The notes under the pieces: model-generated
Databases searched by the model: none
Told to the model about the DNA's origin: nothing
The model's input: only the letters and a program-made list of their open reading frames with translations
Shown here: positions 1 through 64,000 of the stretch, piece after piece
How the letters are laid out: each line of letters starts with the position of its first letter
How positions within the stretch are numbered: position 1 is the first letter of the stretch
Virus record (IMG/VR): IMGVR_UViG_2974496990_000001
Coordinates: 47,606 to 111,605 of that record
Strand: one strand, 5' to 3'
DNA length: 64,000 nucleotides
Source: a virus
Program-made: the position numbers and the translations under genes

Positions 1-46
1 TCATTTCAGGAGAACTAAATCGATCTTTATATTCAAATGGATTCAT
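1..46 (-). CDS. Hypothetical protein, N-terminal part (runs off the window edge)
   Basis: ATG at 46 directly after the stop of 48..548; reads MNPFEYKDRFSSPEM to the edge. Confidence 0.5.
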   Translation of the reverse strand, partial: MNPFEYKDRFSSPEM

Positions 47-47
47 C

Positions 48-548
48 TTACACCCCAGGGAAAATGGTTTTAACACGTTCGGCAATAGCACGATCCAGAA
101 CTTCAGTGAACTTCTTATTCAGACGTTCAACAATGATTTGTTCCATACGAGATTCAGACATTTTCAGGGCATTTTCAATACGTCCTTCAAGGTCTTTGAC
201 AGCCTTTTCAACCTGGTCACTTACTGCACCCATAACCTGAGAATAAGCAATACGGTTTGCTTCTTCTTTCATGATACGTTCGAGTTCGAAAGTACCTTCA
301 ACTTTGTTCCAGCCTTTAGAGGCAAAGAAGTGATTAAGTTGTTCTTTAACCATTGGAGATACGTCAGGCAGGCGAGCGCCTACGAGACTGATTTCTTTCT
401 GAATAGTTTCTTGTACTTTGTTCTTACTATTCTTCAGGACGAGTTCCTGGACAACATTATTGATAACTGCTTGCTGGAGCTTAACACGAGAAGCTTCATC
501 ACCGAACAGTTTCATTACAGCATTTGTATCAAGTTTTAAATCGATCAT
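48..548 (-). CDS. Hypothetical coiled-coil protein
   Basis: 166-aa ORF, stop/start overlap with neighbours in the minus-strand operon. Confidence 0.8.
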   Translation of the reverse strand: MIDLKLDTNAVMKLFGDEASRVKLQQAVINNVVQELVLKNSKNKVQETIQKEISLVGARLPDVSPMVKEQLNHFFASKGWNKVEGTFELERIMKEEANRIAYSQVMGAVSDQVEKAVKDLEGRIENALKMSESRMEQIIVERLNKKFTEVLDRAIAERVKTIFPGV

Positions 549-832
549 TTTATGGTTCTCACAAATTTTTGTTTACATGTACGGCACTTGAACTGAAGTG
601 TCGGCGTTGCCCATTGAGTAAGTTGTACCTGAATACTATCGCAGAAAGGACATGGTTCAGCATGCTTTCGAGCCCATTCACGACGATCTGCCATTTGCAT
701 TACAGTGTCCCAATTAATATCAGGGACTTCTTCGTCACAACCTTCGAAAGGGACAGGACCTTTTTCAAGGTCCACTTCGTGCCAGCCTTCAGGTAAAGAT
801 AAATCTAAATCTTCGGCTAATTGATTTTTCAT
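545..832 (-). CDS. Zn-ribbon protein, Lar (restriction alleviation)-like C-terminus
   Basis: PCPFCD...CRTC double CxxC motif. Confidence 0.6.
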   Translation of the reverse strand: MKNQLAEDLDLSLPEGWHEVDLEKGPVPFEGCDEEVPDINWDTVMQMADRREWARKHAEPCPFCDSIQVQLTQWATPTLQFKCRTCKQKFVRTIK

Positions 833-1842
833 TTGCGCAGTTCCTGCATTGCGTGAAGCAATTTACCACGCTGAGCACGCATTTTATCTGCTTTAGAAGT
901 AAGCTCATCAATCTGACGGTCGTACCCATCCAGAATCAGAGTGATTTCATTTACAGACTTTTCCATCTCTTTGAAGAAATGCTCTTCAATAGGAGTATGT
1001 TCAGGCTGAGCAATTTTAAAGTAGGCCAATTCACCACTATTAGACCAATTACCTTTAAGAACAAAATCTTTCTGTTCTGCTGACAAAGGTTCGGTTTTAA
1101 TTGGGTCTGGTTTAACTTGAGCCTGACGAACCGTAATAGTGAACGTATTACCGACAAATGTATAATGCAGCAAGTCTTCATTTACTGAGTCAAGGAATGC
1201 CCGTAACTGGGCAAAGGCCTGGTCTGGAGCATGACCCATCACTTGGACTGTGAACTTATTATCATAACCGGCAACCATCTTAGCATCAATATAAGGCAGA
1301 ATACCACCACAAGTTTTGAACACTAATTCGCGACTACGTCCTACACACAGACGCGAGCCAAGAGTCAGAATCATTCGCCAGTTATAATTAAACTCTGAAC
1401 AGAAGCTTTGAGTATACGCTTTCATTGTCGGAGAACATGCCGAAGTGAAATGACCACGAGCATTCTTACGAGTAAACTTCATGCCTTCTTTACGAACACC
1501 GAACTGAGAGATACGTTTCAGAGCACGGTCTACGGCAAAGTACTTTGAGTCACGCAGAGCTTTATAGAAATCATAGACACACAGATAAGTGTGCGCTGCA
1601 TCCAGACGAGGCAGACGATTCATAATAGCCTGAACACCGCCAATATGGTCGAATGCGTCTTTATTCAGAGAGAAACGAATCTGCTCCACAAATGGTTTTA
1701 CATCACTTGGGTGATTCTTTACAACCATCTTTGAATCGGTAAAATCATCTTTATGATGGTCTGATGGAGAGCGAAAACGATTAGCCGTTTCACGGCACGC
1801 TTCGCGTACTACGATTCTGTTATTCAACTTTTGGATTGACAT
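829..1842 (-). CDS. Hypothetical early/middle protein (nrdC.x region)
   Basis: 337-aa ORF with GAGG SD, downstream of a MotA-type promoter. Confidence 0.8.
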   Translation of the reverse strand: MSIQKLNNRIVVREACRETANRFRSPSDHHKDDFTDSKMVVKNHPSDVKPFVEQIRFSLNKDAFDHIGGVQAIMNRLPRLDAAHTYLCVYDFYKALRDSKYFAVDRALKRISQFGVRKEGMKFTRKNARGHFTSACSPTMKAYTQSFCSEFNYNWRMILTLGSRLCVGRSRELVFKTCGGILPYIDAKMVAGYDNKFTVQVMGHAPDQAFAQLRAFLDSVNEDLLHYTFVGNTFTITVRQAQVKPDPIKTEPLSAEQKDFVLKGNWSNSGELAYFKIAQPEHTPIEEHFFKEMEKSVNEITLILDGYDRQIDELTSKADKMRAQRGKLLHAMQELRK

Positions 1843-1902
1843 AATTTTTTCCTCTATCTCTCTTGGCTGATAAATAATCCCGTTTTGAAAGGACCATGAT
1901 TC

Positions 1903-1930
1903 ATTATACCATAGCCCTTCCTAAAGCATT
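1903..1930 (-). promoter_or_regulatory. T4-type middle promoter (MotA box plus -10)
   Basis: Minus strand AATGCTTTA-N13-TATAAT. Confidence 0.75.
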
Positions 1931-1935
1931 AAAGG

Positions 1936-2145
1936 TTAATCGAAAATCATCTCACAAATCCAAATGAACGGACTGATGAGAACTTTAAGAATATAAAATA
2001 TCCAGAACACAGGCCACATCACAACAACCATTGCTGCAGTATTTCCGTCAAAATCGTCTAAGAACCAATCACCGACCCATCGGAAATAGAAGGCTGAAGC
2101 AAAGCCTATAACAATATAGGCTACCGCGAATAAAATAACTTCCAT
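1936..2145 (-). CDS. Small two-TM membrane protein (WP motif)
   Basis: Two hydrophobic stretches, VVMWPVFW. Confidence 0.75.
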   Translation of the reverse strand: MEVILFAVAYIVIGFASAFYFRWVGDWFLDDFDGNTAAMVVVMWPVFWIFYILKVLISPFIWICEMIFD

Positions 2146-2915
2146 TAAATCACCACTGATGAAGGACGTTTGAAGAATGAATGAGTAATATCATTCACTG
2201 CTTGTGTAAACGTCGCTGTGAACTCGATATCGCCACGGAAATCATTTGGTACTGCCTTAGGCAGAGAACCATAAACCGTAGCACCATTTTCCAGTCGAAC
2301 GGTCATCTTAGCAACAGGTCCCCAGATATCCATCCATTCTTTGACTGAAACTACTTTACCTTTTACCGTCTGTTTGCCCACAGGAGCTTCGCCTTTGGAC
2401 TTATTCAGCTCAGCATAATAATTACTATACCAAGCTTCACTGTACGCCTGAATCGCTTCCAGGATGGTCTTATGAGCACGTACTTTACACATACCTGCTT
2501 TAATTCCACCTTCCAGGTCCCAGATTTTATAAGGAGTCTGGATTTCCATGTTAGAGATTGCTTTAATCTCTTTGTACATATCATACGTCAAACGCAGTTT
2601 CCACCAGCCATGATCGCCTGTGTATTCTGGTTTGTCAAAGCTATCCAACTCAGTGACATATGGAAGGTAACTACCAGCGTGATACGCTTCCACTTCACCT
2701 AATTCATTTTCCCACAAGTAACCATCAAATGGCGCATGTGGACGGTCATCAACACCCCAGGTAGGAGCTACAACTTTATCGAATGATTCACGTCCGTAGA
2801 GGGACTTGCTCCATCCTGAGTTCAACTCCTCGGCGCGTTTTTCAACTTTCGCTCGGTGCTCACGGTGGGCTTTACGATTTTCTTCAAAAAGGTCGTTGAT
2901 GATTTTAGTTAACAT
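2145..2915 (-). CDS. Hypothetical protein with C-terminal OB-fold-like beta domain
   Basis: Start moved to MLTKII (GGAG SD; the promoter -10 overlaps the upstream ATG); VKGKVVSVK...MTVRLENG..VYGSLP. Confidence 0.7.
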   Translation of the reverse strand: MLTKIINDLFEENRKAHREHRAKVEKRAEELNSGWSKSLYGRESFDKVVAPTWGVDDRPHAPFDGYLWENELGEVEAYHAGSYLPYVTELDSFDKPEYTGDHGWWKLRLTYDMYKEIKAISNMEIQTPYKIWDLEGGIKAGMCKVRAHKTILEAIQAYSEAWYSNYYAELNKSKGEAPVGKQTVKGKVVSVKEWMDIWGPVAKMTVRLENGATVYGSLPKAVPNDFRGDIEFTATFTQAVNDITHSFFKRPSSVVI

Positions 2916-2943
2916 TTTGTATCTCCATTGTTGGTGTAGGAGC

Positions 2944-2973
2944 ACTATAACATGCCTCTACACCATTGTAAAC
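2944..2973 (-). promoter_or_regulatory. Early promoter
   Basis: GTTTACA-N17-TATAGT. Confidence 0.85.
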
Positions 2974-3161
2974 TACTTCGTGTTAATGATGTAGGTTAAC
3001 CAGAAAGGCCAGAACAGGATAATCAAAATGTTCTTTGGCAAACGTTGCATTGCCGTCTTACCTTTAACATATCCTGAAGTCACAACCGCCGTCAGGATTC
3101 CTGAAACCATCCAGGCCATAGGAGCCCATACACAAAGTAAAGCCATCGCTAGAGGAGTCAT
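2973..3161 (-). CDS. Small two-TM membrane protein (WP motif)
   Basis: Hydrophobic 62 aa, ILFWPFW. Confidence 0.7.
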   Translation of the reverse strand: MTPLAMALLCVWAPMAWMVSGILTAVVTSGYVKGKTAMQRLPKNILIILFWPFWLTYIINTK

Positions 3162-3334
3162 AGATTACCCTTGTTTTCGTGATATAAAATCCATACGGGC
3201 CAGGCAAGAATGCAGACCAATGTTTTAAACATATTGCTTCGCTTTACTTTAATCCCTGTAATCCAAATACATGAAGCACCAACGAACATCCATGATATAG
3301 CGCCGACAATATTAGCTAACAGAGCTGGTTCCAT
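3158..3334 (-). CDS. Small two-TM membrane protein (58 aa, not in the ORF track)
   Basis: Translated by hand as MEPALLANIV...ILAWPVWILYHENKGNL; TAATG and ATGA overlaps with both neighbours. Confidence 0.7.
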   Translation of the reverse strand: MEPALLANIVGAISWMFVGASCIWITGIKVKRSNMFKTLVCILAWPVWILYHENKGNL

Positions 3335-3681
3335 TAGTAGTAAGTCCTTTCATCATACTCGCCACCAAACCAGGCACTCTGAGGAGCTTTAGGCTGTTGT
3401 GACTTTTTAAATTCGGCACGAGCAATATGAGTAGCCATACTGAAGATGCCTGCGGCTTGAATCTGTTCACGATCCATTGTGATAAGACCTTTGACCTTTG
3501 CGTGCAGAATCACACGCTTACGAGTACCAATCATGCCAGCTGGGAACATACGCATCTGATGATATTGAACGTTCATATACTGACTAAACTTTGCAACGGA
3601 ACGGCACATTGTACGTTTGAACTCTTCACCTGCTTTGTGAAGGTCCCATTCTAAACGAGTTACAGGAGTCATATTAATCAC
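3334..3681 (-). CDS. Hypothetical protein
   Basis: 115-aa ORF, tightly packed in the operon. Confidence 0.75.
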   Translation of the reverse strand: MINMTPVTRLEWDLHKAGEEFKRTMCRSVAKFSQYMNVQYHQMRMFPAGMIGTRKRVILHAKVKGLITMDREQIQAAGIFSMATHIARAEFKKSQQPKAPQSAWFGGEYDERTYY

Positions 3682-3865
3682 CCATTAATGCTTCAACATC
3701 AGAACGGTAGATATTTGCTTCAGCAACTTCTTCGCCATCAAAAGAGGCTTTGATAGAAAGTGTACCAAACAAACTATCATAATCAACAGAAAGCTCGAGC
3801 TCTTCACGAAGAACACGTTTCACTTCGAGCTGAATAAGCTCTTTAATTTGTTCTACAGTAATCAT
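3674..3865 (-). CDS. Hypothetical protein
   Basis: 63-aa acidic ORF, ATGA overlap. Confidence 0.7.
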   Translation of the reverse strand: MITVEQIKELIQLEVKRVLREELELSVDYDSLFGTLSIKASFDGEEVAEANIYRSDVEALMGD

Positions 3866-4365
3866 TGATCGTCACCATTGTACATTTCTTCTTCATCGTA
3901 AACTTCAGGCTTACGTTCCATGATATAGTCATACGGGTCATCAATGTCCATACGTTGCCAGAATGTACCAAGTTGGATATTCTTAGGAGCATTGCTTTTA
4001 GAACCGGTGCAACGACCGATGTCACGACGTGAATACCGATGGTGTCCATTTTCATCCATAATGGTTTCATACGTCGTACGGCCCATGTTTTCAAGGTCTT
4101 TATATTTGACCATCTTGACCGTTTTGCCTTCCAGAGTTTCGTATGTCGCACCCGGAAGAAGCAGAGTTGGGTTACCGTCCAGTGAGTGAACCATCACAAT
4201 AACATCTTCGATGTTTTCGGCCGGATAAGCGATACCTACATTAACACCATGCTGATAAACCGCTTGGTATTGGTTTTCAGCAGAAATAACGGTCTTACGG
4301 AATTTATTGTCCCAAACACCATCAGTGAAGCGTTTGTATTTCAGTTCATAGCGAATCAGTTTCAT
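3862..4365 (-). CDS. Hypothetical protein
   Basis: Start moved to MKLIRY (GAGG SD). Confidence 0.7.
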   Translation of the reverse strand: MKLIRYELKYKRFTDGVWDNKFRKTVISAENQYQAVYQHGVNVGIAYPAENIEDVIVMVHSLDGNPTLLLPGATYETLEGKTVKMVKYKDLENMGRTTYETIMDENGHHRYSRRDIGRCTGSKSNAPKNIQLGTFWQRMDIDDPYDYIMERKPEVYDEEEMYNGDDQ

Positions 4366-4375
4366 AATATTTTCC

Positions 4376-4537
4376 TCAGATTTTGTGGACAGTGTTATCG
4401 CGTTTGTAGATATCAATCAACATCTGGCTTGGCTCTTCATAAGTCCAGGTGTCATAGGCTTTTACCGCAGAAATTGCAATCATAGCTATTGCAAGAATCT
4501 TAACCAGTTCATCAAACACGCTTTTTAAAAATTTCAT
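4376..4537 (-). CDS. Small single-TM protein (53 aa, not in the ORF track)
   Basis: MKFLKSVFDELVKILAIAMIAISAVKAY..., GGAG SD, first gene after an early promoter. Confidence 0.7.
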   Translation of the reverse strand: MKFLKSVFDELVKILAIAMIAISAVKAYDTWTYEEPSQMLIDIYKRDNTVHKI

Positions 4538-4562
4538 TTTGTTTCTCCATTTTGGTAGGAAG

Positions 4563-4592
4563 ACTATAACATGCCTTCCTACCGTTGTAAAC
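4563..4592 (-). promoter_or_regulatory. Early promoter
   Basis: GTTTACA-N17-TATAGT. Confidence 0.85.
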
Positions 4593-4593
4593 C

Positions 4594-5574
4594 TTATTTC
4601 AGAAGAGTTACTTCAGCAATCTCTTCCCAACCATTTGCATCGGTAGCGACGAAGTCAGCCAGATACAACGCTGTACGTAAGGAAACATTACGTAATTTAG
4701 TAACATTAGCCTTCATCCAGTTGAGTGCCATGGACGTCTGAGCGTCGCTTAAACCACGTTTCTGCATCATGTTGGTGTTCAAAATCACGTCTTCAACACG
4801 AATCATGATTTCTTCGTTTGAGTGAACACCCAGGTCCAGATAAACTGAACGTGATACAAGAGCATGAAGGTGTGGAGCAAGTTTAGAACCACGTTCTAAT
4901 TCTTTATCGATATCAACGTTAGTGATGAAAACGATAGTACCTTCGAACTCGAATTCTTTATCGATGTTTTTGTCATCGAGGTAAGAAGAAGCAGTGCTCC
5001 AGCAAACTTTACGAGTTTCGCCTGTATCGAGTGCTGCTTTCAGGAGGTTAAGCATATCCATATCAGAGAATACGTCAACATCATCAATAAGCAGAACGCT
5101 GTTTGCATCACGGTTGTTCCAAAGCTGCTCATAAAGACCGATACCTGAGATTTTACCGTTGATGCTTTTATAAACGATTTCACCATATTCATGTGCAGTT
5201 TTCAGAGCTTTATCCAGGCTGAAAGTCTTACCAATACCTGCAGCACCAGAGATGATTAATGAACGAATGTTGCCAGAGATGATACCTTTGGTCATCATGT
5301 TCATAACTGTGAAGCGTTTGTTGATACGCTGTTTCATTTCCTCGACTGATTCAACTCTAACCAGTGGAGAAACCTCCATACCTTCCATTTCGATATCAGT
5401 TTTGAACACCCATACACCACGTTCTTTGCCATCAACTTGGATGAACACTTTACCATCACCAAGGTGTGCTTCATGAGCAGGAACAACATCTGGGAACCAA
5501 GTCTTGGTTGCAACGAATTTGCCAGAGATGTCGTTACCGCGGAAAGTACCTTTGTTGATTTGAACGTTGAACAT
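4594..5574 (-). CDS. nrdC.10: AAA+ ATPase, NrdC.10-like
   Basis: Walker A GAAGIGKT, Walker B LLIDDVD; size and position match T4 nrdC.10. Confidence 0.8.
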   Translation of the reverse strand: MFNVQINKGTFRGNDISGKFVATKTWFPDVVPAHEAHLGDGKVFIQVDGKERGVWVFKTDIEMEGMEVSPLVRVESVEEMKQRINKRFTVMNMMTKGIISGNIRSLIISGAAGIGKTFSLDKALKTAHEYGEIVYKSINGKISGIGLYEQLWNNRDANSVLLIDDVDVFSDMDMLNLLKAALDTGETRKVCWSTASSYLDDKNIDKEFEFEGTIVFITNVDIDKELERGSKLAPHLHALVSRSVYLDLGVHSNEEIMIRVEDVILNTNMMQKRGLSDAQTSMALNWMKANVTKLRNVSLRTALYLADFVATDANGWEEIAEVTLLK

Positions 5575-5615
5575 TTTATTCTCCAGTGGTTTTCAGTATT
5601 TGTTTCGATGCAGCT

Positions 5616-5644
5616 ATAATAACATGTTGAAAGCAGATGTAAAC
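5616..5644 (-). promoter_or_regulatory. Early promoter
   Basis: GTTTAC...TATTAT. Confidence 0.75.
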
Positions 5645-5646
5645 AC

Positions 5647-6069
5647 TTATTTGCAAAGATTCCACTGAATCAGAGTATATTTTTCATTGTAGCCATCTTT
5701 AATCATCATTGCAGCAAACTCTTCAAAGTTGTTAGAAGCATTGAAGAACGCTATAGCTTTCTTAGTAGGCTTTGCAACACGTTTTTCGGATTTTGCAACT
5801 TTAACTTCTTCAACAACTGGCGCTGCTTCAACGATGTCACAAGAACCATCTGAGTAGCGGGCCCATACTTCGTTACCAACTTTAAACATTGCTGCTTTAC
5901 GACCGTTTGGCATTTCAACCATTTTGCCTTTCAGCTTAGTTACTTCAGTGATAACCTGATCGCCATATTCTTCATAACGATCTTTAGAAGTAACACCATC
6001 AGTAGAAGCAATCATTGGGAAGTTGAAGTGGTAATAAGCAAAGTTACGAATCGCGTAGTAAGTTTTCAT
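5647..6069 (-). CDS. Hypothetical early protein
   Basis: 140-aa ORF with GGAG SD behind an early promoter. Confidence 0.8.
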   Translation of the reverse strand: MKTYYAIRNFAYYHFNFPMIASTDGVTSKDRYEEYGDQVITEVTKLKGKMVEMPNGRKAAMFKVGNEVWARYSDGSCDIVEAAPVVEEVKVAKSEKRVAKPTKKAIAFFNASNNFEEFAAMMIKDGYNEKYTLIQWNLCK

Positions 6070-6116
6070 TTTATATCTCCGTTTAATTTGTTTCAGTTCG
6101 TTTAGCTGATAGGTCT

Positions 6117-6146
6117 ATAGTAACCTGCCTTAAAGCATATGTAAAC
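6117..6146 (-). promoter_or_regulatory. Early promoter (spacer also contains a MotA-like ATGCTTTA)
   Basis: GTTTACA-N17-TACTAT. Confidence 0.8.
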
Positions 6147-6154
6147 TGGAAAGT

Positions 6155-6162
6155 TATAAATA
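6155..6162 (+). promoter_or_regulatory. Late promoter
   Basis: TATAAATA 25 nt upstream of the 6188 ATG, followed by an AGGAG SD. Confidence 0.8.
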
Positions 6163-6187
6163 ATTTAGGCCTAAATAAGGAGATTTT

Positions 6188-6961
6188 ATGTTAATTGCTG
6201 CAGACTCTATAGAAAGCCTGAACACTAAGATTCAAGAGAAGATAGCTGATGGGATGTATTTGTTTGGAGCACCAACTATTCTACCATCTACACAGTTTGA
6301 TTCTGATAGATATTTTCAGTTGATGTCTGACACAAGGGATACTGTACCAGGTCCGCCAGGTGCTAAAGGGGATAAAGGCGATGAAGGAGACCCATCTACT
6401 GTTCCGGGTCCTCCAGGTGCAAAAGGAGATACAGGCGCTGCAGGACTTTCTGCTTATCAAACATGGCTTAATCTCGGGCATACCGGTACTGAACAAGATT
6501 TCTTAAATTCCATAGCAGGAACAAGACAGAAATCTGAAGCGTTTTGGACCGGATTGTCTATAGCATTAACTGCAGGAACTACTTACAATCTGATAAACAT
6601 TTTGAAAGGAACGCCTACTACCGCTGGTCAATTGGCTCCATTCTTTAGAATTGCTGATAATAAATTGTGGCCATTCAACTCTGACACCACAATGACATTT
6701 AAGCTTAACGTAACAGGTGCTTTTACTGGAGCGAGTCAAGCCCGTAGTCTGACAATTAACTTTGTTGGGACTAACGGCAACACTTTAGTTCAAAACCGTC
6801 CTGAAAATGCTATAGACACTATGTCATTTGCCACATTCTTTAGTGTAGACAAGAATGGACAAATGGCAACTAATGGTTCTGTTATCGATATAATCGCCAA
6901 TGGAGGTGTGTTCACCATTAACAGTGTTCTTTTAGTAGCAGAACAAGTAGTGAAGTCTTAA
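6188..6961 (+). CDS. Collagen-like repeat protein, putative virion fibre or decoration
   Basis: Gly-X-Y repeats (GPPGAKGDKGDEG; GPPGAKGDTGAAG), SAYQTW...GTEQDFL linker, beta-rich C-terminus; late promoter. Confidence 0.75.
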   Translation: MLIAADSIESLNTKIQEKIADGMYLFGAPTILPSTQFDSDRYFQLMSDTRDTVPGPPGAKGDKGDEGDPSTVPGPPGAKGDTGAAGLSAYQTWLNLGHTGTEQDFLNSIAGTRQKSEAFWTGLSIALTAGTTYNLINILKGTPTTAGQLAPFFRIADNKLWPFNSDTTMTFKLNVTGAFTGASQARSLTINFVGTNGNTLVQNRPENAIDTMSFATFFSVDKNGQMATNGSVIDIIANGGVFTINSVLLVAEQVVKS

Positions 6962-6966
6962 TGCCC

Positions 6967-6990
6967 GAAAGGGACCGTAAGGTCCCTTTA
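6967..6990. terminator. Rho-independent terminator between convergent genes
   Basis: AAAGGGACC-GTAA-GGTCCCTTTT. Confidence 0.85.
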
Positions 6991-7239
6991 TTATTTGTTA
7001 ATCTGATTTTCGGCGATACGTGCCGGGAACTGAGCAACCCACTTCAGCAAAGACCATAATCCACCAATAATGAACAGTGGGAGCCATAAGATAAAGTAGA
7101 ACCAGTAATCAGAAACAGATTCAATAGTATTGTTCTTGATGAATGCTTTGCACACCAAGAATCCGAGTGCAAAATAAACCAACCCAATAAAGATAGGCAT
7201 AATCCACCATAGTTGTGCTAATAGTAAAGTCATAATCAC
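6991..7239 (-). CDS. Small membrane protein
   Basis: Two hydrophobic segments, FILWLPLF. Confidence 0.75.
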   Translation of the reverse strand: MIMTLLLAQLWWIMPIFIGLVYFALGFLVCKAFIKNNTIESVSDYWFYFILWLPLFIIGGLWSLLKWVAQFPARIAENQINK

Positions 7240-8246
7240 CTGTAATAAGAGTTATGGTTCGCTAAATAAACCTCTTCAAGGAATTTGTTCCAGAAGCTCA
7301 TATCAACTTCTTTACGCATACCGTTCTTTTCTGCATTAACGGCCAACAGTTCTACTATATCAACTGTATCTTCCAGCAATTCTTGAACTTCTTTGAATGG
7401 TAAAGAACCAGACTTAATCAGTCGTACCATTCCGGCTTCACGCAATGGGAATACCAAGTCGCCAGTAGAATAGATTTCTTTCAGCTGAATACCTGCACGA
7501 TAAGCATGACTCAGAGCTTTCCAATCCACACCTTCATTAGCTTCTGCCTTACGAGCACGTTCACCATATTCTGCTTCAAGCTTAGTCAAACTGTATTTGA
7601 TTTCAGCAATAGTGATTGTGTCCTGGAATTTACGACCGAGAACATTATAGAAATGTTGAACACCCATTTTAGAATCAACATCATCTTTCCAGAATAAGAA
7701 TTCACTTGTTGGTAAAAGATGAGCAATTTCACCCAGCTTCCAACGTTGGTTGTGAGCCTTATCTTTAGGACGGTCTTCATATTTCCATTCTGGATATTCG
7801 TTCAGGATATTAAGAATGATTTTCAGGTCGGCCAGACGTGAACCTTTGACACCATATTTCGCTGCCTGTTTACGGACATAACCCAGATAAGATTTCATGT
7901 CAGTAGTATAGAAGCGTTCACGATTATCTTGAATAAACTTCCAGACATCAGGCAGGTCAGATTTAACAACCAGTTCGGCTGGGGTGTGAATCATATCAAG
8001 AGCAACGGTTTCTCCTGACTGAGCAAGCTCCAACCAATACTTCAGAGAATAAAGCTCATGGTCGACATCATCATGGCCATTCTTAGAAGCAGTATTGTTG
8101 GTGTTCATGTTGGTATGGTTCATTGCACGACCCATGAGAATATCTTTTGGGTGTGGAACGAAGATTTCTTTGAAATCTGTGTCACTTTCAGGTGTTGACG
8201 TACCATATAAATGGCTACCGAAGTAGCCTTTCATAACTGTTTTCAT
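7236..8246 (-). CDS. nrdC.11: Pol-beta-like nucleotidyltransferase, NrdC.11
   Basis: GSHLYGTSTPESDTDF motif; 336 aa; closely resembles T4 NrdC.11. Confidence 0.9.
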   Translation of the reverse strand: MKTVMKGYFGSHLYGTSTPESDTDFKEIFVPHPKDILMGRAMNHTNMNTNNTASKNGHDDVDHELYSLKYWLELAQSGETVALDMIHTPAELVVKSDLPDVWKFIQDNRERFYTTDMKSYLGYVRKQAAKYGVKGSRLADLKIILNILNEYPEWKYEDRPKDKAHNQRWKLGEIAHLLPTSEFLFWKDDVDSKMGVQHFYNVLGRKFQDTITIAEIKYSLTKLEAEYGERARKAEANEGVDWKALSHAYRAGIQLKEIYSTGDLVFPLREAGMVRLIKSGSLPFKEVQELLEDTVDIVELLAVNAEKNGMRKEVDMSFWNKFLEEVYLANHNSYYR

Positions 8247-8782
8247 CGTGTAGGATTACCCCATGTGAAGCCACGGAATGTGCGAATCAGAACATCATCG
8301 TTCAGGTTAACGGTGATACCAGCGCCAGAGATGGTATCTTCCATGAACATTGTACCACCATTACGGGCGATAGCAAGTACTCGGAATTCTTTATCATGTT
8401 TACCGAAGATATCGCCAACTTCAACTGGGACCAGTTTAGTAGTCTTTTCATCTGTCCAGTAATTCAGCTCATCGGCCTGAGAAGTATGAAGCTTTTCCTG
8501 TTTGCCTTGAGACATCACAGTGACTTCTTTTACTTTATAGACACCAACTTGGTCTTCAGAATACACAACCAGTTCAATCAAAGTACGATTAGAATAAATT
8601 TTCAGTTGAGTACGGTTTTTATTATTACCATCAATAAAGATGTTATGAGCACCATGAGCCAGAGAAATGAAGTCTACAATACCGTCAATACGACGACCAT
8701 TCTCGAGATGAATTTCTAAAGAACGGCCCACTTCTAGGGCCTTTTTATTACGATCTTCAACTTTAGCTTGTTTAATGAACAT
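8243..8782 (-). CDS. Hypothetical protein
   Basis: 179-aa ORF, AAGG SD. Confidence 0.8.
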   Translation of the reverse strand: MFIKQAKVEDRNKKALEVGRSLEIHLENGRRIDGIVDFISLAHGAHNIFIDGNNKNRTQLKIYSNRTLIELVVYSEDQVGVYKVKEVTVMSQGKQEKLHTSQADELNYWTDEKTTKLVPVEVGDIFGKHDKEFRVLAIARNGGTMFMEDTISGAGITVNLNDDVLIRTFRGFTWGNPTR

Positions 8783-8785
8783 GGC

Positions 8786-9274
8786 TTATTCCTTTTCTTC
8801 TGTTTTTGTGAAGTTCAGAGTAGGACAGAATTTATCATGCTTAGCTTTAACAAAGGCCCATACAATATTAGGCTGTTTCGGTTCGATACCATTTGCACGA
8901 TCAATTTCGGCCTGACGTTCACGTTCTACAGCTTTATCATACTTGCGATCAGACCACCATTCAGAAATACGCTGCCATACCCATACACCACCAAACACCA
9001 CAGCACATGCACCCGCCAGAATTACAGCTAGGAACAGAATAGAACCAAAGAAACTTGCTACATAAGCCCAAACACCGGTTGCACCCCAGGCAATCATTGG
9101 AGCAAGCATCATATTAGACAGCATGATAGTCAAACCGGTAATTACAGCGCTCAAAAATAGAACACGATAAATTACGGCACGTACATAAGGACAAAGAGAA
9201 CGTGGGACACCTTTAGAAGAGGTGAAAGTGTTTTTAACGAGTTTGTAGTGCCAAGAATTTACATTGATATTCAT
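8786..9274 (-). CDS. Membrane protein (two TM plus charged tail)
   Basis: Long hydrophobic segments; start moved to MNINV (AGGA SD). Confidence 0.75.
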   Translation of the reverse strand: MNINVNSWHYKLVKNTFTSSKGVPRSLCPYVRAVIYRVLFLSAVITGLTIMLSNMMLAPMIAWGATGVWAYVASFFGSILFLAVILAGACAVVFGGVWVWQRISEWWSDRKYDKAVERERQAEIDRANGIEPKQPNIVWAFVKAKHDKFCPTLNFTKTEEKE

Positions 9275-9290
9275 TTTATTTCCTTTCAAA

Positions 9291-9506
9291 TTAAAGAGTA
9301 GAAGTTACTTGAACCAGATAATCACGCAGAGCCATAATATCACGCTTATCTAAAGCAATAATATCGGTGCCCTGTTTAATAGTCATAATAGCATTACGAG
9401 ATGTATCGTAAGTCTTTTTGATATTCAGACGGATATCATCGTCGCCATCATCATTATGGATTGTCGCGCCATAGCCATAACCCTCATAATTCAATCCGAC
9501 TTTCAT
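9291..9506 (-). CDS. Hypothetical protein
   Basis: 71 aa, IKQGTDIIALD motif shared with 9844..10053. Confidence 0.75.
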   Translation of the reverse strand: MKVGLNYEGYGYGATIHNDDGDDDIRLNIKKTYDTSRNAIMTIKQGTDIIALDKRDIMALRDYLVQVTSTL

Positions 9507-9781
9507 TTCAACTCACCTTTAGCCTTTGCTTCGTGGATTGCAGCCAGAACACTTGCATAGTTCTCTGGGTCACTTTTACGTACGATAGACACGCTATAAG
9601 GCATACTATCAATGTCTTTAATAAAACGCTCTAATTGGCAAGTCAGAAGAATTTCAGGATGAAACAAAGTGTACATCAAGTTGCCAGTTGCACCACGGTA
9701 TTGACAAATCTCTACAGATTGTTTACCTTCCCACTGACGTGTCAGGACTAAATCGCCTACTTCAAGTTTTGGAAAACCCAT
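9503..9781 (-). CDS. Hypothetical protein
   Basis: 92 aa, GAGG SD after an early promoter. Confidence 0.75.
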   Translation of the reverse strand: MGFPKLEVGDLVLTRQWEGKQSVEICQYRGATGNLMYTLFHPEILLTCQLERFIKDIDSMPYSVSIVRKSDPENYASVLAAIHEAKAKGELK

Positions 9782-9811
9782 TTCAATTTCCTCTCGTTTG
9801 TCTGTAGGAGT

Positions 9812-9841
9812 ATAATAACATGTCCTACAGACGTTGTAAAC
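9812..9841 (-). promoter_or_regulatory. Early promoter
   Basis: GTTTACA-N17-TATTAT. Confidence 0.85.
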
Positions 9842-9843
9842 AT

Positions 9844-10053
9844 TTAGCGGTTATGTTTTATGATTTGGTACAGAGCTTCGACCTGTTCTGCATCTAAAGC
9901 AATAGTATCATCACCTTGATGCATGATGATGCCATTTTTAACAGTATGCCATTCCGCAATTTCTAAATCGAGTTTGCCGTCAGACAAATCGCCTACTTCA
10001 GTTTTAACAATGATTACGCCGTCTTCAGAATCGCCATATGGATCGTATAACAT
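9844..10053 (-). CDS. Hypothetical protein
   Basis: Start at the TAATG overlap; MHQGDDTIALD motif. Confidence 0.7.
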   Translation of the reverse strand: MLYDPYGDSEDGVIIVKTEVGDLSDGKLDLEIAEWHTVKNGIIMHQGDDTIALDAEQVEALYQIIKHNR

Positions 10054-10310
10054 TATCTCATGCTCCTGTGCCAGCAATTACGTGGCTCACGTTTAAAAAT
10101 TTCATCATGCATTGATTGACACTTCACACAATACATGACGCCTTTTACCGCTAAACGTCGTGCTTCTGGAATCTTTTCATCACATTCATAGCAAAATTCC
10201 AGAGATTCACGATGTTCGTTAATTTGGCTTCGAGCATGAACTACTGCAGCCTGTACGACCGCAGCAATTTCATCCTGTTCAGCGCCATCTTTAGCAAATC
10301 CTACGGCCAT
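10053..10310 (-). CDS. DksA/TraR-family C4 zinc-finger protein
   Basis: CYECDEKIPEARRLAV...YCVKCQ matches the DksA/TraR zinc-finger pattern. Confidence 0.85.
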   Translation of the reverse strand: MAVGFAKDGAEQDEIAAVVQAAVVHARSQINEHRESLEFCYECDEKIPEARRLAVKGVMYCVKCQSMHDEIFKREPRNCWHRSMR

Positions 10311-10543
10311 TAGAGCTCCGGGAAACTGTTCAGAAGTTGTTTGAATCGAGACAGTTCGTCAAGTTTCATTTGACCACCACCAAAAGAAGACATACCATTG
10401 AATTTGAAAGAAGCACCAATAGCACGTCCTTCATGAATATCCATGGTAAGCAAAGTATTATCATGGCCGTTGTTGTACTCGATAGAGCGAGTTACACTGA
10501 TATGGTTTCCACCATGTTCTGCAATACGTTCGATAATTTCCAT
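10310..10543 (-). CDS. Hypothetical protein
   Basis: 77 aa, TAATG overlaps. Confidence 0.75.
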   Translation of the reverse strand: MEIIERIAEHGGNHISVTRSIEYNNGHDNTLLTMDIHEGRAIGASFKFNGMSSFGGGQMKLDELSRFKQLLNSFPEL

Positions 10544-10716
10544 TAGAGCCTCTCTATCATATCATGAAGACGTTGTTTCGCTTCAGCCATTTTCTCTTCG
10601 TGCTTTTTGGCTGTACCATGACCTTGCCAGCCTGCACCAAACTTAACCGATGCTTCTTGAAGCTCATAGACAAGTTTAATGAGCTCGACTTTAACGTTAG
10701 TAGGAACCATGTTCAT
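10543..10716 (-). CDS. Small helical protein (57 aa, not in the ORF track)
   Basis: MNMVPTNVKVELIKL...HDMIERL, TAATG overlaps at both ends. Confidence 0.7.
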   Translation of the reverse strand: MNMVPTNVKVELIKLVYELQEASVKFGAGWQGHGTAKKHEEKMAEAKQRLHDMIERL

Positions 10717-10985
10717 TATGCAATCCAGTCTTCAATAGCTTTAACCAGACGAAGTGCTTCACCACTACGCAGCCAATGATACTCTTCATCGATAAGAAGC
10801 AGTTTAGTACCGAGTGAAGCAGAAGTTTCTAGCCAGAAGCTGTAAGGAGCATTCACCGAATCATTATCAATGCAAATACCTATTTCGCCGATAGCAGGAA
10901 TGTACTTCAGGTTAAAAGTGACTTCGTCACCATCTTTATGAACGAGTTTGATTTCGCCAAAGCTACGAGACATTTGAATACTCAT
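10716..10985 (-). CDS. Hypothetical protein
   Basis: 89 aa, GGAG SD after an early promoter. Confidence 0.75.
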   Translation of the reverse strand: MSIQMSRSFGEIKLVHKDGDEVTFNLKYIPAIGEIGICIDNDSVNAPYSFWLETSASLGTKLLLIDEEYHWLRSGEALRLVKAIEDWIA

Positions 10986-11015
10986 TTCTTTACTCCAGTT
11001 CGTTAGTATAGGAAC

Positions 11016-11045
11016 ATCTTAACACAAACAAAACTGGATGTAAAC
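11016..11045 (-). promoter_or_regulatory. Early promoter
   Basis: GTTTACA-N17-TAAGAT. Confidence 0.75.
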
Positions 11046-11055
11046 ACTAAAACGA

Positions 11056-11083
11056 AAAAAGGGTCCCACCGAAGTAGGACCCT
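11056..11083 (-). terminator. Rho-independent terminator
   Basis: AGGGTCCTAC-TTCG-GTGGGACCC followed by a T run. Confidence 0.85.
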
Positions 11084-11087
11084 GTAA

Positions 11088-11471
11088 TTATTCTAACGTT
11101 AACAGATACTTAGTCTGGTAGGCAAGACCAGCTATTTCATCCAAGACCGCCTGTAAGGCACGTGGACATACCGAGTATGCTGCATCAGTTTTCTCTATGA
11201 TTGTGTCCAGAAAAACAATTGTATCTTTAGGCATCTGTCCCATGTCAGGCAGATTTGCGATATATGGTTGTCCGCTATAACCTAACCATTGTTCACTGAA
11301 TGTATCAGTAAGGTCTCTGATACCGTTATAGTAAAAATCATAAGCTTTGTGTCGAGCGTAACTTTTGGTTTCAAGATGGGCTGACTTAATATAAGCTGAC
11401 GAGGCTAAAAGCCAACCAATGTACTCGTCAATTTTATTGCCAGGTCCTTTAACAAAGTCGTTAAATGTCAT
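11088..11471 (-). CDS. rI.-1: rI.-1-like protein (helical, ferritin-like)
   Basis: AHLETKSYARHKAYD motif; position just downstream of rI. Confidence 0.7.
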   Translation of the reverse strand: MTFNDFVKGPGNKIDEYIGWLLASSAYIKSAHLETKSYARHKAYDFYYNGIRDLTDTFSEQWLGYSGQPYIANLPDMGQMPKDTIVFLDTIIEKTDAAYSVCPRALQAVLDEIAGLAYQTKYLLTLE

Positions 11472-11751
11472 TGTCTAACTTAACCTTATTTACCGTAGCA
11501 TACGCAATCCCAGCAGATTGGCCATCTAATGTACATTCGTTTGATAGACACGATTCATTATCGGCTTTCCATCTTTGATTAACAAATGATAGAAACTTCT
11601 GAGACTCTTTGACACTCGGCTCTTCAAACTGTTTGTAGATTTGTAAGGCACCCTCAACATAACTGTTGTAATCTCGTTCTGTTGCCTGTGCTACTGGGGT
11701 TATACAAACCCCGACCAAAATGGCGGTTGAACAAATCTTAATAAGGTCCAT
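11461..11751 (-). CDS. rI: Antiholin, lysis inhibition regulator RI
   Basis: N-terminal signal/SAR segment, YVEGALQIY, about 97 aa, T4 synteny. Confidence 0.8.
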   Translation of the reverse strand: MDLIKICSTAILVGVCITPVAQATERDYNSYVEGALQIYKQFEEPSVKESQKFLSFVNQRWKADNESCLSNECTLDGQSAGIAYATVNKVKLDNDI

Positions 11752-11761
11752 AATCGGACTC

Positions 11762-11980
11762 CTATTGATTTAAAACATTCCTTTTCGCTGTCAGGACAGC
11801 CTTAACTTTAGTGAGGTACTTTTCCAGTAAACGTTGATGTACATAGTCGGCTTTGGCTCCATTCTGTTCAAAGGAATGTTTTGCAGAGCCGATAGAGGTA
11901 CCAACTTCACGACGGATTTCATCGAGAGATTCAACGGACAGATTACGGAGTTGTTTTTCAGTCAAATACTGCATATACAC
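11762..11980 (-). CDS. rI.1: rI.1 protein
   Basis: LTEKQLRNLSVESLDEIRRE resembles T4 rI.1; synteny. Confidence 0.75.
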   Translation of the reverse strand: MYMQYLTEKQLRNLSVESLDEIRREVGTSIGSAKHSFEQNGAKADYVHQRLLEKYLTKVKAVLTAKRNVLNQ

Positions 11981-12035
11981 CTCTTAGTTAGTCATAGGTA
12001 TTTATTATGAGGTACAAGTGTACCTCGATTTAGCT

Positions 12036-12419
12036 TTAGTCCCACAACATCAACGCAATACCTTTCTCGTTTTTGCGAGCGGCCTTTTCGTCCCAGTTGT
12101 AGTCAGTGTCGCTTCTCAGCGAGTTTTTGATTTCCATCTTGTGGAATACACGTGGAATCGGTGAAGCATAGCGCATCCAGCGCAGAGTCTTCCAGAATGA
12201 ATCACGATGACGTTCTTTCATCATAGAAGCAAGCTCTGACGGTCTTTCCTTGTTTTGTGCAATTTGCTTATCAACATATTTCTGTTGATGTTCTTTGTCT
12301 TTCTTGGTTTTAACGTATTCGGTATAGCGTTTGATATAAGCGAATTCGTTATTTTTCTGGTCGTGCCACTTAGAAGAAGTAGTTACGTGCCAGCCTTTAC
12401 GACGGATAGTTCTTGACAT
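12036..12419 (-). CDS. Basic hypothetical protein
   Basis: 127-aa K/R-rich ORF between tk and rI.1. Confidence 0.75.
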   Translation of the reverse strand: MSRTIRRKGWHVTTSSKWHDQKNNEFAYIKRYTEYVKTKKDKEHQQKYVDKQIAQNKERPSELASMMKERHRDSFWKTLRWMRYASPIPRVFHKMEIKNSLRSDTDYNWDEKAARKNEKGIALMLWD

Positions 12420-12476
12420 TTTATCACCTTTGAGTTAAGTAAGCTCAACGGTAATAGAATCCTGATTTGAAAAATT

Positions 12477-13055
12477 TCATACACCCACCAGTTCGCACCA
12501 ATGTTTTCGACACAACGAGACATATTTGTCTTCGCCACCTAACTCGACCTGAGCACCTTCAGTTACGGCAGAGCCATCTTCTCTGATACGTGCAACCATT
12601 GTAGCTTTACGTCCACAATGACATACACCTTTCAATTCTACCAACTTATCGGCTACAGCAAGTAAAGCCTTAGAACCTTCAAAAAGATTGCCTTTAAAAT
12701 CCGTACGTAAGCCGTAGCACATCACAGGCGTATTATAAAGGTCTACTATTTTACACAGTTGGAAGACTTGTTCAGATTCAAGGAACTGAGCCTCATCAAT
12801 CATGACACAATGAATATCACGCTGTGTATGGGCCCATTTAAAGAATTCAAGAAGGTCCATACCAGGTTTAATGATATTTGCTTCCTGTTTCAGGCCGATA
12901 CGTGATACAATTTCAGAGGATGAATCACGGTCATCTATTGCAGGCTTCATTACTAAGGTGCCCATACCACGCTCTTTATAGTTATTAGCATGTGACAGCA
13001 AAGCCAGAGATTTACCGGCATTCATACTTGCGTAATGAAAATAAAGTTGTGACAT
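12477..13055 (-). CDS. tk: Thymidine kinase
   Basis: YASMNAGKS, IDEAQF, CYGLRTDF and Zn-site CHCGRKA...CRKH motifs. Confidence 0.97.
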   Translation of the reverse strand: MSQLYFHYASMNAGKSLALLSHANNYKERGMGTLVMKPAIDDRDSSSEIVSRIGLKQEANIIKPGMDLLEFFKWAHTQRDIHCVMIDEAQFLESEQVFQLCKIVDLYNTPVMCYGLRTDFKGNLFEGSKALLAVADKLVELKGVCHCGRKATMVARIREDGSAVTEGAQVELGGEDKYVSLCRKHWCELVGV

Positions 13056-13063
13056 AATGTTCC

Positions 13064-13249
13064 TTAAGCCATAATGCTTTCTAAATATTGTTCTAGTTGT
13101 TCACGAAGATTATCGACTTCTTGCTCGTCTTCTTCTTTACTTGCACGAGAAGCAGACCAATTAGACTCAGACCACGTTGCGGCGGCTTGAGCAATACGCA
13201 TTTCGTCTGCTAGCCAGAAGATATGTTCTTTCTGCTCTTTAGTAATCAT
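13064..13249 (-). CDS. Small hypothetical protein (tk.x)
   Basis: 61-aa helical ORF. Confidence 0.7.
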   Translation of the reverse strand: MITKEQKEHIFWLADEMRIAQAAATWSESNWSASRASKEEDEQEVDNLREQLEQYLESIMA

Positions 13250-13418
13250 ATTCTATACCATCCATAGCAAGAATATGTTTACGTTGCTTGTCAAGAGCTG
13301 CCCGAGCTTTATCGTAATCTTCTTGTGACCCGTTAGGTTGTAAAGAGGCGACCTTTTTAGCTAAATGGATAAGCTTATCAATTTGCTCTACGATGTAGCA
13401 CTGTTCTTCATCCGACAT
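13239..13418 (-). CDS. Small hypothetical protein (tk.x)
   Basis: About 59 aa; start MSDEEQ or the upstream ATG at 13424. Confidence 0.65.
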   Translation of the reverse strand: MSDEEQCYIVEQIDKLIHLAKKVASLQPNGSQEDYDKARAALDKQRKHILAMDGIEYDY

Positions 13419-13423
13419 GTCCA

Positions 13424-13879
13424 TTAGTTACCGTCCCAATCAACAATAATGATATTCAGATTAGGAGTGAACATATCAATCAGAACTGATACCTTTTCCC
13501 AATCACCACCGGCAATACCACAACCAATACGAGGCATGTATATAAATGGAGGAGTTATCATATTGGAACCCCACTCATTTAATAGTATCATACAATTTAC
13601 TAAAGCACCATAATCGAGATTTCGGCCTGGTTCATGTTGGGTATAAAGATTGAAGCAAATTTGATTAAATTCACCTGTCGCTCTTGTATAAGTACCAAGT
13701 TTATTTGAATCCCCAGGCCAAGACGTAGATTTGTCAATAGCTAGAATAGGTGGATAAGCTTCGGCTAATTGTCCGGCTACACCAGCGCCCATTTGTTGAA
13801 AGCAGTTACATCCATGAGCAATATTACTGCCAGTCATGAACATATTCACTAAATTACCAGTGATGTATTTGGTTATCAT
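13424..13879 (-). CDS. tk.4: Macro-domain protein (ADP-ribose binding/hydrolase), Tk.4-like
   Basis: HGCNCFQQMGAGVA and PRIGCGIAGGDW macrodomain motifs. Confidence 0.88.
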   Translation of the reverse strand: MITKYITGNLVNMFMTGSNIAHGCNCFQQMGAGVAGQLAEAYPPILAIDKSTSWPGDSNKLGTYTRATGEFNQICFNLYTQHEPGRNLDYGALVNCMILLNEWGSNMITPPFIYMPRIGCGIAGGDWEKVSVLIDMFTPNLNIIIVDWDGN

Positions 13880-14223
13880 TTAGAATTCAATCCACGGTTA
13901 TAAGAATCGACTAGTCTGTCAACCATTGATTCACAGACCGATTTATATTTTTCATCTGAAGGAATACATTCAGTAGTTAAAAGGCGGTCTTCGTAACGTT
14001 TAGATAATGTCCCTTCTCTAAAACGAGAACGGGAATCCATTTGACCATCTTTATACGCAACTATGACCTGGCTACTGAATTCGCTTATGCATTGTGTATT
14101 CTTAGGTGCGCAATAATCTTTAGCAGTTCTGTTCGCGTAGTCAATAATTTCTGACATATCGGTTGATGCTGAAACTCCCAAACTGAGTGTTAACCCCAAA
14201 GCTAAAGTTATCTGCTTTAACAT
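13876..14223 (-). CDS. vs: Valyl-tRNA synthetase modifier Vs
   Basis: YANRTAKDYC...MVDRLVDSYNRGL matches T4 Vs. Confidence 0.88.
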   Translation of the reverse strand: MLKQITLALGLTLSLGVSASTDMSEIIDYANRTAKDYCAPKNTQCISEFSSQVIVAYKDGQMDSRSRFREGTLSKRYEDRLLTTECIPSDEKYKSVCESMVDRLVDSYNRGLNSK

Positions 14224-14775
14224 TTATTCCACCGTTTGATGTAACATTTTGCGTGATTTTAGATAATTAGCTTTTTCAAGAACTTGTGATGCATATTTGT
14301 TACCTGCTTTCACATTCCATCCTGCGTTGTATGAAGAAATAGCCTTTCTCATATCACCTTTGTGCACGTTTAACCAGTAAGATAATTCGATATAAGCCCA
14401 GGAAGCGCTATTAGAGCGTTTCTTGACCATTCTGATTATCTCTTTGTCTGACATGTTCCATCCAACCTGGTTGACCCTGTTACGTAGGGTTGGCAGGTAA
14501 TTTTGGAACATACCGTATGCATGATGTTTCTGTTTTTGCATACCTGTATTTAAGCCAGCTGATGATTCTTGCCAAACCAAGGCAGCCATGATATATCCCA
14601 AACCATTATTGTCATAACGGCTTTCGTGCTCTTTGAACTTACCCGACTTCTGGTATTGTTCACCAAAAGCATACGCATAATGTAAATTATCGAGTTGTTC
14701 ATTACTGAAAGTAGGCTCTACGCTATGGGCAGACATACTTGCTGTCAATAGTAAGGCAGCTAATACTTTTTTCAT
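14224..14775 (-). CDS. vs.1: Vs.1, lytic transglycosylase (SLT)-like secreted protein
   Basis: Signal peptide, WQESSAG, YGMFQ, AISSYNAG. Confidence 0.88.
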   Translation of the reverse strand: MKKVLAALLLTASMSAHSVEPTFSNEQLDNLHYAYAFGEQYQKSGKFKEHESRYDNNGLGYIMAALVWQESSAGLNTGMQKQKHHAYGMFQNYLPTLRNRVNQVGWNMSDKEIIRMVKKRSNSASWAYIELSYWLNVHKGDMRKAISSYNAGWNVKAGNKYASQVLEKANYLKSRKMLHQTVE

Positions 14776-14785
14776 GAATTTTCCT

Positions 14786-15244
14786 TTAAATTAAATCGAT
14801 TACCTTTGTGCTGATTTTTCCTTCAAGACGACGATTGTTAATAAAAGCCATACGGCAGCACAGAGATGGCAGGCGTCCAGGAGTTGGACGATCTACTGTC
14901 ATTCCTAGCCATAAATTACGGTCTGTAATTTCCAGACGTAATGGACGATACTCTACACCTTCCACTTTGTCATCTTCGACATCAGGCAAGGCTGGGAGTT
15001 TGAGGAACTCTACAACGGTAGTGACATGGTTGTGGAGCAATTTGAACAGAGTAAAGACGTATTGCTCATCGATTTCACGTTGGATAGCACGGTCCAAGAG
15101 GTGTGGGCTGTACTTTACAAAAAAGCGTTCAACGCCATTTGCAGCACAAGATGTAGCAATTGTTTTGTTGATTTCTGCAAACTCGGTCTCAAAGACACGA
15201 CGCAGTTTGTTACGACGAATGTAAACGCTAGAATCAATAGACAT
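14786..15244 (-). CDS. regB: Site-specific endoribonuclease RegB
   Basis: IRRNKLRR...HLLDRAIQREIDE...RLEITD.NLWLG matches T4 RegB. Confidence 0.93.
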   Translation of the reverse strand: MSIDSSVYIRRNKLRRVFETEFAEINKTIATSCAANGVERFFVKYSPHLLDRAIQREIDEQYVFTLFKLLHNHVTTVVEFLKLPALPDVEDDKVEGVEYRPLRLEITDRNLWLGMTVDRPTPGRLPSLCCRMAFINNRRLEGKISTKVIDLI

Positions 15245-15271
15245 TTTTATCTCCTTTTAGTGTGTAAAGTG

Positions 15272-15301
15272 ATAGTAACACAACTAAAAGGAGATGTAAA
15301 C
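15272..15301 (-). promoter_or_regulatory. Early promoter of regB
   Basis: GTTTACA-N17-TACTAT. Confidence 0.85.
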
Positions 15302-15303
15302 AC

Positions 15304-15558
15304 TTAAGGATAGAACGGAGTCAAAGACCAAGATTCTTTAGAAACTTTGTCGGCGAAAGCCATCATTTCTTCGATTTGACGCAGACGTTGGTCCGCATAA
15401 TCTTCTTCACCTTCTTCCTTACATGCTTCAAGGTCTTCTTCGAGATATTTCAAGTACTCGTTACAAATCTTGTTGACCTTTTCTTGAAAGTCCATCAGAC
15501 CCGCTACAGTGCTCATCAGTATTTCTCTTCTGGCTGGAAAACTGCACGGCATGCCCAC
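15304..15558 (-). CDS. Acidic hypothetical protein (vs.3 position)
   Basis: 84-aa ORF; true start may be the internal MSTVAG. Confidence 0.65.
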   Translation of the reverse strand: MGMPCSFPARREILMSTVAGLMDFQEKVNKICNEYLKYLEEDLEACKEEGEEDYADQRLRQIEEMMAFADKVSKESWSLTPFYP

Positions 15559-15791
15559 ATAGAGGCTTCTTTCAGTTTCTCTTTAGCGATACGCATAGCA
15601 TCACAGGCAGACAGAGCTTGGTCTAGTTCATTCTCGGACAAGCCTTCGCTGTTGACATAGACTTCAGTGAGCTCTTCGTCTAGGGTTTTAAAAATTAGAC
15701 CAAGACGAACTTCAGCATCTTTGATAGCATTTACTTTACCGATTTTATCTTCGGTATGTGGACGATAACCCTTAATATCTTCAATTGACAT
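15516..15791 (-). CDS. acb2: Anti-CBASS cyclic-nucleotide sponge Acb2 (T4 Vs.4 homologue)
   Basis: IEDIKGYRPHTEDKIGKVNAIKDAEVRLG...KLKEASMWACRAVFQPEEKY is near-identical to recalled T4 Vs.4. Confidence 0.9.
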   Translation of the reverse strand: MSIEDIKGYRPHTEDKIGKVNAIKDAEVRLGLIFKTLDEELTEVYVNSEGLSENELDQALSACDAMRIAKEKLKEASMWACRAVFQPEEKY

Positions 15792-16020
15792 AAGGCACCT
15801 CTTCATCGGTTTCTTTATCATATTCGACCAAGCGAATAGGTTCATTCACACCATAACCACGAGTAGAAATATAAGTGGTAGCATCTTCCCACTTCATAGT
15901 TTCTTCGTTCCAGACACCATTCTGGTGAGCTTCCATAAAGTCTTGCTCACCTTGGTTACTGAACCAAGCACAAAATGATTCCACTAAATGTGGCGCGCAT
16001 TCGATAATAATTTTCGCCAT
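15781..16020 (-). CDS. Hypothetical protein (vs.5-like)
   Basis: MAKIIIE...FSNQGEQ, GGAG SD. Confidence 0.7.
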   Translation of the reverse strand: MAKIIIECAPHLVESFCAWFSNQGEQDFMEAHQNGVWNEETMKWEDATTYISTRGYGVNEPIRLVEYDKETDEEVPYVN

Positions 16021-16334
16021 GTTGGCTCCAAACAAATAATCTTACGATCGTAAGTGATAAGGCTTGAAGTTTTGATACCCTTACAAGGGCCAGAGATAAA
16101 CTCTACTTCAAACCACGGATGCTCATTCATCAGACCAAGGTCTGGTGCTGTGCAAGTGAATAATGAGCCCTTAAAAGGCCCATCTAAAAATCGATGAAGA
16201 CGAGGAGGCAAATGAGTTTTGCCTGAGAAATTAATATGAGCCAGCTTAATTAGTATCTCAACGTTGCATTTACCCGAATCAATAAAGAAACGGAGCCATT
16301 CAGAAGCATTTTTAAAGCCCATATAATTCATCAT
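15984..16334 (-). CDS. Hypothetical protein (vs.7 position)
   Basis: 116-aa ORF in the operon. Confidence 0.65.
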   Translation of the reverse strand: MMNYMGFKNASEWLRFFIDSGKCNVEILIKLAHINFSGKTHLPPRLHRFLDGPFKGSLFTCTAPDLGLMNEHPWFEVEFISGPCKGIKTSSLITYDRKIICLEPTWRKLLSNARHI

Positions 16335-16852
16335 TGTATTCCCATCACAAAGAAAAGAGGATATTTGGCGCCACTTGTACGGGTAGCCAGTTTTACGTTG
16401 TCTTCATACGCCTTATAGAACTTGTAGATTTCAGGCATCTTTGAACAAGGTTCATCAATTATAACTAAGACACGTGAAAGCGAAGTACCACGATAAGGTC
16501 TGTCGCCAGAATCAGACAGGAAGCTACGCATTGAATGCGAAAATATTTGCAGTGGATTTATTTTAACATACTTATGCATGCATTTAATACGAATACGGTC
16601 TTCTGTCGCTTTAGCATAAGAGCTATTATAAGCCAAACAAATTACTGTACCACCTTCGTCAATCCAATCTGCAGCAAATAATGCTACGGCCTCGGTTTTA
16701 CCGGTTTGGCGCCCTGCATCAAGACGAAGTGTACAATATTCTTGCATATTTGCTATACGGTCTTGTTCGTATTTTTGATTACTTAAAACATCGTCAGCAT
16801 GGGCATGAAACGCATGCATCAGGGTCAAGTATGGAGCTGTAAGATATTTCAT
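16331..16852 (-). CDS. vs.8: Vs.8-like P-loop protein
   Basis: LRLDAGRQTGKT Walker A-like and VIIDEP Walker B-like; start moved to MKYLTAP. Confidence 0.7.
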   Translation of the reverse strand: MKYLTAPYLTLMHAFHAHADDVLSNQKYEQDRIANMQEYCTLRLDAGRQTGKTEAVALFAADWIDEGGTVICLAYNSSYAKATEDRIRIKCMHKYVKINPLQIFSHSMRSFLSDSGDRPYRGTSLSRVLVIIDEPCSKMPEIYKFYKAYEDNVKLATRTSGAKYPLFFVMGIQ

Positions 16853-17124
16853 TTTTAGATTCTCGGTTGGCGGGCCATTCCTTGGCACATTATGGTCCAT
16901 TCGATACCACGTGTAAACCCCTTACCGTCGCGGACTGGCCTTATTACAGGCGGGAAAGGCCCATCTAATGAGAGGGTTGGTTCACCTTTTTTACAGCCAT
17001 CGTGATTGATGGGACCCTGATTGTAACTGGCTTTACCGCGCTTGGGCTCGACCTTTTTACAGGTACCAGAAGCTGCTTCACTCAGAGGACACGACGTTCA
17101 TGAGGAGAGGCCCAGGTTAGCTTT
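16853..17124 (-). ncRNA. Candidate structured RNA or long leader between denV and vs.8
   Basis: 272-nt GC-rich gap with several hairpins and a duplicated 30-nt motif. Confidence 0.5.
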
Positions 17125-17541
17125 TTAGGCATAGATAGCTACGCCATAATGTTTATACCACTGAGGCTTTTGAGCAATTTTTTCATCCAGACGTTCCTGA
17201 GACAAACGAAGAGCACGATTGTTTGGAATATAATCGTTGCGCCATTCAGCCGGAATGTCAGAGATATCCTGGACCGTAGTGTCCGAGATTTTGAAACCAC
17301 GTTTTAAGCATTCAGCAATTAACTCAATTTGACGTTTATGCAAGAACTCGAGTTTATTGTAGAAGAAAGTGACATGACCAGAACCCAAGATGAAGAACTC
17401 AGAGATTTTGAAGTCACGAACCTTTTTACCATTTTGAACATGCTTACGAACGGCACCAAACACACGAGGCAATTCACGATACTCAGCCATCAAGTGTTGG
17501 TCTGCAAGTTCAGAAACGAGAGTTAAGTTAATACGTGTCAT
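17125..17541 (-). CDS. denV: Endonuclease V, pyrimidine-dimer DNA glycosylase
   Basis: MTRINL...[14 protein letters not shown]; 138 aa from the SD-supported start. Confidence 0.96.
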
Positions 17542-17571
17542 TTTAGTAGTCTCCATGTTTTGTTGAAGACT

Positions 17572-17600
17572 ACTATATCACACCTATCTAGGTTGTAAAC
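17572..17600 (-). promoter_or_regulatory. Early promoter of denV
   Basis: GTTTAC...TATAGT. Confidence 0.75.
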
Positions 17601-17601
17601 C

Positions 17602-17889
17602 TTATTTTGTCAGGTCTTGAATTTTTGAAATAAGCTTATCTTTCTTAATGCCTTTATGATAGTCTTTACCAACCATCATGTAGTAAGTACCCTTAGTTGG
17701 GTCGTAGTTAATAGATACGCGAGTACCATTAACATCTACATCACGCTGGTTCAGAACACGGCTTACACGACCGAATGCTTTAGCAAGATCGGACTCAATA
17801 GCTTCAACACCGGCGCGTGCGCCTGCTTCTAATTCTTTGCCGGACATTTCGCGTTTGGCTTCGTTGATAAATTCATTATAAGTTTTCAT
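17602..17889 (-). CDS. Internal head protein (capsid-targeting sequence)
   Basis: N-terminal [10 protein letters not shown] matches the T4 CTS; lies at the ipII/ipIII locus. Confidence 0.8.
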   Translation of the reverse strand: MKTYNEFINEAKREMSGKELEAGARAGVEAIESDLAKAFGRVSRVLNQRDVDVNGTRVSINYDPTKGTYYMMVGKDYHKGIKKDKLISKIQDLTK

Positions 17890-17897
17890 TTTGTTCC

Positions 17898-18173
17898 TTA
17901 TTTCTTAGAATAATCTGCCATCAGAGCAGCGACATCACTCAGTTTCTTGCCGAACAGATAATCAACTTCATTACCTTTCTTATCAACGATCTGCCACTGA
18001 CCAGAACCTTTGTTGCCGAAGGTATAATCGCCTACTTTATAAGAAAATCCACCGACTTTCTTGATCGGAGTAAAAGTGAAACCACCTTTCTTAGCCAGGA
18101 ATTCCATACGACGCAGGTCATCAGCGTCTTCGTTTAACTGGGCTTCGGTGATAAATTCATTATAAGTTTTCAT
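17898..18173 (-). CDS. Internal head protein (capsid-targeting sequence)
   Basis: Start moved to [10 protein letters not shown] (CTS). Confidence 0.8.
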
Positions 18174-18657
18174 ATGCTTTCCAGGTTCCTGTTTTGAAAG
18201 TTGCAATCACGCGACGAGCGCGATTTGGAGTTTGAGTTTTATACCAACGTGAATCGGCCAGCTCAATTGCTGCAGCGTCCCACTGTTTTGCTTTCAGAAG
18301 ACGCATACCTTTAGGGAAGCCGGCAACACCAGCTACACCCATCTGGAATACCATGTTAATTAATGCACAACGACGAACTTCATCAAGTACATCATAAACT
18401 GGTTTCAGGGTAGCATTAGCTAATATGCCTTTACGAGCCTTTTCTACAGAACCATTAAACAATTCTTCAGCTTCACGTTGTGTAATACGACCATCACATA
18501 TACGACCCATCAATTTATCTAAAGCATCACGAGCGACGTCTTTAGATGGGTTCTTAGTAATCAGCTGGCCTATACCGATGGTCCAAAAGCCTTCGGTGTC
18601 TTTATACAATTCTAATTTGCAACCTTCGTCGATACGAAGCATGCCAAAAATGTCCAT
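18160..18657 (-). CDS. e: Endolysin, T4 lysozyme
   Basis: [22 protein letters not shown] (catalytic E11/D20/T26), [10 protein letters not shown]. Confidence 0.97.
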
Positions 18658-18660
18658 AGG

Positions 18661-18690
18661 ACCTCCTATCTATTGATAGGAGTATTTATC
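18661..18690 (-). promoter_or_regulatory. SD-sequestering hairpin and late-promoter variant of gene e
   Basis: Minus strand GATAAATA CTCCTATC-AATA-GATAGGAG GT. Confidence 0.75.
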
Positions 18691-19165
18691 AGCCTACAGA
18701 CTTACTCTCTTTTGGAAACAGTCGTTGCATAACATTGAACAGACTTGGCCCCATTACATAGTTCCACATACTTGGTTTAATCAATGCAAAGCGATCAATT
18801 TCTGGGAAACGTTCACCTGTTTCAGAGTCTTCATGGTATGCCGTACAAACACAATCCTTGAACTGCTCGTGGCGGACAGGGAGCGGATAAAGGAACACAT
18901 GCAAATCTTTATTACTTGCATATTTCTGACGTCCTAGGTCCACCAGGAGTGATGCATCATAATCAGTGAAACCTGTTTCTTCCCAGCATTCACGGATTGC
19001 TGCACGTAGAGGAGTTTCACCTTCTTCGACATGACCTTTTGGAATGTCCCAACGAGAAGGCATTCCAGGGCCGAGTCCTGAATTAGTAACACGCCCCATA
19101 AACAGTTCTTTATCTTCAGTGAAGAACATAATACCGGCTGATACTTCTTTCTTAATTACGGCCAT
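18689..19165 (-). CDS. nudE: Nudix hydrolase NudE
   Basis: Nudix box PKGHVEEGETPLRAAIRECWEETG; start moved to MAVIKKEVSAG. Confidence 0.92.
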   Translation of the reverse strand: MAVIKKEVSAGIMFFTEDKELFMGRVTNSGLGPGMPSRWDIPKGHVEEGETPLRAAIRECWEETGFTDYDASLLVDLGRQKYASNKDLHVFLYPLPVRHEQFKDCVCTAYHEDSETGERFPEIDRFALIKPSMWNYVMGPSLFNVMQRLFPKESKSVG

Positions 19166-19661
19166 TTCGGCATCCTTTAATAAATGAATCAAATTCGTCC
19201 CGTTTTGCTTGTTTCTTTTCTCTTGCTCTAAGAACCGGATAATGAATACCATAAGCCACAATACCAGTGAGAAGAGCAAGAGCACCACCTACTAATACAG
19301 AGAAAATTACCCATGGGATAGCGCAAGCTAATGAAACAAAGATTGCTCCTGCAATAGGTAGGCCTTTAGCCATAAAGATAGGCCATAAAATGAAATACAC
19401 CAAAAGTGGATAACCAATCCACCCAAGAGAGTGAATGCCTACATCGACATTGCGGTCTATATTATCATACCAATATTCTTTTTCGTTTGGGTCTTTTTCT
19501 TTCTTAGGTTGATATCCAGCCACTTGACACCCCATATTATATTCCTCGATCAGACTTTGTTTTAAGTCTTCAGGACAACCAGTCCAATCAATCCAGTTCT
19601 CTGAACAACCCCAACAGGGATCATCCAATTGTCGCCAATCAATTTGATGAATGGCCATCAC
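19152..19661 (-). CDS. Membrane protein (e.2/e.4-like)
   Basis: Two to three TM segments; C-terminal FDSFIKGCR. Confidence 0.7.
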   Translation of the reverse strand: MMAIHQIDWRQLDDPCWGCSENWIDWTGCPEDLKQSLIEEYNMGCQVAGYQPKKEKDPNEKEYWYDNIDRNVDVGIHSLGWIGYPLLVYFILWPIFMAKGLPIAGAIFVSLACAIPWVIFSVLVGGALALLTGIVAYGIHYPVLRAREKKQAKRDEFDSFIKGCRNGRN

Positions 19662-20362
19662 CAGCCTTCCATTGGGAACTCAAGATAAACCTGAGCGTTC
19701 ACACGAATTTCGTTGGTAATCTTTTTGACTCGGTCTGTATTACGAGAGACTCGACCGAACCAGCGCCAACCGTTAAGAACAGCTTTCGAACCAGTGTGCC
19801 ACGTCGCATGGTTAAATTCAAGCAAAGTACGGTCTGGGGCTTCCCACTTTTGGAGAGTTCCTTCTTCAATGTGACGAAGTACTTCCGGGTGCCAATGCTT
19901 ATAAATTGTTTTTCCTTCAGGCACTTCAGAGAACTCAGCCACCCCGGTAGCAAAATGAGTAGGACACACGTCAGCATTAACGAGCCCAATAATATGTTCA
20001 GACAAGTAACGAGGGTTATCATAATCAGGTTGTCCGGCTGTAAGGAAATGTTGTCCTGCTGGAATATCAGGGCGTGGTACGTCGTCATGGTGATAACCAG
20101 GGATAGCAGGGTACCAGCCAGGCATCAGCATATGGATACGTGTGTCAATTACGACTTCTTCTTTGTTCCAGTCATCAGGCAGATTCATGATGAAGCTACG
20201 AGTGATAGGACCGCCATTATCAAAAGCGAAAGCCAATGAACTATTGAAGAACATTGTTTCGTTCTTGATTTTATCGTTATCAATACGACCAGCAAAACTA
20301 CCTACAGCACGAGCTTGAGAATCAAAAGTTTTTGGACCATTCATAATATTTTTCTCACTCAA
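19658..20362 (-). CDS. Putative 2OG-Fe(II) dioxygenase-fold protein
   Basis: GYHHDD (HxD), distal WH, and WRWFGR pattern. Confidence 0.55.
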   Translation of the reverse strand: MSEKNIMNGPKTFDSQARAVGSFAGRIDNDKIKNETMFFNSSLAFAFDNGGPITRSFIMNLPDDWNKEEVVIDTRIHMLMPGWYPAIPGYHHDDVPRPDIPAGQHFLTAGQPDYDNPRYLSEHIIGLVNADVCPTHFATGVAEFSEVPEGKTIYKHWHPEVLRHIEEGTLQKWEAPDRTLLEFNHATWHTGSKAVLNGWRWFGRVSRNTDRVKKITNEIRVNAQVYLEFPMEGW

Positions 20363-20552
20363 GAGTTATCAGACAGATTTCGATTTGACCTGTGGCCATG
20401 TTCAGACATTGAACATCATTCAACCTTAAGCCTACTTGGCCTGTATTAGTAATGCCGAGTTCAGTTTTCTCACCTTTAACGGTTGTTTCAGTGTAAGTAA
20501 CATCACAGCCTACAAGAGCCATTGCAATAAAAATCATAGCTAAAGTTTTCAT
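20355..20552 (-). CDS. Small lipoprotein
   Basis: MKTLAMIFIAMALVG-C lipobox. Confidence 0.75.
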   Translation of the reverse strand: MKTLAMIFIAMALVGCDVTYTETTVKGEKTELGITNTGQVGLRLNDVQCLNMATGQIEICLITLE

Positions 20553-20576
20553 TTCATCTCCTTGGTTGGTAGGAAG

Positions 20577-20606
20577 ACTATAACATGCCTTCCTACCATT
20601 GTAAAC
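20577..20606 (-). promoter_or_regulatory. Early promoter
   Basis: GTTTACA-N17-TATAGT. Confidence 0.85.
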
Positions 20607-21028
20607 TACTTGCGAACTTGACTTGCGAAGCCTACTGCGATTTCACGTTCTCTGTTCTTAGCGTTTATCAATTGGACTTTCTTATCTTTACGTCCTTGAA
20701 GCCATTTCTTAAGAATACTGTTTGAAGCAATTTCACCAGTTGTTTTACTTAAACGTCCTTGACGGTACAAACGAACATAACGTGCCCAACGAGTCCAGAA
20801 ATAGAACTGTTGTCCTGCAGCAGAAGCCCAGGTGAAGTACCATACCTGAGAAGAGCCTTGGAACCAAGGACCAAAGATGCTTAATCCCCAATAAGTGAAC
20901 ATTGCTGTCATAAATGCACATGCAAAACTAATCATAACCGTAGCAAAGATACAGAAATCTTCACCAGACCAGGATGCATTTTTCCACCACAAATACAGTT
21001 GCTTAATAATCATATTATTTTCCTTCAA
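20606..21028 (-). CDS. Membrane protein
   Basis: Two hydrophobic segments, basic C-terminus. Confidence 0.75.
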   Translation of the reverse strand: MKENNMIIKQLYLWWKNASWSGEDFCIFATVMISFACAFMTAMFTYWGLSIFGPWFQGSSQVWYFTWASAAGQQFYFWTRWARYVRLYRQGRLSKTTGEIASNSILKKWLQGRKDKKVQLINAKNREREIAVGFASQVRK

Positions 21029-21944
21029 ATGGCAGAATCATGTGCTCGTTTTTCTTGAAGCGGTCGATGTAGTCATTCACACCTAGAGTTTTATACATAT
21101 GAACTACTTTGTGGTAGTTTTCCCAAGCGTATTCACGGAACCAACCACTCGTAATCGACGTACAGACCTTCTCTAAGGCCATCATGAAAGAATGCTCTGA
21201 AGATACATTCTGGAAGTTATTAGGAACCTGGGAACGTTCCAGGGCTAACACACATGTCTCTTCGTAGACACCTGCCAGTTTAATAGCTTCAGGCAGCGCT
21301 TCGAACTTTTCACGGCTTGTCATGACTTCAGAACCGTCCTTCATGTAGAAGGTATAAGCAGGCCGGTCTGCCAGAGCTACAGCACGGTGGATTGAATCAT
21401 GGTCCAATGTGTAGATGGTATCGTTAAAGAACGTCGATTTATTCACGTCCAGTTTCGGATGGTTATAGCTCAACGTTTCTTTCTGGCGTTCAGTGACAAT
21501 CAGCTCAAGAGGAGTTGAAAGTTTAACGCCTTTGTTACGAAGGAAACGAATGTGATGCATTGTCTTACGGAAGAACGGATTGTTCTTTTTGAAACGATGA
21601 GAAAGCTTAATAGCCAGGCACATCTCTGGAGTGGCCCAATGGAAGCCTGAAAGATTATCTTTCTTGCATTTAAGATCGGCATAATTCAAAAGCATCGCAT
21701 TCGAATTTGTGTTGTAGCCTTCTTTAACGATATATGCTTCAAAGTAAGTCTCGCGGCCGTTGTGCATACATTTGAAAGCTCGAACGTCTTCGTTTTCTAC
21801 TTCAACTTCAGCACCGAACATACGACCTTTGAAAGCTTCCCAATCAGGTTCTTCTGCGATGAAGTCCCAATCTGAATTTTTAATATCGTCGTAGCCAATC
21901 AAACCGTGGTGCTCAAGAGCACGTGAACCGATAACTAACATCAT
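21015..21944 (-). CDS. Nucleotidyltransferase-like protein
   Basis: N-terminal VIGSRAL...SDWD (GS...DxD); C-terminal helical domain with DHDSIH. Confidence 0.6.
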   Translation of the reverse strand: MMLVIGSRALEHHGLIGYDDIKNSDWDFIAEEPDWEAFKGRMFGAEVEVENEDVRAFKCMHNGRETYFEAYIVKEGYNTNSNAMLLNYADLKCKKDNLSGFHWATPEMCLAIKLSHRFKKNNPFFRKTMHHIRFLRNKGVKLSTPLELIVTERQKETLSYNHPKLDVNKSTFFNDTIYTLDHDSIHRAVALADRPAYTFYMKDGSEVMTSREKFEALPEAIKLAGVYEETCVLALERSQVPNNFQNVSSEHSFMMALEKVCTSITSGWFREYAWENYHKVVHMYKTLGVNDYIDRFKKNEHMILPFEGK

Positions 21945-21973
21945 AATATTTTCCTCTCTGTTTGTGTAGGAGC

Positions 21974-22003
21974 ATCATAACATGGTTCCTACACGTTGTA
22001 AAC
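21974..22003 (-). promoter_or_regulatory. Early promoter
   Basis: GTTTACA-N17-TATGAT. Confidence 0.8.
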
Positions 22004-22005
22004 AC

Positions 22006-22236
22006 TTAAATTTCTTGACAGTATGTGTTGTGGGTTTCGATGTAATCTTCAAGCGAAGAACACACTAACGGGTCAATAGTACCGCCAACATCTTCGTTAT
22101 AAGGGTCGATGCCACAGTGGGCATCTTCGAAGCGCACGCCATAGTCAGACTTCTTGTACGTGATACCGAAGATTTGTTCAAACTTCTTACGAGAGATTTT
22201 GTAGCTCTCTCCGTCACCATTAGGATGATACAGCAT
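22006..22236 (-). CDS. Small acidic hypothetical protein
   Basis: Start moved to MLYHP (GAGG SD). Confidence 0.7.
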   Translation of the reverse strand: MLYHPNGDGESYKISRKKFEQIFGITYKKSDYGVRFEDAHCGIDPYNEDVGGTIDPLVCSSLEDYIETHNTYCQEI

Positions 22237-22243
22237 TTTTACC

Positions 22244-22444
22244 TCAACACTGGTAAGATGAAGAAGCCCAACCATTTACGGTGATACTGTTCCCATCGAC
22301 ACGAATACCGTTATGGAAATCAATACCACTACGGTCTGTGAAGTACATAGTTACATCTTCACGTTCTTCGGCGACGATTTGAAACAGGTTTTCTAATGCT
22401 GCCTGAGCAGTACGAACAGCGCAATCTAATTCACGACGAGACAT
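22244..22444 (-). CDS. WxSSS..C family small protein 1
   Basis: Start MSRRELD (AGGA SD); ends GWASSSYQC. Confidence 0.8.
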   Translation of the reverse strand: MSRRELDCAVRTAQAALENLFQIVAEEREDVTMYFTDRSGIDFHNGIRVDGNSITVNGWASSSYQC

Positions 22445-22721
22445 TTTGATTCCTTCTACACATTTGGATGAAAGCATCGAGTTCATACATTTTAAATTCA
22501 GGTGAATCGACGCTGATAATTTTAGTCCATAAACAACGTATTGGGTCCCAACTCATATCAGGCCAAGTAAACGGGTCTGGTTGCTGTCGATGATACACAG
22601 CTACAGCACGCCTGATATAATCGGTTCCATAAATCGAATGAGCTACATGCGATAATGCTATACATGTTGTCCCATCAAGTCCATCTACTTCAAGATAGCC
22701 ATCGACAATACGAAGTTTCAT
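22431..22721 (-). CDS. Hypothetical protein
   Basis: 96 aa, GGAG SD after an early promoter. Confidence 0.75.
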   Translation of the reverse strand: MKLRIVDGYLEVDGLDGTTCIALSHVAHSIYGTDYIRRAVAVYHRQQPDPFTWPDMSWDPIRCLWTKIISVDSPEFKMYELDAFIQMCRRNQNVSS

Positions 22722-22750
22722 TTTCTACTCCTTTCTAAACAAGTACGGGT

Positions 22751-22780
22751 ATCTTATCACTAAGACACCCGTTTGTAAAC
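22751..22780 (-). promoter_or_regulatory. Early promoter
   Basis: GTTTACA-N17-TAAGAT. Confidence 0.8.
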
Positions 22781-22783
22781 TGC

Positions 22784-23011
22784 TTAGCAACTCTGCATAG
22801 AAGAACTATACCAGAAGCCTTGGTCGTGAGGCAAGTAGTTCTCATCACGAATCCATTTGTAGTCCTCGAATTCACTAGAACTCACAGGAATGTATTCTTC
22901 ATTACCGACAGTGAAGATTTCACCTGTAGCGTCGGCTATGTCTACGCCTTTACTGATAAGGTCACGAATGGCCTTTTCAACATTAGCTACAGTTTCAATT
23001 TTAATAGTCAT
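22784..23011 (-). CDS. WxSSS..C family small protein 2
   Basis: Start MTIKIE (AGGA SD); ends FWYSSSMQSC. Confidence 0.8.
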   Translation of the reverse strand: MTIKIETVANVEKAIRDLISKGVDIADATGEIFTVGNEEYIPVSSSEFEDYKWIRDENYLPHDQGFWYSSSMQSC

Positions 23012-23019
23012 ATGTTTCC

Positions 23020-23250
23020 TTAGCAAGAAGAAGGTTGCCAGATGGAGCCATCGGCTTCAACATTGAATTCACGACCAGTTTCTTCGCCATAACAAGAAGA
23101 GTTATTCCAGTCATCAAAACGCATGCTACCATCAGAGGTATCAAATTCAAAACCAAAAGAATCGGCTGCTGCGAGTTCGCTTACTTTGTTAAACAGAACG
23201 GCCAGTTCTTTAGCCGCTTGTTCGAGTTCAATATTACCAGATACAGACAT
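23020..23250 (-). CDS. WxSSS..C family small protein 3
   Basis: Ends IWQPSSC; internal WNNSSC. Confidence 0.8.
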   Translation of the reverse strand: MSVSGNIELEQAAKELAVLFNKVSELAAADSFGFEFDTSDGSMRFDDWNNSSCYGEETGREFNVEADGSIWQPSSC

Positions 23251-23259
23251 AATAATTCC

Positions 23260-23538
23260 TTAACATTCCATAGAAGAAGATACCCAGCCACCAGATTCGA
23301 GGCTAGTATAATATGAGTGTTGATTAACGACAGCCCAATTAGGATGCCCCATTTCGGTTTCACGTTCAAGGTCTTTTTTCAAAGCGCCGGGCGAATAATA
23401 TGTTCCACCCATACCATACGCTGGTGACATTTCAAAACTTAGACCATATTTGTCGGCTACTTTCTTTGCATGGTTAATAGCTTCGCAAATGGCTGCCTCG
23501 GCAGCAGCCATAGTCAGTTCGGGTTTATGTTTAGACAT
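23260..23538 (-). CDS. WxSSS..C family small protein 4
   Basis: Start MSKHK (TAATG overlap); ends GWVSSSMEC. Confidence 0.8.
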   Translation of the reverse strand: MSKHKPELTMAAAEAAICEAINHAKKVADKYGLSFEMSPAYGMGGTYYSPGALKKDLERETEMGHPNWAVVNQHSYYTSLESGGWVSSSMEC

Positions 23539-23858
23539 TAACACATCTCGCTTGAAGAAATCCAGACGCCTTCAGTAAGATTACCATTACCATCAAGGTC
23601 GTAACCATTACATGAACAAGCGTATTCAATATAATATTCAGATGCATTACTGCCTTTAGGATAATAGGTTTCGCCATTACCGTAATCGCCACGGCTCATA
23701 GAGATGCCGTATTTGTCCATCAGTTGTTCGGCACGTGCCTCATCAACCGGTTCAAGCAGAGCTTCAATGGCCTTACGAGCAGAAGCGGCATCAGTTACCA
23801 GAGGAATACGGGTTTCGATTACTTCCATTGCTTCAGCTTTGTTTTTAGGATTTTTCAT
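23538..23858 (-). CDS. WxSSS..C family small protein 5
   Basis: Ends VWISSSEMC. Confidence 0.8.
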   Translation of the reverse strand: MKNPKNKAEAMEVIETRIPLVTDAASARKAIEALLEPVDEARAEQLMDKYGISMSRGDYGNGETYYPKGSNASEYYIEYACSCNGYDLDGNGNLTEGVWISSSEMC

Positions 23859-24217
23859 TTTCTTCTCACATTTCGAATAAAAAGTTCAGTGGATTTACGC
23901 TCATTCACAAGGTCACGAGCAGCACGTTCGGCAGTCCATTCTTTAAGATGTTTCTTCCACGGCAAATATTCTTTAAAGAAATATTGCACACGTTCACATT
24001 GATAGGTCATATACCAAGTTAATGGAAATCCACAAATCAAATACTTCGTTACTTCAATAACCCAGGGAGCTACTTCATCTTTCATGCCTTTATCAAAGAT
24101 AATCATATCACTAAAACATGCAGCAAGTGCTAATGTGGCAGAGACTAAGGCTGCAATTAGCATAGAGCCAAATTTGTCTAAGTTACGACGGAACATTGGT
24201 TTCATTTTATAACTCAT
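23855..24217 (-). CDS. Membrane protein (e.3/e.4-like)
   Basis: Two TM segments; C-terminal TELFIRNVRRK. Confidence 0.7.
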   Translation of the reverse strand: MSYKMKPMFRRNLDKFGSMLIAALVSATLALAACFSDMIIFDKGMKDEVAPWVIEVTKYLICGFPLTWYMTYQCERVQYFFKEYLPWKKHLKEWTAERAARDLVNERKSTELFIRNVRRK

Positions 24218-24917
24218 TATTGGCCTCTGCTTTCTGGCGTGCTTTAACATTTGTGCGACATTGCTCTACGAAGTCAAGAACAATAACAGATTTATCTTGA
24301 TTGCGAACATTTTCAGCATGAAAATATTGGTCAATCTTAGGGAACCAATATTCTTTTAAAGACTTGTTCCGATCATCAGAATAACCAAGTTTACCTACTT
24401 TTGTATGATACGAGCTAACAATAATGCCAAATGGCTTCTTATTATAAGTGAGCTCAATATGATAAAGGTCATCACGACAATTATTGAAATCACGTACTGA
24501 TTTCTTCAATGATGTCCAGTGGTCTGCTTTATCATTAAATGCAAAGATTGAATATTCAAGTGACTTGATATCAACAATCTTTAATGAACCCTGTGAATCA
24601 AGTTCGGCAAAAAATTTCGTGATATTAGCGATGTCATCAATAACAAATCCAGCGACTAATGCAGCCTTATAATCATCACGGTATGCAGAAAAGCGATGAA
24701 GTTTCCAATCAGAATCAGAACAACTTCCACCACATGGATATTTCGCTGCTGCCTGAACGACTTCAATAGGCACACGGGTTTGCATAGCAAATTGCTGAAT
24801 CATATCCCGTTTTGAACCACTTAAACTACGTGTGATATCAATAACATTATCGGTGTAATCTCCGACTGGCATTTTAGGTTTAGTTTCGTAGCCGCCATCA
24901 CCTTCATAGAAACTCAT
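24207..24917 (-). CDS. Hypothetical protein (e.5 position)
   Basis: 236 aa, GAGG SD. Confidence 0.75.
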   Translation of the reverse strand: MSFYEGDGGYETKPKMPVGDYTDNVIDITRSLSGSKRDMIQQFAMQTRVPIEVVQAAAKYPCGGSCSDSDWKLHRFSAYRDDYKAALVAGFVIDDIANITKFFAELDSQGSLKIVDIKSLEYSIFAFNDKADHWTSLKKSVRDFNNCRDDLYHIELTYNKKPFGIIVSSYHTKVGKLGYSDDRNKSLKEYWFPKIDQYFHAENVRNQDKSVIVLDFVEQCRTNVKARQKAEANNEL

Positions 24918-24951
24918 AATATTTTCCTCAAGAAGTTAATCTTAGTTCTCC

Positions 24952-24975
24952 AAAAGAGAGGGCCGAAGCCCTCTT
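24952..24975 (-). terminator. Rho-independent terminator after e.6
   Basis: AAGAGGGC-TTCG-GCCCTCTCTTTT. Confidence 0.85.
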
Positions 24976-24979
24976 CATA

Positions 24980-25573
24980 TTACTTCAGACTTGCCAGATA
25001 TTCTTCAACATCTGCATCAGTCGTTACAGTGCCAGGTTCAGCAGTGTGGAAGGTGTCGACTTTCATCAGAGTTTCATCGACGCTTACTTTAGTCAGTGCA
25101 GCGATTTCGATTACATCATCGGCAGTTGCGATACCCAGGGCATTTGCAGAGCGAGTTTCACGAATGAACTCAAGTTTCACAGCCAGGTCCTGACGAGCAT
25201 CATCAAGCTCTACAACCTTGGCTTCAATTTCAGAACGCATACCTGCATATTCATCGGCTTTAGTAAGCAGAGCTGCTGCAGTACGACGATACAGAAGACC
25301 CAGTTTAGCGTGAGTACCGACCGGAGAACCATTAGCCAGAAGACGCTTAATTTCTTTTTCTTTACTTTCAGCCAGAGTTGCTTTATCAGCAGCCAGAGCA
25401 CGAATACGTTTTTCTTCATTCACGGACAGAACGTGAGAAGTTTTGAGCTGAGTGATACGGTCAATCAGAGTGTTGGCCGCTTCAGTGTACTGGTCTTCGA
25501 CAGTAGTGTTACGAGCAACGAAAGAACCGAATTTAGCACGGATGAATTCAACCAGTTTTTTCAGAATAGCCAT
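24980..25573 (-). CDS. e.6: e.6-like coiled-coil protein (PspA/IM30-like)
   Basis: 197 aa, [16 protein letters not shown]-terminus, long heptad repeats; T4 synteny. Confidence 0.75.
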
Positions 25574-25628
25574 TGTTATTTCCTTTCATGTGATTAAGAA
25601 TTAAATTATATCCCGTTTGTGTAGGAGC

Positions 25629-25658
25629 ATACTAACACAACTCCTACACGTTGTAAAC
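25629..25658 (-). promoter_or_regulatory. Early promoter
   Basis: GTTTACA-N17-TAGTAT. Confidence 0.8.
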
Positions 25659-25661
25659 ACT

Positions 25662-25898
25662 TTACTTATAAGTGTTAATCAGTTCTTCCATTTTGTCAAG
25701 AACTTCAATGTCGATGATGTGATACATCGCCGGGTCATCATGATATTTGTTCATGCCTTCATCGATAATACGCTCGACGGTTTGAAGCGCTGCAGTACGT
25801 TCTTCACCTGACGGGAAGTTAGGAGTCTCGCCAAACAGACGAGCAAAAGAACTGAAATACGTTTGTGCTGCAGCTTTGGCTTTATCAGGATAATGCAT
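25662..25898 (-). CDS. Hypothetical protein
   Basis: 78 aa, GAGG SD. Confidence 0.75.
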   Translation of the reverse strand: MHYPDKAKAAAQTYFSSFARLFGETPNFPSGEERTAALQTVERIIDEGMNKYHDDPAMYHIIDIEVLDKMEELINTYK

Positions 25899-25908
25899 TT
25901 TGTTTTCC

Positions 25909-26109
25909 TCACATACGGTTGCCGATTACCAGCTGAGCCGTAGGCCAGTTAGTAACAGAATACTCGATTACATCTTTAACATCTTTAGCTTCAACAATAT
26001 CGGTCACATGATACTCATGGTCACCTGTGTTCAGGATTGCACGATAATGAGTAACTTCACCGAAATCGTTAGTGATTTCATGAATTGTAGAAGTATTGAA
26101 AGTTGTCAT
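25909..26109 (-). CDS. Hypothetical protein
   Basis: 66 aa, GGAG SD. Confidence 0.75.
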   Translation of the reverse strand: MTTFNTSTIHEITNDFGEVTHYRAILNTGDHEYHVTDIVEAKDVKDVIEYSVTNWPTAQLVIGNRM

Positions 26110-26150
26110 TTTATTCTCCAGTGGTTTTCATCATTTGTTTCGATGAAGCT

Positions 26151-26179
26151 ATAATAACACAACCACCGGAGAAGTAAAC
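26151..26179 (-). promoter_or_regulatory. Early promoter
   Basis: GTTTAC...TATTAT. Confidence 0.8.
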
Positions 26180-26186
26180 ACTTTTA

Positions 26187-26573
26187 TCAATTTTTAATTC
26201 GGCAGATACGCCGGGCTTCATCTTCGGCTAAGTCAATGATGCTACGCAGAACTGGAGTCTTTTGATAAAGGTCTGCAACACGAAGTACAACATGTTTAGT
26301 CTTACCATCATCATGCCAACCCCATGACTTTTCACCATGAGAACCTTTGATTACAGCAGACACTTCAACAGAGCATCCGTTATCAGCAATCTTAGTTTCA
26401 ACAGTCCAGATGCCACGGGCAATTGCTTCAGCCTTACGACGGTTTTCAATAGCCATTTCTTCGGCCCAGTTAGTCTTTTGGAAACCTAAATGCATATTCT
26501 GTGCAAAATGGTCTGCTGCAGCTTTTTGTTCTGGGGTCAACTTTTCATAAATCTTTTGCATATCGAGATTCAT
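26187..26573 (-). CDS. Hypothetical protein
   Basis: 128 aa, ATGA overlap. Confidence 0.75.
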   Translation of the reverse strand: MNLDMQKIYEKLTPEQKAAADHFAQNMHLGFQKTNWAEEMAIENRRKAEAIARGIWTVETKIADNGCSVEVSAVIKGSHGEKSWGWHDDGKTKHVVLRVADLYQKTPVLRSIIDLAEDEARRICRIKN

Positions 26574-26794
26574 TCCACTTCCTCGCTGTTTTTCATTGAC
26601 AGAGGTTCAGACAAAGCCATGAGTTCGTCAACTGTCAGGCATTCGGTATCATCAGTAATAGCGAAACGCTTCAGATAGAATGGATAATCCAGACAGTTAT
26701 GAGTCTGCGCAGTCAAAGGACTGATACGAATCAGTTGTTGACCATTATGCATTACAAAGTTTTCGCCAACTTCAACATCTTTAAACAGTTTCAT
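26570..26794 (-). CDS. Hypothetical protein
   Basis: MKLFKDVEVGENF start, just after the upstream stop. Confidence 0.65.
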   Translation of the reverse strand: MKLFKDVEVGENFVMHNGQQLIRISPLTAQTHNCLDYPFYLKRFAITDDTECLTVDELMALSEPLSMKNSEEVE

Positions 26795-26795
26795 A

Positions 26796-27104
26796 TTAAT
26801 GTCCTTTGCCAAAGAAATAATCGGTCAGAGCAATTTCAACCGATTCATCGAGGAACACAAGTTCGTCATCAGCATCAAGCATATCAGGGGTATCTTCCAG
26901 AGCGGCTTCACCGTCACGAAGACCTTGAAGTGCTGCTGCCCATGCACCTTCGAAATCACCATCAGCCTGTCGAGCAATAAGATTTGCATGAGACATTACC
27001 CATGATGCCTGCCAATGTTCAGTTTTATCATCGAAGATTTTGAATGAAGGACATTCAAACATCTCGGCAGGATAGTTGTTAACACCGTTCAGATTACGAC
27101 GCAT
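26796..27104 (-). CDS. Acidic hypothetical protein
   Basis: 102 aa, GGAG SD. Confidence 0.75.
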   Translation of the reverse strand: MRRNLNGVNNYPAEMFECPSFKIFDDKTEHWQASWVMSHANLIARQADGDFEGAWAAALQGLRDGEAALEDTPDMLDADDELVFLDESVEIALTDYFFGKGH

Positions 27105-27134
27105 TTTGTTTCTCCAGTTCGTTAGTGTAGGAAC

Positions 27135-27164
27135 ATACTAACACGTCTTTTTATGGTTGTAAAC
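27135..27164 (-). promoter_or_regulatory. Early promoter
   Basis: GTTTACA-N17-TAGTAT. Confidence 0.8.
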
Positions 27165-27182
27165 ACCTGCCCCTAAATACCC

Positions 27183-27214
27183 GAAAGGGTCCCTCGGCAA
27201 AGAAGGACCCTTTC
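27183..27214 (-). terminator. Terminator at the end of the tRNA operon
   Basis: GAAAGGGTCC...GGACCCTTTC stem. Confidence 0.75.
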
Positions 27215-27298
27215 AAGTCGGCGCTGTACTTGGTCGCACCCAGAGGTAGCATTCGCCTTACGGTTTCACTTGCGATATCCACCGTCGTTCGTTTAAGT

Positions 27299-27429
27299 TG
27301 ATTTGTCATAGGGCTCGAACCTACACGCTTAGGTCTGTCGCACCGGCTTCCGCCTTACTCACCTGGGTACCAACCAGGGTTTCAAACAAGCTATTCCAGT
27401 CGTGTCTACCAAATTTCACCACACAAATC
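27299..27429 (-). ncRNA. tRNA-like stable RNA (RNA D / species 2-like)
   Basis: Acceptor stem GATTTGT/ACAAATC, D-arm GGTGAAATTTGGTAGACAC, T-arm GTAGG-TTCGAGC-CCTAT, enlarged centre; 131 nt. Confidence 0.7.
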
Positions 27430-27435
27430 ATAAAT

Positions 27436-27577
27436 TGTACGGAACGCCTGGATTCGAACCAGGTTACAGGGCAGTTGACGCTACACTGCATTTTGGATAA
27501 GGCCGTCAACGCATTTCCTCAACAGGAGCATCGTCAAATGCTTCATCCTGGAGAAAACTTGTCAAGTCCTCGAACCG
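27436..27577 (-). ncRNA. tRNA-like stable RNA (T4 RNA C / species 1-like)
   Basis: 5' CGGTTCGAGGA, internal GTAGCGTCAACT, 3' T-arm CCTGG-TTCGAAT-CCAGG; about 140 nt, like recalled T4 species 1 RNA. Confidence 0.75.
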
Positions 27578-27617
27578 ATAGTCAGCAATGCCTACTCAAA
27601 GAATAGGCATTAATAAC

Positions 27618-28034
27618 TTAGAAACCGAAACCTACACCGCCGCCATAAACAACTTCTTCGGAGGTAGCTGCTACAGAAACTTTAAATGCTGCTGGAGCAT
27701 CAGTTGGAGTGAAGTTCAGACCTGCTGCCAGGGCTTTTTCACCATCATAACCACCTACAGCAACACCAACAGAGAATTCGTGGCCGGGCACTGTAGGAAT
27801 ATTAGACATTGCTGCTACACCGGCAATACCAGCAGAAGCATGTTCTTGTGCTTTCTGAATTTTATGATCGGCGCGCTGATTAACATCACCAGTGATTACG
27901 CGATATTCGTCAGAGGCACGAATTTTTTCTTCTTTCTTAATTTGATCGATATCGATGTTAGGAATTTCGAATGCTGCCTGAGCAGTAAAAGAAGCACCAA
28001 CAATTGCGATAACAGCCAGAGTACGTTTCATCAT
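27618..28034 (-). CDS. YadA-like trimeric autotransporter anchor protein
   Basis: Signal peptide; SAGIAGVAAM..IP helix followed by four beta strands ending in Phe (GGGVGFGF). Confidence 0.85.
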   Translation of the reverse strand: MMKRTLAVIAIVGASFTAQAAFEIPNIDIDQIKKEEKIRASDEYRVITGDVNQRADHKIQKAQEHASAGIAGVAAMSNIPTVPGHEFSVGVAVGGYDGEKALAAGLNFTPTDAPAAFKVSVAATSEEVVYGGGVGFGF

Positions 28035-28072
28035 TTCATTTTACCTTTGTCATTGTTAACATTATATAGCCT

Positions 28073-28190
28073 CCGGGTCCAGAGAGTACAAACAAGTAGC
28101 TTGATGTAGAACACATGAAATATGTGGGAACAACGTCGCTTCGATTCCCGGCATTTACTTATGGAATCTCCCAATACTCATCTCTCTGAA
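28073..28190 (-). ncRNA. Candidate structured RNA 3' of tRNA-Asp
   Basis: Closing stem CAGAGAG/CTCTCTG, inner GGGAA/TTCCC and CACAT/ATGTG, possible CCGGG/CCCGG pseudoknot. Confidence 0.4.
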
Positions 28191-28209
28191 CTGCCTCGTT
28201 ACTTGAATT

Positions 28210-28285
28210 TGGCGGACCTAACGAGATTCGAACTCGTGACGCTCCCGTGACAGGGGAGTATTTTAACCGCTGAAACTATAGGTCC
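28210..28285 (-). tRNA. tRNA-Asp(GTC)
   Basis: Full cloverleaf, anticodon GTC, encoded CCA. Confidence 0.95.
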
Positions 28286-28456
28286 GGATTGCGCCCATCT
28301 TGTTGTGGTATTAGGCCATACCTTTCGGCTGGGTACTTCCAGGGAACAGAGCTTGGACGACTTAAGGGTGTACATCCATCTGGGCTTAGAGTCGTCTTAC
28401 AGACACGAGTATTATTCCAACTCTACCACATCACCAGCTTGGTCCCTCTTGTTTTC
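28286..28456 (-). ncRNA. Candidate pseudoknotted RNA between tRNAs
   Basis: Stems GACGAC/GTCGTC, AGGGAC/GTTCCCT and crossing TGTGGTA/TACCACA. Confidence 0.5.
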
Positions 28457-28505
28457 TGGCAGGCGCTTGAGGAATCCACCGCTCTACCAACTGAGCTAAG
28501 CACCT
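28457..28505 (-). pseudogene. tRNA with a 27-nt internal deletion (probably derived from tRNA-Trp)
   Basis: AGGTGCT acceptor, intact D-arm, GTGGATT-CCTC, AGCGCCT-G-CCA; 49 nt; anticodon 3' arm and most of the T-arm missing. Confidence 0.75.
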
Positions 28506-28508
28506 AAT

Positions 28509-28584
28509 TGGGGTGACCTATGGGACTTGAACCCATGACTACAAGAATCACAATCTTGAATTCTACCAACTGAATTAAGGCCAC
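28509..28584 (-). tRNA. tRNA-His(GTG)
   Basis: Cloverleaf, anticodon GTG, C73, CCA. Confidence 0.93.
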
Positions 28585-28617
28585 AGCAATGTTCACTCAA
28601 ATGAACGAACATTAATC

Positions 28618-28693
28618 TGGCGGATGTGCACGGATTCGAACCGCGGACCAATCACTTAACGGGCGACCGCTCTACCAACTGAGCTACACATCC
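28618..28693 (-). tRNA. tRNA-Asn(GTT)
   Basis: Cloverleaf, loop CC-GTT-AA, CCA. Confidence 0.9.
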
Positions 28694-28694
28694 T

Positions 28695-29222
28695 TTATCT
28701 TGCAGATTTTATTTTGTTTTCTTTAAATAGGTCGATAATAGAGTTAACATCGCCTTTAATCCACTCACCATCAGCATTTAAAGCTTTATGGAAAGAAAAC
28801 TCTTCTTCAAAACGTTTATCACTGAAATAGTAACATTCTAATTTATAATCACGTAAAGGGCAGTAGGATTGATAAGTGTTCAACCTATCATAAACATCCA
28901 CTGTAGAACCTATTTTATACCATCCTTCAAAAGCAGGATTAGTTACGCAATAAATGAAACCTTCTTTAATACCTTTAGAAGAATTACCATTTCTGAAATA
29001 CTTTACACGCAACAACGATAACTTGGTGAAGTTCACTTGTCGTGAAATCAATTTATCAGACTTTCGTGAAGCAGTGTCTGTATACTGGAGCTTAAAATTA
29101 GGATGAATATATTTGAAATAAATGTATTTAGCGAACTCAGTATTTATATCAAAATCAATCCCACTAATACCTTCTTCATTAAGATAAGCACTATATTGAT
29201 TAATTATTTTGGCCTTATCCAT
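28695..29222 (-). CDS. GIY-YIG (T5orf172-type) homing endonuclease, SegB-like position
   Basis: GFIYCVTN...WYKIG...DRL...GEW; AT-rich; inserted between tRNAs. Confidence 0.8.
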   Translation of the reverse strand: MDKAKIINQYSAYLNEEGISGIDFDINTEFAKYIYFKYIHPNFKLQYTDTASRKSDKLISRQVNFTKLSLLRVKYFRNGNSSKGIKEGFIYCVTNPAFEGWYKIGSTVDVYDRLNTYQSYCPLRDYKLECYYFSDKRFEEEFSFHKALNADGEWIKGDVNSIIDLFKENKIKSAR

Positions 29223-29238
29223 ATTCTTCTCATAAATT

Positions 29239-29316
29239 TGGTAGGACGTGAGGGATTTGAACCCATCGACATCTCGATTAAAAGTCGAGTGCTCTAACCA
29301 GCTGAGCTAACGTCCT
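29239..29316 (-). tRNA. tRNA-Lys(TTT)
   Basis: Cloverleaf, anticodon TTT, CCA; one extra nt in the T-stem region. Confidence 0.92.
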
Positions 29317-29328
29317 TCTTAATTCTAT

Positions 29329-29565
29329 TTATTCAGTATATCTCTTAAACTGTAAAGCAAAATCTTCATCAACTTTAGTTAAGAAGTGTCCTGCCTTAAA
29401 TCGTTTAGAGCTACCTTCAACTTCTACACCGTATCCGTTCTTACCAAGGACTCGACCAACTCGCATTTCGCCAGGGTCGCCCATTGAATTACAACGAACA
29501 CCGTACAGAACAAAATCATTTTCGAATACCGGAGCATTTTTCCGGTCAGTAATTAATTCTATCAT
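29329..29565 (-). CDS. Small SH3/KOW-like hypothetical protein
   Basis: 78-aa ORF; start site uncertain because it overlaps the putative Pm. Confidence 0.6.
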   Translation of the reverse strand: MIELITDRKNAPVFENDFVLYGVRCNSMGDPGEMRVGRVLGKNGYGVEVEGSSKRFKAGHFLTKVDEDFALQFKRYTE

Positions 29566-29582
29566 ATTAACCTTAAAGCATA
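29556..29582 (-). promoter_or_regulatory. Putative middle promoter
   Basis: TATGCTTTA-N12-TAGAAT. Confidence 0.55.
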
Positions 29583-30028
29583 TTACGTTTTAAGTTTTCA
29601 CGAACTCGATAAAGATTTGAACAGAATTCCTGTTCAGTCAAAACAGTTTCGTTCTTTTTCGACTTACCCATCGAGTGAGTTAATGTAGCGTTCTGCGTAG
29701 CCAGGAGCGCTCTCTGGAACCCTTCATTCAAGGCTAATTGATTATATGCTCGTTCGATAAGAAGCGTATAGGCGTCACTCTGGCGTTGCATAGGCACACC
29801 TTTCCAGTATAATGTCTGGAGTCGCCACCAATTCTTTTTCTTACCTTTGAACTTAGCTTTCTTACCAACTAGAGTACAAACATGTTCCTGCATTTCTACT
29901 GAAGAAAATTTCAGTGATTGCAAAAAGCCTTCCATCGAAGCACATTGTACACCGTCAATTTCAAAAGCATGAGGTGCAAAGTTACTTAATGCAGATGAAG
30001 GATAACCTGCACCAGAACCGATGTCCAT
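29573..30028 (-). CDS. NADAR-family (gp30.3-like) ADP-ribosylhydrolase
   Basis: ALSNF..HAFEIDG...SMEGFLQSLK...LYWKG...THSMG...LTEQEF, similar to recalled T4 gp30.3. Confidence 0.8.
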   Translation of the reverse strand: MDIGSGAGYPSSALSNFAPHAFEIDGVQCASMEGFLQSLKFSSVEMQEHVCTLVGKKAKFKGKKKNWWRLQTLYWKGVPMQRQSDAYTLLIERAYNQLALNEGFQRALLATQNATLTHSMGKSKKNETVLTEQEFCSNLYRVRENLKRNML

Positions 30029-30249
30029 TATTCATATTCCTTTTCAAGAAGGAAATAGTAGATATCATCATGGTCGGTGATAACGTTTTCAAACCAATGC
30101 TCGCGTTCTTTTACAAGAGTCGGTCCTGAAGTCCAATTCCCACATACAAAATATTGCACGCCTTCACGGTCTTGGAAGAATACGGCTTCAGAATGTCCGC
30201 CGTCTTTCCATTCGATAATTGCATGTCCTAATGGATATTTTTTAATCAT
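30028..30249 (-). CDS. Hypothetical protein
   Basis: 73 aa, GAGG SD. Confidence 0.75.
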   Translation of the reverse strand: MIKKYPLGHAIIEWKDGGHSEAVFFQDREGVQYFVCGNWTSGPTLVKEREHWFENVITDHDDIYYFLLEKEYE

Positions 30250-30269
30250 ATTTTCCTCACATTAAAAGT

Positions 30270-30379
30270 TCACAGCGGGGTGGATTCGAACCACCAATAT
30301 TAAGTCACTCATACACCAAGCATGCTAGGGCACTTACCCCGGACGGAATCGAACCGCATCTACAATACCTATCGCCGTG
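30270..30379 (-). ncRNA. tRNA-mimic RNA with two T-loop hairpins
   Basis: Acceptor CACGGCG/CGCTGTG, terminal T-arm GGTGG-TTCGAAT-CCACC, internal GCGG-TTCGATT-CCGT; no anticodon arm. Confidence 0.6.
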
Positions 30380-30381
30380 TC

Positions 30382-30458
30382 TGGTGGCCCCATCCGGACT
30401 TGAACCGGAAACCTACCAGTTATGAGCCGGGCGCTCTAACCAATTGAGCTATAGGGCC
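30382..30458 (-). tRNA. tRNA with CAT anticodon (Met, or more likely Ile2)
   Basis: Cloverleaf, CAT anticodon, GGCCCT acceptor, A73, CCA. Confidence 0.9.
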
Positions 30459-30919
30459 TGAATAATTTGTTTACCACGTTTAAATCTGAATGTGCTTGTC
30501 TGTGAATGACAATTCGGACATAATATCCTCAAATTAGAATACAAATGGTTTTTAGAATTACCATCAATATGGTCTAATTCACACTCTATAGGCTTAGAAT
30601 TCCATTCAGAAATTCCGCATTCTTCACATTCGTTCTTTTTAAGACCTTCAGAATACAATCGCTTTTTAAGTTTATACGATTGATATTGTGGATGAAGACC
30701 TTTCAAAATTTCATCAAGAGGTATTGTCTGTTTTGAATACTCAGACTTATCTCTTTTTATACCAGTTCGTCCTTTATTAGGTCGGTATAACCCATAATGA
30801 ACGGCATGTTGTTTAAATGTTCGGTGGTGGCATCCTATTAAAGAACAAGCTGCAGCCATAGAACAAGTAGAGTTTATAGCATGCTCTATTTCTTCTTTAC
30901 TATAAGTTAGTGTTTTCAT
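30449..30919 (-). CDS. HNH homing endonuclease with N-terminal HTH
   Basis: CEECG...ELDHIDG...NLRILCPNCHS. Confidence 0.9.
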   Translation of the reverse strand: MKTLTYSKEEIEHAINSTCSMAAACSLIGCHHRTFKQHAVHYGLYRPNKGRTGIKRDKSEYSKQTIPLDEILKGLHPQYQSYKLKKRLYSEGLKKNECEECGISEWNSKPIECELDHIDGNSKNHLYSNLRILCPNCHSQTSTFRFKRGKQIIQAL

Positions 30920-30923
30920 AATT

Positions 30924-31012
30924 TGGTACGGGTGACGAGATTCGAACTCGTAAGAGCTTAAGCCCTATGGCATTTTAAGTGCCATGCGTACTGCCAATAC
31001 CGCCACACCCGC
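30924..31012 (-). tRNA. tRNA-Leu(TAA)
   Basis: Class II cloverleaf with long variable arm, anticodon TAA, CCA. Confidence 0.92.
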
Positions 31013-31022
31013 GTTCTATTTC

Positions 31023-31215
31023 GAAAGCTCTCACTGGATATAACCCACTTGATTATATCTCTTACGTTTGTCTCGACTTCACAGATCGCGTATTCCATTT
31101 GTCGTCTAGAGAACTTTCTGAATAGAGGCCTCAAATTTTTAGAGAGGGTATAGGATTAGCTAGGCTATCCTTGAGGCCAGATTGGAGTCATAACTCCAGG
31201 TAGTAATAATACTAC
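31023..31215 (-). ncRNA. Hairpin-rich leader of the tRNA array (one or two candidate RNAs)
   Basis: Five visible stems, no ORF. Confidence 0.4.
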
Positions 31216-31216
31216 A

Positions 31217-31519
31217 TTAACGTAAAAGCATATTAATGTAAGTGTGTTGAATTCGTTTCAATTTCAGCTTATTTTCAAAGATGTCATATTCACGAACCTG
31301 CTTACCATCTTCAGAAATAAAGAAGGAAAGGTTCACACTATTGAATTCCCAACGAATGTCTTTAAGATGCACATCCGTGGAGCTACGCCCAATATCAACA
31401 CGTTCGACTTCATATAAGTATTCAGAGCCATTCTGCTCAATATGGCGTTTTGAAGCTTCTTGGTCAGGCAGATAACCATTTTCAGGCTTAGTAATCTGAG
31501 CAAATAATTTAATCATCAA
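31217..31519 (-). CDS. Hypothetical protein (trna.2 position)
   Basis: 100-aa ORF. Confidence 0.7.
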   Translation of the reverse strand: MMIKLFAQITKPENGYLPDQEASKRHIEQNGSEYLYEVERVDIGRSSTDVHLKDIRWEFNSVNLSFFISEDGKQVREYDIFENKLKLKRIQHTYINMLLR

Positions 31520-31905
31520 TAGTAACCTTTATCAACAATAACATGAGTATTGGCATTAACAATCTGCCACCAATCAAACTTACCAGAGCCGTAGCGAGAT
31601 TTATTACGATTTGATTCAATTACTTCACGTAATTCATCTTCTGTTGCTGCTTTATGTTTCAGGTCTTCATATCCGCCAGAAGGATAATAGTTATCACCGG
31701 CAAATAAAAGGAAATTAACCTGTTTAGATTTGTGCATTTCAAGGTCGATTACATTGCCATCAGGCCCTACGATATCGACATAACTGTAAGGTGTATTTTG
31801 AGCAATGTCCACTGCTTCAAGCAGGGAATCAACACTCGTGCCTATTTGGCAATCCCACTTTGCAGAAGGATTTGCCGATGTATCACCATAAATTTTATAG
31901 CTCAT
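31516..31905 (-). CDS. Hypothetical protein (trna.3-like)
   Basis: FLLFAGDNYYPSGG...FDWWQI. Confidence 0.7.
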   Translation of the reverse strand: MSYKIYGDTSANPSAKWDCQIGTSVDSLLEAVDIAQNTPYSYVDIVGPDGNVIDLEMHKSKQVNFLLFAGDNYYPSGGYEDLKHKAATEDELREVIESNRNKSRYGSGKFDWWQIVNANTHVIVDKGYY

Positions 31906-32086
31906 CACAGGCCCCACTATAAATTGTCGTGAATGATGAATCCATTACTTCGTAACGGTCATAACAATCGGACGCGCCATTTTCTCTGGCGTACTCTAAA
32001 GCTTGTTCAGGCGAGTCAAAAGTATCGATAAGGTCTCGAGACCCACCATTAGGATAGTAACGAGACCACATGAATAATGCGTACAT
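31895..32086 (-). CDS. Hypothetical protein, paralogue of the trna.3 C-domain
   Basis: YALF...YYPNGG..DL; GAGG SD. Confidence 0.7.
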   Translation of the reverse strand: MYALFMWSRYYPNGGSRDLIDTFDSPEQALEYARENGASDCYDRYEVMDSSFTTIYSGACDEL

Positions 32087-32093
32087 ATTTTCC

Positions 32094-32273
32094 TCACTTT
32101 GCGATATGGTGCATAACACCTGCAATGCCACCGACTACAGCACAAACTGCCAGAGAAACCATGTTCTCAGTAGTTGTCAGCAGACCGGTCATGAATCCAG
32201 CAAACATGCTGAAAGAGAAAGCGGTTACTGCTACTAAGGCTGCTACATTACGGATTGCTTCTGCACGTTTCAT
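32094..32273 (-). CDS. trna.4: Small membrane protein, Trna.4-like
   Basis: MKRAEAIRNVA...FSFSMF.GF..GLLTT.EN resembles T4 trna.4. Confidence 0.75.
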   Translation of the reverse strand: MKRAEAIRNVAALVAVTAFSFSMFAGFMTGLLTTTENMVSLAVCAVVGGIAGVMHHIAK

Positions 32274-32308
32274 TTTATTCTCCAAGTGTTTTTCGTTTTG
32301 ATGTGTCT

Positions 32309-32337
32309 ATAGTATCACGTTCCCTGGAGAAGTAAAC
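32309..32337 (-). promoter_or_regulatory. Early promoter
   Basis: GTTTAC...TACTAT. Confidence 0.8.
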
Positions 32338-32355
32338 ACCTTTCTTTAGATGCCC

Positions 32356-32377
32356 AAAAGGAGCCCGAAGGCTCCTT
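32356..32377 (-). terminator. Rho-independent terminator
   Basis: AAGGAGCC-TTCG-GGCTCCTTTT. Confidence 0.85.
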
Positions 32378-32378
32378 A

Positions 32379-32698
32379 TCATTTGAATGCAGCTTTGAGT
32401 TCTTTAAAGGCTTTAGCAGATAAAATGTACTGCTCATCGCCAATCTTGAAGTAAGCCATGTTGCCTTCAATAGCAACACCTACTTCTTTAGTTCCCATTT
32501 TACCTTTCCACTTACCACCACCCTGAAGAACCTTCAGTACGGCATCTTTGGAATATTTGCTTGTCTGGAAACGTTCGGCACCAATCTGGAAGTAAACACC
32601 ATCATCGTTCTTCATCAGCCCGAAATGGGTATCACCTGATTTGTCAGAGATTACGCCAGGTGCATAACTCTCGGTTAAAAATTCATCGTATGTTTTCA

Positions 32699-32699
<1 letters not shown>
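32379..32699 (-). CDS. Internal head protein (CTS), ipI locus
   Basis: MKTYDEFLTE. Confidence 0.8.
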
Positions 32700-33667
<968 letters not shown>

Positions 33668-33668
<1 letters not shown>

Positions 33669-34372
33669 TATAATACCTTTTTAAGTTTTTCAAATAATTC
33701 TTCAACAGTACCATTATTTTCGATAACGATATCAGTTGGGCCAATTGGAAGTCCAGCTTCCGTAATATGTAAATCTTCTGAATCGACAGCATCAGGACGA
33801 ACCACATGAATAATAGTGGCACCCATCGCTCTGAGTGTTTCGATTTCGTGAACTTGTCTTACATCTGGTACAACGAAGTAATCATAGTCAGAATACATAT
33901 TATCAAAATACGTATCTGCAAATAACTTCATCCAAAACATGCGATCGAGCTCATCAACAACAATATCAGTCCCAAGGGTCTGCATGAAACGTCGAATGGT
34001 CCATGGCTCTCTGTTATTTAGTGTAAGTTTTTCAACAACATCTTGAACTTTATACCCACCATCGGTGCCGAACGTGTCAAGTCGATATTGGCGAGATAAA
34101 ATCATTAATGATTCGTTGAACAAATCTGCGGCGTCACGGTTATTCATTGCAAATGGACGTTCACGGTCCCATTCACCATTACCTTCCCAATCATCAAAAT
34201 TCAAATTAGGTTGTGATTGTGTATTACCGAAACGAATATTATATGCACGATGCAAAGTTTCTTTAATAGGCTGTGCAAGTTGATACTTCATTGAATTCAA
34301 TTCGTTGGCAACAAAATTAGCGCAGGTATCTTTACCACTGCGCTTTTTGCCTACAATACAAACAAGTTTCAT
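33668..34372 (-). CDS. 1: dNMP kinase gp1
   Basis: GKKRSGKDT, MQTLGTD, VPDVRQ.HE. Confidence 0.93.
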
Positions 34373-34374
34373 AG

Positions 34375-34962
34375 TTATCTCATTGAAGGATGCATAGACA
34401 TACGGCTCTCAACTTTACCTTGAGCGGCAGAGTCAATCTGTGGCCGACCTTGTACTATTATACCATCTATCTCTACCGCAAAAGACTTATAGCCGAACGA
34501 GACTGTACAAGGGACGGCCGGGTCCGAATCTTCACGATAGTTGAATTCAACTTCTGACATGTTTGTAGGGAATGCGCCATAATAATGTATAGAGACAACG
34601 ATTTTTGTTTTGGTGTTATCCAGGATATGGATGGTCACCGCTTCTGGACGTCCCTTTGGATGCCAGGCTTTGCTCTCGTGTGTCACGTAGTTGTTTATTG
34701 ATAACATCCATTTATAGATTTCGAGCCAACCATTGAGCTCTCTGTCCACCAGGAATGTTACTATCATTGGGTCAAATTCTATCGTACTTGCCGGAGTCAT
34801 CCCTCGAGAAATACCTTGCGTGCCGCCAGGGTTATCACTAATTGGAATAGTAATCCCAGGAAGATTGACCGATTGACAGTTCAACTTGAATGTTTCTGTG
34901 AGGCCTGCATCAGAAACCTCTAATATAAAGTTAGTTACGTTTGTCTGGTTGTAAAGACTCAT
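34375..34962 (-). CDS. 3: Tail tube terminator gp3
   Basis: NQTNVTNF...IEFDP...LD..LNGWLEIYKWM; start moved to MSLYNQ. Confidence 0.9.
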   Translation of the reverse strand: MSLYNQTNVTNFILEVSDAGLTETFKLNCQSVNLPGITIPISDNPGGTQGISRGMTPASTIEFDPMIVTFLVDRELNGWLEIYKWMLSINNYVTHESKAWHPKGRPEAVTIHILDNTKTKIVVSIHYYGAFPTNMSEVEFNYREDSDPAVPCTVSFGYKSFAVEIDGIIVQGRPQIDSAAQGKVESRMSMHPSMR

Positions 34963-35044
34963 GGTCCACCTTATTCGCTTAAATCCCGGCCAGTGTATAA
35001 TGGTGTTAGGTCTGTTCCATTCAATAACTGGCCGGGTTAATAGA

Positions 35045-35878
35045 TTATTTCTTAGAGTTAGCCCATACTTTCTGAGCACTGAAACGCTTACCTTTAGACA
35101 TGAATTGCTGCAATGGCATCATGACAACGTTAGCCCAATCTTGAGGTTTGATTTCAATCAAGGTCCCCTTGATATTAGCCGGGATATACGCTTTTATCAT
35201 TTGGTCAGCACCTTGGAATCCTTTCACTTTACTCCAATCAATTTTTAATTTAGTGCTGTTAGTAATTGTTGGTGTGCTTGCATATTGCTTCAAAAGTTCT
35301 TCAAGAAATTGTTGACGAGCTTTAGGTGGAATATAGTGCAAGTTCAACCCATACATTAAATTATGCTTACCTAAACCAAGATAAATGATAAGTGGATATT
35401 TGTCCCAATATGGTAAAGTTTCTTTATGTTTAGCATCATAGATATATGCATAAAGTTTACCTGGTGATGGTTTGGCTACTTTATGACCTCTTACACCTTG
35501 TTTGATGCTATCAGTGAACCATTTTGCTGATTTATTGTTAACAGCTGCACCTTCGTTAGCAATCTTATCTCTGATGCTTTTACGAAAGCTGTTAATCATT
35601 ATCAATTGGCGTTCTGCTTTAGTTAATTTATGCCCTGGTTTCTTTTCAAGTTTACTTACTTGAACAGCAGTCTTTATTCTTGACTGGTAACGAGACATAG
35701 CCTTAGTAAATGAAGCATAGTTTAACCCTCGCTCATCGGCAAAAGCTTTACCTGTCATGCCTTTGGCTTTCGCGTTAGCGAATTCAACGCCTATAGCAAT
35801 CCATTGTTGTTCATTTTTTGTAGGTCGAGCACCGGATGATTTAGATTCGGCCTCTGTGATGAATTGAAATATACTCAT
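35045..35878 (-). CDS. 2: DNA end protector gp2
   Basis: [18 protein letters not shown]...GLNLHYIPP. Confidence 0.93.
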
Positions 35879-36324
35879 CCTTTCCACCCTAGTTTCTTCA
35901 AACTGTTTTCGGTGATTAATCGGAAATGAATACCCATCTTATCAGCAGTCTTCTGAGCTGCGGTCCATTTATCTTTATTCACAGACCATGTGTAGTATTC
36001 ATTCATAAATCGTTTTTTAGAAGCTGCCGTCATATTGGCAGGTTGTTTTGGTGGCTGAGTTTCTTTGGCAGGCTTAACTTCAAAGAAGAATTGTTTGCCA
36101 TCATCGAACTTAGCCCAGAAATCCATAAAGTACCGACGTTTCTTTCCATCAGCATTGCTAAAGTAAGGAATAACTACTTCTTCAGAGTTCCATTGAACTA
36201 CGTTCTTATGGTTGTCTAACCACCTCATAAAATACTGCTCCCAAGAAGAACGATAAGTGATTTTCTTCCAGTCGCCTTTATATTTTTCTTTATTGACAGG
36301 CACAAATTTGCCGGAGTAAGCCAT
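35875..36324 (-). CDS. 4: Head completion protein gp4
   Basis: YRSSWE...[10 protein letters not shown]...RRYFMDF...EVKP. Confidence 0.93.
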
Positions 36325-36336
36325 CTTACGCCTCCT

Positions 36337-36362
36337 TATAAATATTCATATACTTATTTATA
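36337..36362. promoter_or_regulatory. Divergent late promoters for genes 53 and 4
   Basis: TATAAATA on + at 36337-36344 and on - at 36355-36362. Confidence 0.85.
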
Positions 36363-36374
36363 AATGGAGGCTTT

Positions 36375-36977
36375 ATGCTATTCAGTTTTTTCGACCCAAT
36401 TGATTATGAAGCCAAGACTATAGTTAAGAACTCGCCTTCATTACCAAAGTCTTTAGCTAATCCTACACCGATGACGGACATATTCCGTAACTATCGATCT
36501 TATTTTGATAAAGTGGCCAAACGTTATACACTAAAAACTTATTACATAACTGGAGCGCCACGCCCAGAAGAACTTTCATATCAGCTCTATGGAAACACCC
36601 AGTTGTATTGGGTTCTCTTGATGTGCAACAACGTCTATGACCCTTATTGGGGTTGGATTACCAATCAAGAAGCTGCATATCAAGGAGCAATGCAAAAATA
36701 CGCCGATGTCGGTGGTAATAAGACAATCTACCATGTTAATGAAAAAGGCGAGAAATTCTGGAACTTGATTTCATATCCAGAAGCACCGACAACCTGGTAT
36801 GATAAAGGGGACCGTTTAAAACGTTATCCACAATATCAAGGCGCATTGGCTGCTGTAGATACTTATGAAGATGCAATCAAACGAAATGAATATAAGCGTG
36901 AAATAAAAATTATAGACCCATATGATATTGAATCATTTATTTCAACCTTAGTTCGTGAAATGGAAAAAGCCGTATGA
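36375..36977 (+). CDS. 53: Baseplate wedge gp53
   Basis: MLFSFFDPIDY; PRPEELSYQLYGN.QLYWVLL. Confidence 0.92.
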   Translation: MLFSFFDPIDYEAKTIVKNSPSLPKSLANPTPMTDIFRNYRSYFDKVAKRYTLKTYYITGAPRPEELSYQLYGNTQLYWVLLMCNNVYDPYWGWITNQEAAYQGAMQKYADVGGNKTIYHVNEKGEKFWNLISYPEAPTTWYDKGDRLKRYPQYQGALAAVDTYEDAIKRNEYKREIKIIDPYDIESFISTLVREMEKAV

Positions 36978-38716
36978 TTAATGTAAGCGATTCTGTAAGT
37001 TGGTTCGTCGGTGTTGTAGAAGATCGAATGGACCCAATGGAACAAGGTCGTGTACGCGTACGTGTGTGGGGTCTTCATCCTTATGAGAAAACTCAAGGCC
37101 CTGTAAAAGGGATAAAAACTGAAGACCTTCCATGGATGTCCGTATTACAACCTACAAGTTCAGCATCTGTTTCTGGTGTTCAACAGGCAATTACCGGTAT
37201 GGTTCCGGGTACGCATGTGTATGGTCATTTTTTAGATAAGTGGAAATTGAATGGCCTTGTAATAGGAACATACACAAGTAACAGTAATGTAAAACCAAAT
37301 AAAAATGAAGGTTTTTCTGACCCGACAGGTCAATATCCTCTTTATGTTGGTTCTGATACAAACCCATTAATTCGTGGTGGTGCTACCGGCGATGGTTCTA
37401 CTACCAACATAATTCAAGATTCAAATCTTGATGTCGGTATTAACCCAGACGACACCGACCTAGCTGATATCCCAGAGGATAATAATCCTCGTTATGATAT
37501 CGAAGCAATGCTTCATCGTGATGAAGGCCTCAGATTAAAAGTATATTGGGACACCGAAGGATATCCTACTGTAGGTATTGGCCACCTTATTATGGCTCAA
37601 CGTGTTCGTGATATGGACCAGATTAATAAGGTTCTGAGTCAGCAAGTCGGACGTGAAGTAACCGGTAACCCTGGTGCTATTTCAATGGATGAAGCTTCTA
37701 AATTATTCGATGAAGATTTAGCAGACATGCAACGTGATATAAAGGCCAATGCTGTTGTTGCGCCTGTATACAACAAAATGAATAAATCTCGTCAAATGGC
37801 TTTAGAAAATATGAGTTTCCAGATGGGTGTTGGCGGACTTGCTAAATTCACTGGTATGCTTTCTGCTATGTTTATTGGTGACTGGAAAACAGCATATAAC
37901 GAGGCTCGTGATTCACGTTGGTATAACCAAACTAAAGGTCGCGCATCCAGGGTATCAATGATTATCCTTACTGGTAATATGGAATCTTATGGCATTCCGG
38001 TTAACCCAGACCAAGGTAATGGTCGTATGGCACGTGCTATGTTAATGGCTGCTCCGGCCGCAGCAGGCGATGACCCGAGTGACCCATGGACTCCAGAAGA
38101 TTCAAGAATTCTTTTTAGGGAACCCGAAAGCAGTTATCAAGGCGCTTATCCTTATGTTCAAACAATGGCTACTGAAGGCGGGCATATAGAAGAATTTGAT
38201 AATACGCCTGGTCAGGAACGTTATCGTTTGGTGCACCCAACAGGAAGCTATGAAGAAGTGGCGCCTGACGGTCGCAGGACGATTAAAACTGTTGCGGACG
38301 ATTATTATATGGTTCAAGGCGATAGTTCCCTGATGGCGTCTGGTGATCGCAAGGTTAACGTCGGTGGTGATGAAGTTTATTATAATATGGGCTCACGCCG
38401 TAGACAAACCGATGGTTCCGAATCAATCTTTATACGAGGCGATGAAACGAAAACTATTGAAGGCAACGGTACATTATACGTTAAAGGTAATGTGACTATT
38501 GTTGTTGATGGGAATGCTGATATAACTGTTAAAGGCGATGCAACGACATTAGTCGAAGGCAACCAGACTAATACCGTAAATGGTAATTTGTCTTGGAAAG
38601 TAGCCGGTACAGTTGACTGGGATGTAGGCGGTAATTGGACAGAGAAAATGGCTGCCATGACTTCTACAGCATCCGGACAGTATACCATCGATGGTTCTCG
38701 TATCGATATTGGCTAA
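36974..38716 (+). CDS. 5: Baseplate hub and tail lysozyme gp5
   Basis: OB-fold VEDRMDP..GRVRVR, lysozyme domain RDEG..VYWDTEGYPTVGIG, VxGxxxxx beta-helix repeats. Confidence 0.96.
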   Translation: MINVSDSVSWFVGVVEDRMDPMEQGRVRVRVWGLHPYEKTQGPVKGIKTEDLPWMSVLQPTSSASVSGVQQAITGMVPGTHVYGHFLDKWKLNGLVIGTYTSNSNVKPNKNEGFSDPTGQYPLYVGSDTNPLIRGGATGDGSTTNIIQDSNLDVGINPDDTDLADIPEDNNPRYDIEAMLHRDEGLRLKVYWDTEGYPTVGIGHLIMAQRVRDMDQINKVLSQQVGREVTGNPGAISMDEASKLFDEDLADMQRDIKANAVVAPVYNKMNKSRQMALENMSFQMGVGGLAKFTGMLSAMFIGDWKTAYNEARDSRWYNQTKGRASRVSMIILTGNMESYGIPVNPDQGNGRMARAMLMAAPAAAGDDPSDPWTPEDSRILFREPESSYQGAYPYVQTMATEGGHIEEFDNTPGQERYRLVHPTGSYEEVAPDGRRTIKTVADDYYMVQGDSSLMASGDRKVNVGGDEVYYNMGSRRRQTDGSESIFIRGDETKTIEGNGTLYVKGNVTIVVDGNADITVKGDATTLVEGNQTNTVNGNLSWKVAGTVDWDVGGNWTEKMAAMTSTASGQYTIDGSRIDIG

Positions 38717-39225
38717 TGGCACAAATAACACCTATTAACACCACCCTCGAAGAAAAAGTAGAGGGTGAGTCTGAAGATATTACTTTCGGATATATTTTAT
38801 TAGCCGATGAGACATTCAAGTCAATAAATATAATTGATTATCAGCCTACACCAGGCATGAATGTTTCTGGGGCCAGGCTTTATGGTACATATCAAAGTGT
38901 GTTCTCATTTTCCGGTGATGCTTTAAAGTATCGTCAAGGCGATGAAATAAAATCGGCTTCAGCTTGGGAACAACTCCCTCCTCCATCTGAAGCCGATTTG
39001 TTTTTATGGAAAGCTCCTGCATCGCTAGAGAGGACATTTACTTATACGGTTGAGTTAATCTATATGTGGCAGCCTCCTGAGGTCCCTCCCGCCACAGAGG
39101 GTGGTTCTGCGGTTGTTCCAGAACCAGTCGAAAAGAAAATTCAACAGGTTTATTCCCAACGAGTAGTTGGTAATTGGAGTAAATGGGCTACTCAATTAAG
39201 AAATTACGTTTATGCGGGTACATAA
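38716..39225 (+). CDS. 5.1: gp5.1
   Basis: Start at the TAATG overlap; V.GNWSKW C-terminus; synteny. Confidence 0.8.
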
Positions 39226-39518
39226 TGGCCGGATTAAGTTTTGATAAATGCGTTACGGCTGGACATAGTTCATATCCACCTACTCAAATTAACGCAACCC
39301 AAGGTAAAGTATTCACAGGTGGAATTGCCGTATTAGTTGATGGCGATCAGATTACACCTCATACAAAAACATCAAAGCCATATGATACACATGGCGGTTC
39401 AGTCCAACCAAGAACAAGCAAAGTATACGTGACTGGAAAGAAAGCCGTTCAAATGGCAGACCCTATTTCATGTGGAGATACGGTTGCTCAATCTTCTTCT
39501 AAAGTCTTTATTCACTAG
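39225..39518 (+). CDS. 5.4: PAAR spike tip gp5.4
   Basis: 97 aa; [16 protein letters not shown]. Confidence 0.9.
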
Positions 39519-39526
39519 GAATTAAA

Positions 39527-41479
39527 ATGGCAGACCAACCTACTAATTTTCAGTTGACCAGGACGGTTAACGCAATCCCACAGGTATTCGTGGGAGCAAC
39601 ATTTGATGAAATTAAAAAGAACATTATCGATTGGCTGTCTAGTCAAAAAGAATTCCAGGATTATGACTTTACTGGCTCTCGTATGAACGTTCTCATCGAT
39701 ATGTTGGCATACAACACCCTGTATATCCAGCAGTTCGCTAACACTGCGGTATACGAATCATTTATTGGTACTGCGAACAGACGTTCTAGCGTCGTCCAGG
39801 CTGCACAGGATAAAGGGTATCTTCCTTCATCTATGTCTGCGGCTAAAACCAGTATTTTACTGACATGTTCTTCTGCTAACCCAGACCCAAGTATCAAGAT
39901 TCCTCGTGGAACCAAATTCTTGGCTTATGCACGTGATTCTTCTGTTGACCCATTTGCATTTGTTACTACAGAAGACGTAATCGCAATTCGTGATAAAAAC
40001 GGTAAATATCTTCCTATTGTCAATATGGCACAAGGACGTATTATCCGTACTGAATTGCTTTATGACCCAGACCAGCCTATTTTGATTCGCGACCCTAACA
40101 TCGACCGTAAAGAAGTTCGTTTATTTGTTAACGGCGCTCGTTGGGAAGATTGGACTAATAAATCAATGGTTCATGCCGGTTCGACTTCAACTATTTTCTA
40201 TATGCGCGAAACCGTAGATGGAAATACCGAATTCTTCTTCGGCGAAGGTGAACAGTCTCCCTCTGTCGCTGGTGGTGTATTAGAAGCCAACTATATTGGT
40301 GGTCTGAAACCTGTTAAAGAATCTACTATCGTTATCGAATATCTTCGTACAGATGGTGAGAAAGCTAATGGCGCAGTCGATTTTAGCTATGCGGATACAT
40401 TAACGAATATCACAATCGATAGTATCACTGAGAACCCAACCGATAGCCCTGATTATGTTGGTGCAGACGGTGGTGGTGACCCTGAAGATATTGAACGTAT
40501 TCGTGAACTGGCTGTAGTTAAACGTGAAGCACAGATGCGTTGTGTGACTGGTACGGACTATGATACATTCGTTTCTGAACGATTCGGTTCTATTGTCCAA
40601 GCTGTCCAGACATTTACCGATGTTCAAAAACCAGGTTATGCATTTATTGCTATCAAGCCTAAGTCTGGCTTATATCTCACGGCTGTTCAACGTGAAGATG
40701 TCCAAAACTATCTGAATGGCTTTAACGTTTCGACGATTACGCCAAGTGTAATCAGTCCTAACTACATGTTCTTGAAACATGATATTAAAGTGACTTATTC
40801 GCTTAATAAACTCCAAGAATCTGAACAGTGGCTCCGTGCTCAAGTAATTGACCAAATGGACCGCTATTACATTGATGAAGTTGAAATCTTTAACGCAGGT
40901 TTTGCTAAGTCTAAAATGTTGACTTATATTGATAATAGTGACCACTCAGTGCTTGGTTCTTCAGCGTCTATTATTATGGTTCGTGAAATTCTGAATTTTA
41001 TGAAAACACCTGAAGCAGGCATTAAATACTATAATCAATATACTAACCGTTCAGTGGAATCTAGTGTCTTTGAGTTTACGCCTACATCCGGTACTAACTA
41101 CAACGTTCGTATTGTAGCAACTGACCGAGATTCAAAAGGCGATGGTAAAATGGTTATAGGTCCTTTCCGTAATGGCGATGTCGTAGAAAATGCGAATGTT
41201 CAACCTTACACCGGAACAGACTTCAATAAAATGCCTGGCGCTCCAGCCGATCAAACCAAATATTATGTTATTGGTGAGATTGATTATTGGTCAGATTACA
41301 TTTATTGGGACATAAGCAAACTCGGATTAACCTCGGCCCAGTTTGAAGTCCAGAGCATTGAGCTTTATGCAGGCCCTACACAAGACAACATTTTTACCAA
41401 AGACGGTTCACTGATTGTATTTGAGAACGATCTTCGTCCTCAATACACTACCATTACTATGGAGCCTATTACTCAATGA
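39527..41479 (+). CDS. 6: Baseplate wedge gp6
   Basis: DYDFTGSRMNVL.D.LAYNT; 650 aa. Confidence 0.95.
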   Translation: MADQPTNFQLTRTVNAIPQVFVGATFDEIKKNIIDWLSSQKEFQDYDFTGSRMNVLIDMLAYNTLYIQQFANTAVYESFIGTANRRSSVVQAAQDKGYLPSSMSAAKTSILLTCSSANPDPSIKIPRGTKFLAYARDSSVDPFAFVTTEDVIAIRDKNGKYLPIVNMAQGRIIRTELLYDPDQPILIRDPNIDRKEVRLFVNGARWEDWTNKSMVHAGSTSTIFYMRETVDGNTEFFFGEGEQSPSVAGGVLEANYIGGLKPVKESTIVIEYLRTDGEKANGAVDFSYADTLTNITIDSITENPTDSPDYVGADGGGDPEDIERIRELAVVKREAQMRCVTGTDYDTFVSERFGSIVQAVQTFTDVQKPGYAFIAIKPKSGLYLTAVQREDVQNYLNGFNVSTITPSVISPNYMFLKHDIKVTYSLNKLQESEQWLRAQVIDQMDRYYIDEVEIFNAGFAKSKMLTYIDNSDHSVLGSSASIIMVREILNFMKTPEAGIKYYNQYTNRSVESSVFEFTPTSGTNYNVRIVATDRDSKGDGKMVIGPFRNGDVVENANVQPYTGTDFNKMPGAPADQTKYYVIGEIDYWSDYIYWDISKLGLTSAQFEVQSIELYAGPTQDNIFTKDGSLIVFENDLRPQYTTITMEPITQ

Positions 41480-44400
41480 CTGTAAAAGCACCTTCCGTTA
41501 CCAGTTTACGTATCGATAAACTGTCTGCTAACCAGGTACACATTCGTTGGGATAACGTGGGTGCAAACTTCTACTATTTTGTAGAAATAACCTCAACTCG
41601 TAATGATGCGGGTCCTTTGGACCCGTCGAAATACAATTGGCGTGCACTCGGTTATACCCCGGATAATGACTGGTTTGAAGATGATACTTTATCTCCTTTA
41701 AATTACTACAAAATGCGGGTATCCGTAGCCGCCAAAGGGTTCGAACAGTCTGATTGGGAAACCACTGAAGAATTCCAAACATTCGCAACTAATGCATATA
41801 CGTTTACTCATATGCGCGAGTTCAACCTTGTCACTAAATTTATCCAAGAGAAGTTCGTTCTTAATAATGGATATATTGATTTCAACAAAGACCAGATTAT
41901 TGCATCTTTGATGTCTGAAGATTTCCAATTCAGCCCTTCTTATGTCGATATCAGTTCAATTAAAAACTTTGTTCTGCAAGAAGATGAATTCCATGAAATT
42001 CAAGGTCCTATCCAAAAAGTTTGTTCTGATGATTTAGAACGTATTATGTTAGCCGAGCTCGGTGGCGTTCTTTATGAATTCGAACGTTTCCAACCTATGG
42101 TTAAAGTTTCTAATGACAAAGGCCAGAACTGGAAATATGTTAAACTCTTGACAGACCGTGCTGGGAATCCTGTTTCTAAAGTCCCTTATTATCAGACAAT
42201 CACAACTACTTATTTGCTCGGCTATGACCGCGTATTTTATGGTCGTAAATCAAACGACGTTCGTTGGTCATCTGATACGGTTAAAATGTCTTCACAAGAC
42301 GTAACGTTTGCTAAAATTGGTGACCAACTTAAATTAGGTTTTGATGTTGAGATATTTGGTACTTATGCTCGTCTTCCATTGGCGGTGTCAACTATTGCCG
42401 AAGCAATGACTGTAAGTGATGATTTCATTTATGTTGCTGGGCGTGGTAAAGTCTATAAAGCTAAAGTAACCAATGCTCCTATCGATTTGGACCCAGGTTC
42501 TCCTAGTTTTGGTGAGAAATTATTTGAGACCGGCTTCAGTACAATTGTCGATAATACAAAAGCTGTTTGCTTTAAAATGGATTCGGTCCAAGGCAATACT
42601 TATGCTCTGATTACTGGTGAAGTTAAAGAAGAAGGACAGGACCCGACTATTCCTAGTAATGTCATTAGTTCAGAATCTAAGGGCGTTTATCTTTTAGACC
42701 CAGAAACAGATGTATGGACTCGTGTATTTGGTAACACTGAAGAAGAACGTCGTCGAATTGAACATGGCTGGACTTCAATGGGCGCCAACGGCGATGAAGT
42801 TTATTTCAGTAGCAGCAACTTTGCATACCAAGTAGAAAATGACCCAGAAGTAGTTCAGAAATATCCTGACCAGGTCAATGAAGGTGTTAAATTCGTTTAC
42901 GAACCTCAGTACATCCATGACAAACATTATCTGATGATGAGCTTCAGAACTAGCGCTGAAAATGGTTGGACCGAATTTAAACCAGGTCGAATGGATTATT
43001 ATGCAGAGCCGTTTTTTGCTTGGTCACGTCGTGATAAGACTCGTTGTTGGATTACTAATTCGCGTCGTTGCATGGTAGTCTATGAAGACATGCTTTATCA
43101 GAAAGTTGTTGACGAATTTGGTTCTGGTTCTCCGGACCGTATTATTCATGAGACTTGGGACAAAGGCCATGTAACTGTTACCTGTCCTAATATAGAGTTT
43201 CAAGGATTTAAACGTTATGCTTCTGGTATTATGCTTCATAAAAATACTGGTGAGCTCATCGGTTATTTCGAGTTCGATTATCGAGTTCGTGATGAAGTCC
43301 GTTTAATCTGGAAACCAAAAGAAATCATGTTCACTGCAGACCTTCAAGGCCAAGAACGTGAAATTCCTTGGACTCCAGAAGTTACTAATAAAGAACGTGA
43401 CCCAGACCTTCGTCCTTTACTGAACAAGATGATGCCAGACAGTTATTTGCTCCAAGACACCAACTTTGAGAAGTTCTGCGAGTATTATCTGCAATTCTTA
43501 AGTGATGGTTCCGGAACATATTATAATAACCTTCTGAATCTGATTCGAGACCAATATCCTCGTGAAGAAGATGCATGGAACTATTTGTGGTCTGAGATTT
43601 ACAAACGTAATATCTATTTGAGCAAAGACAAACGTGATGAAGTGGTTCGTTTCTTTGAAGCCCGTCAATCTGATTTCTGGATGACTAAAGGCACCGAAGC
43701 AAGCTATAAATTCTTGTTTAAATTGCTTTATAACGAAGATGTTGAAATCGACATCGAATCTAAGAACACAACTGAATATGATATTCTTGTTGAATCTGAC
43801 AATATTAACGAAGACATCGTAGGTCAAACAATATACACCAAAACAGGTCGTAGTAATGTGACTTATCTTGAACGTTATTATAATGAAGGTAAACTTCAGT
43901 GGCGTGTCACGATTCATAACCTTTTAGGTAATTTTAATGCTGGTCAGGAAATTCTTTCTGAACGTACCGCATTTAAAGGAATGATTATTCGAGGCGTACG
44001 TGGTAAAGAGCTGTTAAGTAATACGATTGAATACATCAACCGTAACCGTTCTTATTATGTGATGACAATTAAATCTAATCTGCCAACCTCTCGTTATCGT
44101 GGCGACGTATTACGTTTTGTTCACCCGGTTGGTTTTGGATTCATAGGTATCACACTTTTGACTATGTTCATTAATGCTGGCTTAACATTAAAACATGTTG
44201 AGACGATTTTGAATATATACAAAAACTATCGTTGGGACGCAGGACTTCCTTCAGTTTATCCAGACCGAGTCGCAGTAATGGATTCTAATGGTGATGTTGA
44301 AAGAGACCCTGTGACAGGTGAAGTTCGTTATGATACACCTCCTAATGCAGGACTTCCGTTCCCTATTCGTCCTGATTATATAGATGAGAATAATAACAGT

Positions 44401-44571
44401 ATGTGGCATGGATTAAATCCTGACGAACGTAGACGTCCTATGTCGCCATTATTTGACCAGAGTGCAGTAACATTCGCTCAGTGGCGTGCATTAGTTGATA
44501 AACGTTTGAAAGATGATGTTGGCCATCCACGTGACCCACAGAACCCAACACAGGTAAAAGTAGATGAATAA
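41476..44571 (+). CDS. 7: Baseplate wedge gp7
   Basis: MTVKAPSVTSLRI..LSANQV; 1031 aa; HPVGFGF. Confidence 0.95.
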   Translation: MTVKAPSVTSLRIDKLSANQVHIRWDNVGANFYYFVEITSTRNDAGPLDPSKYNWRALGYTPDNDWFEDDTLSPLNYYKMRVSVAAKGFEQSDWETTEEFQTFATNAYTFTHMREFNLVTKFIQEKFVLNNGYIDFNKDQIIASLMSEDFQFSPSYVDISSIKNFVLQEDEFHEIQGPIQKVCSDDLERIMLAELGGVLYEFERFQPMVKVSNDKGQNWKYVKLLTDRAGNPVSKVPYYQTITTTYLLGYDRVFYGRKSNDVRWSSDTVKMSSQDVTFAKIGDQLKLGFDVEIFGTYARLPLAVSTIAEAMTVSDDFIYVAGRGKVYKAKVTNAPIDLDPGSPSFGEKLFETGFSTIVDNTKAVCFKMDSVQGNTYALITGEVKEEGQDPTIPSNVISSESKGVYLLDPETDVWTRVFGNTEEERRRIEHGWTSMGANGDEVYFSSSNFAYQVENDPEVVQKYPDQVNEGVKFVYEPQYIHDKHYLMMSFRTSAENGWTEFKPGRMDYYAEPFFAWSRRDKTRCWITNSRRCMVVYEDMLYQKVVDEFGSGSPDRIIHETWDKGHVTVTCPNIEFQGFKRYASGIMLHKNTGELIGYFEFDYRVRDEVRLIWKPKEIMFTADLQGQEREIPWTPEVTNKERDPDLRPLLNKMMPDSYLLQDTNFEKFCEYYLQFLSDGSGTYYNNLLNLIRDQYPREEDAWNYLWSEIYKRNIYLSKDKRDEVVRFFEARQSDFWMTKGTEASYKFLFKLLYNEDVEIDIESKNTTEYDILVESDNINEDIVGQTIYTKTGRSNVTYLERYYNEGKLQWRVTIHNLLGNFNAGQEILSERTAFKGMIIRGVRGKELLSNTIEYINRNRSYYVMTIKSNLPTSRYRGDVLRFVHPVGFGFIGITLLTMFINAGLTLKHVETILNIYKNYRWDAGLPSVYPDRVAVMDSNGDVERDPVTGEVRYDTPPNAGLPFPIRPDYIDENNNSMWHGLNPDERRRPMSPLFDQSAVTFAQWRALVDKRLKDDVGHPRDPQNPTQVKVDE

Positions 44572-45574
44572 CTCTTCAGTAGTTTACCGTTCGATTATAA
44601 CTTCAAAGTTCAGAACGGAAAAGATGTTAAACTTCTATCAAACTATCGGTGATGGTGAAGACCAGAATACGATGTATGTAACATTCGGCCGCTCAGAACC
44701 TTGGGCGGCAAACGAGAATGACCCTGGCTTTGCACCACCATATCCGGTTGATGATGTAGAAGGTGTAGAAGATATGTGGACCCACATGATGGGTTCTGTA
44801 AAAGTTTATAAGAGTATGCTGGATTCTATTATCCCTCGTAAAGATTGGGGCGATGTTCGTTATCCGAACCCAAGAAACTTCCAGATTGGCGATATCATAG
44901 TTGCAAACTCTGCTCCATATAACCGAACTGATGCCGGTTCTGGCTGGATGGTTTATCGTTGTGTTGATATTCCTGATGAAGGTACATGCTCTATTTTCAG
45001 TATTACCGAAAAGCATGAGTGTATTAAGCTAGGTGGTATTTGGACTTCAGATGCATCAAGTATGCGTCCGCCTTCAGGTACACGAGATACCGAAGGTGAC
45101 AATATCATTAATATGGGTGATGGTTACTTATGGGAATATCTCTATGAGATTCCACCTGACGTAAGTATTAACCGTTGCACAAACGAATATATTGTTGTTC
45201 CATGGCCTGAAGAAGTCAGAGCTGACCCTGAACGTTGGGGTTATGAAAATAATCTTACCTGGGAACAGGATGATTATGGAATAGTGTTCAGGGTAAAAGC
45301 TAATACTATTCGATTCAAAGCTTTCTTGGACTCGGTTTATTTCCCTGAATTCAGTTTGCCAGGTAACAAAGGTTTCCGTCAAATTTCTATCATAAGCAAT
45401 CCGCTTGAAAAGAAAGTTATTCCTAGTGACCCTAATGTCAAGGCAATCAAAGAGTATTATGATGCTGTAGATATGGAACGTCATTCAGGTGAAATGATTT
45501 ACATGGAAAACCGTCCTCCTGTTATTCGTTCAATGGACCAGACAGAAGAAGTTAACATTATTTTTGAATTTTAA
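44564..45574 (+). CDS. 8: Baseplate wedge gp8
   Basis: SSVVYRSIITSKFRT; GYLWEYLYEIPPD; ENRPP..RS.DQTEE. Confidence 0.95.
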   Translation: MNNSSVVYRSIITSKFRTEKMLNFYQTIGDGEDQNTMYVTFGRSEPWAANENDPGFAPPYPVDDVEGVEDMWTHMMGSVKVYKSMLDSIIPRKDWGDVRYPNPRNFQIGDIIVANSAPYNRTDAGSGWMVYRCVDIPDEGTCSIFSITEKHECIKLGGIWTSDASSMRPPSGTRDTEGDNIINMGDGYLWEYLYEIPPDVSINRCTNEYIVVPWPEEVRADPERWGYENNLTWEQDDYGIVFRVKANTIRFKAFLDSVYFPEFSLPGNKGFRQISIISNPLEKKVIPSDPNVKAIKEYYDAVDMERHSGEMIYMENRPPVIRSMDQTEEVNIIFEF

Positions 45575-45615
45575 ATAAAAGGCAAGAAAGTCTTGCCTTA
45601 AAACAAGGAAACAAA

Positions 45616-46071
45616 ATGGCATCTAGTTATTATAAGTTTAGTATACAGCCTAATCCGGAATTTGGAACTTCTTTTTACAGAGCATTAAGTAAAGAAAAAC
45701 CATTTTCAGATGCAGTCGTTGATAAAATGTTTTTAAATGTTAAAAAGACTGATATGGATAAAGCATTAGATCGATTTTTAAGAACAGTTTTAGAACAAGC
45801 TTATTATCCGCCAGCCATTTCTCAAGCTTCTATAACATTTGAACTTGGTGTTCCTGGATTAGCATCTAAAAGGAATTCTCCTGAATATGCAAATGAAGTT
45901 TGCCAGTTTGTAAGAGATTGTGGTGTTCATGGATTTACTTTCTTTAAAGTTAATAAAACTGAAAGCCCTATTAAATTTTACGGTGAAGACCCTAATGAGT
46001 GTGTTCAACGTTTTGTAAATTCAAATGTTAAACCTACTGTAGACCAGAATATTGAAAGGAACAATGCATGA
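45616..46071 (+). CDS. Hypothetical protein inserted between genes 8 and 9
   Basis: 151 aa with AAGGA SD; AT-rich. Confidence 0.7.
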   Translation: MASSYYKFSIQPNPEFGTSFYRALSKEKPFSDAVVDKMFLNVKKTDMDKALDRFLRTVLEQAYYPPAISQASITFELGVPGLASKRNSPEYANEVCQFVRDCGVHGFTFFKVNKTESPIKFYGEDPNECVQRFVNSNVKPTVDQNIERNNA

Positions 46072-46346
46072 TTACACCAATCCAAGTTAACTCGGACAAA
46101 TATATTGCAGGATTATATCTTTATATTAAAGGTGGTTATACATTAGAAAATTCTGTTATGGAAGCGTCTAAAACTGCTAAATCATATTCTGATATAAGCG
46201 TAACTATAGACCTTTTATCATCCGAAATGACTGATAAACAGTGTGATTATTTTGCCGAACTTGCTCAAGACCTTTTAATACGAACTGGATTCCCAAATGC
46301 TTCTTTTGAAAAATTAGAACTATACGTTTATAAGTTTTCTTTGTAA
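46068..46346 (+). CDS. Hypothetical protein inserted between genes 8 and 9
   Basis: 92 aa, ATGA overlap with the previous ORF. Confidence 0.7.
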   Translation: MITPIQVNSDKYIAGLYLYIKGGYTLENSVMEASKTAKSYSDISVTIDLLSSEMTDKQCDYFAELAQDLLIRTGFPNASFEKLELYVYKFSL

Positions 46347-46349
46347 ATT

Positions 46350-46370
46350 AAGGGACCGCAAGGTCCCTTT
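46350..46370 (+). terminator. Rho-independent terminator
   Basis: AAGGGACC-GCAA-GGTCCCTTT. Confidence 0.8.
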
Positions 46371-46376
46371 CGGGTC

Positions 46377-46384
46377 TATAAATA
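46377..46384 (+). promoter_or_regulatory. Late promoter of gene 9
   Basis: TATAAATA. Confidence 0.8.
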
Positions 46385-46412
46385 AATCTATAAACTAATA
46401 GTGAGGCAGGAT

Positions 46413-47276
46413 ATGATTGCTCAAGACCCTAAACAACTAATTGACATCGGTGAGATCGGTAACGCCTCTACCGGTGATATTCTCTATGAAGGCGGTAAAA
46501 AATTAAATGAAAACCTGAATGCGTTGTATAACATATTTGGTGACCAGAGACTTTTTGTTAATGATTCTGGTGACAAAGTCCAAAAACTACATGCAACAGG
46601 TTATTATCAAAAATTATCTGTCGTTGATTGGCAAGCTCAGATACCTTTAGGTTCATTATGTGATGTTGATGCTTCTACAGGTGTCATTACGGCAAGATTA
46701 GCCAAGGGTAAACTCGGTGAAGGCATGGTGTTTATTAACTCAAATGGAAGCATCAGCCCTACTAATTACTTTGAAATTCAGGCATTTGATTCTTTTGTTT
46801 CTGTGCCGTCAGGTAATTTAAAAATCACGCAACCATTCTGTAAAGTTACAGTTTGGTGTGTTTCATCTGAAGGTGGTATTTCTAAATGGGATTACTCAAT
46901 TGAAAGCATGTTTGGTAATAAACATGTACCATTAGATAAGACGTTCACTTTAAGTTCTGCACAACGTGAAATTCCTATAGCGCCAATTAATACATACCAG
47001 ACAATTAAACTTTTCCTGACATGTGCGTCTACAGATGGATTGAAAGTCAAGACATCAGAAGTGATGCTTTATATTGATTCTAAAGCTTCTAAAGTTTACT
47101 CTACCGAATATGCAGTGATTCGTAAAGGTAACGTGAACGAAGATGATGAAATATATTCGATTAACTACATATTTGATAACAACGGATTTATTTCTGCAGT
47201 AGCATCCAGTACGACTCAGAACATGCAATTAGCTATCAAGGTCGTTAGCACACAATCATTTGGGGTTCCAGTATAA
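46413..47276 (+). CDS. 9: Baseplate wedge, long-tail-fibre connector gp9
   Basis: QDPKQLIDIGEIGNASTGDILYEGG.K.N. Confidence 0.93.
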   Translation: MIAQDPKQLIDIGEIGNASTGDILYEGGKKLNENLNALYNIFGDQRLFVNDSGDKVQKLHATGYYQKLSVVDWQAQIPLGSLCDVDASTGVITARLAKGKLGEGMVFINSNGSISPTNYFEIQAFDSFVSVPSGNLKITQPFCKVTVWCVSSEGGISKWDYSIESMFGNKHVPLDKTFTLSSAQREIPIAPINTYQTIKLFLTCASTDGLKVKTSEVMLYIDSKASKVYSTEYAVIRKGNVNEDDEIYSINYIFDNNGFISAVASSTTQNMQLAIKVVSTQSFGVPV

Positions 47277-49090
47277 TGAAACAAAATATCAAAATTGGTA
47301 ACGTAGTAGATGACGGTACTGGTGACTACCTTCGCCAAGGTGGCTTAAAAATTAATGAAAACTTTGACGAGTTGTACTATCAATTAGGCGATGGTGCTAC
47401 ACCTCATGCCGCCGGTGCTTGGAAGAAACATTCGAGCGCTACAAGTGCAACTTTAGATGCAGAGTTTGGCCACAGCTACACAATTGACACTACTCCTGGT
47501 CGTTGCACAGTTAAACTCCCTAAAGGGACCGCAGCAGAATATAACTTCGTAATCCGTCTGCGCGACGTTTATTCTACTTGGCAACTTAACCCAGTTACTA
47601 TTCTTCCTGCTACCGGTGATACCATTAAAGGTTCTCCTAATGCAGTAGAAATTAAACGTAACCTTTCAGACCTTGAATTGGTCTACTGTTCTCCTGGTCG
47701 TTGGGAATACATTAACAACAAATCAATCGACCGTATTGATAATAATGACGTTGCAACAGTAGCTTCCCAGGAATATATTGCGACTGAAGGTCAAACTGAC
47801 TTCATGAATATATTCCCGGCTCATGGTTATAACCCTGTGAACCTTAAAGTCTATCATCGTGGTAACGTTCTGTTCTACGGTAAAGATGGTATTTTCGATG
47901 CAACGAATGCTGAAGTAGGTTCACCAGGAACGGCGCCTGGACAACTTATTGCATATGATGGTAAAAACATCAGACTGCGTAATGCGTGTAAAGCAGGCGA
48001 CACAGTAATCATCGTATCGTATATGGATGGTCTCGGCCAATGGCGTAGTTCTTATAATCGCCGTCAGGTCCGTGTACTTGATTCGGCCAGAACAAACAAA
48101 ACATCCGTAAATGGTTCTGTTATTGTTGATGACCTGGCTAACAAACTGATTTACACAGTAGAAGAACTTGGCATCAATGCAAGTCAGCCAGTTAACCCTA
48201 ATGCGTGTGAACTGACCATTAACAGTACGCTTCAAAACCAGGCAGGTACTGCAGGTCTTCCATTATTCCGTTGTGAAGGTGCCGAAGGTGAAACTGAAGA
48301 AGTATGTTTTGCTAATAATGGTACTTGGGTTTATTCTGCCACTGACTTCGTATTTGAAATGGACGATACGGGTCTTAAAATTGAATCGGTTCGTTTTGAT
48401 AAGCCTTTAGAACATGATGATGTTATAGGTCTTATTTGGTATAACAATAACATCGGTACTACTCTTGAGATTGAAGAAATCTTGGCGGTAACCGATGATC
48501 GTTATATTTCAGGTACAGAGCCTATTACTCTGACTGGCCAGGTTCGAATCACTGATTTAGATAATCCATTTTCTCCTAATGTGGAAGCTGTAGCCGAAAC
48601 AGAATTTAAACCGAGCTCTGTGGGTGCTTTATTTGAACTGTTTTATCCAGTAGGAACCGTATATGAAAACACGGTGAACCCAAATAACCCTTCAACATTT
48701 ATGGGCTTTGGTTATTGGAAGAGATTAGAAGATCGTGTTCATGTTGGTTGGTCTGCTGATGCAGGTACCAAATTTAACCTGAACAATAACGACCTTGATT
48801 CGTTTGGTAATCCACGTGCTACGGCTGGTGGTACTGGCGGTTCTACAACCGTTACCTTGAAATCTCAGAATATTCCTAAATTACTTACTGATGATAAAGT
48901 TCTTATCGTAGACCCTAACGGTCCTATTATTGTAGGTGGTTGTCAGTTTGACCCTGATTCACAAGGTCCTGCTTATACTAAATACCGTGAAGATTACGCT
49001 ACTATTAACAAAATACAAGACCCGGTTGCGGTGGCAGTTGATACCATGAACCCGTATCTTGTTGTTCATCGTTGGGTGAGGGTTTCTTAA
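47276..49090 (+). CDS. 10: Baseplate wedge and tail pin gp10
   Basis: MKQNIKIGNVVDDGTGDYLRQGG. Confidence 0.95.
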   Translation: MKQNIKIGNVVDDGTGDYLRQGGLKINENFDELYYQLGDGATPHAAGAWKKHSSATSATLDAEFGHSYTIDTTPGRCTVKLPKGTAAEYNFVIRLRDVYSTWQLNPVTILPATGDTIKGSPNAVEIKRNLSDLELVYCSPGRWEYINNKSIDRIDNNDVATVASQEYIATEGQTDFMNIFPAHGYNPVNLKVYHRGNVLFYGKDGIFDATNAEVGSPGTAPGQLIAYDGKNIRLRNACKAGDTVIIVSYMDGLGQWRSSYNRRQVRVLDSARTNKTSVNGSVIVDDLANKLIYTVEELGINASQPVNPNACELTINSTLQNQAGTAGLPLFRCEGAEGETEEVCFANNGTWVYSATDFVFEMDDTGLKIESVRFDKPLEHDDVIGLIWYNNNIGTTLEIEEILAVTDDRYISGTEPITLTGQVRITDLDNPFSPNVEAVAETEFKPSSVGALFELFYPVGTVYENTVNPNNPSTFMGFGYWKRLEDRVHVGWSADAGTKFNLNNNDLDSFGNPRATAGGTGGSTTVTLKSQNIPKLLTDDKVLIVDPNGPIIVGGCQFDPDSQGPAYTKYREDYATINKIQDPVAVAVDTMNPYLVVHRWVRVS

Positions 49091-49752
49091 TGTTTAGTTT
49101 AACACGTTCTAAGGCGGGATTAGTTTCTCGCCTTGCAGATTATCTGCAATTCCGTACAAATCCTAAAAAGCCTGCATTCGTTGCAGGCCAAAGACCTTTA
49201 GGTGCGGCAAACGTTTCTGCAACTTCTAAGGGTATTTTTTATCCTACTGTTCAAGGCGCTATTGATGATTTAGCCGGTCGTTGTGAACTTCCGATAGATT
49301 CGGTTATCATGAACGTTTCTGGTACCGCTCCACGCGTTATTAACCAGTCGGACCAATTAGCTTTTACAGGTGATGTTATTGGTGAAGTTGGAACTCAAAT
49401 AATGATTTACGTATTTGGCTTCCCTGTTATTGTCGAAGGTGGTGATTCATCTATTGCCGTTGCTTCTAAAGTCCAAGCTGTATTAGCTGAAGCGGTTATT
49501 TCTGGGACGGCTATTGCATCAGTAGAAGTAGATGCAACAGATGCTTCTATATTAAATATTACATACAACGACTACCAAGACCATGTATTTGAGCCCGAAT
49601 CACAATATGGTGTCACAATGACTCAAACTACAGTTGTTGAACCTCAGCCTGGATATGGTGATTGGGAATGGCTTGGCAGTGCTGCTCAAACTCTTGCAGG
49701 CGGTTCCGTTGATGGCACAATTACCTTCCATTATTTTAAACGGACGGCATAA
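49090..49752 (+). CDS. 11: Baseplate wedge gp11
   Basis: SRLADYL.F; ends YFKRTA; TAATG overlap. Confidence 0.9.
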   Translation: MFSLTRSKAGLVSRLADYLQFRTNPKKPAFVAGQRPLGAANVSATSKGIFYPTVQGAIDDLAGRCELPIDSVIMNVSGTAPRVINQSDQLAFTGDVIGEVGTQIMIYVFGFPVIVEGGDSSIAVASKVQAVLAEAVISGTAIASVEVDATDASILNITYNDYQDHVFEPESQYGVTMTQTTVVEPQPGYGDWEWLGSAAQTLAGGSVDGTITFHYFKRTA

Positions 49753-51326
49753 TGGCAACTAATACACTAAATCACGTAAGTGATGCATCGATTTATAAAA
49801 CATTTAATCCTGCTGGTACGGCATTTCCTTCCAGCATTACAAACGTTCAGGCCGCATTAGCGGCCATTAACCAACAGGCCGTAGATGGTATTCCTGGAGC
49901 TACTCAAACTATTATTGGTATTAGCCGTTTTGCTAACCAATCTGAGGTAGATGCAGGCGTATTGACAAACGTGGCTGTTTCACCGGCTACTTTAAAATCT
50001 ACCGTAACCCGTCCTCAGGCTTCAGAAACCGTAGTTGGTCTTACTCGTTATGCTACTGATGCCGAAGCAGTTGCTGGTACTTTACGTGATGCAGCCATTG
50101 TCCCAGCTAGTCTTAAAGCACATACTAACGATCTTTTCACTCGTGTATTTGCTCGTCAGGCAACAGAAACTGCAACCGGTGTTGCAAAGATTTCTACTAA
50201 CGCCGCAGCATTAGCCGGTACCGATGATACCACTATTATGACCCCTAAGAAGACGTTAGCAGCAATTAATAATGCTACGTCTAAGATTCCATCACCATCT
50301 ATTGCAACCACCACCTCAAATGGCCTGGTACGTATTGCACTGCCTGGTGAAGTTATTGCTGGGACTCTTGATAATGGTATTGCTGTTTCTCCTAAAGGAT
50401 TAGCGAGCCTTATTTCTACGACTGATCGCCGTGGTCTTGTTGAATTAGCTACCGGTGCCGAAGTTTCTGGTGGTACTGATACTACTCGTGCTATTACACC
50501 GGCAACTCTTTTAAGTCGTACTGGTGCTGTGAACCGTCTTGGTCTGGTTAAATTAACCACGACTGTAGGTTCCGGCGATGGTTCTACTGCGTTAGCTTAT
50601 AATGCCGATGTTGTCCATCTTCGTGGTGGTCAAACAATCAATGGTAACTTAGGATTAACCGGACAAATTACCGCAGGCAACTTCAACTTAACCGGTTCTG
50701 GTACTATTGGCGGTAATTTAAACGTTGTTGGTAACCTTACTCGTAATGGCCGCCAAGTTGTTACCGTCGATATGATTGGTGATGATGTTCCAGTCGGTGT
50801 AATTATGATGTGGGCCGGTCCATTGAACCGTGTTCCGGCTAAATGGCGTCAAGCCGATGGTTGGGCAGGATATATCGGCAATAGTGCTTATGCAACTCTC
50901 CAATCTATATTCCCTAGTGGAATTCCTGATATGCGTGGTTTATTTGTTCGTGGTGCAGGTGTTGGTGTTCATATTACCAGCCAAGTAGGTACGGATTCAA
51001 AAGGTAAACCTAAATTAGGTAATGGTTGTGGCGGTGGTGCAGTAGGCGCAGTTCAAGCCCAAATGGTTCGTACTCACAAACATGAATCTGGTTGGGGTGA
51101 ACACCACACTCGTCCTGAAGCTCGTAACGGTTGTACTGTTCGTAACGGTTATAAAGGTTCTAATAAAACCGATAACGATAACTACAAATACTTCACTAAT
51201 GACGGTGCCGAAGTAGAAGCGGCTAATATTCGTGATGCTTTCGGAACAATGAACTCTGAAGGCCTGATGGGCGCAGAAAACCGTCCGTGGAATATGTCGG
51301 TTTATTACATTATCAAAATACAGTAA
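49752..51326 (+). CDS. 12: Short tail fibre gp12
   Basis: NVQAALAAI, ATET..G repeats, PDMRGLFVRG, HKHESGWGE, ENRPWNMSVYYIIK. Confidence 0.93.
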   Translation: MATNTLNHVSDASIYKTFNPAGTAFPSSITNVQAALAAINQQAVDGIPGATQTIIGISRFANQSEVDAGVLTNVAVSPATLKSTVTRPQASETVVGLTRYATDAEAVAGTLRDAAIVPASLKAHTNDLFTRVFARQATETATGVAKISTNAAALAGTDDTTIMTPKKTLAAINNATSKIPSPSIATTTSNGLVRIALPGEVIAGTLDNGIAVSPKGLASLISTTDRRGLVELATGAEVSGGTDTTRAITPATLLSRTGAVNRLGLVKLTTTVGSGDGSTALAYNADVVHLRGGQTINGNLGLTGQITAGNFNLTGSGTIGGNLNVVGNLTRNGRQVVTVDMIGDDVPVGVIMMWAGPLNRVPAKWRQADGWAGYIGNSAYATLQSIFPSGIPDMRGLFVRGAGVGVHITSQVGTDSKGKPKLGNGCGGGAVGAVQAQMVRTHKHESGWGEHHTRPEARNGCTVRNGYKGSNKTDNDNYKYFTNDGAEVEAANIRDAFGTMNSEGLMGAENRPWNMSVYYIIKIQ

Positions 51327-51335
51327 GGAATAAAA

Positions 51336-52997
51336 ATGTTAAACAAACTGGAACTCAAAAAACTTCCGTTTGTTGATGACTGTCCTGAAGCTGACCAGAA
51401 GCGCATCCGTTGGGTGCGCAATGGTGAACTGCTCACGGCCGCATCGACTAAGTACGGTAATGATGGCGTGCTTAATGAATCCGGAGTAGGTATCTTTACG
51501 GACGTCCTTACTCTTGAGGATAATGCTAACGCTACTAAAGATTCACTTAATCTGGTTATTGACAACGTCAATAATATCAATGAAGCCCTTGAAATGGGTA
51601 GCGACGTTGATATTATCAAACAGATTAATACGAACAAAGAGAACATTGAAATTCTCCAAGTTCATATGCAATTCGCAGAAACAAATATTGGTGAACTTGA
51701 AACCGATACAGAATTTCTGAAAGAAGATGTCGGTGTTTATGACCCTTCTAAAGATAATACTTATCGCCCTATCCGTAATGATTTAGTATTCATCAAAACT
51801 GAAATGGGTAACTATCCTGACCAGGATATGAACGGTAATACTGAGATTGGTAAACAGTCTACTGGTATGAAGCGTCGTATTATCGACAACAGTTCGGCCA
51901 TCGTTAATACTATTGCTCGTGTCCAGAAATTAGAAGACTATTATCAGGATTCTGATGTAGGTTCATTAAGTATTAAAGTAAATGAGCTTCGTGAAGAAGT
52001 AGGTCCTCGTACAGAATCTATTGGTAAGCCGGCAATTTATTCTCGTTTGACTACTCTCGAGACTGGTCAAGCCGGTTTGAAAGTTGAAATGGTCGATGTA
52101 AAGACCGCCATTAACTTTGGTTCAGGTCCTACTATTGCAACTCGTATGACCAATGCCGAGACTCGTTTAACCGGATTAGAAACCATTGTTTCTGCTCCTA
52201 TTACAGGCCTTGTTCCTCGAGTAACTGCTAACGAAAATGCTATTGGTACTGCAGCACAGCCATTATCCATTAATGGACGTTTGAGCACTCTTCGCACAGA
52301 TTTAGATGCTTTGTCTATTGTCGTCGGTAAAGATTCAAGTTCTGGTCTTCGTGGACAGGTTACTTGGCTTACTCAAACAATGGGTACGGAAATTAACCCG
52401 GCACCTACTTCTGTTCAAGGTCGTTTAAAAGTTGTTGAAACTCGTTCATTGGCTTCTGCTACTGCCATCCAGGATATTCAGACTGAAATTGGTAATAACA
52501 ATAGTGGTTTGAAAGGCGCAGTGAACCGTCATACTCGTCAATTAGATGGTACAAACCCTAACGGTAGTACTGTTGAAGAACGCGGTGTTGTTTTAAGTTG
52601 TAAACAGCTTGAAACTAAAGTTGCTTCTCAGCTTCCAGACGCACCAAGTGATGGACAGGAATATGTTCGTAAAAATGCCGCTTGGGCTGTAGCTTCTGCG
52701 TTTTCTGGCACTGCAGATATCGCTCAGTTAAAAATTGATGTTGCCGGTCTTAGTTCACGAATGACGGCAGTTGAACTTAAAGCAAATGCCAATGCATCGG
52801 ATATAGAATCTTTAAGTGATGAAGTTCGTAATATTCAAACCGACATTTCTGATTTAGTTGATATTCGTTCAGATATTACGGCCCTTCAACAGGCTGTAGC
52901 AACAAAAATTGATGAGGCTCCTTCTGATGGTGAAGCATATGTTCGTAAAGACGGTGCATGGGTTCTCTTAAGCACATTCTTAACACCAACTCCATAA
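51336..52997 (+). CDS. wac: Fibritin (whisker antigen control)
   Basis: LKKLPFVD...RIRWVRNGE, segmented coiled coil, C-terminal foldon APSDGEAYVRKDGAWVLLSTFL. Confidence 0.93.
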   Translation: MLNKLELKKLPFVDDCPEADQKRIRWVRNGELLTAASTKYGNDGVLNESGVGIFTDVLTLEDNANATKDSLNLVIDNVNNINEALEMGSDVDIIKQINTNKENIEILQVHMQFAETNIGELETDTEFLKEDVGVYDPSKDNTYRPIRNDLVFIKTEMGNYPDQDMNGNTEIGKQSTGMKRRIIDNSSAIVNTIARVQKLEDYYQDSDVGSLSIKVNELREEVGPRTESIGKPAIYSRLTTLETGQAGLKVEMVDVKTAINFGSGPTIATRMTNAETRLTGLETIVSAPITGLVPRVTANENAIGTAAQPLSINGRLSTLRTDLDALSIVVGKDSSSGLRGQVTWLTQTMGTEINPAPTSVQGRLKVVETRSLASATAIQDIQTEIGNNNSGLKGAVNRHTRQLDGTNPNGSTVEERGVVLSCKQLETKVASQLPDAPSDGQEYVRKNAAWAVASAFSGTADIAQLKIDVAGLSSRMTAVELKANANASDIESLSDEVRNIQTDISDLVDIRSDITALQQAVATKIDEAPSDGEAYVRKDGAWVLLSTFLTPTP

Positions 52998-53000
52998 CAA

Positions 53001-53030
53001 AAGGGCTTCGGCCCTTTTTTCGTATAAATA
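53001..53030 (+). terminator. Terminator followed by the late promoter of gene 13
   Basis: AAGGGC-TTCG-GCCCTTTTTT, then TATAAATA at 53023-53030. Confidence 0.85.
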
Positions 53031-53054
53031 CGGTTATTAATAAGAGGACTCCTT

Positions 53055-53978
53055 ATGGCTACTGAATCTTACAACCCTAAACAGCTCAAGGACGCCATCT
53101 TGCGCCGCCTGGGCGCACCAATAGTAAATATTGAAGTTACTACTGACCAAGTATACGATTGCATCCAGCGCGCTCTAGAGCTATACGGTGAGTACCATTA
53201 TGATGGGTTCAATAAAAACTATTTGGCTTTCCATATTGGCGATGACGATTTAGCTCGTGACTTAGTATTCGATCTTTCGGATAAACGAGTTTTTGCTGTT
53301 ACACAAATTATTCGTACTAATGTTGGTTCATTAACTTCAATGGACGGACAAGCAACTTATCCATGGTTCACTGATTTCGTATTAGGCCTGGCAGGTATTA
53401 ATGGTGGCATGGGCTCTTCATGTAATACTTTTGGCCCTAATGCCTTTGGTGCTGATTTGTCTTATTTTACCCAGTTAATGCAATATCGTTCTATGATGCA
53501 GGACATCATGACTCCATTGCCTGATTATTGGTATAATGACGACACAGGACAATTAAAAGTAATGGGTAACCTTCGTAAAGGCGACGTTCTTATAATTGAA
53601 GTTTACACTCAAAGTTTTGTTGATGTTGACGCTATGGCAGGTGGTACTGCTGGATATGGTTATGCAGGCGTGCCTAAAGATAATTGGTCATTAAGTGATC
53701 GTTACGACGACCCATATCGCACTATGCCAGGTATTCGTGCTGGTGAAACGACTCAGCCAAAACAAGGTGCATATAATAACCGTTGGGTTAAAGATTATGC
53801 TACAGCACTTGTTAAAGAAGTGAACGGTAATATTTTAGCCAGGCACCAAGGTATGCAATTGCCTGGTGGCGTGACTGTTGACGGTATGCGGTTAATTGAA
53901 GAGGCTCGAATGGAAAAAGAAAGACTCCGTGACGAACTCGATCTTTTGGACCCACCATTTGGTATTCTGGTAGGTTAA
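53055..53978 (+). CDS. 13: Neck protein gp13
   Basis: [22 protein letters not shown]. Confidence 0.95.
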
Positions 53979-53979
53979 T

Positions 53980-54753
53980 ATGGCTACTTATGATTCAAGT
54001 TTATTTGCCAAGTTAGAAAATGACACAGGCTATAATAAGACAAACGAAAGTGAAATACTCAATCCTTACGTAAACTTTAACAACTATCAAAACACCCAGA
54101 CTTTGGCTGATGTTATTGTTGCTGAAAGTATTCAGATGCGTGGAATTGAAATGTATTACATCCCACGTCAGTTTGTTAAACCTGATATTATTTTTGGTGA
54201 AGACCCTCAATCTAAATTTGACAAGGCCTGGAAGTTTGCGGCTTATCTTGATAGCTTTGATGGTTATTCTGGTGACAATACTTATTTCAGTAAATTCGGT
54301 ATGATGGTCAATGATGAAGTTACGTTAACCATTAACCCTAATCTATTCAAGCACCAAACAAACGGTAAAGAACCTATTGCCGGTGACTTAGTTTATTTCC
54401 CTATGGATAATAGTTTGTTTGAAATAAATTGGGTCCAACCATACGACCCGTTTTATCAGATGGGTCAGAATGCCATGCGTAAAATAACGGCTACTAAGTT
54501 CGTTTATTCTGGCGAAGAACTTAAACCAGAGCTTCAGCGAAATGAAGGAATTAACATTCCTGAGTTCAGCGAACTCGATTTGATGCCTGTTCAGAATATC
54601 GATGGCTTGGCCGATATCGATAATGACCAGTATGCAGAAAGTAAAGCTTTCAATGATGAAGCGGAAACATTTGTTGAACCGTATATTGTTATCAATGGCC
54701 GAGGTCGAGAAGCTCCTCCTAAAGGTCCTTTTGATGATGATTTCATGTCATAA
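53980..54753 (+). CDS. 14: Neck protein gp14
   Basis: LFAKLEN..GY; ESIQMRG; GDLVYFPM. Confidence 0.95.
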
Positions 54754-54796
54754 ATAAAGCATATAACAGCCCGGGAAACCGGGCTTAGGAGAAATA

Positions 54797-55662
54797 ATGT
54801 TTGGACATTGGTACAATTCGTCTTTACGCCGCTATATCGTGTTAATGGGTGATTTGTTTTCCCATGTTCAAATTGCACGCCAGCGTTCAGACGGCGAAAG
54901 ATATATTAAGGTGCCTATTACATACGCATCTAAAGAACATTTCATGGCACAGATTAATAAGTGGACGGCTATTCAAAACCTTCCTCCAGACCCTAATCAG
55001 TGTTCAAAAGAAGAATACATGACGGCCAAGGCTAAAATTGAAACGGTTCTCCCTCGTATGAACCTTCATTTAGTCGATATGATGTACAACTCACAATATA
55101 AAACATCTATCCAAAACCGTACTTTGGCCCAGTATCAAAATGGTGACCCACGTAAACCTATTTCACAGTTTGCGCCAGTCCCAATGAAAATGATTTTTGA
55201 ATTAGGCATTCATACTCGTAATCAAGATGACATGTTCCAGATTATCGAACAGATTATGCCTTATTTCCAGCCACACTTTAATACAACAATAACGGAAATC
55301 TATACGAATGAAATCAAGTTCGAACGTGATGTCCGTATCGTATTTCAGTCTTTGGCAATGGATGAACAAGTAGAAGGCGATAATATTTCTCGTCGTAGAC
55401 TTGAATGGTCTGTTATGTTCGAAGTTAATGGATGGTTATATCCGCCAGTTTCAGATTTGAATGGCGAGATTCGCACTGTTTATTTGGATTTCTTTGCCAA
55501 CAGTAAAGAATTGAATCCGGAAGGTAATTTTGAATCGGTTGACACTGAAGTAGTTCCAAGAGATGTTGAAGAAGAAGATTGGGACGGAACTTCTAAACAA
55601 ACTTATTCTCATGATATTCCTATTCCGGTTGACCCTAACCCACCTGGCCCTAGAGGTACATA

Positions 55663-55663
<1 letters not shown>
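54797..55663 (+). CDS. 15: Tail sheath terminator gp15
   Basis: [21 protein letters not shown]. Confidence 0.95.
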
Positions 55664-57985
<2,322 letters not shown>

Positions 57986-58012
57986 AAATAAAGCAATTAC
58001 TGAGGACATATT

Positions 58013-59992
58013 ATGTTACTATCTCCGGGCATTGAGCTCAAAGAAACCAGTGTACAGAGCACTGTGGTTCGTAACGCTACGGGTCGTGCTGCTCTGGTTG
58101 GTAAATTCCAGTGGGGTCCTGCATTCCAGGCCGTACAGATTACCAACGAAGTAGAGCTGGTTGACACGTTTGGTACACCAAATAATGATGTAGCCGATTA
58201 TTTCATGAGTGGCATGAACTTCCTGCAATATGGTAACGACTTACGTACTGTTCGTGTTGTTAACCGTGATGCTGCTAAGAACGCTTCTCCTGTAGCAGGC
58301 AACATCGAATCAACAATTAATACCGCTGGTTCTAACTATAAAGTTGGCGATGCAATTCGAGTTAAACGTCTGACCGATGTTATCGAATCTGAAGGTAAAA
58401 TTACTAAAGTAGGAACTGGTGGTCAAATCCAGGCTGTATTCATTCCTTCTGGTAAAATTATCGCTCATGCTAAATCAGTAGGTGAATATCCTAATTTAGG
58501 TTCCGCATGGACTGCCGAAATTACCTCGAGTTCTTCTGGTGTTTCCGGTACTATTTCTATCGGCGCTATTGAAACCGATTCCGGTATTCTTCTGACCGAA
58601 GCAGAATCTGCTCTGAGCGAAATCCAGTCTCTGGAATTCCAGGCAGAACTGGCGAAATATTCTATGCCTGGTATCGTAGCCCTTTATCCTGGTGAAATCG
58701 GTTCTACTATTGAAGTTGAAGTAGTTTCTTATGCTGATTATCAGAAAGGAAATGCTCTTCAGCTGCCAATTTACCCTACTGGTGGTACTCGTGCTTCCGT
58801 AGCTAAGGCTATTTTCAATTACGGCCCACAGACTGAAAACCAGTACGCAATTATTGTTCGTCGTGATGGCGCAGTGGTTGAAAACGTAATTCTGTCTACC
58901 CTTCGTGGTGAAAAAGACGTTTACGGTAATAACATCTTTATGGATGATTATTTCGCTAAAGGTACAAGCAACTACATCTTCGCTACTTCTCTGAACTGGC
59001 CAGCCGGTTTCAGCGGTGTAATTAAGATGCAAGGTGGTTTGTCAGCAAACGATCAAGTTACCGCTGGTGACCTGATGCAAGGTTGGGACCTGTTCGCAGA
59101 TCGTGAAGCCCTGCATATTAACCTGTTAATTGCAGGTGCTTGTTCCGGTGAAGGTGATGCTACTGCTTCTACTGTACAGAAACACGTTGTGTCTATTGCA
59201 GACGAACGTCAGGATTGCCTGGCATTTATTTCTCCGCCTAAAGGTCTGATGGTTAACGTTCCACTTCAGCGTGCTGTTGATAACCTTATCGATTGGCGTG
59301 GTGGTACTGGTGCATTCGACACCGATAACATGAACATAAGCACGACTTATGCTGCTATCGATGGCAACTATAAATATCAATATGATAAGTACAATGATGT
59401 GAACCGTTGGGTTCCGTTAGCTGCCGATATGGCTGGTCTGTGTGCTCGTACGGATGACGTAAGTCAGCCTTGGATGTCTCCAGCCGGTTATAACCGTGGT
59501 CAGTTACTGAACGTTATTAAACTTGCTATTGAGCCTCGTCAGTCTCATCGTGATCGTATGTACCAGGACGGTATCAACCCAGTTGTTGGTTTTGCTGGTG
59601 GTGATGGCTTTGTTCTGTTTGGCGATAAAACTGCGACTAAGGTTCCGTCTCCGATGGACCACATCAACGTACGTCGTCTGATGAACATGCTCAAGAAAAA
59701 TATCGGTGATGCTTCTAAATACAAACTGTTCGAGCTGAACGATAACTTCACTCGCTCTAGTTTCCGTATGGAAACAGCCCAGTACTTGGCTGGTATTAAA
59801 GCATTGGGTGGTATTTACGAAGGTCGTGTGGTTTGTGATACTACGAACAACACCCCGTCCGTTATCGACCGTAACGAGTTCGTAGCTTCTATCTACGTTA
59901 AACCTGCACGTAGCATCAACTATATCACTCTGAACTTCGTAGCAACCTCTACAGGTGCCGACTTCGACGAGTTGATTGGTCCTGCTCAGTAA
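58013..59992 (+). CDS. 18: Tail sheath protein gp18
   Basis: LLSPGIELKETS; 659 aa; RINVRRL-like HINVRRL; YITLNFVAT. Confidence 0.97.
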   Translation: MLLSPGIELKETSVQSTVVRNATGRAALVGKFQWGPAFQAVQITNEVELVDTFGTPNNDVADYFMSGMNFLQYGNDLRTVRVVNRDAAKNASPVAGNIESTINTAGSNYKVGDAIRVKRLTDVIESEGKITKVGTGGQIQAVFIPSGKIIAHAKSVGEYPNLGSAWTAEITSSSSGVSGTISIGAIETDSGILLTEAESALSEIQSLEFQAELAKYSMPGIVALYPGEIGSTIEVEVVSYADYQKGNALQLPIYPTGGTRASVAKAIFNYGPQTENQYAIIVRRDGAVVENVILSTLRGEKDVYGNNIFMDDYFAKGTSNYIFATSLNWPAGFSGVIKMQGGLSANDQVTAGDLMQGWDLFADREALHINLLIAGACSGEGDATASTVQKHVVSIADERQDCLAFISPPKGLMVNVPLQRAVDNLIDWRGGTGAFDTDNMNISTTYAAIDGNYKYQYDKYNDVNRWVPLAADMAGLCARTDDVSQPWMSPAGYNRGQLLNVIKLAIEPRQSHRDRMYQDGINPVVGFAGGDGFVLFGDKTATKVPSPMDHINVRRLMNMLKKNIGDASKYKLFELNDNFTRSSFRMETAQYLAGIKALGGIYEGRVVCDTTNNTPSVIDRNEFVASIYVKPARSINYITLNFVATSTGADFDELIGPAQ

Positions 59993-60075
59993 GACGGCGC
60001 CAGGGCTCTTTAATTAGGGCCCTGACAATATCTTATCAGGTAAAAATTAAATTCAACAGGCTCCGCCTGGAACGT

Positions 60076-60083
60076 TATAAATA
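60076..60083 (+). promoter_or_regulatory. Late promoter of gene 19
   Basis: TATAAATA. Confidence 0.85.
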
Positions 60084-60094
60084 AAGAGAGAACT

Positions 60095-60586
60095 ATGGAA
60101 CTTACCGATATCACTCGCGCTTTTGAATCAGGTGACTTCGCACGTCCTAACCTGTTCGAAGTTGAAATTCCTTTCTTAGGAAAAAACTTCAGCTTCAAAT
60201 GTAAAGCGGCCCCTATGCCAGCAGGCATCGTAGAAAAAGTACCAGTCGGTTATATGAACCGTAAAATCAACGTAGCGGGCGACCGTACATTTGATGATTG
60301 GACAATTACAATCTATAACGATGATGCTCATGACACTCGTCAGGCCATTGTTGATTGGCAGAATCTTTGCCATGGTATGACCAATGAAATTACTGGTGCA
60401 GCACCGGCAGAATATAAAAAAGTTGCAACCGTTCGTCAATTCCATCGTGATGGTAAGACCATTACTAAAGAAGTGACTATTACCGGTTTGTGGCCTACCA
60501 ACGTTGGTGAAGTTCAGATGGACTGGGACAGCAATAACGAAGTTGAAACATTTGAAACAACCTTCGCTATTGACTGGTGGGAATAA
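60095..60586 (+). CDS. 19: Tail tube protein gp19
   Basis: DITRAFESGDFARPNLF; AGDRTFDDWT. Confidence 0.97.
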   Translation: MELTDITRAFESGDFARPNLFEVEIPFLGKNFSFKCKAAPMPAGIVEKVPVGYMNRKINVAGDRTFDDWTITIYNDDAHDTRQAIVDWQNLCHGMTNEITGAAPAEYKKVATVRQFHRDGKTITKEVTITGLWPTNVGEVQMDWDSNNEVETFETTFAIDWWE

Positions 60587-60589
60587 GCA

Positions 60590-60626
60590 TATAAATAGTA
60601 TTATCAAGGAGACTTCGGTCTCCTTT
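60590..60626 (+). promoter_or_regulatory. Late promoter plus stem-loop upstream of gene 20
   Basis: TATAAATA at 60590-60597; AAGGAGAC-TTCG-GTCTCCTT. Confidence 0.75.
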
Positions 60627-60645
60627 CCCTACTTCGGAGACTCTA

Positions 60646-62223
60646 ATGGCAGCATTTAATAATAACATACTAAGTATTTTTGCTCCGTGGGCAAAAGCCG
60701 ACGAGCTTGAATACAAAGAACAATTAAACAACGATTTAGAGTCCATCACGGCGCCGAAGTTAGATGATGGAGCTCGTGAAGTCGAAGCTCAAGAACGTGA
60801 TGTCCCATATAACGCGTTGATGCAACAGATGTTCGGTACTAATGAACCGTTCATGAAAAATACGCGTGAACTTATTGACACGTATCGTAATTTAATGAAT
60901 AACTACGAAGTTGATAACGCTGTTGCAAACATTGTTTCTGATGCTATCGTCTATGAAGATGACCATGATGTGGTTTCATTAAATCTTGACGGTACCAAGT
61001 TTAGTCAAAATATTAAAGATAAAATTCTTGAAGAGTTCGGTGATGTTTTAAATTGCCTGAACTTCCAACGTAAAGGCACCGACCATTTCCAACGTTGGTA
61101 TGTGGATTCACGAATCTTCTTCCATAAGATTATTAACGTGAACAAACCAAAAGAAGGTATTCAAGAACTTCGTCGTTTAGACCCACGCCAATTACAGTTC
61201 GTTCGTGAAGTTGTTACTAAAAACGAAGCTGGTGTAAAAATTGTAGAAGGATATCGTGAATATTTCATCTATGATACTGGTCTAGAAAGTTATTCGTGCG
61301 ATGGGCGCATTTACGAAGCCGGAACAAAAATTAAAATTCCACGGGCTGCAATCGTATATGCTCATTCGGGTTTGTTATCATGTTGTGGTAAGAACATTAT
61401 CGGTTATTTGCATCGCGCAATTAAACCAGCAAACCAGTTAAAATTAATGGAAGATGCGTTAGTCATCTACCGTATTACCCGTGCTCCCGACCGTCGTGTA
61501 TTCTACATTGATACCGGCAACATGCCTTCACGTAAGGCCGCAGCACACATGCAACATATTATGAACACGATGAAAAACCGTGTCGTATATGATGCCACGA
61601 CAGGTAAAATTAAAAACCAGCAACACAATATGTCTATGACTGAAGACTATTGGCTGCAGCGTCGTGATGGTAAAGCAGTTACCGAAGTTGATACCATGCC
61701 TGGTGCTACTGGCATGTCGGATATGGACGATGTTCGTTATTTCCGCCAGTGCTTATATCGTGCTCTGCGTATTCCTGAATCACGTATTCCTAGTGACCAG
61801 AACAGCGGTGTGATGTTTGATGCAGGTACAACTGTTTCACGTGATGAACTTCAGTTTGCTAAATGGATTCGTCAGCTTCAAAACAAATTTGAGGAAATAT
61901 TCCTCGACCCTCTGAAGACCAACTTAATTCTGAAGAAAATCATCACAGAAGATGAGTGGAATGAAGAGATAAATAATATTAAAGTTGTGTTTAACCGTGA
62001 TAGCTATTTCAGCGAAATGAAAGATGCCGAAATCATGGAACGCAGAATCAATATGCTAACAATGGCTGAGCCGTTTATCGGTAAATATATTTCCCATAAT
62101 ACAGCTATGAAGGATTTCCTTCAGATGTCTGATGAGGAAATTAACCAAGAAGCTAAGCAAATTGAATTAGAGTCCGATGAGGCTCGTTTCCAAAACCCAG
62201 ACGAAGAAGAAGAGGAATTCTAA
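60646..62223 (+). CDS. 20: Portal protein gp20
   Basis: RWYVDSR; [20 protein letters not shown]; [10 protein letters not shown]. Confidence 0.97.
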
Positions 62224-62489
62224 TGGAAGATTTAATCGAAGCTATTAAATCAAACGACCTCGTCGCAGTCCGTAAGGCATTTAGTACCTTGATGACTGAG
62301 AAGAAAACTAGTTTGATTGAAGAGCGTAAGGTCGAAATCGCTCGTTCCGTAATGATTGAAGGCGAAGAAGCTGAAGACGACGAGGACGATGAAGACGAAG
62401 GTAAAGACAAAGACGACAAATCTGATAAAGATGACAAGTCCGATAAGTCTGACAAAAAGCCTGGTAAAGACGATAAAGAGGAAGAATAA
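62223..62489 (+). CDS. 67: Prohead core protein gp67
   Basis: [19 protein letters not shown]; acidic tail. Confidence 0.9.
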
Positions 62490-62917
62490 TGTTCCTTATC
62501 CCTGATGAATATGAATTAGTAACGGAAAACGTTGACAAGTTAATTCCAGAAGCACAGGGTCGTTTTGCCGAATTATCTGCAGCATTAGATAAAGCAGATA
62601 TAAATAATCTTGTAGAGAACATGATTGCAGGTGGTGATATCGAAATGGGTATCGCACTTGGTTCATTGAATGAAGAAATGCAGTTAGACGAATTCATCGT
62701 AAAACACGTTTCTTCTCGCGGTGAACTTACGCGTACTAAAGACCGTAAGACACGTGAGCGCAATGCATTCCAGACTACCGGATTATCTAAAGCAAAACGT
62801 CGTCAGATTGCTCGCAAAGCATCTAAGACCAAACGTGCTAATCCTTCTATTCAGGTTCGTGGTGAGCGTAAACGTAAAAAAGCTCGTGCGAAACGTAAAG
62901 CATTTGGACTCTCATAA
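62489..62917 (+). CDS. 68: Prohead core protein gp68
   Basis: MFLIPD.YELV.EN; [19 protein letters not shown]. Confidence 0.93.
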
Positions 62918-63546
62918 TGAATGAACCCATGTTACTAATTGAAACATGGGGTCAGCCAGGCGAGATTAAAGACGGTGTTCCTATGATGGAATCCCACGAT
63001 GGAACGGAATCTGGTTTAAAGCCAGGCCTTTATATCGAAGGTGTCTTTATGCAAGCCGAAGTAGTTAACCGTAATAAACGCCTTTATCCTAAACGTATTT
63101 TGGAAAAAGCCGTGGCCAATTATATGGCTGAACAGGTTGCTACTAAACAAGCACTTGGAGAATTAAACCATCCACCTCGTGCAAATGTTGACCCTATGCA
63201 AGCCGCTATTATTATCGAAGATATGTGGTGGAAAGGCAACGACGTATATGGTCGTGCAAGAATTATTGAAGGTGACCACGGTCCGGGTGATAAACTCGCT
63301 GCTAATATCCGTGCTGGTTGGGTTCCTGGTGTCTCTAGTCGAGGTCTAGGCTCTTTAACTAAATCGCCTAAAGGATATAACATCGTTAACGAAGGTTTTA
63401 AATTGACGGTGGGTGTTGACGCTGTATGGGGTCCTAGTGCTCCTGATGCATGGGTTACGCCAAAACAAATTACTGAATCTACTGAAGATTACAGTGCCGA
63501 TAACGAATTCCTTGCTCTTGCTAAAGCACTCAAGAATTCGTTATAA
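62917..63546 (+). CDS. 21: Prohead protease gp21
   Basis: LYIEGVFMQAEVVNRN, GELNHP, GVSSRGLGS. Confidence 0.96.
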   Translation: MNEPMLLIETWGQPGEIKDGVPMMESHDGTESGLKPGLYIEGVFMQAEVVNRNKRLYPKRILEKAVANYMAEQVATKQALGELNHPPRANVDPMQAAIIIEDMWWKGNDVYGRARIIEGDHGPGDKLAANIRAGWVPGVSSRGLGSLTKSPKGYNIVNEGFKLTVGVDAVWGPSAPDAWVTPKQITESTEDYSADNEFLALAKALKNSL

Positions 63547-63549
63547 ATA
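63542..63549 (+). promoter_or_regulatory. Late promoter of gene 22
   Basis: TATAAATA. Confidence 0.85.
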
Positions 63550-63578
63550 ATTATGTAACTTAACAACAGGACTACAAA

Positions 63579-64000
63579 ATGCTTAAAGAACAACTTATCG
63601 CTGAAGCTCAGACTATTGATGCTTCCGTTGCTCTTGACAGTATTTTCGAAACAGTTAATCTGTCCCCGGAAGCTAAAGAGACCTTTGGCACTGTATTCGA
63701 AGCAACCGTCAAGCAGCACGCCGTTAAATTGGCAGAATCTCACATTGCTCTTATCGCTGAAAAAGCTGAAGAAGCAGTAGAAAAAAATAAAGAAGAAGCC
63801 GAAGAAAAAGCTGATAAAAAAATCGCTGAATCTGCCGGTAAATTCTTAGACCATATCGCTAAAGAATGGATGGCTGAAAACCAGGTTGCTATCGACCGTG
63901 GTATCAAAGCAGACCTGTTCGAATCGATGGTTGGTGGTCTTAAAGAACTGTTCGTTGAACATAACGTTGTTATTCCAGAAGAAGCCGTGGACGTAGTCGC
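63579..64000 (+). CDS. 22: Prohead core scaffold gp22 (truncated by the window end)
   Basis: MLKEQLIAEAQTIDASVALDSIFE; open to the edge. Confidence 0.92.
   Translation, partial: MLKEQLIAEAQTIDASVALDSIFETVNLSPEAKETFGTVFEATVKQHAVKLAESHIALIAEKAEEAVEKNKEEAEEKADKKIAESAGKFLDHIAKEWMAENQVAIDRGIKADLFESMVGGLKELFVEHNVVIPEEAVDVV

Follow-up and report, generated by a model that had tools for sequence, protein, structure and literature searches.

Conserved structured RNAs among the tRNA genes of a T4-like phage: a probable expansion of the T4 stable RNA set

The closest described counterpart of the locus analyzed here is the tRNA region of bacteriophage T4, in which genes trna.4, trna.3 and trna.2 and the tRNAs are followed by rnaD and rnaC, which encode the species 2 and species 1 RNAs. 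The only convergent mutation in a T4-like phage adapting to a semi-permissive host lies in a relative of rnaD (PMC12685909). The same neighbourhood and gene order are found in the 64-kb stretch of DNA examined here (the window), whose nearest database records are Kanagawavirus phages, identifying the region as the tRNA region of a T4-like phage. The hosts of the phage are of the Klebsiella/Enterobacter type, the public runs containing the phage are metagenome contigs, and every feature of the tRNA region is on the minus strand. We consider it probable that this region is a T4-like tRNA operon carrying an expanded complement of 'stable RNAs' that act as tRNA mimics; judged from sequence comparison, the set consists of rnaC and rnaD orthologues, four further families (U2, U5, U7 and U8), a leader, and a broken tRNA-Trp.

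A preliminary description of the region reported six intact tRNAs, and exactly six tRNAs, and no other element, pass ARAGORN or Rfam thresholds in the window, with the same six and no more in the complete 177.6-kb genome. They are tRNA-Leu(UAA) (30924..31012), a tRNA(CAU) of Met or Ile2 type (30382..30458), tRNA-Lys(UUU) (29239..29316), tRNA-Asn(GUU) (28618..28693), tRNA-His(GUG) (28509..28584) and tRNA-Asp(GUC) (28210..28285). Phages KLB31 and Kosakonia 305 have an unrelated element of about 90 nt in place of tRNA-Asp. The region is a mosaic, with the tRNA-Asp insertion, two alternative tRNA(CAU) genes, and an HNH homing-endonuclease-type ORF (30449..30919; Pfam PF01844) between tRNA-Leu and tRNA(CAU), which is absent at the same site from KLB31, the nearest relative, as seen by a break in the alignment. 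A second ORF, with a signal peptide and a YadA-type membrane anchor (27618..28034; Pfam PF03895), lies between U5 and rnaC. The T-loop motif GGTTCRANYCC occurs eight times in the window against 0.28 expected by chance; all are minus-strand and confined to 27311-30406, with four occurrences in tRNAs and four in non-tRNA units.

The preliminary description also named eight folded spacer units (27216, 27299, 27436, 28073, 28286, 28457, 30270 and 31023), all of which do mark genuine elements in non-coding gaps. As a count of structured non-tRNA units the figure stands in part: six are conserved folded RNAs, whereas that at 28457 is a broken tRNA and that at 31023 a leader with little covariation. 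Acceptor stems are present in four units as described, those at 30270, 28457, 27436 and 27299. When folded singly, the units at 30270, 28286, 28073 and 27299 have energies no better than those of shuffled sequences (z from -0.15 to +0.98), and only those at 27436, 27216 and 31023 stand out; the evidence for structure is therefore covariation rather than energy. Compensatory base changes are far above both shuffled and slid controls in five families (U2, U5, U6, U7 and U8), with a few such pairs in the rnaD relative, U4; across U2, U5, U7 and U8, 93-98% of cells are paired, compared with 23-59% when the partner strand is slid, and 9-18 pairs have changed on both sides. Each alignment comprises 8-11 related sequences and the shuffle control disregards their relatedness; the U2 alignment (A9) was fitted to its model (R1), and for the other families a single alignment served both to predict the structure and to count its pairs. 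Rfam has no match for any of the conserved structured families, and no description of U2 or U7 was found in the databases and papers searched.

Two of the units belong to T4 families, a relationship that the preliminary description had missed. U6 (27438..27578) is an orthologue of rnaC, identified by blastn to T4 rnaC. Its entire length aligns with the T4 RNA, and the structure is common to both. U6 combines an acceptor stem bearing a conserved tandem U-U mismatch with a T-arm, a 9-bp arm capped by a 6-nt loop, and an extended 5' domain. In alignment A12, which includes T4 and VR25, 98.1% of cells are paired, and 18 of 39 pairs have changed on both sides (0 of 500 shuffles). The family is present in 669 phage records, and in RB68 and RB59 it is annotated as rnaC. 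U4 (28286..28456), assigned by profile and alignments, has the invariant motifs and closing helix of rnaD, with a core helix GUCGUC/GGCGC, and its covarying pairs lie in the closing helix and the 5' helices. A profile of this family built without T4 matches the annotated T4 rnaD locus (E 0.01) and VR25 (E 9e-6), together with the corresponding site after the tRNAs in VR5 and CkP1. Unlike its T4 relative, U4 carries a 5' extension of about 55-75 nt, and no gap separates it from its neighbours, the CCA of the tRNA-Trp remnant on one side and the 5' end of tRNA-Asp on the other. The locus departs from T4 also in that rnaD and rnaC are not adjacent, with tRNA-Asp, U5 and an ORF intervening, and in its four further structured RNAs. 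The proposal that the set is larger than that of T4 holds, since the families of the units at 28073 and 27299 (U5 and U7) are missing from the T4 and VR5 tRNA regions; of the four further families, these were the two whose profiles were run against T4, and neither gave a hit in its tRNA region.

U2 is a 110-nt tRNA-shaped RNA (30270..30379) that starts 2 nt past the CCA of tRNA(CAU). It has a 7-bp acceptor stem (CACGGCG/CGCUGUG) with discriminator A and no CCA, a terminal T-arm (GGUGG-UUCGAAU-CCACC), and, at the place of the D-arm, a second T-loop hairpin (GCGG-UUCGAUU-CCGU) followed by two more hairpins; neither Rfam nor ARAGORN matches it. In A9, 93.5% of cells are paired and 9 of 26 pairs have changed on both sides, values reached by 0-1 of 500 shuffles and compared with 39-59% pairing when slid. 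U2 is found in 37 phage records across phage families, including Dhakavirus, Karamvirus and the N4-like Gamaleyavirus, yet it is confined to enterobacterial phages. It follows tRNA(CAU) here, lies between tRNA-Met and tRNA-Arg in VR5 and between ORFs in CkP1, and sits in an unannotated 1.9-kb gap in N4-like phage G7C, which has nothing but the RNA itself in common with this locus. Identity between Straboviridae and Schitoviridae copies is 76-82%, over exactly the length of the RNA.

In U7, the second tRNA-shaped RNA (130 nt; 27299..27430), the acceptor stem pairs 27422-27428 with 27301-27307, the D-arm is of class II type and the T-arm occupies 27308-27324. A three-helix arm replaces the 5-bp anticodon stem and ends in a 5-bp stem and an invariant 7-nt loop, UUGGUAC (27362-27378), that matches the UUGGUAA of E. 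coli tRNA-Thr(GGU) at six of seven positions. This loop and the large internal loops are invariant and the stems covary: in alignment A11, covering three genera, 98.5% of cells are paired (26-45% when slid) and 12 of 33 pairs have changed on both sides (0 of 500 shuffles). U7 is 100% identical to its counterpart in IME523, where flanking genes are 73-93% identical, and 99-100% identical to those of relatives with flanking genes at 72-94%. It follows rnaC here and heads a tRNA trio in Marfavirus and Jiaodavirus, and its annotations elsewhere are inconsistent (tRNA-Ser, Thr, Phe-pseudo, OTHER).

U5 (28075..28195) is a multi-helix RNA with a 12-bp closing helix (28182-28195 with 28075-28086), a hairpin whose 14-nt loop, AUAAGUAAAUGCCG, is conserved, and an inserted hairpin that varies. 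Pairing in alignment A14 is 97.9% (23-54% when slid), and both partners have changed in 10 of 27 pairs, a level that none of 500 shuffles reached. Among its 221 phage records it precedes an ORF here and tRNA-Met in IME523 and CkP1, occupying the gap between tRNA-Asp and tRNA-Met in the latter. U8 (27220..27285) is made up of two stems, 27260-27285 and 27220-27257, both of which are conserved, as is the loop CCUCUGGGUGC; 96.1% of cells are paired and 9 of 23 pairs have changed on both sides in alignment A15, which contains essentially two sequence lineages. It is invariably the last element ahead of a very stable, terminator-like hairpin followed by UAUUU (27184..27214), whose stem covaries (MFE z -4.1 for 27175-27298) and which is not called by a terminator scan because its U-run is short. 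The next promoter-like site, a pattern match, is GTTTACA-17-TAGTAT at 27135-27163. At the other end of the region, the structured 5' leader U1 (31013..31216; MFE z -3.4) lies upstream of tRNA-Leu and folds into two hairpins, one small and the other formed by GGCCUCAA/UUGAGGCC, plus a long helix that closes around a variable insert, with a MotA-box-like middle-promoter motif, likewise a pattern match, just upstream at about 31206-31235. U1 has only two covarying pairs and is 96% identical to its IME523 counterpart, compared with 73% for the upstream ORF.

Aligned with the tRNA-Trp that remains intact in KLB31 and Kosakonia phage 305, U3 (28457..28505) proves to be a recently broken tRNA-Trp(CCA): a 27-nt deletion between two GATTCC repeats has taken out the anticodon and variable loops together with the 5' half of the T-arm, leaving the acceptor stem, D-arm and CCA. 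As a designed unit it is therefore rejected, and its origin as a deletion remnant had also gone unrecognised in the preliminary description. U3 is exactly what would be expected if the spacers were decaying tRNA genes and recombination scars of homing-endonuclease traffic in a hypervariable region, and the mosaic structure, the class II tRNA-like 5' part of U7 and the 'tRNA with intron' models into which relaxed ARAGORN forces U2 and U7 fit the same account. For the set as a whole, however, we regard such debris as highly improbable. The compensatory changes in five families, together with conservation above that of flanking genes, imply selection on RNA structure, covariation refutes this origin for U2, U5, U6 and U7, and the similarity of U2 between Straboviridae and Schitoviridae over its exact length would be unexpected of debris. 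Poor conservation had been offered as grounds for refuting the preliminary description, but the units prove to be conserved across phage genera with compensatory changes, the 27299 unit and the 31023 leader being better conserved than neighbouring genes.

The elements exist, are conserved across genera, have helices kept by compensatory changes, and directly abut tRNA ends at flush junctions. Excision with the tRNAs followed by persistence as stable tRNA mimics is the most likely course. The units would be co-transcribed with the tRNAs and released by host tRNA-processing enzymes: RNase P would presumably cut where each tRNA or tRNA-shaped acceptor/T-arm minihelix has its 5' end, and the sequence behind each tRNA would undergo 3' trimming; in rnaC, U2 and U7 the minihelix may serve as a processing and stability handle. 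These three have no encoded CCA, so a mature tRNA-like 3' end would depend on trimming and CCA addition, both assumed here. An alternative is that the units act only in cis, as processing or insulation elements of a long polycistronic precursor, guiding RNase P/E/III cuts, shielding neighbouring mRNAs and tRNAs from exonucleases or terminating the operon, and are functionless once released. Each unit does adjoin a tRNA, an ORF start or the operon end, U1 is a leader, U8 always precedes the terminal hairpin, and the homing-endonuclease-type and other ORFs among the tRNAs need separating, but we think a purely cis role quite unlikely: the same modules (U2, U5 and U7) occur in quite different contexts among phages, the long invariant loops of U5 (14 nt), U8 and U7 (internal) exceed what a cleavage site or stability hairpin needs, and T4 RNAC accumulates, since it is detected by northern blot.

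Acting in trans, the RNAs would serve as tRNA mimics, engaging host tRNA-binding proteins while taking no part in decoding. U7 would present an anticodon loop of the tRNA-Thr(GGU) type, carried by an arm that is too long for the ribosome, and U2 has two T-loops and lacks an anticodon arm; judged by their arm lengths, U2 and U7 are predicted to be unable to span the ribosomal A site in the manner of normal tRNAs. The preliminary description went further, reading the units as an arsenal of decoys or inhibitors directed against host tRNA-targeting defences, tRNA sensors or repair enzymes. Candidate targets of such an arsenal would be anticodon nucleases such as PrrC, RloC, PARIS AriB, retron-associated tRNases and Schlafen-type or HEPN tRNases. 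Its observation is confirmed, and its interpretation is partly supported: discrete structured RNAs abut tRNA ends and several are tRNA-shaped, and a decoy or anti-defence role is plausible. The nearly host-like, invariant loop of U7 on a covarying stem suggests such a role, as does the distribution of U2, which crosses families within enterobacterial phages as expected of a host-directed accessory function. The convergent mutation in an rnaD relative points the same way. Transfer RNAs of the His, Asn, Asp, Tyr, Lys and Arg classes are known targets of anticodon nucleases, and the real tRNAs here and in relatives fall in these classes. As the main explanation, however, an anti-defence arsenal seems to us unlikely: no analysis here ties any unit to a defence system, our literature search found neither a nuclease specific for tRNA-Thr(GGU) nor a phage RNA decoy of this type, U2 and rnaC have no recognisable anticodon loop, and decades have passed without a reported role for T4 rnaC and rnaD.

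Beyond T4, the stable tRNA mimics proposed here can be compared with three known systems. Phage tRNAs that replace or evade nuclease-cut host tRNAs (for example anticodon-loop variants, PMC10264068) occupy the same type of locus and share the presumed arena of host tRNA-targeting immunity, but they are functional decoding tRNAs, whereas U2 and U7 fail the tRNA models of ARAGORN and Rfam. The mascRNA and viral 3' tRNA-like structures similarly rely on a tRNA-shaped fold that attracts RNase P and CCA-adding enzymes and sets the ends of the RNA, but these elements come from eukaryotes or plant viruses and are attached to a long RNA; the sole Rfam mascRNA match here (20 bits) is to the true tRNA(CAU). 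The bacterial YrlA and Y RNAs bound by Ro60/Rsr are likewise non-decoding copies of the acceptor/T-arm/D-arm part of tRNA that are handled by tRNA enzymes (PMC4201824). The only Rfam match to YrlA in the region scores 23 bits, where the threshold is 69, and covers the junction of tRNA-His with tRNA-Trp. YrlA builds its Ro-binding stem from the 5' and 3' ends and has a closed tRNA-like acceptor end, whereas the ends of U2, U6 and U7 lie at the acceptor stem.

The 4-kb stretch at window positions 27216-31215 corresponds to the tRNA region in a T4-like phage, and all of its features are encoded on the minus strand. The source genome is a complete virus record of 177.6 kb; the nearest public record, Klebsiella phage vB_KM5a1-KLB31 (hereafter KLB31), is 97.5% identical across 80% of the stretch, and other near records come from Kosakonia phage 305 and a number of Enterobacter phages. 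Every one of these, KLB31 included, belongs to the Straboviridae, genus Kanagawavirus. The upstream gene order (57B, ip genes, trna.4, trna.3, trna.2) is that of T4, where the stable RNAs rnaD and rnaC come next after the tRNA cluster. Six tRNAs (Leu, CAU, Lys, Asn, His and Asp), and nothing else, are called in the region by ARAGORN and by Rfam at gathering thresholds, and the same six are the total for the whole genome. ARAGORN reports no tmRNA in either the window or the genome, and the combination of a tRNA-like domain with a tag frame was not found.

Several protein-coding genes, all on the minus strand, are interspersed with the tRNAs. An HNH endonuclease-type ORF (30449-30919) lies between tRNA-Leu and tRNA(CAU) and is missing there in KLB31, and an ORF with a T5orf172 domain, related to GIY-YIG (28695-29222), lies between tRNA-Lys and tRNA-Asn; their interleaving with tRNAs brings to mind T4 SegB, through which the tRNA region is preferentially inherited. 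Also within the region are a member of the gp30.3/NADAR family (29573-30028; PF08010, E 8e-57), three small ORFs among the tRNAs and, inside the tRNA/small-RNA operon, an ORF of 138 aa whose product has a signal peptide and an outer-membrane anchor of YadA type (27618-28034; PF03895). The latter is also found in KLB31 and Kosakonia 305 and is missing at this site in IME523-type relatives, where a tRNA-Met follows the small-RNA unit U5. The tRNAs themselves vary among relatives. At the position of tRNA(CAU) (30382-30458) two very different genes alternate, a standard-looking version in the window and IME523, and a version with an unusual D-arm, annotated as tRNA-Ile2, in KLB31, Kosakonia and ZX14. 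None of the closest relatives has the tRNA-Asp of this genome (28210-28285); in KLB31 and Kosakonia 305 the site is occupied by an unrelated element of ~90 nt (GUAGACCACGG...CCAACCUAC), which may be yet another structured unit.

Non-coding gaps remain at 31013-31216, 30250-30381, 28286-28508, 28035-28209 and 27105-27617, and all eight structured units named in the preliminary description, here U1 to U8 from 5' to 3' on the minus strand, fall inside them. That description regarded these spacers as folded, and folding energy agrees for the units at 27436 (U6), 27216 (U8 together with a following hairpin) and 31023 (U1); four others are unexceptional (single-sequence z of -0.15 to +0.98), so the case for structure must come from comparison. 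Across the 64-kb window the T-loop motif GGTTCRANYCC is present eight times versus 0.28 expected by chance. All of these copies are on the minus strand within the tRNA region, divided equally between tRNAs and non-tRNA units (four each). Covariation analysis, which had been proposed as a check, reveals compensated changes on both sides of helices in U2, U5, U6, U7 and U8, in alignments of 8-11 sequences each that are related to one another and on which, with the exception of U2, the structures were both predicted and counted. Rfam searches of the region and of the loci in phages G7C and EC1-UPM at a permissive threshold assigned no family, and pattern scans of IMG/VR, which recovered only 3-5 loci each, added little beyond GenBank phages. 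A Marfavirus-like contig contains U1, U4, U5, U6, U7 and U8 in the same order.

By sequence comparison U6 (27438-27578) is an orthologue of T4 rnaC and belongs to its family. A blastn comparison with T4 rnaC aligns 67 nt at 78%, together with 12 nt at the 5' end. U6 also aligns end to end with the T4 and VR25 RNAs and is placed distally in the tRNA cluster, as expected of rnaC. It has in common with T4 rnaC a T-arm, a long 5' domain and an acceptor stem with a tandem U-U mismatch, which is kept while one flanking pair is A-U in T4 and G-C in the window. Among the 39 pairs of the consensus, 18 are changed on both sides yet remain paired across T4, VR25, Kanagawavirus and Marfavirus sequences; 98.1% of cells are paired, versus 38-51% when the pairing partner is slid along the alignment, and 0 of 500 shuffles, a control that does not preserve the relatedness among sequences, reach the observed values. 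Related sequences are found in 669 phage records, some of them annotated as rnaC. We note that the 5' domain (27500-27578 in the window) exists in two versions that look unrelated in sequence and are alike in fold: the T4 version in IME523, MY742 and ZX14, and another in the window, KLB31, Kosakonia 305 and Marfavirus. The rnaC of the IME523 group has a non-canonical T-loop, UGCAUGC.

U4 (28286-28456) appears to be a divergent member of the rnaD family, with a resemblance that is weak but position-exact. A profile from which T4 was excluded recovers the T4 rnaD interval as annotated (E 0.01 in about 0.2 Mb), and with it the corresponding site behind the tRNAs in VR25 (E 9e-6), VR5 and CkP1. 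The blocks AAGUCGUC, UCCCUG and GGCGC are invariant between U4 and T4 rnaD; the helix GUCGUC/GGCGC contains one covarying pair, and the 5' helix covaries between GAGGG/CCCUU and GCGAG/CUCGC. U4 begins directly behind the CCA of a tRNA-Trp remnant, and the T4 and VR5 rnaD genes directly behind tRNA-Arg. T4 rnaD lacks the 5' extension of U4 and adjoins rnaC, whereas tRNA-Asp, U5 and the YadA-anchor ORF lie between U4 and its rnaC.

The remnant is U3 (28457-28505), which had been listed among the folded units and turns out to be a recently broken tRNA rather than a conserved element. Its sequence marks it as a tRNA-Trp pseudogene with a recent lesion: 27 nt are missing between two GATTCC repeats, taking with them the anticodon loop and half of the T-arm, and tRNA-Trp(CCA) is intact at this site in KLB31 and Kosakonia 305. 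A tRNA interrupted by a group I intron (28286-28508) is rejected, as there is no Rfam intron match and the supposed 5' 'half' proves to be the deleted tRNA-Trp, which ends in a CCA of its own. A YrlA/Y RNA (RF02553) scores 23 bits against a gathering threshold of 69 and extends across a tRNA junction, and the sole mascRNA match, at 20 bits, is to the true tRNA(CAU).

U2 (30270-30379) is a tRNA-shaped RNA of 110 nt, with a 7-bp acceptor stem, a terminal T-arm and two further hairpins. The acceptor stem is stacked on the T-arm with its T-loop, with one extra nucleotide between these helices, a second T-loop hairpin occupies the D-arm position, and there is no anticodon arm at all. As canonical tRNAs, neither U2 nor U7 is called by ARAGORN or matched by the Rfam tRNA model at E up to 10; only relaxed ARAGORN settings force them, by inventing 'introns' of 22 and 42 nt, and both lack a 5-bp anticodon stem with a 7-nt loop at the standard distance. 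In the U2 alignment, which was guided by and fitted to its own model (n=11), 93.5% of cells are paired versus 39-59% in the slid control, and nine of 26 pairs, spread over all five helices, are changed on both sides.

The distribution of U2 is patchy. There is one copy in this genome, and it is present in KLB31 and missing in most Kanagawavirus relatives, which have a tRNA-Arg there; it is also found in Karamvirus CkP1 and in Dhakavirus VR5 and VR25, between tRNA-Met and tRNA-Arg. The presence of both side by side in VR5 disposes of the idea, raised by the alignment, that U2 is a degenerate replacement of tRNA-Arg. U2 is further found at 76-82% identity in N4-like Gamaleyavirus podophages (G7C, pSb-1, EC1-UPM, PhAPEC5 and others), inside an unannotated non-coding stretch of ~1.9 kb, and its flanks there have nothing else in common with those at the T4-like loci. 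Carriage by one HNH endonuclease between T4-like and N4-like phages was rejected because the two HNH proteins share a motif only and the flanking DNA is not in common. A pattern-level scan of 185,579 bacterial species genomes found no U2, and a bacterial origin was discarded at that level; Rfam contains no match to it, including at the G7C and EC1-UPM loci. In G7C (L010:1966-3892) and EC1-UPM (L023), the ~1.9-kb stretch lies between gp47.2 and the virion RNA polymerase gene, is 78-96% conserved between the two phages, and gives weak tRNA/tmRNA-like Rfam signals (permuted tmRNA, 33.7 bits); it probably holds further small RNAs.

U7 (27299-27430) is 130 nt long and tRNA-shaped. It combines an acceptor stem with a D-arm of class II type and a T-arm bearing a T-loop; the anticodon stem gives way to a three-helix arm, tipped by a 5-bp stem under an invariant loop of 7 nt, UUGGUAC. 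Six of these seven positions are the same in the anticodon loop of E. coli tRNA-Thr(GGU), UUGGUAA. As modelled, U7 is unable to decode, because the arm that carries this loop is about three times as long as normal. Twelve of 33 pairs are changed on both sides, 98.5% of cells are paired versus 26-45% slid, and the terminal stem has three compensated versions (CCUGG/CCAGG, CUCGG/CCGAG and CCCGA/UCGGG) around a constant loop. U7 is found in 61 records of Kanagawavirus, Marfavirus and Jiaodavirus phages of Klebsiella, Enterobacter, Raoultella and Kosakonia, and is 99-100% identical to its counterparts in relatives whose flanking genes are 72-94% identical. It is visible in GenBank solely as inconsistent tRNA calls, being annotated as tRNA-Ser, tRNA-Thr, a tRNA-Phe pseudogene or "tRNA-OTHER", or left unannotated. 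In Jiaodavirus ValerieMcCarty05 a YbiA-like/NADAR gene ends 10 nt before U7, so that the two are neighbours in a second genus. On these structural models, U2 and U7 are best described as tRNA mimics.

U5 (28075-28195) is a multi-helix RNA, present in 221 phage records, with a 12-bp closing helix, a hairpin whose 14-nt loop is conserved, and an inserted hairpin that varies. Ten of its 27 pairs are changed on both sides and 97.9% of cells are paired; the closing helix CAGAGAG/CUCUCUG becomes UAAAGAG/CUCUUUA in Marfavirus-like contigs. U5 occupies the gap between tRNA-Asp and tRNA-Met in CkP1, and lies between the rnaD relative and tRNA-Met in IME523, and is thus not a leader tied to the YadA-anchor gene. 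U8 (27220-27285) is a pair of stems with two sequence versions that compensate each other, represented by only two lineages; it is followed by a very stable hairpin (27184-27214), and in Marfavirus and Jiaodavirus the element stands at the end of a tRNA trio. At the opposite end, U1 (31013-31216) is a conserved leader before tRNA-Leu, 96% identical to IME523 versus 73% for the upstream ORF, with a long closing helix around a replaceable insert and almost no covariation. MotA-box-like motifs (ATATGCTTTTA, ATATGCTTTA, TTTTGCTTTA) with -10-like hexamers are found on the minus strand at 31206-31235 before U1, at 29575-29590 before the ORF at 29329-29565, and at 29335-29365 before tRNA-Lys. These pattern matches suggest several middle promoters within the cluster; in a promoter/terminator consensus scan, counts were not above those in shuffles.

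The six tRNAs are thus interleaved with one tRNA remnant and six families of conserved structured RNA, and the junctions are flush: U2 begins 2 nt after a CCA, U5 fits between tRNAs in CkP1, and U4 fills the whole interval between the CCA of the tRNA-Trp remnant and the start of tRNA-Asp. Public sequencing runs that contain the sequence are metagenome contigs with small shares, a kind of data that does not report on RNA ends or levels. The region would be transcribed as long precursors, for which the candidate marks are pattern matches only (MotA-like boxes before U1 and tRNA-Lys, and a hairpin plus early-type promoter at the distal end), and the RNAs would be released by the enzymes that mature tRNAs. 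An acceptor/T-arm minihelix is the minimal substrate of RNase P and the CCA-adding enzyme, and in rnaC, U2 and U7 it could provide defined ends and tRNA-like stability. As the same modules recur in different genomic contexts and have long invariant loops, a trans-acting role in binding a partner appears more likely than a purely local one. Candidate partners include tRNA-processing and tRNA-modifying enzymes, ThrRS for U7, and host tRNA-targeting nucleases.

The last of these partners corresponds to the original proposal that the tRNA-shaped RNAs are decoys against host tRNA-targeting nucleases, an attractive idea that we nevertheless consider improbable. The anticodon-type loop of U7 would suit such a role, and anticodon nucleases are known to attack the tRNA classes that the true tRNAs here represent. 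Likewise, U2 is limited by host range yet crosses phage families, and when a T4-like phage was evolved on a semi-permissive host the sole convergent mutation was in an rnaD relative (PMC12685909). None of these points is direct evidence for decoys, and our literature search found neither a nuclease described for tRNA-Thr(GGU) nor a precedent for a phage RNA decoy of a tRNA-like kind. The fuller version, in which U2 and U7, and perhaps U5, found phage-specific families of tRNA mimics directed in trans against host tRNA immunity or enzymes, with U2 mobile between T4-like and N4-like coliphages and U7 a bait displaying the tRNA-Thr(GGU) loop, is held with similarly low expectation; if true, it would be the first functional handle on T4 rnaC and rnaD.

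Covarying helices, natural presence/absence variants and invariant loops, the last marking likely contact surfaces, give comparative leverage on an old question: T4 RNAs C and D were already known in the 1970s and are still without a reported role (PMC3014915, PMC9697503). They now appear as part of a larger modular repertoire of structured RNAs inside phage tRNA operons, in which clear structural selection acts on four or more additional families; one (U2) is common to unrelated phage families and another (U7) is repeatedly mis-annotated as tRNAs of differing identity. These are well-defined targets for asking whether phages contest the host tRNA pool with RNA mimics as well as with replacement tRNAs, and are of consequence for phage annotation pipelines, which at present either skip such RNAs or label them as tRNA-Ser, Thr, Phe or "other". 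U2, U5, U7 and U8 have no Rfam family, and no description of them was found in the literature; U5 and U7 have no profile match in the tRNA regions of T4 or VR5. The set is therefore larger than that of T4, as had been claimed, and with rnaC and rnaD known and the four others without a family, the system is a new, enlarged variant of the T4-type stable RNAs of the tRNA operon.

Follow-up and report, generated by a model that had tools for sequence, protein, structure and literature searches.

A probable long form of the T4 rnaD RNA in the tRNA operon of a Kanagawavirus-like phage

The rnaD RNA of bacteriophage T4, also called species 2 RNA, is a small stable RNA that has been known since the 1970s and has remained an orphan ever since. 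In the T4 genome (NC_000866, 71053-71171; X03016, "species 2 RNA"), annotated rnaD lies directly 3' of tRNA-Arg and carries the blocks AAGUCGUC, UCCCUG, CACAGC, and GGCGCA, in this order. The gene is almost never annotated and is often found under the label "hypothetical protein"; among the T4-type matches listed, only X03016 labels rnaD as an RNA, and many of the others are overlaid by "hypothetical protein" CDS calls. The species I and species II RNAs of T4 are part of a tRNA precursor of ~1.75 kb (PMC2330249) and accumulate as late RNAs, as seen by northern blot and RNA-seq (PMC9697503), while the function of rnaD is given as unknown in the literature (PMC3014915, PMC9697503).

Here, we describe an RNA gene in a stretch of 64,000 nucleotides (hereafter called the window), namely positions 47,606 to 111,605 of the IMG/VR record IMGVR_UViG_2974496990_000001, which is a complete record of a 177,643-bp T4-like, Kanagawavirus-like phage (Tevenvirinae). 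The nearest relatives of this phage are Klebsiella phage KLB31 (97%), Kosakonia phage 305, and further members of Kanagawavirus. Six tRNA genes (Leu, Met, Lys, Asn, His, and Asp) were identified on the minus strand of the window by ARAGORN and Rfam, and the gap between tRNA-His and tRNA-Asp is occupied by a remnant of a tRNA-Trp gene followed by an ORF-free element of 171 nt, which ends at the base preceding G+1 of tRNA-Asp. An earlier note on this DNA, made from its letters alone, had described the 171-nt stretch as abutting tRNA-Asp; indeed, the stretch fits exactly between the remnant and tRNA-Asp (Table 1), and the junction between the element and tRNA-Asp is also present in contigs of the sequencing runs X1, X5, and X8. 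The small ORFs at the element all extend into tRNA genes, and the compensatory changes described below, together with a 23-nt difference in the length of the tip hairpin, speak against protein coding. A scan for promoters and terminators gave nothing exceeding the shuffle expectation.

Table 1. Features of the probable rnaD gene and its flanks (positions in the window)
Feature	Position	Strand	Basis
Whole RNA gene (171 nt), probable long-form homologue of T4 rnaD, starting right behind the CCA of the tRNA-Trp remnant and ending right before tRNA-Asp	28286-28456	minus	alignment with T4 rnaD and others; covariance model
A-rich single-stranded 5' leader, GAAAACAA	28449-28456	minus	purine-rich leader conserved in all long forms
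H1, 5' strand GAGGG (partner 28364-28368)	28444-28448	minus	covariation
Py, 5' strand CCA (28442-28440), and Px, 5' strand CUGG (28437-28434)	28434-28442	minus	98.6% paired
Hypervariable tip hairpin of the 5' domain, containing the "tRNA-Tyr-like" letters	28384-28433	minus	matches KLB31 only
3' strands of Px (CCAG, 28383-28380), Py (UGG, 28378-28376), and H1 (CCCUU, 28368-28364)	28364-28383	minus	covariation
Internal loop AUGUACA between the 3' strands of Px, Py, and H1	within 28364-28383	minus	
Linker AA and Pc, 5' strand G(U)CGUCC, with U28360 bulged	28355-28363	minus	invariant block
P3, 5' strand UGUU (partner 28301-28304)	28345-28348	minus	two-sided changes in 3 of 4 pairs
Invariant unpaired CCC, facing the single C28305	28342-28344	minus	invariant in 28 of 28 members
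H2, variable hairpin with closing pairs U28341-A28306 and G28340-C28307	28306-28341	minus	closing pairs 96% paired
H2, GAAA-capped tip	28332-28316	minus	compensated in IME523; constrained fold
P3, 3' strand AACA (28304-28301), joiner AGAU, and Pc, 3' strand GGGCGC (28296-28291)	28291-28304	minus	covariation
3' tail AAUCC: invariant A and four nt up to G+1 of tRNA-Asp	28286-28290	minus	
tRNA-Trp gene remnant (flank)	28457-28505	minus	compared with KLB31; 27 nt missing between GAUUCC direct repeats
tRNA-Asp(GUC) (flank), 5' end abutting the RNA	28210-28285	minus	ARAGORN and Rfam

In the tRNA-Trp(CCA) remnant, the 27-nt deletion runs from the anticodon loop to the T loop, while the acceptor stem and the D arm are kept. 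This tRNA is intact in KLB31 and Kosakonia phage 305, and the missing 27 nt are present in contigs of three independent runs (X1, X5, and X7); the deletion is thus specific to the window genome. Further along the minus strand, we noticed an ORF-free block (28060-28209) on the 3' side of tRNA-Asp that is conserved in KLB31, CIP9, and IME523; it reads CGAGGCAGUyCAGAGAGAUGAG ... GUACUCUCUGGACCCGGA, contains the inverted repeat CAGAGAG/CUCUCUG, had no match in Rfam, and may be either another stable RNA or the 5' UTR of a downstream ORF with a signal peptide. Positions 27438-27504 (minus) are homologous to the 3' half of T4 rnaC, or species 1 RNA (its positions 74-139; 78% identical, E 1e-8), so that tRNA-Asp, the conserved block, and a small ORF stand between rnaD and rnaC in the window genome. 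A different conserved block, UUUAAAGUAGACCACGGAAAA, follows rnaD in KLB31, Kosakonia phage 305, and two other lineages (loci L001, 1290-1312, minus; L003, ~920-945; L015; and L018), and the window has tRNA-Asp in its place.

We consider that the 171-nt stretch is very probably the rnaD (species 2 RNA) gene of this phage in an expanded long form, and its identity as an rnaD homologue is held with high confidence. The element and T4 rnaD have the blocks AAG(U)CGUC, UCCCUG, CACAnC, and GGCGCA in common and in the same order, and with the first block read as AAG(U/C)CGUC, the order also holds in an alignment of 28 distinct members with 23 invariant columns. The element is part of a phage tRNA operon, is encoded on the same strand as the tRNAs, and directly follows a tRNA-type unit; furthermore, it has the 3'-domain fold of the family, that is, helix Pc with its bulged U, P3, the CCC/C loop, and H2. 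In size, it departs from the T4 pattern (~119 nt with a simple 5' hairpin) by its expanded 5' domain, which makes it a variant of rnaD and leaves the core unaffected. When a covariance model (R1) was trained on 18 short forms only, with the window and every long form excluded, it matched positions 28387-28287 with 43.2 bits (E 8e-9), and this was the sole match in the window and in the whole 177.6-kb genome; the rnaD-type element is hence a single-copy gene in this phage.

The element is 99% identical to its counterpart in KLB31 and 83% identical to that in Kosakonia phage 305, while its 3' half recurs in CIP9, ZX14, and Q7622 and its middle recurs in Certrevirus phages (Vequintavirinae). In one of the latter, CR3, the homologue is on the strand of the tRNAs and fills the 168 nt between tRNA-Lys and tRNA-Asn, for which the record has no annotation. 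The members were collected by a pattern scan of viral contigs followed by an nhmmer filter; about half of the loci in the first scan were GC-rich coding false positives, two further scans of viral contigs yielded only one extra member (L146), and a scan of viral contigs with the pattern GCCCAGA..AAGTCGTC gave 119 loci, all of which were chance matches. In all, T4-type rnaD was found in 735 phage records and the long form in Kanagawavirus and Certrevirus phages; no description of a long form was found in the published literature. In some T4-type phages, a second unit occurs right upstream of the full rnaD: at the loci L028 and L042, a miniature and degenerate rnaD-like unit (AAGCCGUCG ... CGGCGCA, with no UCCCUG) stands ~60 nt upstream of the full copy.

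The earlier note had proposed an Infernal/Rfam search and the collection of homologues as checks. Rfam 15 has no family for rnaD-type RNA, and searches of the window, the isolated element, and seven homologue loci, at the gathering thresholds and at E<=10, returned only tRNAs and spurious weak matches such as chrB-b at 14 bits or YrlA over tRNA genes, with no family matching the element. The collection, on the other hand, gave the 28 members and the compensatory changes among them, and a conserved, structured non-coding RNA gene inside the tRNA operon is supported.

To test the fold, the 28 members were aligned with MAFFT without any structural information, and the helices Pc and P3 and the two closing pairs of H2 were examined. 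In this alignment, 97.3% of the cells were paired as compared with 28-54% when the partner strand was slid, four pairs changed on both sides, and the covariation score was reached by none of 500 shuffles. Pc is formed by G(U)CGUCS with SGGCGC and contains the bulged U (a C in CIP9) and a U-G pair; 17 members have G-C as its last pair and the other 11 have C-G, without exception, and given that the other five of its six pairs never vary, Pc rests on this single covarying pair plus invariance. P3 is formed by the four bases that precede the invariant CCC and those that come after CA-C; one of its pairs appears as UG, UA, GC, CG, or AU, and another as GC and AU. Family-wide, the 3' domain runs from the closing helix (G(U)CGUCS/SGGCGC) through P3, the invariant CCC/C internal loop, and the variable hairpin H2 to the 3' tail, which opens with an invariant A; the tail of T4, like that of many other members, reads A-CC(A).

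In the ten long forms, 93.8% of the cells were paired and ten pairs changed on both sides, with a score again reached by none of 500 shuffles; the 18 short forms were 93.4% paired. The 5' part of the long forms consists of H1 (GAGGG/CCCUU), Py (CCA/UGG), and Px (CUGG/CCAG) around the hypervariable tip hairpin. H1 (98% paired) changes from AGGG/CCCU to GCGG/CCGC and GCGAG/CUCGC, with both sides changing in three of five pairs, while Py changes to UUG/CAA in the member L022 and Px is nearly invariant. The RNA therefore folds into two irregular hairpins joined by AA, and this fold is fully nested. The earlier note had called the RNA multi-stem and pseudoknotted; the former is right, but the pseudoknot is not supported, as the covariation-supported fold is nested throughout.

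The complementary segments listed in the earlier note are all present as written, but only the GCC-GAAA-GGU hairpin is supported in relatives, being compensated as GUC-UUCG-GAU in IME523. The helix AGGGAC/GUUCCCU is 82% paired among the ten long forms with no compensatory change; it uses the H1 strand together with the invariant UCCCU and breaks whenever the 5' strand varies, that is, in every member with a different H1 strand. The helix GACGAC/GUCGUC, which uses the lineage-specific tip, and the alternative pair GCUGG/CCAGC are each 62% paired among the ten long forms, the latter not above controls. Eight of the ten long forms have gaps at the crossing helix UGUGGUA/UACCACA, which is limited to the window and KLB31; it also uses the lineage-specific tip and overlaps the conserved pairs of H2 and P3. 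The folding energy of the element (-45.1 kcal/mol) is close to that of shuffles (-43.6 +/- 4.1 kcal/mol; z = -0.37, and z = +0.39 for the plus strand), and its two perfect 7-bp helices compare with 0.65 expected, with at least two occurring in 16% of the shuffles. On the window sequence, the computed energy of the covariation fold (-38.0 kcal/mol) lies ~6 kcal/mol above that of the minimum-energy fold (-44.2 kcal/mol), so that the covariation fold is the less stable one in silico. The minimum-energy fold relies on lineage-specific pairings, including the AGGGA/UCCCU pairing proposed earlier, so alternative conformers are possible, and members with AGGG may adopt one.

Given these results, it is extremely improbable that the element represents a new class of pseudoknotted non-coding RNA or ribozyme, in which the crossing helix and the nested stems would form a catalytic core for self-cleavage or splicing. 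Such a class, which the earlier note had favored, would accord with the presence of the complementary segments, the absence of a matching Rfam family, and the invariant internal loops, which remain unexplained; nonetheless, the element is homologous to a known RNA, namely T4 rnaD, and of the five helices proposed, three do not hold up in relatives. The crossing helix, which only the window and KLB31 possess, conflicts with conserved pairs, and the single-sequence fold is not above shuffles. The note had found group I core motifs to be missing; no Rfam match to a group I intron was obtained, and a group I intron in a tRNA gene was also rejected: in KLB31, an intact tRNA-Trp stands directly upstream of the element and no 3' tRNA half follows downstream, which shows that the element is not an intron. 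A hammerhead reading of CUGAUG...GAAA in T4 was likewise discarded by eye, as both motifs flank a single helix and the window lacks CUGAUGA. Equally improbable is a functionless, decaying spacer that consists of tRNA gene debris such as the 5' half of a tRNA-Tyr. The neighboring tRNA-Trp gene is visibly damaged and tRNA arrays turn over fast in these phages, but conserved blocks and compensatory changes across two phage subfamilies speak against debris. Moreover, no tRNA signal was detected: the letters taken for a decayed tRNA-Tyr belong to the lineage-specific hairpin tip, in which ARAGORN called no tRNA at thresholds of 80% or higher and Rfam gave none at E<=10. The element has neither a cloverleaf nor significant similarity to tRNA-Tyr, and a tRNA-Tyr origin of the tip was rejected since its alignment to the tRNA-Tyr of relatives did not exceed shuffles.

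A different proposal is that the stretch serves solely in cis, as a leader or processing platform for the maturation of the flanking tRNAs, with no role as a free RNA. It is always in tRNA operons, usually directly behind a tRNA and often 4-10 nt before the next, as this proposal would have it; we nevertheless regard it as improbable, because the downstream neighbor varies (tRNA-Asp in the window, none in KLB31 and Kosakonia phage 305, and rnaC in T4), as does the upstream one (tRNA-Arg, -His, -Trp, -Lys, -Asn, or an ORF), and T4 rnaD accumulates as a discrete stable RNA (PMC9697503). A miniature relative or decoy of RNase P RNA is, in our estimate, less probable still. Here, AAG-U(bulge)-C... 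and the ACAG..GAA helix would correspond to the P4 helix with its flanking joiners and AGAUGGAU to CR-IV; by eye, the element bears short resemblances to CR-I, CR-IV, and CR-V of E. coli M1 RNA, a U is bulged in its closing helix, and a hairpin ending in a 3' A-CC tail resembles model substrates of RNase P. No RNase P family was matched at E<=10 in the window and seven homologue loci, however, and the topology is nested where a long-range P4 pseudoknot with single-stranded joiners is expected, by which RNase P RNA was rejected. In addition, "ACAGCA" is not single-stranded but paired in P3, the CR-IV-like letters are located 5' of the CR-I-like ones, and the bulge is a C in CIP9.

As for the production of the window rnaD, it would be transcribed within the minus-strand tRNA operon, as in T4, and released by the tRNA-processing machinery. 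Cleavage by RNase P at G+1 of tRNA-Asp, which the earlier note had also expected and which agrees with established tRNA processing, would set its 3' end, whereas its 5' end would arise when the precursor is cleaved and trimmed downstream of the CCA in the tRNA-Trp remnant. The family core ends 4 nt before tRNA-Asp in the window, and six members have a downstream tRNA at a distance of 4-10 nt from the core. Metatranscriptome contigs cover both halves of the element, but they are short and possibly represent DNA carry-over; two of these, X7 (28369-28566) and X8 (28218-28368), end at adjacent bases, come from one study, and one of them has the length of a single read. The sequencing runs consist of contigs only, which show no RNA ends, strand, or level.

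The near invariance of Pc, the bulged U, the U-G pair, and the CCC/C loop suggests sequence-specific recognition by a partner and thus favors a stable RNA acting in trans. We therefore propose, tentatively, that a protein or host factor recognizing tRNA-like helix ends binds the invariant 3' domain in a sequence-specific manner and that the RNA acts in trans and not as a ribozyme, while the 5' domain may be a replaceable module for stabilization or processing. When a T4-like phage adapted to semi-permissive E. coli, a mutation (SNP) in rnaD was the only one common to three lines (PMC12685909); this convergence is a hint, and the only functional one in print, of a trans role tied to the host. 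A bolder and rather unlikely version is that rnaD-family RNAs are mimics of tRNA ends, in which the bulged-U helix and the CCC loop would bind or titrate a host factor acting on tRNA-like helices, for instance RNase P or a tRNA-directed defense nuclease, as a tool for counter-defense or host takeover with a swappable 5' domain tuning stability. In T4 and many other members, A-CC(A) comes after the helix, which is reminiscent of an acceptor end; this analogy is weakened by the absence of the A-CC tail in the window (AAUCC) and several relatives. If true, such mimicry would give a function to a 50-year-old orphan RNA and explain the convergent rnaD mutation on a semi-permissive host.

In the short forms, a hairpin of 4-7 bp (4-5 bp in T4) replaces the whole 5' domain of the long forms, which spans ~85 nt, and the boundaries of H1 are common to both. 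The tip is longest in the window and KLB31, exceeding those of Kosakonia phage 305 and of the X1 contig, from a food metagenome, by 23 nt. An X1 contig of a co-occurring relative also joins window position 28363 to 28507, with a 23-nt short hairpin replacing tRNA-Trp and the long 5' domain; this swap is exactly at the H1 boundary, indicating that the 5' domain is a swappable module.

In summary, the window RNA belongs to the rnaD family and reveals neither a new kind of RNA nor a ribozyme. Our comparison supplies a covariation-backed fold for the family and evidence that its functional core is the 3' domain and that an expanded two-domain form is common to T4-like and Vequintavirinae phages. 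These results can be used as an aid to annotation and point to the bulged U, the CCC loop, and the helices Pc and P3 as targets for mutagenesis.

Among known RNAs, bacterial RNase P RNA (Rfam RF00010/RF00011) has only short resemblances to the window RNA around the bulged-U helix and differs in topology and size, with no model match. T4 rnaC (species 1 RNA), the second orphan among the stable RNAs from the T4 tRNA operon, is unrelated in sequence and structure, and possesses a tRNA-type T-arm that the window RNA lacks. In contrast, T4 rnaD agrees with the window RNA in operon context and strand, in the invariant blocks, and in the 3' domain (Pc, P3, the CCC/C loop, and H2), and a model made from T4-type and other short forms detects the window RNA. 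Differences between the two are in length (171 nt in the window vs 119 nt in T4), the 5' part (the H1-Py-Px-tip domain vs the small hairpin), the 3' tail (AAUCC vs ACCA), the last pair of Pc (C-G vs G-C), and the next gene (tRNA-Asp vs rnaC). The long forms of Certrevirus (e.g., Cronobacter phage CR3) and of the Klebsiella phage Marfa type, all unannotated in their records, have the same two domains, share the conserved 5'-domain letters CCAAGCUGGUA ... GCCCAGAUGGAUG, and, like the window RNA, start right behind a tRNA CCA and end a few nt upstream of the following tRNA; their tip hairpins and H2 differ from those of the window, in which the tip is the longest seen.

Follow-up and report, generated by a model that had tools for sequence, protein, structure and literature searches.

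Results

A truncated tRNA-Trp gene within a viral tRNA array

We analyzed a 64,000-nt stretch of viral DNA, referred to here as the window, from a source record of 177,643 bp. Over 24 kb around the locus described below, the window is ~96% identical to Klebsiella phage vB_KM5a1-KLB31 (KLB31); over the same 24 kb, identity is ~82% both with Kosakonia phage 305 and with the Enterobacter phages that belong to Kanagawavirus (Straboviridae, T4-type). Judged by its sequence, the phage is T4-type and Kanagawavirus-like. The minus strand carries an array of six tRNAs, Leu(UAA), Met/Ile2(CAU), Lys(UUU), Asn(GUU), His(GUG) and Asp(GUC), identified with ARAGORN and Rfam. Next to tRNA-His, at 28457..28505 on the minus strand, lies the remnant of a tRNA-Trp(CCA) gene, hereafter the stump. 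It is 49 nt long and consists of tRNA positions 1-29 joined to positions 57-76, with a breakpoint that is ambiguous over 6 nt.

Read on the minus strand, the stump has the sequence AGGTGCT-TA-GCTC-AGTTGGTA-GAGC-GGTGGATTCCTCA-AGCGCCT-G-CCA. The 5’ strand of the acceptor stem, AGGTGCT (positions 1-7, 28499..28505), was assigned from the sequence and is paired when the RNA is folded alone. Sequence and fold likewise delimit an intact D-arm (GCTC / AGTTGGTA / GAGC, positions 10-25, 28481..28496) and the acceptor 3’ strand AGCGCCT, which is followed by the discriminator G73 and an encoded CCA (28457..28467). The acceptor pairs are A1-U72, G2-C71, G3-C70, U4-G69, G5-C68, C6-G67 and U7-A66. A 13-nt linker joins the D-arm to the acceptor 3’ strand and contains one GATTCC (28471..28476), which the repeat script and the alignment identify as the deletion junction, where parental positions 30-35 have merged with 57-62. 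The acceptor stem with a single G-U pair, the G73-CCA end and the intact D-arm had all been described in an earlier note on this DNA, and each is present on the minus strand at these positions.

The stump therefore retains part of what defines a functional tRNA, namely a 7-bp acceptor stem (one G-U), G73, a 3’ CCA and the D-arm. The anticodon stem-loop is missing, as parental positions 36-43 and the stem are gone and no anticodon loop remains. A T-arm with a TΨC loop is also lacking: positions 49-56 are gone, and GATT-CCTCA is left. Neither tRNA detector called the stump. ARAGORN found six tRNAs, none at 28457-28505, and the Rfam tRNA model RF00005 gave no call at this position at its gathering score or at E<=10.

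Three helices form when the stump is folded alone: the acceptor helix, the hairpin of the D-arm and a further, trivial hairpin of 2 bp. The fold energy of -15.8 kcal/mol is no better than that of shuffled sequence (z = -0.56), and the pair probability of the acceptor stem is ~0.85. In the fold of a precursor running from tRNA-His through the stump and the 171-nt RNA to tRNA-Asp, the probability of the stump acceptor helix was 0.002; that of the genuine tRNA-His was 0.04 here and 0.0 in KLB31. As a bona fide tRNA fared as poorly as the stump, the precursor fold was given no weight. A scan for promoters and terminators returned sites not above those of shuffled sequence, none of them specific to the stump.

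Other candidate features that overlap the stump were rejected. An Rfam match to YrlA at 28480-28541 scored 23 bits against a gathering score of 69 (E = 0.11), and fuses the T-arm of tRNA-His with the D-arm of the stump. The plus-strand ORFs 28289-28507 and 28305-28499 and the minus-strand ORF 28496-28651 were discarded as genes; their coordinates run over those of tRNA genes and of the conserved RNA, in some cases in antisense.

Neighboring genes and cassettes

The upstream neighbor, tRNA-His(GUG) (28509..28584, minus strand; ARAGORN and Rfam), is separated from the stump by 3 nt (ATT). It has G1-C72 and C73, but a U rather than a G at position -1, as do its counterparts in KLB31, phage 305 and Enterobacter phage vB_EhoM-IME523 (IME523, MN087708.1). 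In bacteria, G-1 of tRNA-His is described as normally encoded and as the major identity element for HisRS.

Downstream, a conserved 171-nt non-coding segment (28286..28456, minus strand) begins right after the stump CCA, and is kept in KLB31, phage 305 and IME523. One small hairpin within it changes from GCC-GAAA-GGU to GUC-UUCG-GAU in IME523, so that the helix is preserved and the tetraloop swapped; an internal hairpin occurs in three different versions. From its sequence features, the segment looks like a structured RNA gene. It is followed by a tRNA-Asp(GUC) cassette (28210..28285, minus strand) that is present here and absent from KLB31 and phage 305. Those two phages have an unrelated segment of ~110 nt in its place, and IME523 has nothing there. 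The edges of the tRNA-Asp module are sharp, with ...GGGCGCAATC on one side and ACGAGGCAGTTCAGAGAGATGAG on the other.

Three ORFs accompany the array, all on the minus strand. Between tRNA-Met/Ile2(CAU) and tRNA-Leu, an ORF of 156 aa (30449-30919) carries an HNH endonuclease domain (PF01844, 23.5 bits; cut-off 21.4). In KLB31, where this ORF is missing, 10 nt separate the two tRNAs; the ORF probably represents a mobile endonuclease that entered the array. A T5orf172/MUG113-domain ORF of 175 aa (28695-29222) adjoins tRNA-Asn and is common to KLB31 and phage 305. In T4, the homing endonuclease SegB drives inheritance of the tRNA region (PMC2330249). An ORF of 138 aa (27618-28034), located immediately downstream of the array, matches the YadA-like membrane anchor domain (PF03895, E = 3.9e-11); the KLB31 ORF at the equivalent place is annotated with a signal peptide domain.

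The tRNA arrays of these phages vary by whole cassettes. IME523, for example, has Arg and Gln tRNAs, another tRNA with a CAU anticodon and a gene annotated as a tRNA pseudogene. The arrays appear to evolve by cassette swaps.

Intact tRNA-Trp genes at the same site in two relatives

A similarity search of the region identified two relatives, KLB31 and Kosakonia phage 305, with an annotated tRNA-Trp behind tRNA-His. Both carry a tRNA-Trp(CCA) gene of 76 nt (KLB31, PP582757.1 76102-76177, MVRL157; phage 305, MZ348423.1). ARAGORN confirmed the CCA anticodon in both genes, whose sequences are 100% identical. In a three-way alignment, the stump was identical to the intact genes at 49/49 positions and was interrupted by one clean 27-nt gap. 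Synteny is also shared: in all three genomes the order is tRNA-His, ATT, the Trp gene or its stump, and the 171-nt RNA. Because the flanking genes are the same and the retained sequence is nearly identical, the alignment and the synteny show that the stump is the orthologous locus, and a derived allele, of the KLB31 and phage 305 tRNA-Trp gene and not a chance resemblance.

The stump and the intact genes thus share a locus and all 49 retained bases. They differ in the 27 nt that the stump lacks (30-56 or equivalent), and with them the stump has lost the anticodon arm, the variable loop and a complete T-arm. The earlier note had proposed a tRNA-Trp(CCA) parent from the letters alone, and had suggested alignment to close relatives to find the intact allele. 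The two closest phages supply that allele, a 76-nt gene at the same site in each, and with it the identity of the parent.

A 27-nt deletion between copies of a short direct repeat

A script that compared the stump with its parent returned positions 1-29 plus 57-76, together with six equivalent descriptions up to 1-35 plus 63-76. The breakpoint is ambiguous because GATTCC is present at both 30-35 and 57-62; at 6 nt, with a spacing of 27, it is the longest direct repeat in the intact tRNA-Trp gene. A direct repeat is thus found at both parental breakpoints with one copy left in the stump, the pattern of a repeat-mediated deletion. That positions 1-33 are joined to 61-76, as had been described earlier, is among the equivalent solutions, and the exact 27-nt deletion then postulated between the GATTCC of the anticodon arm and that of the T-arm is borne out by the intact alleles and the repeat script. 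In standard numbering, the loss comprises the 3’ part of the anticodon-stem 5’ strand, the anticodon loop with CCA, the anticodon-stem 3’ strand, the variable loop, the T-stem 5’ strand, and T54-C56 of the T-loop.

The GATTCC copies form the ends of a longer repeat. The intact KLB31 tRNA-Trp gene contains a 20-nt imperfect direct repeat, 16-35 versus 43-62, which starts with TTGGT, ends with GATTCC and matches at 14/20 positions. Its copies are offset by 27 nt, so the intact gene is predisposed to exactly the deletion seen. We surveyed indels of at least 4 nt (n=18) in ~50 kb of the window aligned to KLB31 at ~94-95% identity. In this alignment the Trp deletion was the sole indel of at least 6 nt with flanking microhomology of >3 nt, and the sole indel in otherwise identical sequence.

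Since the breakpoints lie in a short direct repeat of which one copy was kept, we infer that the 27 bp were lost through slipped-strand mispairing, or another microhomology-mediated event, between the GATTCC copies. The 20-nt imperfect repeat at the 27-nt offset, together with the hairpin-forming tRNA sequence, may have favored this deletion. The reverse direction, in which the 49-nt form is ancestral and the 76-nt gene arose by insertion, was considered and rejected: such an insertion would, implausibly, have had to supply both a perfect anticodon arm and a perfect T-arm, and the pattern of repeats is that of a deletion.

Distribution of the short allele and of the tRNA-Trp cassette

The stump junction, and a 31-mer common to both alleles, had no matches in contigs of IMG/VR, the JGI metagenomes and GTDB, in scans that may leave out records very close to the source genome. 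The GenBank phage collection held two copies of the gene, both intact, in KLB31 and phage 305. Across these four collections the short allele is known from one genome, and its junction occurred in no other record searched. With this single-genome occurrence among the records searched, the stump does not qualify as a conserved phage tRNA-like RNA.

The block comprising tRNA-Asn, tRNA-His, Trp and the 171-nt RNA shows 99.3-99.5% identity among phages whose identity elsewhere is 82-96%, a pattern suggestive of its recent exchange or gene conversion. Zero substitutions in the 49 nt of the stump would fit a recent event. Because the whole block is ~99.3-99.5% identical, however, the absence of substitutions says little either way.

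No second tRNA-Trp was found in the whole genome, which has 6 tRNAs in total. The Trp cassette is absent from IME523 and other members of the genus; in IME523, tRNA-His is followed by a few bases and then directly by the conserved 171-nt segment. As other phages of the genus do without the gene, tRNA-Trp is dispensable and its cassette optional. Its loss should be tolerated, since UGG can be decoded by the tRNA-Trp of the host and the cassette is optional in the genus. The paper on KLB31 counted six tRNAs and detected no association of phage tRNAs with codon usage (PMC11845039).

Discussion

The stump as a probable pseudogene

We conclude, with a probability of roughly 85%, that the stump is a tRNA pseudogene produced by a recent loss-of-function deletion at a short repeat. 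The gene is most likely dead, given that both of the closest relatives keep it intact. Some observations count against this conclusion. The 49 nt carry no substitution, as continued constraint would also give, and the deletion has spared the whole acceptor stem, G73, CCA and the D-arm. In addition, a discrete RNA could be released, since RNase P is able to cut very small RCCA helices in vitro (PMC11221534). The earlier note had left a choice between a recent pseudogene and an acceptor mimic or decoy. Occurrence in a single genome, zero substitutions, the absence of a detector call, and the loss of the anticodon and the T-arm favor the former; the latter found no support.

We considered whether the deletion could instead be an artefact of sequencing, amplification or assembly, or a variant that dominated the sequenced stock, with the real population carrying the 76-nt gene. 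The allele is known from the consensus of one IMG/VR record and was found nowhere else that we searched. In addition, tRNA genes fold into strong hairpins, and during amplification a polymerase can jump from one short repeat to another. Such jumps, however, are normally minority products and are kept out of a consensus. Collapse during assembly is not expected either, as a 6-nt repeat is far below the k-mer of any assembler, and the flanks of the stump are clean and free of errors. A stock variant would still be a real biological deletion. On balance, we regard an artefact or stock variant as unlikely.

What could the stump RNA still do?

From its position, the stump would still be transcribed within a polycistronic tRNA precursor. 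Its RNA could not decode, and would lack the stacked acceptor and T-stem that RNase P, the CCA-adding enzyme and EF-Tu bind. Having no T-loop, it would possess neither a tRNA elbow nor a 12-bp helix for EF-Tu. In bacteria, TrpRS recognizes the anticodon triplet and G73, with minor contributions from A1-U72 and G5-C68 (PMC12135181). G73, A1-U72 and G5-C68 are kept in the stump and the CCA anticodon is deleted; because the acceptor-end elements are retained and the anticodon is not, efficient charging by TrpRS would not be expected. Very small helices that end in RCCA are cut by RNase P in vitro (PMC11221534), so the 5’ end of the stump might be cut, which would free the 3’ trailer of tRNA-His. 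At most, processing would trim the stump RNA to an acceptor-stem hairpin with GCCA at its end, and degradation would follow.

A more active role can be imagined, in which the 49-nt RNA works as an anticodon-less tRNA mimic that titrates TrpRS, RNase P, the CCA-adding enzyme or a defense nuclease, or serves as a processing signal for its neighbors. The perfect preservation of the acceptor stem, discriminator, CCA and D-arm would suit such a role, as would an acceptor stem that folds by itself with a probability of ~0.85 and the activity of RNase P on small RCCA helices in vitro (PMC11221534). Phage tRNAs are also described as taking part in conflicts with tRNA-cleaving defenses (PMC10264068, PMC11555353). 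The allele, however, was seen in one genome only, and for this reason a working mini-RNA lacks support; the relatives carry the gene intact or not at all. Moreover, the fold is no better than that of shuffled sequence (z = -0.56), there is neither a T-loop to form an elbow nor the identity triplet for TrpRS, and the form of the deletion is the product expected of a random repeat-mediated accident. We therefore consider a working mimic or processing signal very unlikely. We give scarcely any credence to a related proposal, in which the stump would be released as a stable 49-nt acceptor-stem/D-arm RNA that acts as a decoy or competitor for TrpRS, RNase P, the CCA-adding enzyme or a tRNA-directed defense nuclease, or would alternatively represent a first step from a tRNA gene to an anticodon-less tRNA-like RNA.

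Comparison with known systems

The pseudogene reading has precedents in T-even phages, where deletions occur between short direct repeats and where the T4 tRNA region is dispensable and prone to deletion. As in those classic deletions, the breakpoints of the Trp deletion lie in a short direct repeat, one copy is kept, and the tRNA gene concerned is non-essential. The classic deletions, in contrast, arose in the laboratory and often removed a whole gene or several, whereas the Trp deletion is natural, intragenic and 27 bp long. A decayed tRNA gene from the same genus, ‘tRNA-Pseudo-GTA’ of IME523 (MN087708.1), also sits in a variable, cassette-like array. That gene is full length and was flagged as pseudo by the annotation tool, whereas the stump has a clean internal deletion and is otherwise unchanged.

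Several small tRNA-like RNAs resemble the stump in part. It shares a 7-bp acceptor helix ending in RCCA (GCCA in the stump) with the acceptor-TΨC minihelix, a model substrate for RNase P, AlaRS and EF-Tu (PMC11221534). The minihelix, however, keeps the T-stem-loop stacked on the acceptor over 12 bp, whereas the stump has kept its D-arm and its T-arm is destroyed: the 5’ strand of the T-stem is absent, leaving an acceptor helix of 7-8 bp. The small stable RNAs rnaC/rnaD of T4, and other tRNA-like RNAs of phages without an anticodon, likewise lie in a phage tRNA array, have tRNA-derived features and lack an anticodon. They are reported to be conserved across phages, whereas the stump is a single-genome allele of an otherwise intact gene. 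Armless mitochondrial tRNAs of nematodes and mites, at 42-54 nt, keep the anticodon arm, have lost the D-arm and/or the T-arm, and still decode. The stump is of similar size; it instead lacks the anticodon arm and cannot decode.

Implications for phage tRNA arrays

Pseudogenes in variable phage tRNA arrays are known, as are short-repeat deletions in T-even phages. The particular Trp case is new and unusually clean; the event itself is of an ordinary kind. For annotation, the stump should be labeled a tRNA-Trp pseudogene, and the phage credited with six working tRNAs, not seven. Only if the stump were a stable RNA would it bear on the origin of phage tRNA-like small RNAs. As a pseudogene, it shows that the tRNA-Trp cassette is optional in the genus, and provides a clean natural example of how genes may be lost from the cassette-like tRNA arrays of T4-type phages, by a short-repeat deletion in a hairpin-rich gene.

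Follow-up and report, generated by a model that had tools for sequence, protein, structure and literature searches.

The window analysed here is a 64-kb stretch of a 177.6-kb virus record, the best matches of which were T4-like phages (Straboviridae, Tevenvirinae) of Enterobacter and Klebsiella. ARAGORN located a minus-strand tRNA cluster in it, comprising tRNAs Leu(UAA), Met/Ile2(CAT), Lys, Asn, His and Asp. The tRNA(CAT), which was recognized by both ARAGORN and Rfam and ends in an encoded CCA, occupies positions 30382-30458 and is followed, after the two spacer nucleotides GA, by the element described in this study, which runs on the same minus strand from 30379 down to 30270 (110 nt; nt i of the RNA is window position 30380-i). 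The surrounding tRNAs and ORFs have the same orientation, and a ribosome-binding site and a start codon lie within ~20 nt 3' of the element. Between tRNA-Leu and tRNA(CAT) there is a minus-strand ORF for an HNH endonuclease of 156 aa (30449-30919; Pfam HNH, 23.5 bits), the last 10 nt of which, including the stop codon, overlap the 5' end of the tRNA. This ORF is an insertion: the gap between the same two tRNAs is only 10-12 nt in Klebsiella phage KLB31 and phage IME523. A gp30.3-family NADAR-type gene (29573-30028, minus strand; Pfam Phage_30_3, 191 bits) was observed within the tRNA array, two genes 3' of the element; genes of this type are reported to serve as anti-DarTG1 counter-defence (PMC11825919). 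A weak match to the YrlA model (23 bits, E = 0.1) was also observed on the minus strand at 28480-28541, where it spans the 3' end of tRNA-His and a piece, UAGCUCAGUUGGUAGAGCG, that resembles a tRNA 5' half, was not called by ARAGORN and is probably a truncated tRNA-like unit.

The 110 bases that follow tRNA(CAT) are an intact, previously unannotated gene for a tRNA-shaped RNA that has no anticodon. Neither Rfam 15 nor ARAGORN called the element; at E values up to 10, its sole contact with the Rfam tRNA model (RF00005) was the 3' T-arm, with 12.5 bits against a gathering score of 29. It is annotated in none of the genome annotations that we looked at, has no Rfam family and is not described in the papers searched.

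The two ends of the RNA form a 7-bp acceptor stem, with the 5' strand CACGGCG at 30373-30379 (nt 1-7) and the 3' strand CGCUGUG at 30271-30277 (nt 103-109), one of the pairs being G-U. The 3' strand is followed by a discriminator A (30270, nt 110) and then by ACU, with no CCA encoded. All seven acceptor pairs vary across homologues, five of them with changes on both sides, and the stem is kept in shape alone, its sequence being free. As discriminator, T4-like copies have A and N4-like copies have C or U. Next to the acceptor, the 5' linker AUAGGUAUUGUAGAU (30358-30372, nt 8-22) contains an invariant G11G12 (30369-30368) and a near-invariant GUAGAU, as judged by the columns of our alignment (A5). 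The context of G11G12 is WGGW, which resembles the core of a D-loop, and GUAGAU together with the T-arm after it corresponds to a common variable-loop/T-arm sequence of ordinary phage tRNAs (Met, Ser, Gly and Gln). This T-arm, the internal hairpin T1 (GCGG-UUCGAUU-CCGU; 30343-30357, nt 23-37), has a 4-bp stem and a canonical T-loop closed by G-C; the stem was paired in 100% of cases in 16 sequences, and pair 24-36 was C-G, G-C or U-A.

Two further hairpins follow. The variable hairpin H2 (GGGGU-AAGU-GCCCU; 30327-30340, nt 40-53) consists of a G-U, three G-C and a U-G pair. Its sequence and its length (14, 16, 18 and 19 nt) vary, four of its pairs change on both sides, the closing G-U at its base is conserved among aligned copies, and it is missing from a distant member of the family (L052:3572-3671). 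Hairpin H3 (CAUGC-UUGGU-GUAUG; 30310-30324, nt 56-70) has a 5-bp stem, paired in 100% of cases, and a 5-nt loop of the form YUGGW, whose GG likewise resembles a D-loop core. The innermost pair, 60-66, has become A-U in the Klebsiella N4-like clade, most copies having C-G; because it switches on both sides, the loop has five nucleotides and not seven. The 3' linker AGUGACUUAAUAUU (30296-30309, nt 71-84) contains an unpaired GACUUA (30306-30301) that is invariant in the A5 columns. It leads into the 3' T-arm T2 (GGUGG-UUCGAAU-CCACC; 30279-30295, nt 85-101), which has five base pairs and a canonical T-loop, was paired in 100% of cases with two pairs changing on both sides, and is the only part of the element that touched the Rfam tRNA model. 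A bulged C (30278, nt 102), invariant in 16 of the 16 aligned sequences and also kept in L052, separates the T2 stem from the 3' strand of the acceptor. Both T-loops and both GG motifs (G11G12 and that of the H3 loop) are invariant together.

A first-pass annotation of this locus, made before our analysis, had proposed a tRNA-like RNA without anticodon that starts 2 nt after the CCA of the CAT tRNA, with a 7-bp acceptor (one G-U, A discriminator, no CCA), a perfect terminal T-arm, a second T-loop arm near the 5' end and one extra nucleotide between T-stem and acceptor. All of these features were recovered here, and the lack of an anticodon is also borne out by the 5-nt H3 loop, as established by compensatory pair 60-66, and by the absence of a call by ARAGORN or Rfam. 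Its GGGGU/UGCCC hairpin does exist, but in another register (GGGGU pairs with GCCCU around AAGU), and its list of helices missed a fifth hairpin, H3.

To evaluate this structure, 31 pairs were tested in A5, which consists of 16 distinct homologous sequences. Standard pairs made up 97.3% of the pair cells, compared with 38-57% when the partners were slid by 1-3 columns. Fourteen of the 31 pairs changed on both sides yet stayed paired, so that the covariation among homologues that the first-pass annotation had called for was found, and none of 500 shuffles reached the observed values. RNAalifold, which was given no structure, independently recovered the same five helices. The single-sequence fold energy of the element was unremarkable against shuffles (z = -0.71). 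A covariance model (R1) built from the 16 homologues scored the element at 119.6 bits, the sole match in the 64 kb at E values up to 10, and identified the distant member in L052 with 50 bits (E = 3e-13), in which H2 is absent and the rest is kept. This comparative evidence is strong and shows a conserved fold of five helices, of which the variable H2 is dispensable. Relatives carry this same conserved unit; two intact tRNAs in its place, which the first-pass annotation had named as speaking against its reading, are not seen in them. A small ORF inside the element was also considered and rejected, as the different H2 lengths (14, 16, 18 and 19 nt) break any reading frame.

Additional pairing could be observed between the two linkers. 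In one register nt 11-14 pair with nt 81-84 (95% paired cells), and in the other nt 16-19 pair with the same nt 81-84 (86%); both comprise 3-4 bp, have one exception each and show no two-sided change. It is probable from the alignment that a short long-range helix closes the inner domain, with the two registers competing for nt 81-84. The first register would put G11G12 into pairs and would not leave this GG free. Three further candidates were checked by hand, and none was conserved between clades: UAG(18-20) with UUA(77-79), pairing of the 5' linker to nt 71-77, and a stem around CUUAAUA that resembles an anticodon stem. The order around the inner junction is a stem, a 'variable loop' GUAGA, a T-arm, a closed hairpin, two nucleotides and a D-like hairpin leading back to the stem. 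The same order is obtained from a tRNA cloverleaf by closing its acceptor and opening its anticodon stem onto the outer acceptor/T-arm minihelix.

The family was then characterized by a blastn search of the element against 50,697 phage records, in which every copy found was unannotated. Including all searches, 17 distinct homologues were obtained; they belong to four genera of T4-like phages, to N4-like phages of Gamaleyavirus and of a Klebsiella group, and to one viral contig of 95 kb that is unclassified. Full-length copies with 94.5-97.3% identity occur in Klebsiella phage KLB31 (Kanagawavirus), Citrobacter phage CkP1 (Karamvirus) and Escherichia phages VR5 and VR25 (both Dhakavirus), TH15 and TH22, as well as in TH40 (a Gaprivervirus). 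About 28 N4-like podophages of the genus Gamaleyavirus (for example, G7C, EC1-UPM, pSb-1, PhAPEC5 and PhAPEC7) have copies that are 76-82% identical over nt 17-103, and use of the G7C copy as query added two Klebsiella N4-like phages, JZBo1 and VLCpiP4a (the latter a Kaypoctavirus), at ~71-75% identity. Pattern scans of IMG/VR and metagenomes gave further copies from the same clades; those of metagenome and GTDB contigs yielded seven more Gamaleyavirus-like copies, two chance matches (L073 and L078) and no bacterial copy. No copy was found by pattern scan in 185,579 GTDB genomes, and blastn gave no match in 5,426 complete E. coli genomes or 72,556 plasmids. Among the public sequencing runs listed as matches none was of RNA, and the best of them contained at most 0.23 of the sampled words. 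The four public runs that we examined yielded only contigs, probably DNA, of related phages in wastewater and food metagenomes.

The position of the element differs between these phages. In T4-like phages all copies lie 3' of a CAT tRNA, with a spacer of 2 nt (window, KLB31, CkP1 and L014) or 17 nt (VR5 and TH40), and their similarity begins at the 5' end of the acceptor and ends at the discriminator. N4-like copies have no tRNA directly upstream, and in other phages the element is likewise found within tRNA clusters. The next 3' feature is an ORF in the window, KLB31 and CkP1, tRNA-Arg(UCU) in VR5 and non-coding DNA in G7C. Between N4-like and T4-like loci, the matching sequence is limited to the element and tRNA genes. 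The distribution is sporadic; for example, in IME523, a Kanagawavirus like KLB31, the slot is occupied by a tRNA-Arg and the element is absent. No linked protein gene travels with it: the downstream 73-aa ORF is not confined to carriers of the element, and no N4-like phage has it. HNH endonuclease genes adjoin the element in three unrelated contexts (window 30449-30919, G7C gp47.1 and L052:3833-4369). These patterns indicate that the element is a self-contained RNA gene with a family of its own, which has been moved horizontally among unrelated lytic phages of Enterobacteriaceae.

The distant member without H2 (L052:3572-3671, in IMGVR_UViG_3300020045_007300, the contig of 95 kb) is located 14 nt before a tRNA-Pro(UGG), with the HNH_3 ORF (3833-4369) beyond. 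This contig further codes for a polyvalent protein of >1,450 aa that includes an ART-PolyVal domain, and the carrier is therefore of a third phage type. Two observations were made on neighbouring tRNA genes in other carriers. In CkP1 (L002, MW239124.1; 797-1542), the CAT tRNA just upstream of the element is interrupted after the first base of its anticodon, with nt 1-35 at 797-831 and nt 36-77 at 1501-1542 on either side of a 669-nt insert that has an annotated ORF (876-1511). In VLCpiP4a (L036, ON602749.1), an Rfam tmRNA_permuted match at 578-799 (47.8 bits, gathering score 47) overlaps an unannotated tRNA at 561-632 in the tRNA cluster of the phage.

The best explanation, which we consider moderately probable, is that the element is an intact gene coding for a non-decoding tRNA mimic of ~110 nt; tRNA-like processing, a fold with two elbows and a decoy function are proposed for it, each at a strength of its own. 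With regard to processing, the element would be co-transcribed with the tRNA cluster, RNase P would cut its 5' end, and the 3'-trimming and CCA-adding enzymes of the host would finish its 3' end. Acceptor/T-arm minihelices are substrates of RNase P, and CCA-less T4 tRNAs are completed by host 3' trimming and the CCA-adding enzyme; because of this, tRNA-like excision and stabilization are probable, and by analogy with those T4 tRNAs we regard co-transcription and tRNA-type excision as likely. The location of the element 2 nt after a tRNA, among tRNAs and ORFs of the same orientation, and its occurrence in the tRNA clusters of other phages agree with such processing. On the other hand, the +1 nucleotide is C, U or A among the copies and not G, the nucleotide that E. 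coli RNase P prefers at this position, and the bulged C could disturb the acceptor/T-arm stack. Both T-loops could also be modified, since isolated T-arm hairpins suffice as substrates for TrmA and TruB.

With regard to folding, each T-loop would dock on one of the GG motifs, so that the RNA would be compact and have two elbows of the tRNA type. In tRNA, G18 and G19 dock on the T-loop, and on this analogy we put forward the two-elbow docking, the simplest three-dimensional reading, with some reserve, as a possibility that falls a little short of probable. It should be noted that the nucleotides on which this model is based are invariant, so that covariation cannot be seen for them. The inner domain, being the conserved part, is likely the business end of the RNA.

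With regard to function, the excised RNA would be a stable, trans-acting decoy or sponge that captures a host factor recognizing the elbow, the T-arm or the acceptor end of tRNAs and not their anticodon. Since all acceptor pairs differ between clades, as does the discriminator, a specific aminoacyl-tRNA synthetase is an unlikely client. Host tRNAs that defence nucleases have cut can be replaced by phage tRNAs, and phage tRNA clusters have been described as counter-defence loci (PMC11555353, PMC13096335); for T-even phages in particular, the tRNA regions have been reported to be anti-defence loci with a link to homing endonucleases (PMC13096335; PMC11555353). We prefer a decoy because of the sporadic, horizontal distribution of the element, its location in a counter-defence region and the association of this region with homing endonucleases. 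As its target, a tRNA-directed defence protein would come first and a tRNA-processing or tRNA-modifying enzyme second, and the decoy, as an anti-defence function, should itself be regarded as rather unlikely. A simple decoy does not explain the invariant single-stranded GACUUA. Combining these ideas, one could imagine a two-elbow mimic in which the acceptor/T-arm minihelix is a 'tRNA scaffold' carrying a circularly permuted tRNA-like core (stem, T-arm, closed 'acceptor' hairpin and D-like hairpin), traded by lytic phages of different families as an RNA-only counter-defence decoy for a tRNA-directed immunity protein; this combination is distinctly unlikely to hold in full. Modulation of tRNA-modifying or tRNA-processing enzymes is a further rival to the decoy.

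Several other interpretations were compared with that of a trans-acting mimic. First, the element might be a cis-acting processing or 'punctuation' element, whose shape recruits RNase P and 3' nucleases so that the 3' end of the upstream tRNA is finished and the downstream mRNA is freed, the excised RNA having no job of its own. Its location 2 nt after tRNA(CAT), with a ribosome-binding site and start codon within ~20 nt on the other side, agrees with such a role, as does an acceptor stem that is kept in shape only. However, the inner domain (T1, H3, the GG motifs, GUAGAU and GACUUA) is far more conserved than punctuation would need, and the neighbours are not constant: an ORF, a tRNA-Arg or non-coding DNA may lie 3', and N4-like copies lack a tRNA directly upstream. 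We therefore consider this role improbable.

Second, the RNA might bind the elbow of tRNAs instead of imitating it, if its T-loops interdigitate into a flat platform stacking against a genuine tRNA at its elbow, in line with the double T-loop platforms of which the first-pass annotation had been reminded. Interdigitated T-loop platforms of this kind are present in T-box stem I, the RNase P S-domain and the L1 stalk, and the occurrence of two canonical, invariant T-loops in one small RNA is compatible with such an arrangement. Nevertheless, both are 7-nt hairpin loops of the tRNA type, closed by G-C, and the two GG motifs of D-loop type show the same invariance, in keeping with a docking of T-loop and D-loop as in tRNA. 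The two GG motifs suggest that each T-loop would have its own D-loop-like partner rather than take part in a double T-loop platform, and an elbow-binding platform appears quite improbable.

Third, the element could be a divergent member of the T4 rnaC (species 1) family. T4 rnaC also ends in a T-arm, a single C, seven nucleotides and an A, and has ACUUAAUA before the T-arm, a word common to both RNAs. This word is absent from an unannotated rnaC-like gene in the window itself (~27438-27504, minus strand), and its sharing was rejected as chance. The latter gene is 77.6% identical to T4 rnaC over the 3' 67 nt, probably extends upstream, and has the 3' end CCUGG-UUCGAAU-CCAGG-C-GUUCCGU-A, that is, the same ending of T-arm, C, 7 nt and A. 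Against membership, separate rnaC homologues exist in the same genomes, as in the window and in VR25, which has the element together with rnaD and rnaC homologues; VR5 carries the element and an rnaD homologue (L003:1698-1814), which is located downstream of the element and tRNA-Arg and does not match the element. In addition, blastn gave no match between T4 rnaC or rnaD and the element, and R1 gave T4 rnaC only 16.9 bits, the level of ordinary tRNAs. Because rnaC and rnaD homologues co-occur with the element in the same genomes, it is a separate, third family, as the first-pass annotation had suggested, and membership in the rnaC family is very improbable.

Fourth, H3 could be imagined as the anticodon arm of an unusual, decoding tRNA-Pro(UGG) if pair 60-66 opens, when the loop CUUGGAG of KLB31 and VR5 would show U33, UGG and A37. 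But the two-sided change of this pair from C-G to A-U indicates a real pair and a 5-nt loop, 'position 37' is U in the window, and 'position 33' is C in JZBo1 (CUGGU) and L052 (UCUGGUG). Moreover, H3 is not flanked by a D-arm and a variable loop, a normal tRNA-Pro(UGG) is present 14 nt away in L052, and the unit is rejected by both ARAGORN and Rfam, all of which makes a decoding role highly improbable. Finally, the tRNA-like GUAGAU and T-arm sequence and the truncated tRNA-like piece near 28480-28541 might suggest decayed debris, a dead and functionless fusion of two tRNA 3' halves, but this is scarcely credible, because a pseudogene would not keep base pairing, whereas compensatory changes were found in five helices across phage families that otherwise share only tRNA sequence at these loci, and the independent RNAalifold and covariance-model searches speak against an alignment artefact. 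A fusion of two tRNA 3' halves, which the first-pass annotation had offered as one origin, is plausible as ancestry only, since the present unit is conserved as a whole; a tRNA ancestry of T1 is plausible because GUAGAU with the T-arm occurs in ordinary phage tRNAs.

At these loci, T4-like and N4-like carriers have nothing but the element and tRNA sequence in common, which speaks for a portable, host-directed function of the mimic. The family is short, strongly structured and free of a protein partner gene, and offers an easy experimental handle on the role of tRNA look-alikes in phages; if the two-elbow fold is true, it would represent a new way of building a tRNA mimic.

The element belongs among the phage-encoded tRNA-like stable RNAs, its own family being absent from Rfam. 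Its closest counterparts are T4 rnaC and rnaD (species 1 and species 2), which are likewise unexplained, non-decoding RNAs of ~110-140 nt that lie on the tRNA strand in T-even tRNA clusters; we know of no explanation for such non-tRNA RNAs of phage tRNA clusters since they were first described. In contrast to the element, no second canonical UUCGAUU-type T-loop or YUGGW hairpin could be seen in rnaC and rnaD, and neither of them was found in the N4-like phages in which the element occurs. YrlA (RF02553), of which the first-pass annotation had seen reminiscences, is also a non-coding RNA without anticodon and has a tRNA-like module made of a T-arm, a D-loop-like partner and an acceptor-like stem. 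In YrlA, however, the tRNA-like module lies inside the molecule, the 5' and 3' ends of which pair into a long stem that binds Ro/Rsr, whereas in the element it is the acceptor stem that the ends form; Rfam gave no match to YrlA within the element at E values up to 10, and a kinship is not supported. If the helix between nt 16-19 and nt 81-84 is adopted, the topology is that of the tRNA-like domain of tmRNA, with an acceptor, a stem-less GG linker in place of the D-arm, an enclosing long-range helix and a T-arm. The element differs from tmRNA in having no tag reading frame, no pseudoknots and only 110 nt, and in lacking the conserved G3-U70: the equivalent pair 3-70 is C-G, U-G, U-A, A-U or G-C in the family, never a conserved G-U, and ARAGORN and Rfam found no tmRNA at the element. 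With canonical tRNA (RF00005) it shares a 7-bp acceptor, a 5-bp T-stem, a UUCGAAU loop closed by G-C, a discriminator and a place in a tRNA operon, but it has no D-arm and no 7-nt anticodon loop, and has a second T-loop hairpin and an extra nucleotide between T-stem and acceptor. An acceptor and a T-arm of the tRNA type are both present and covarying in the element, but are parted by an invariant C.
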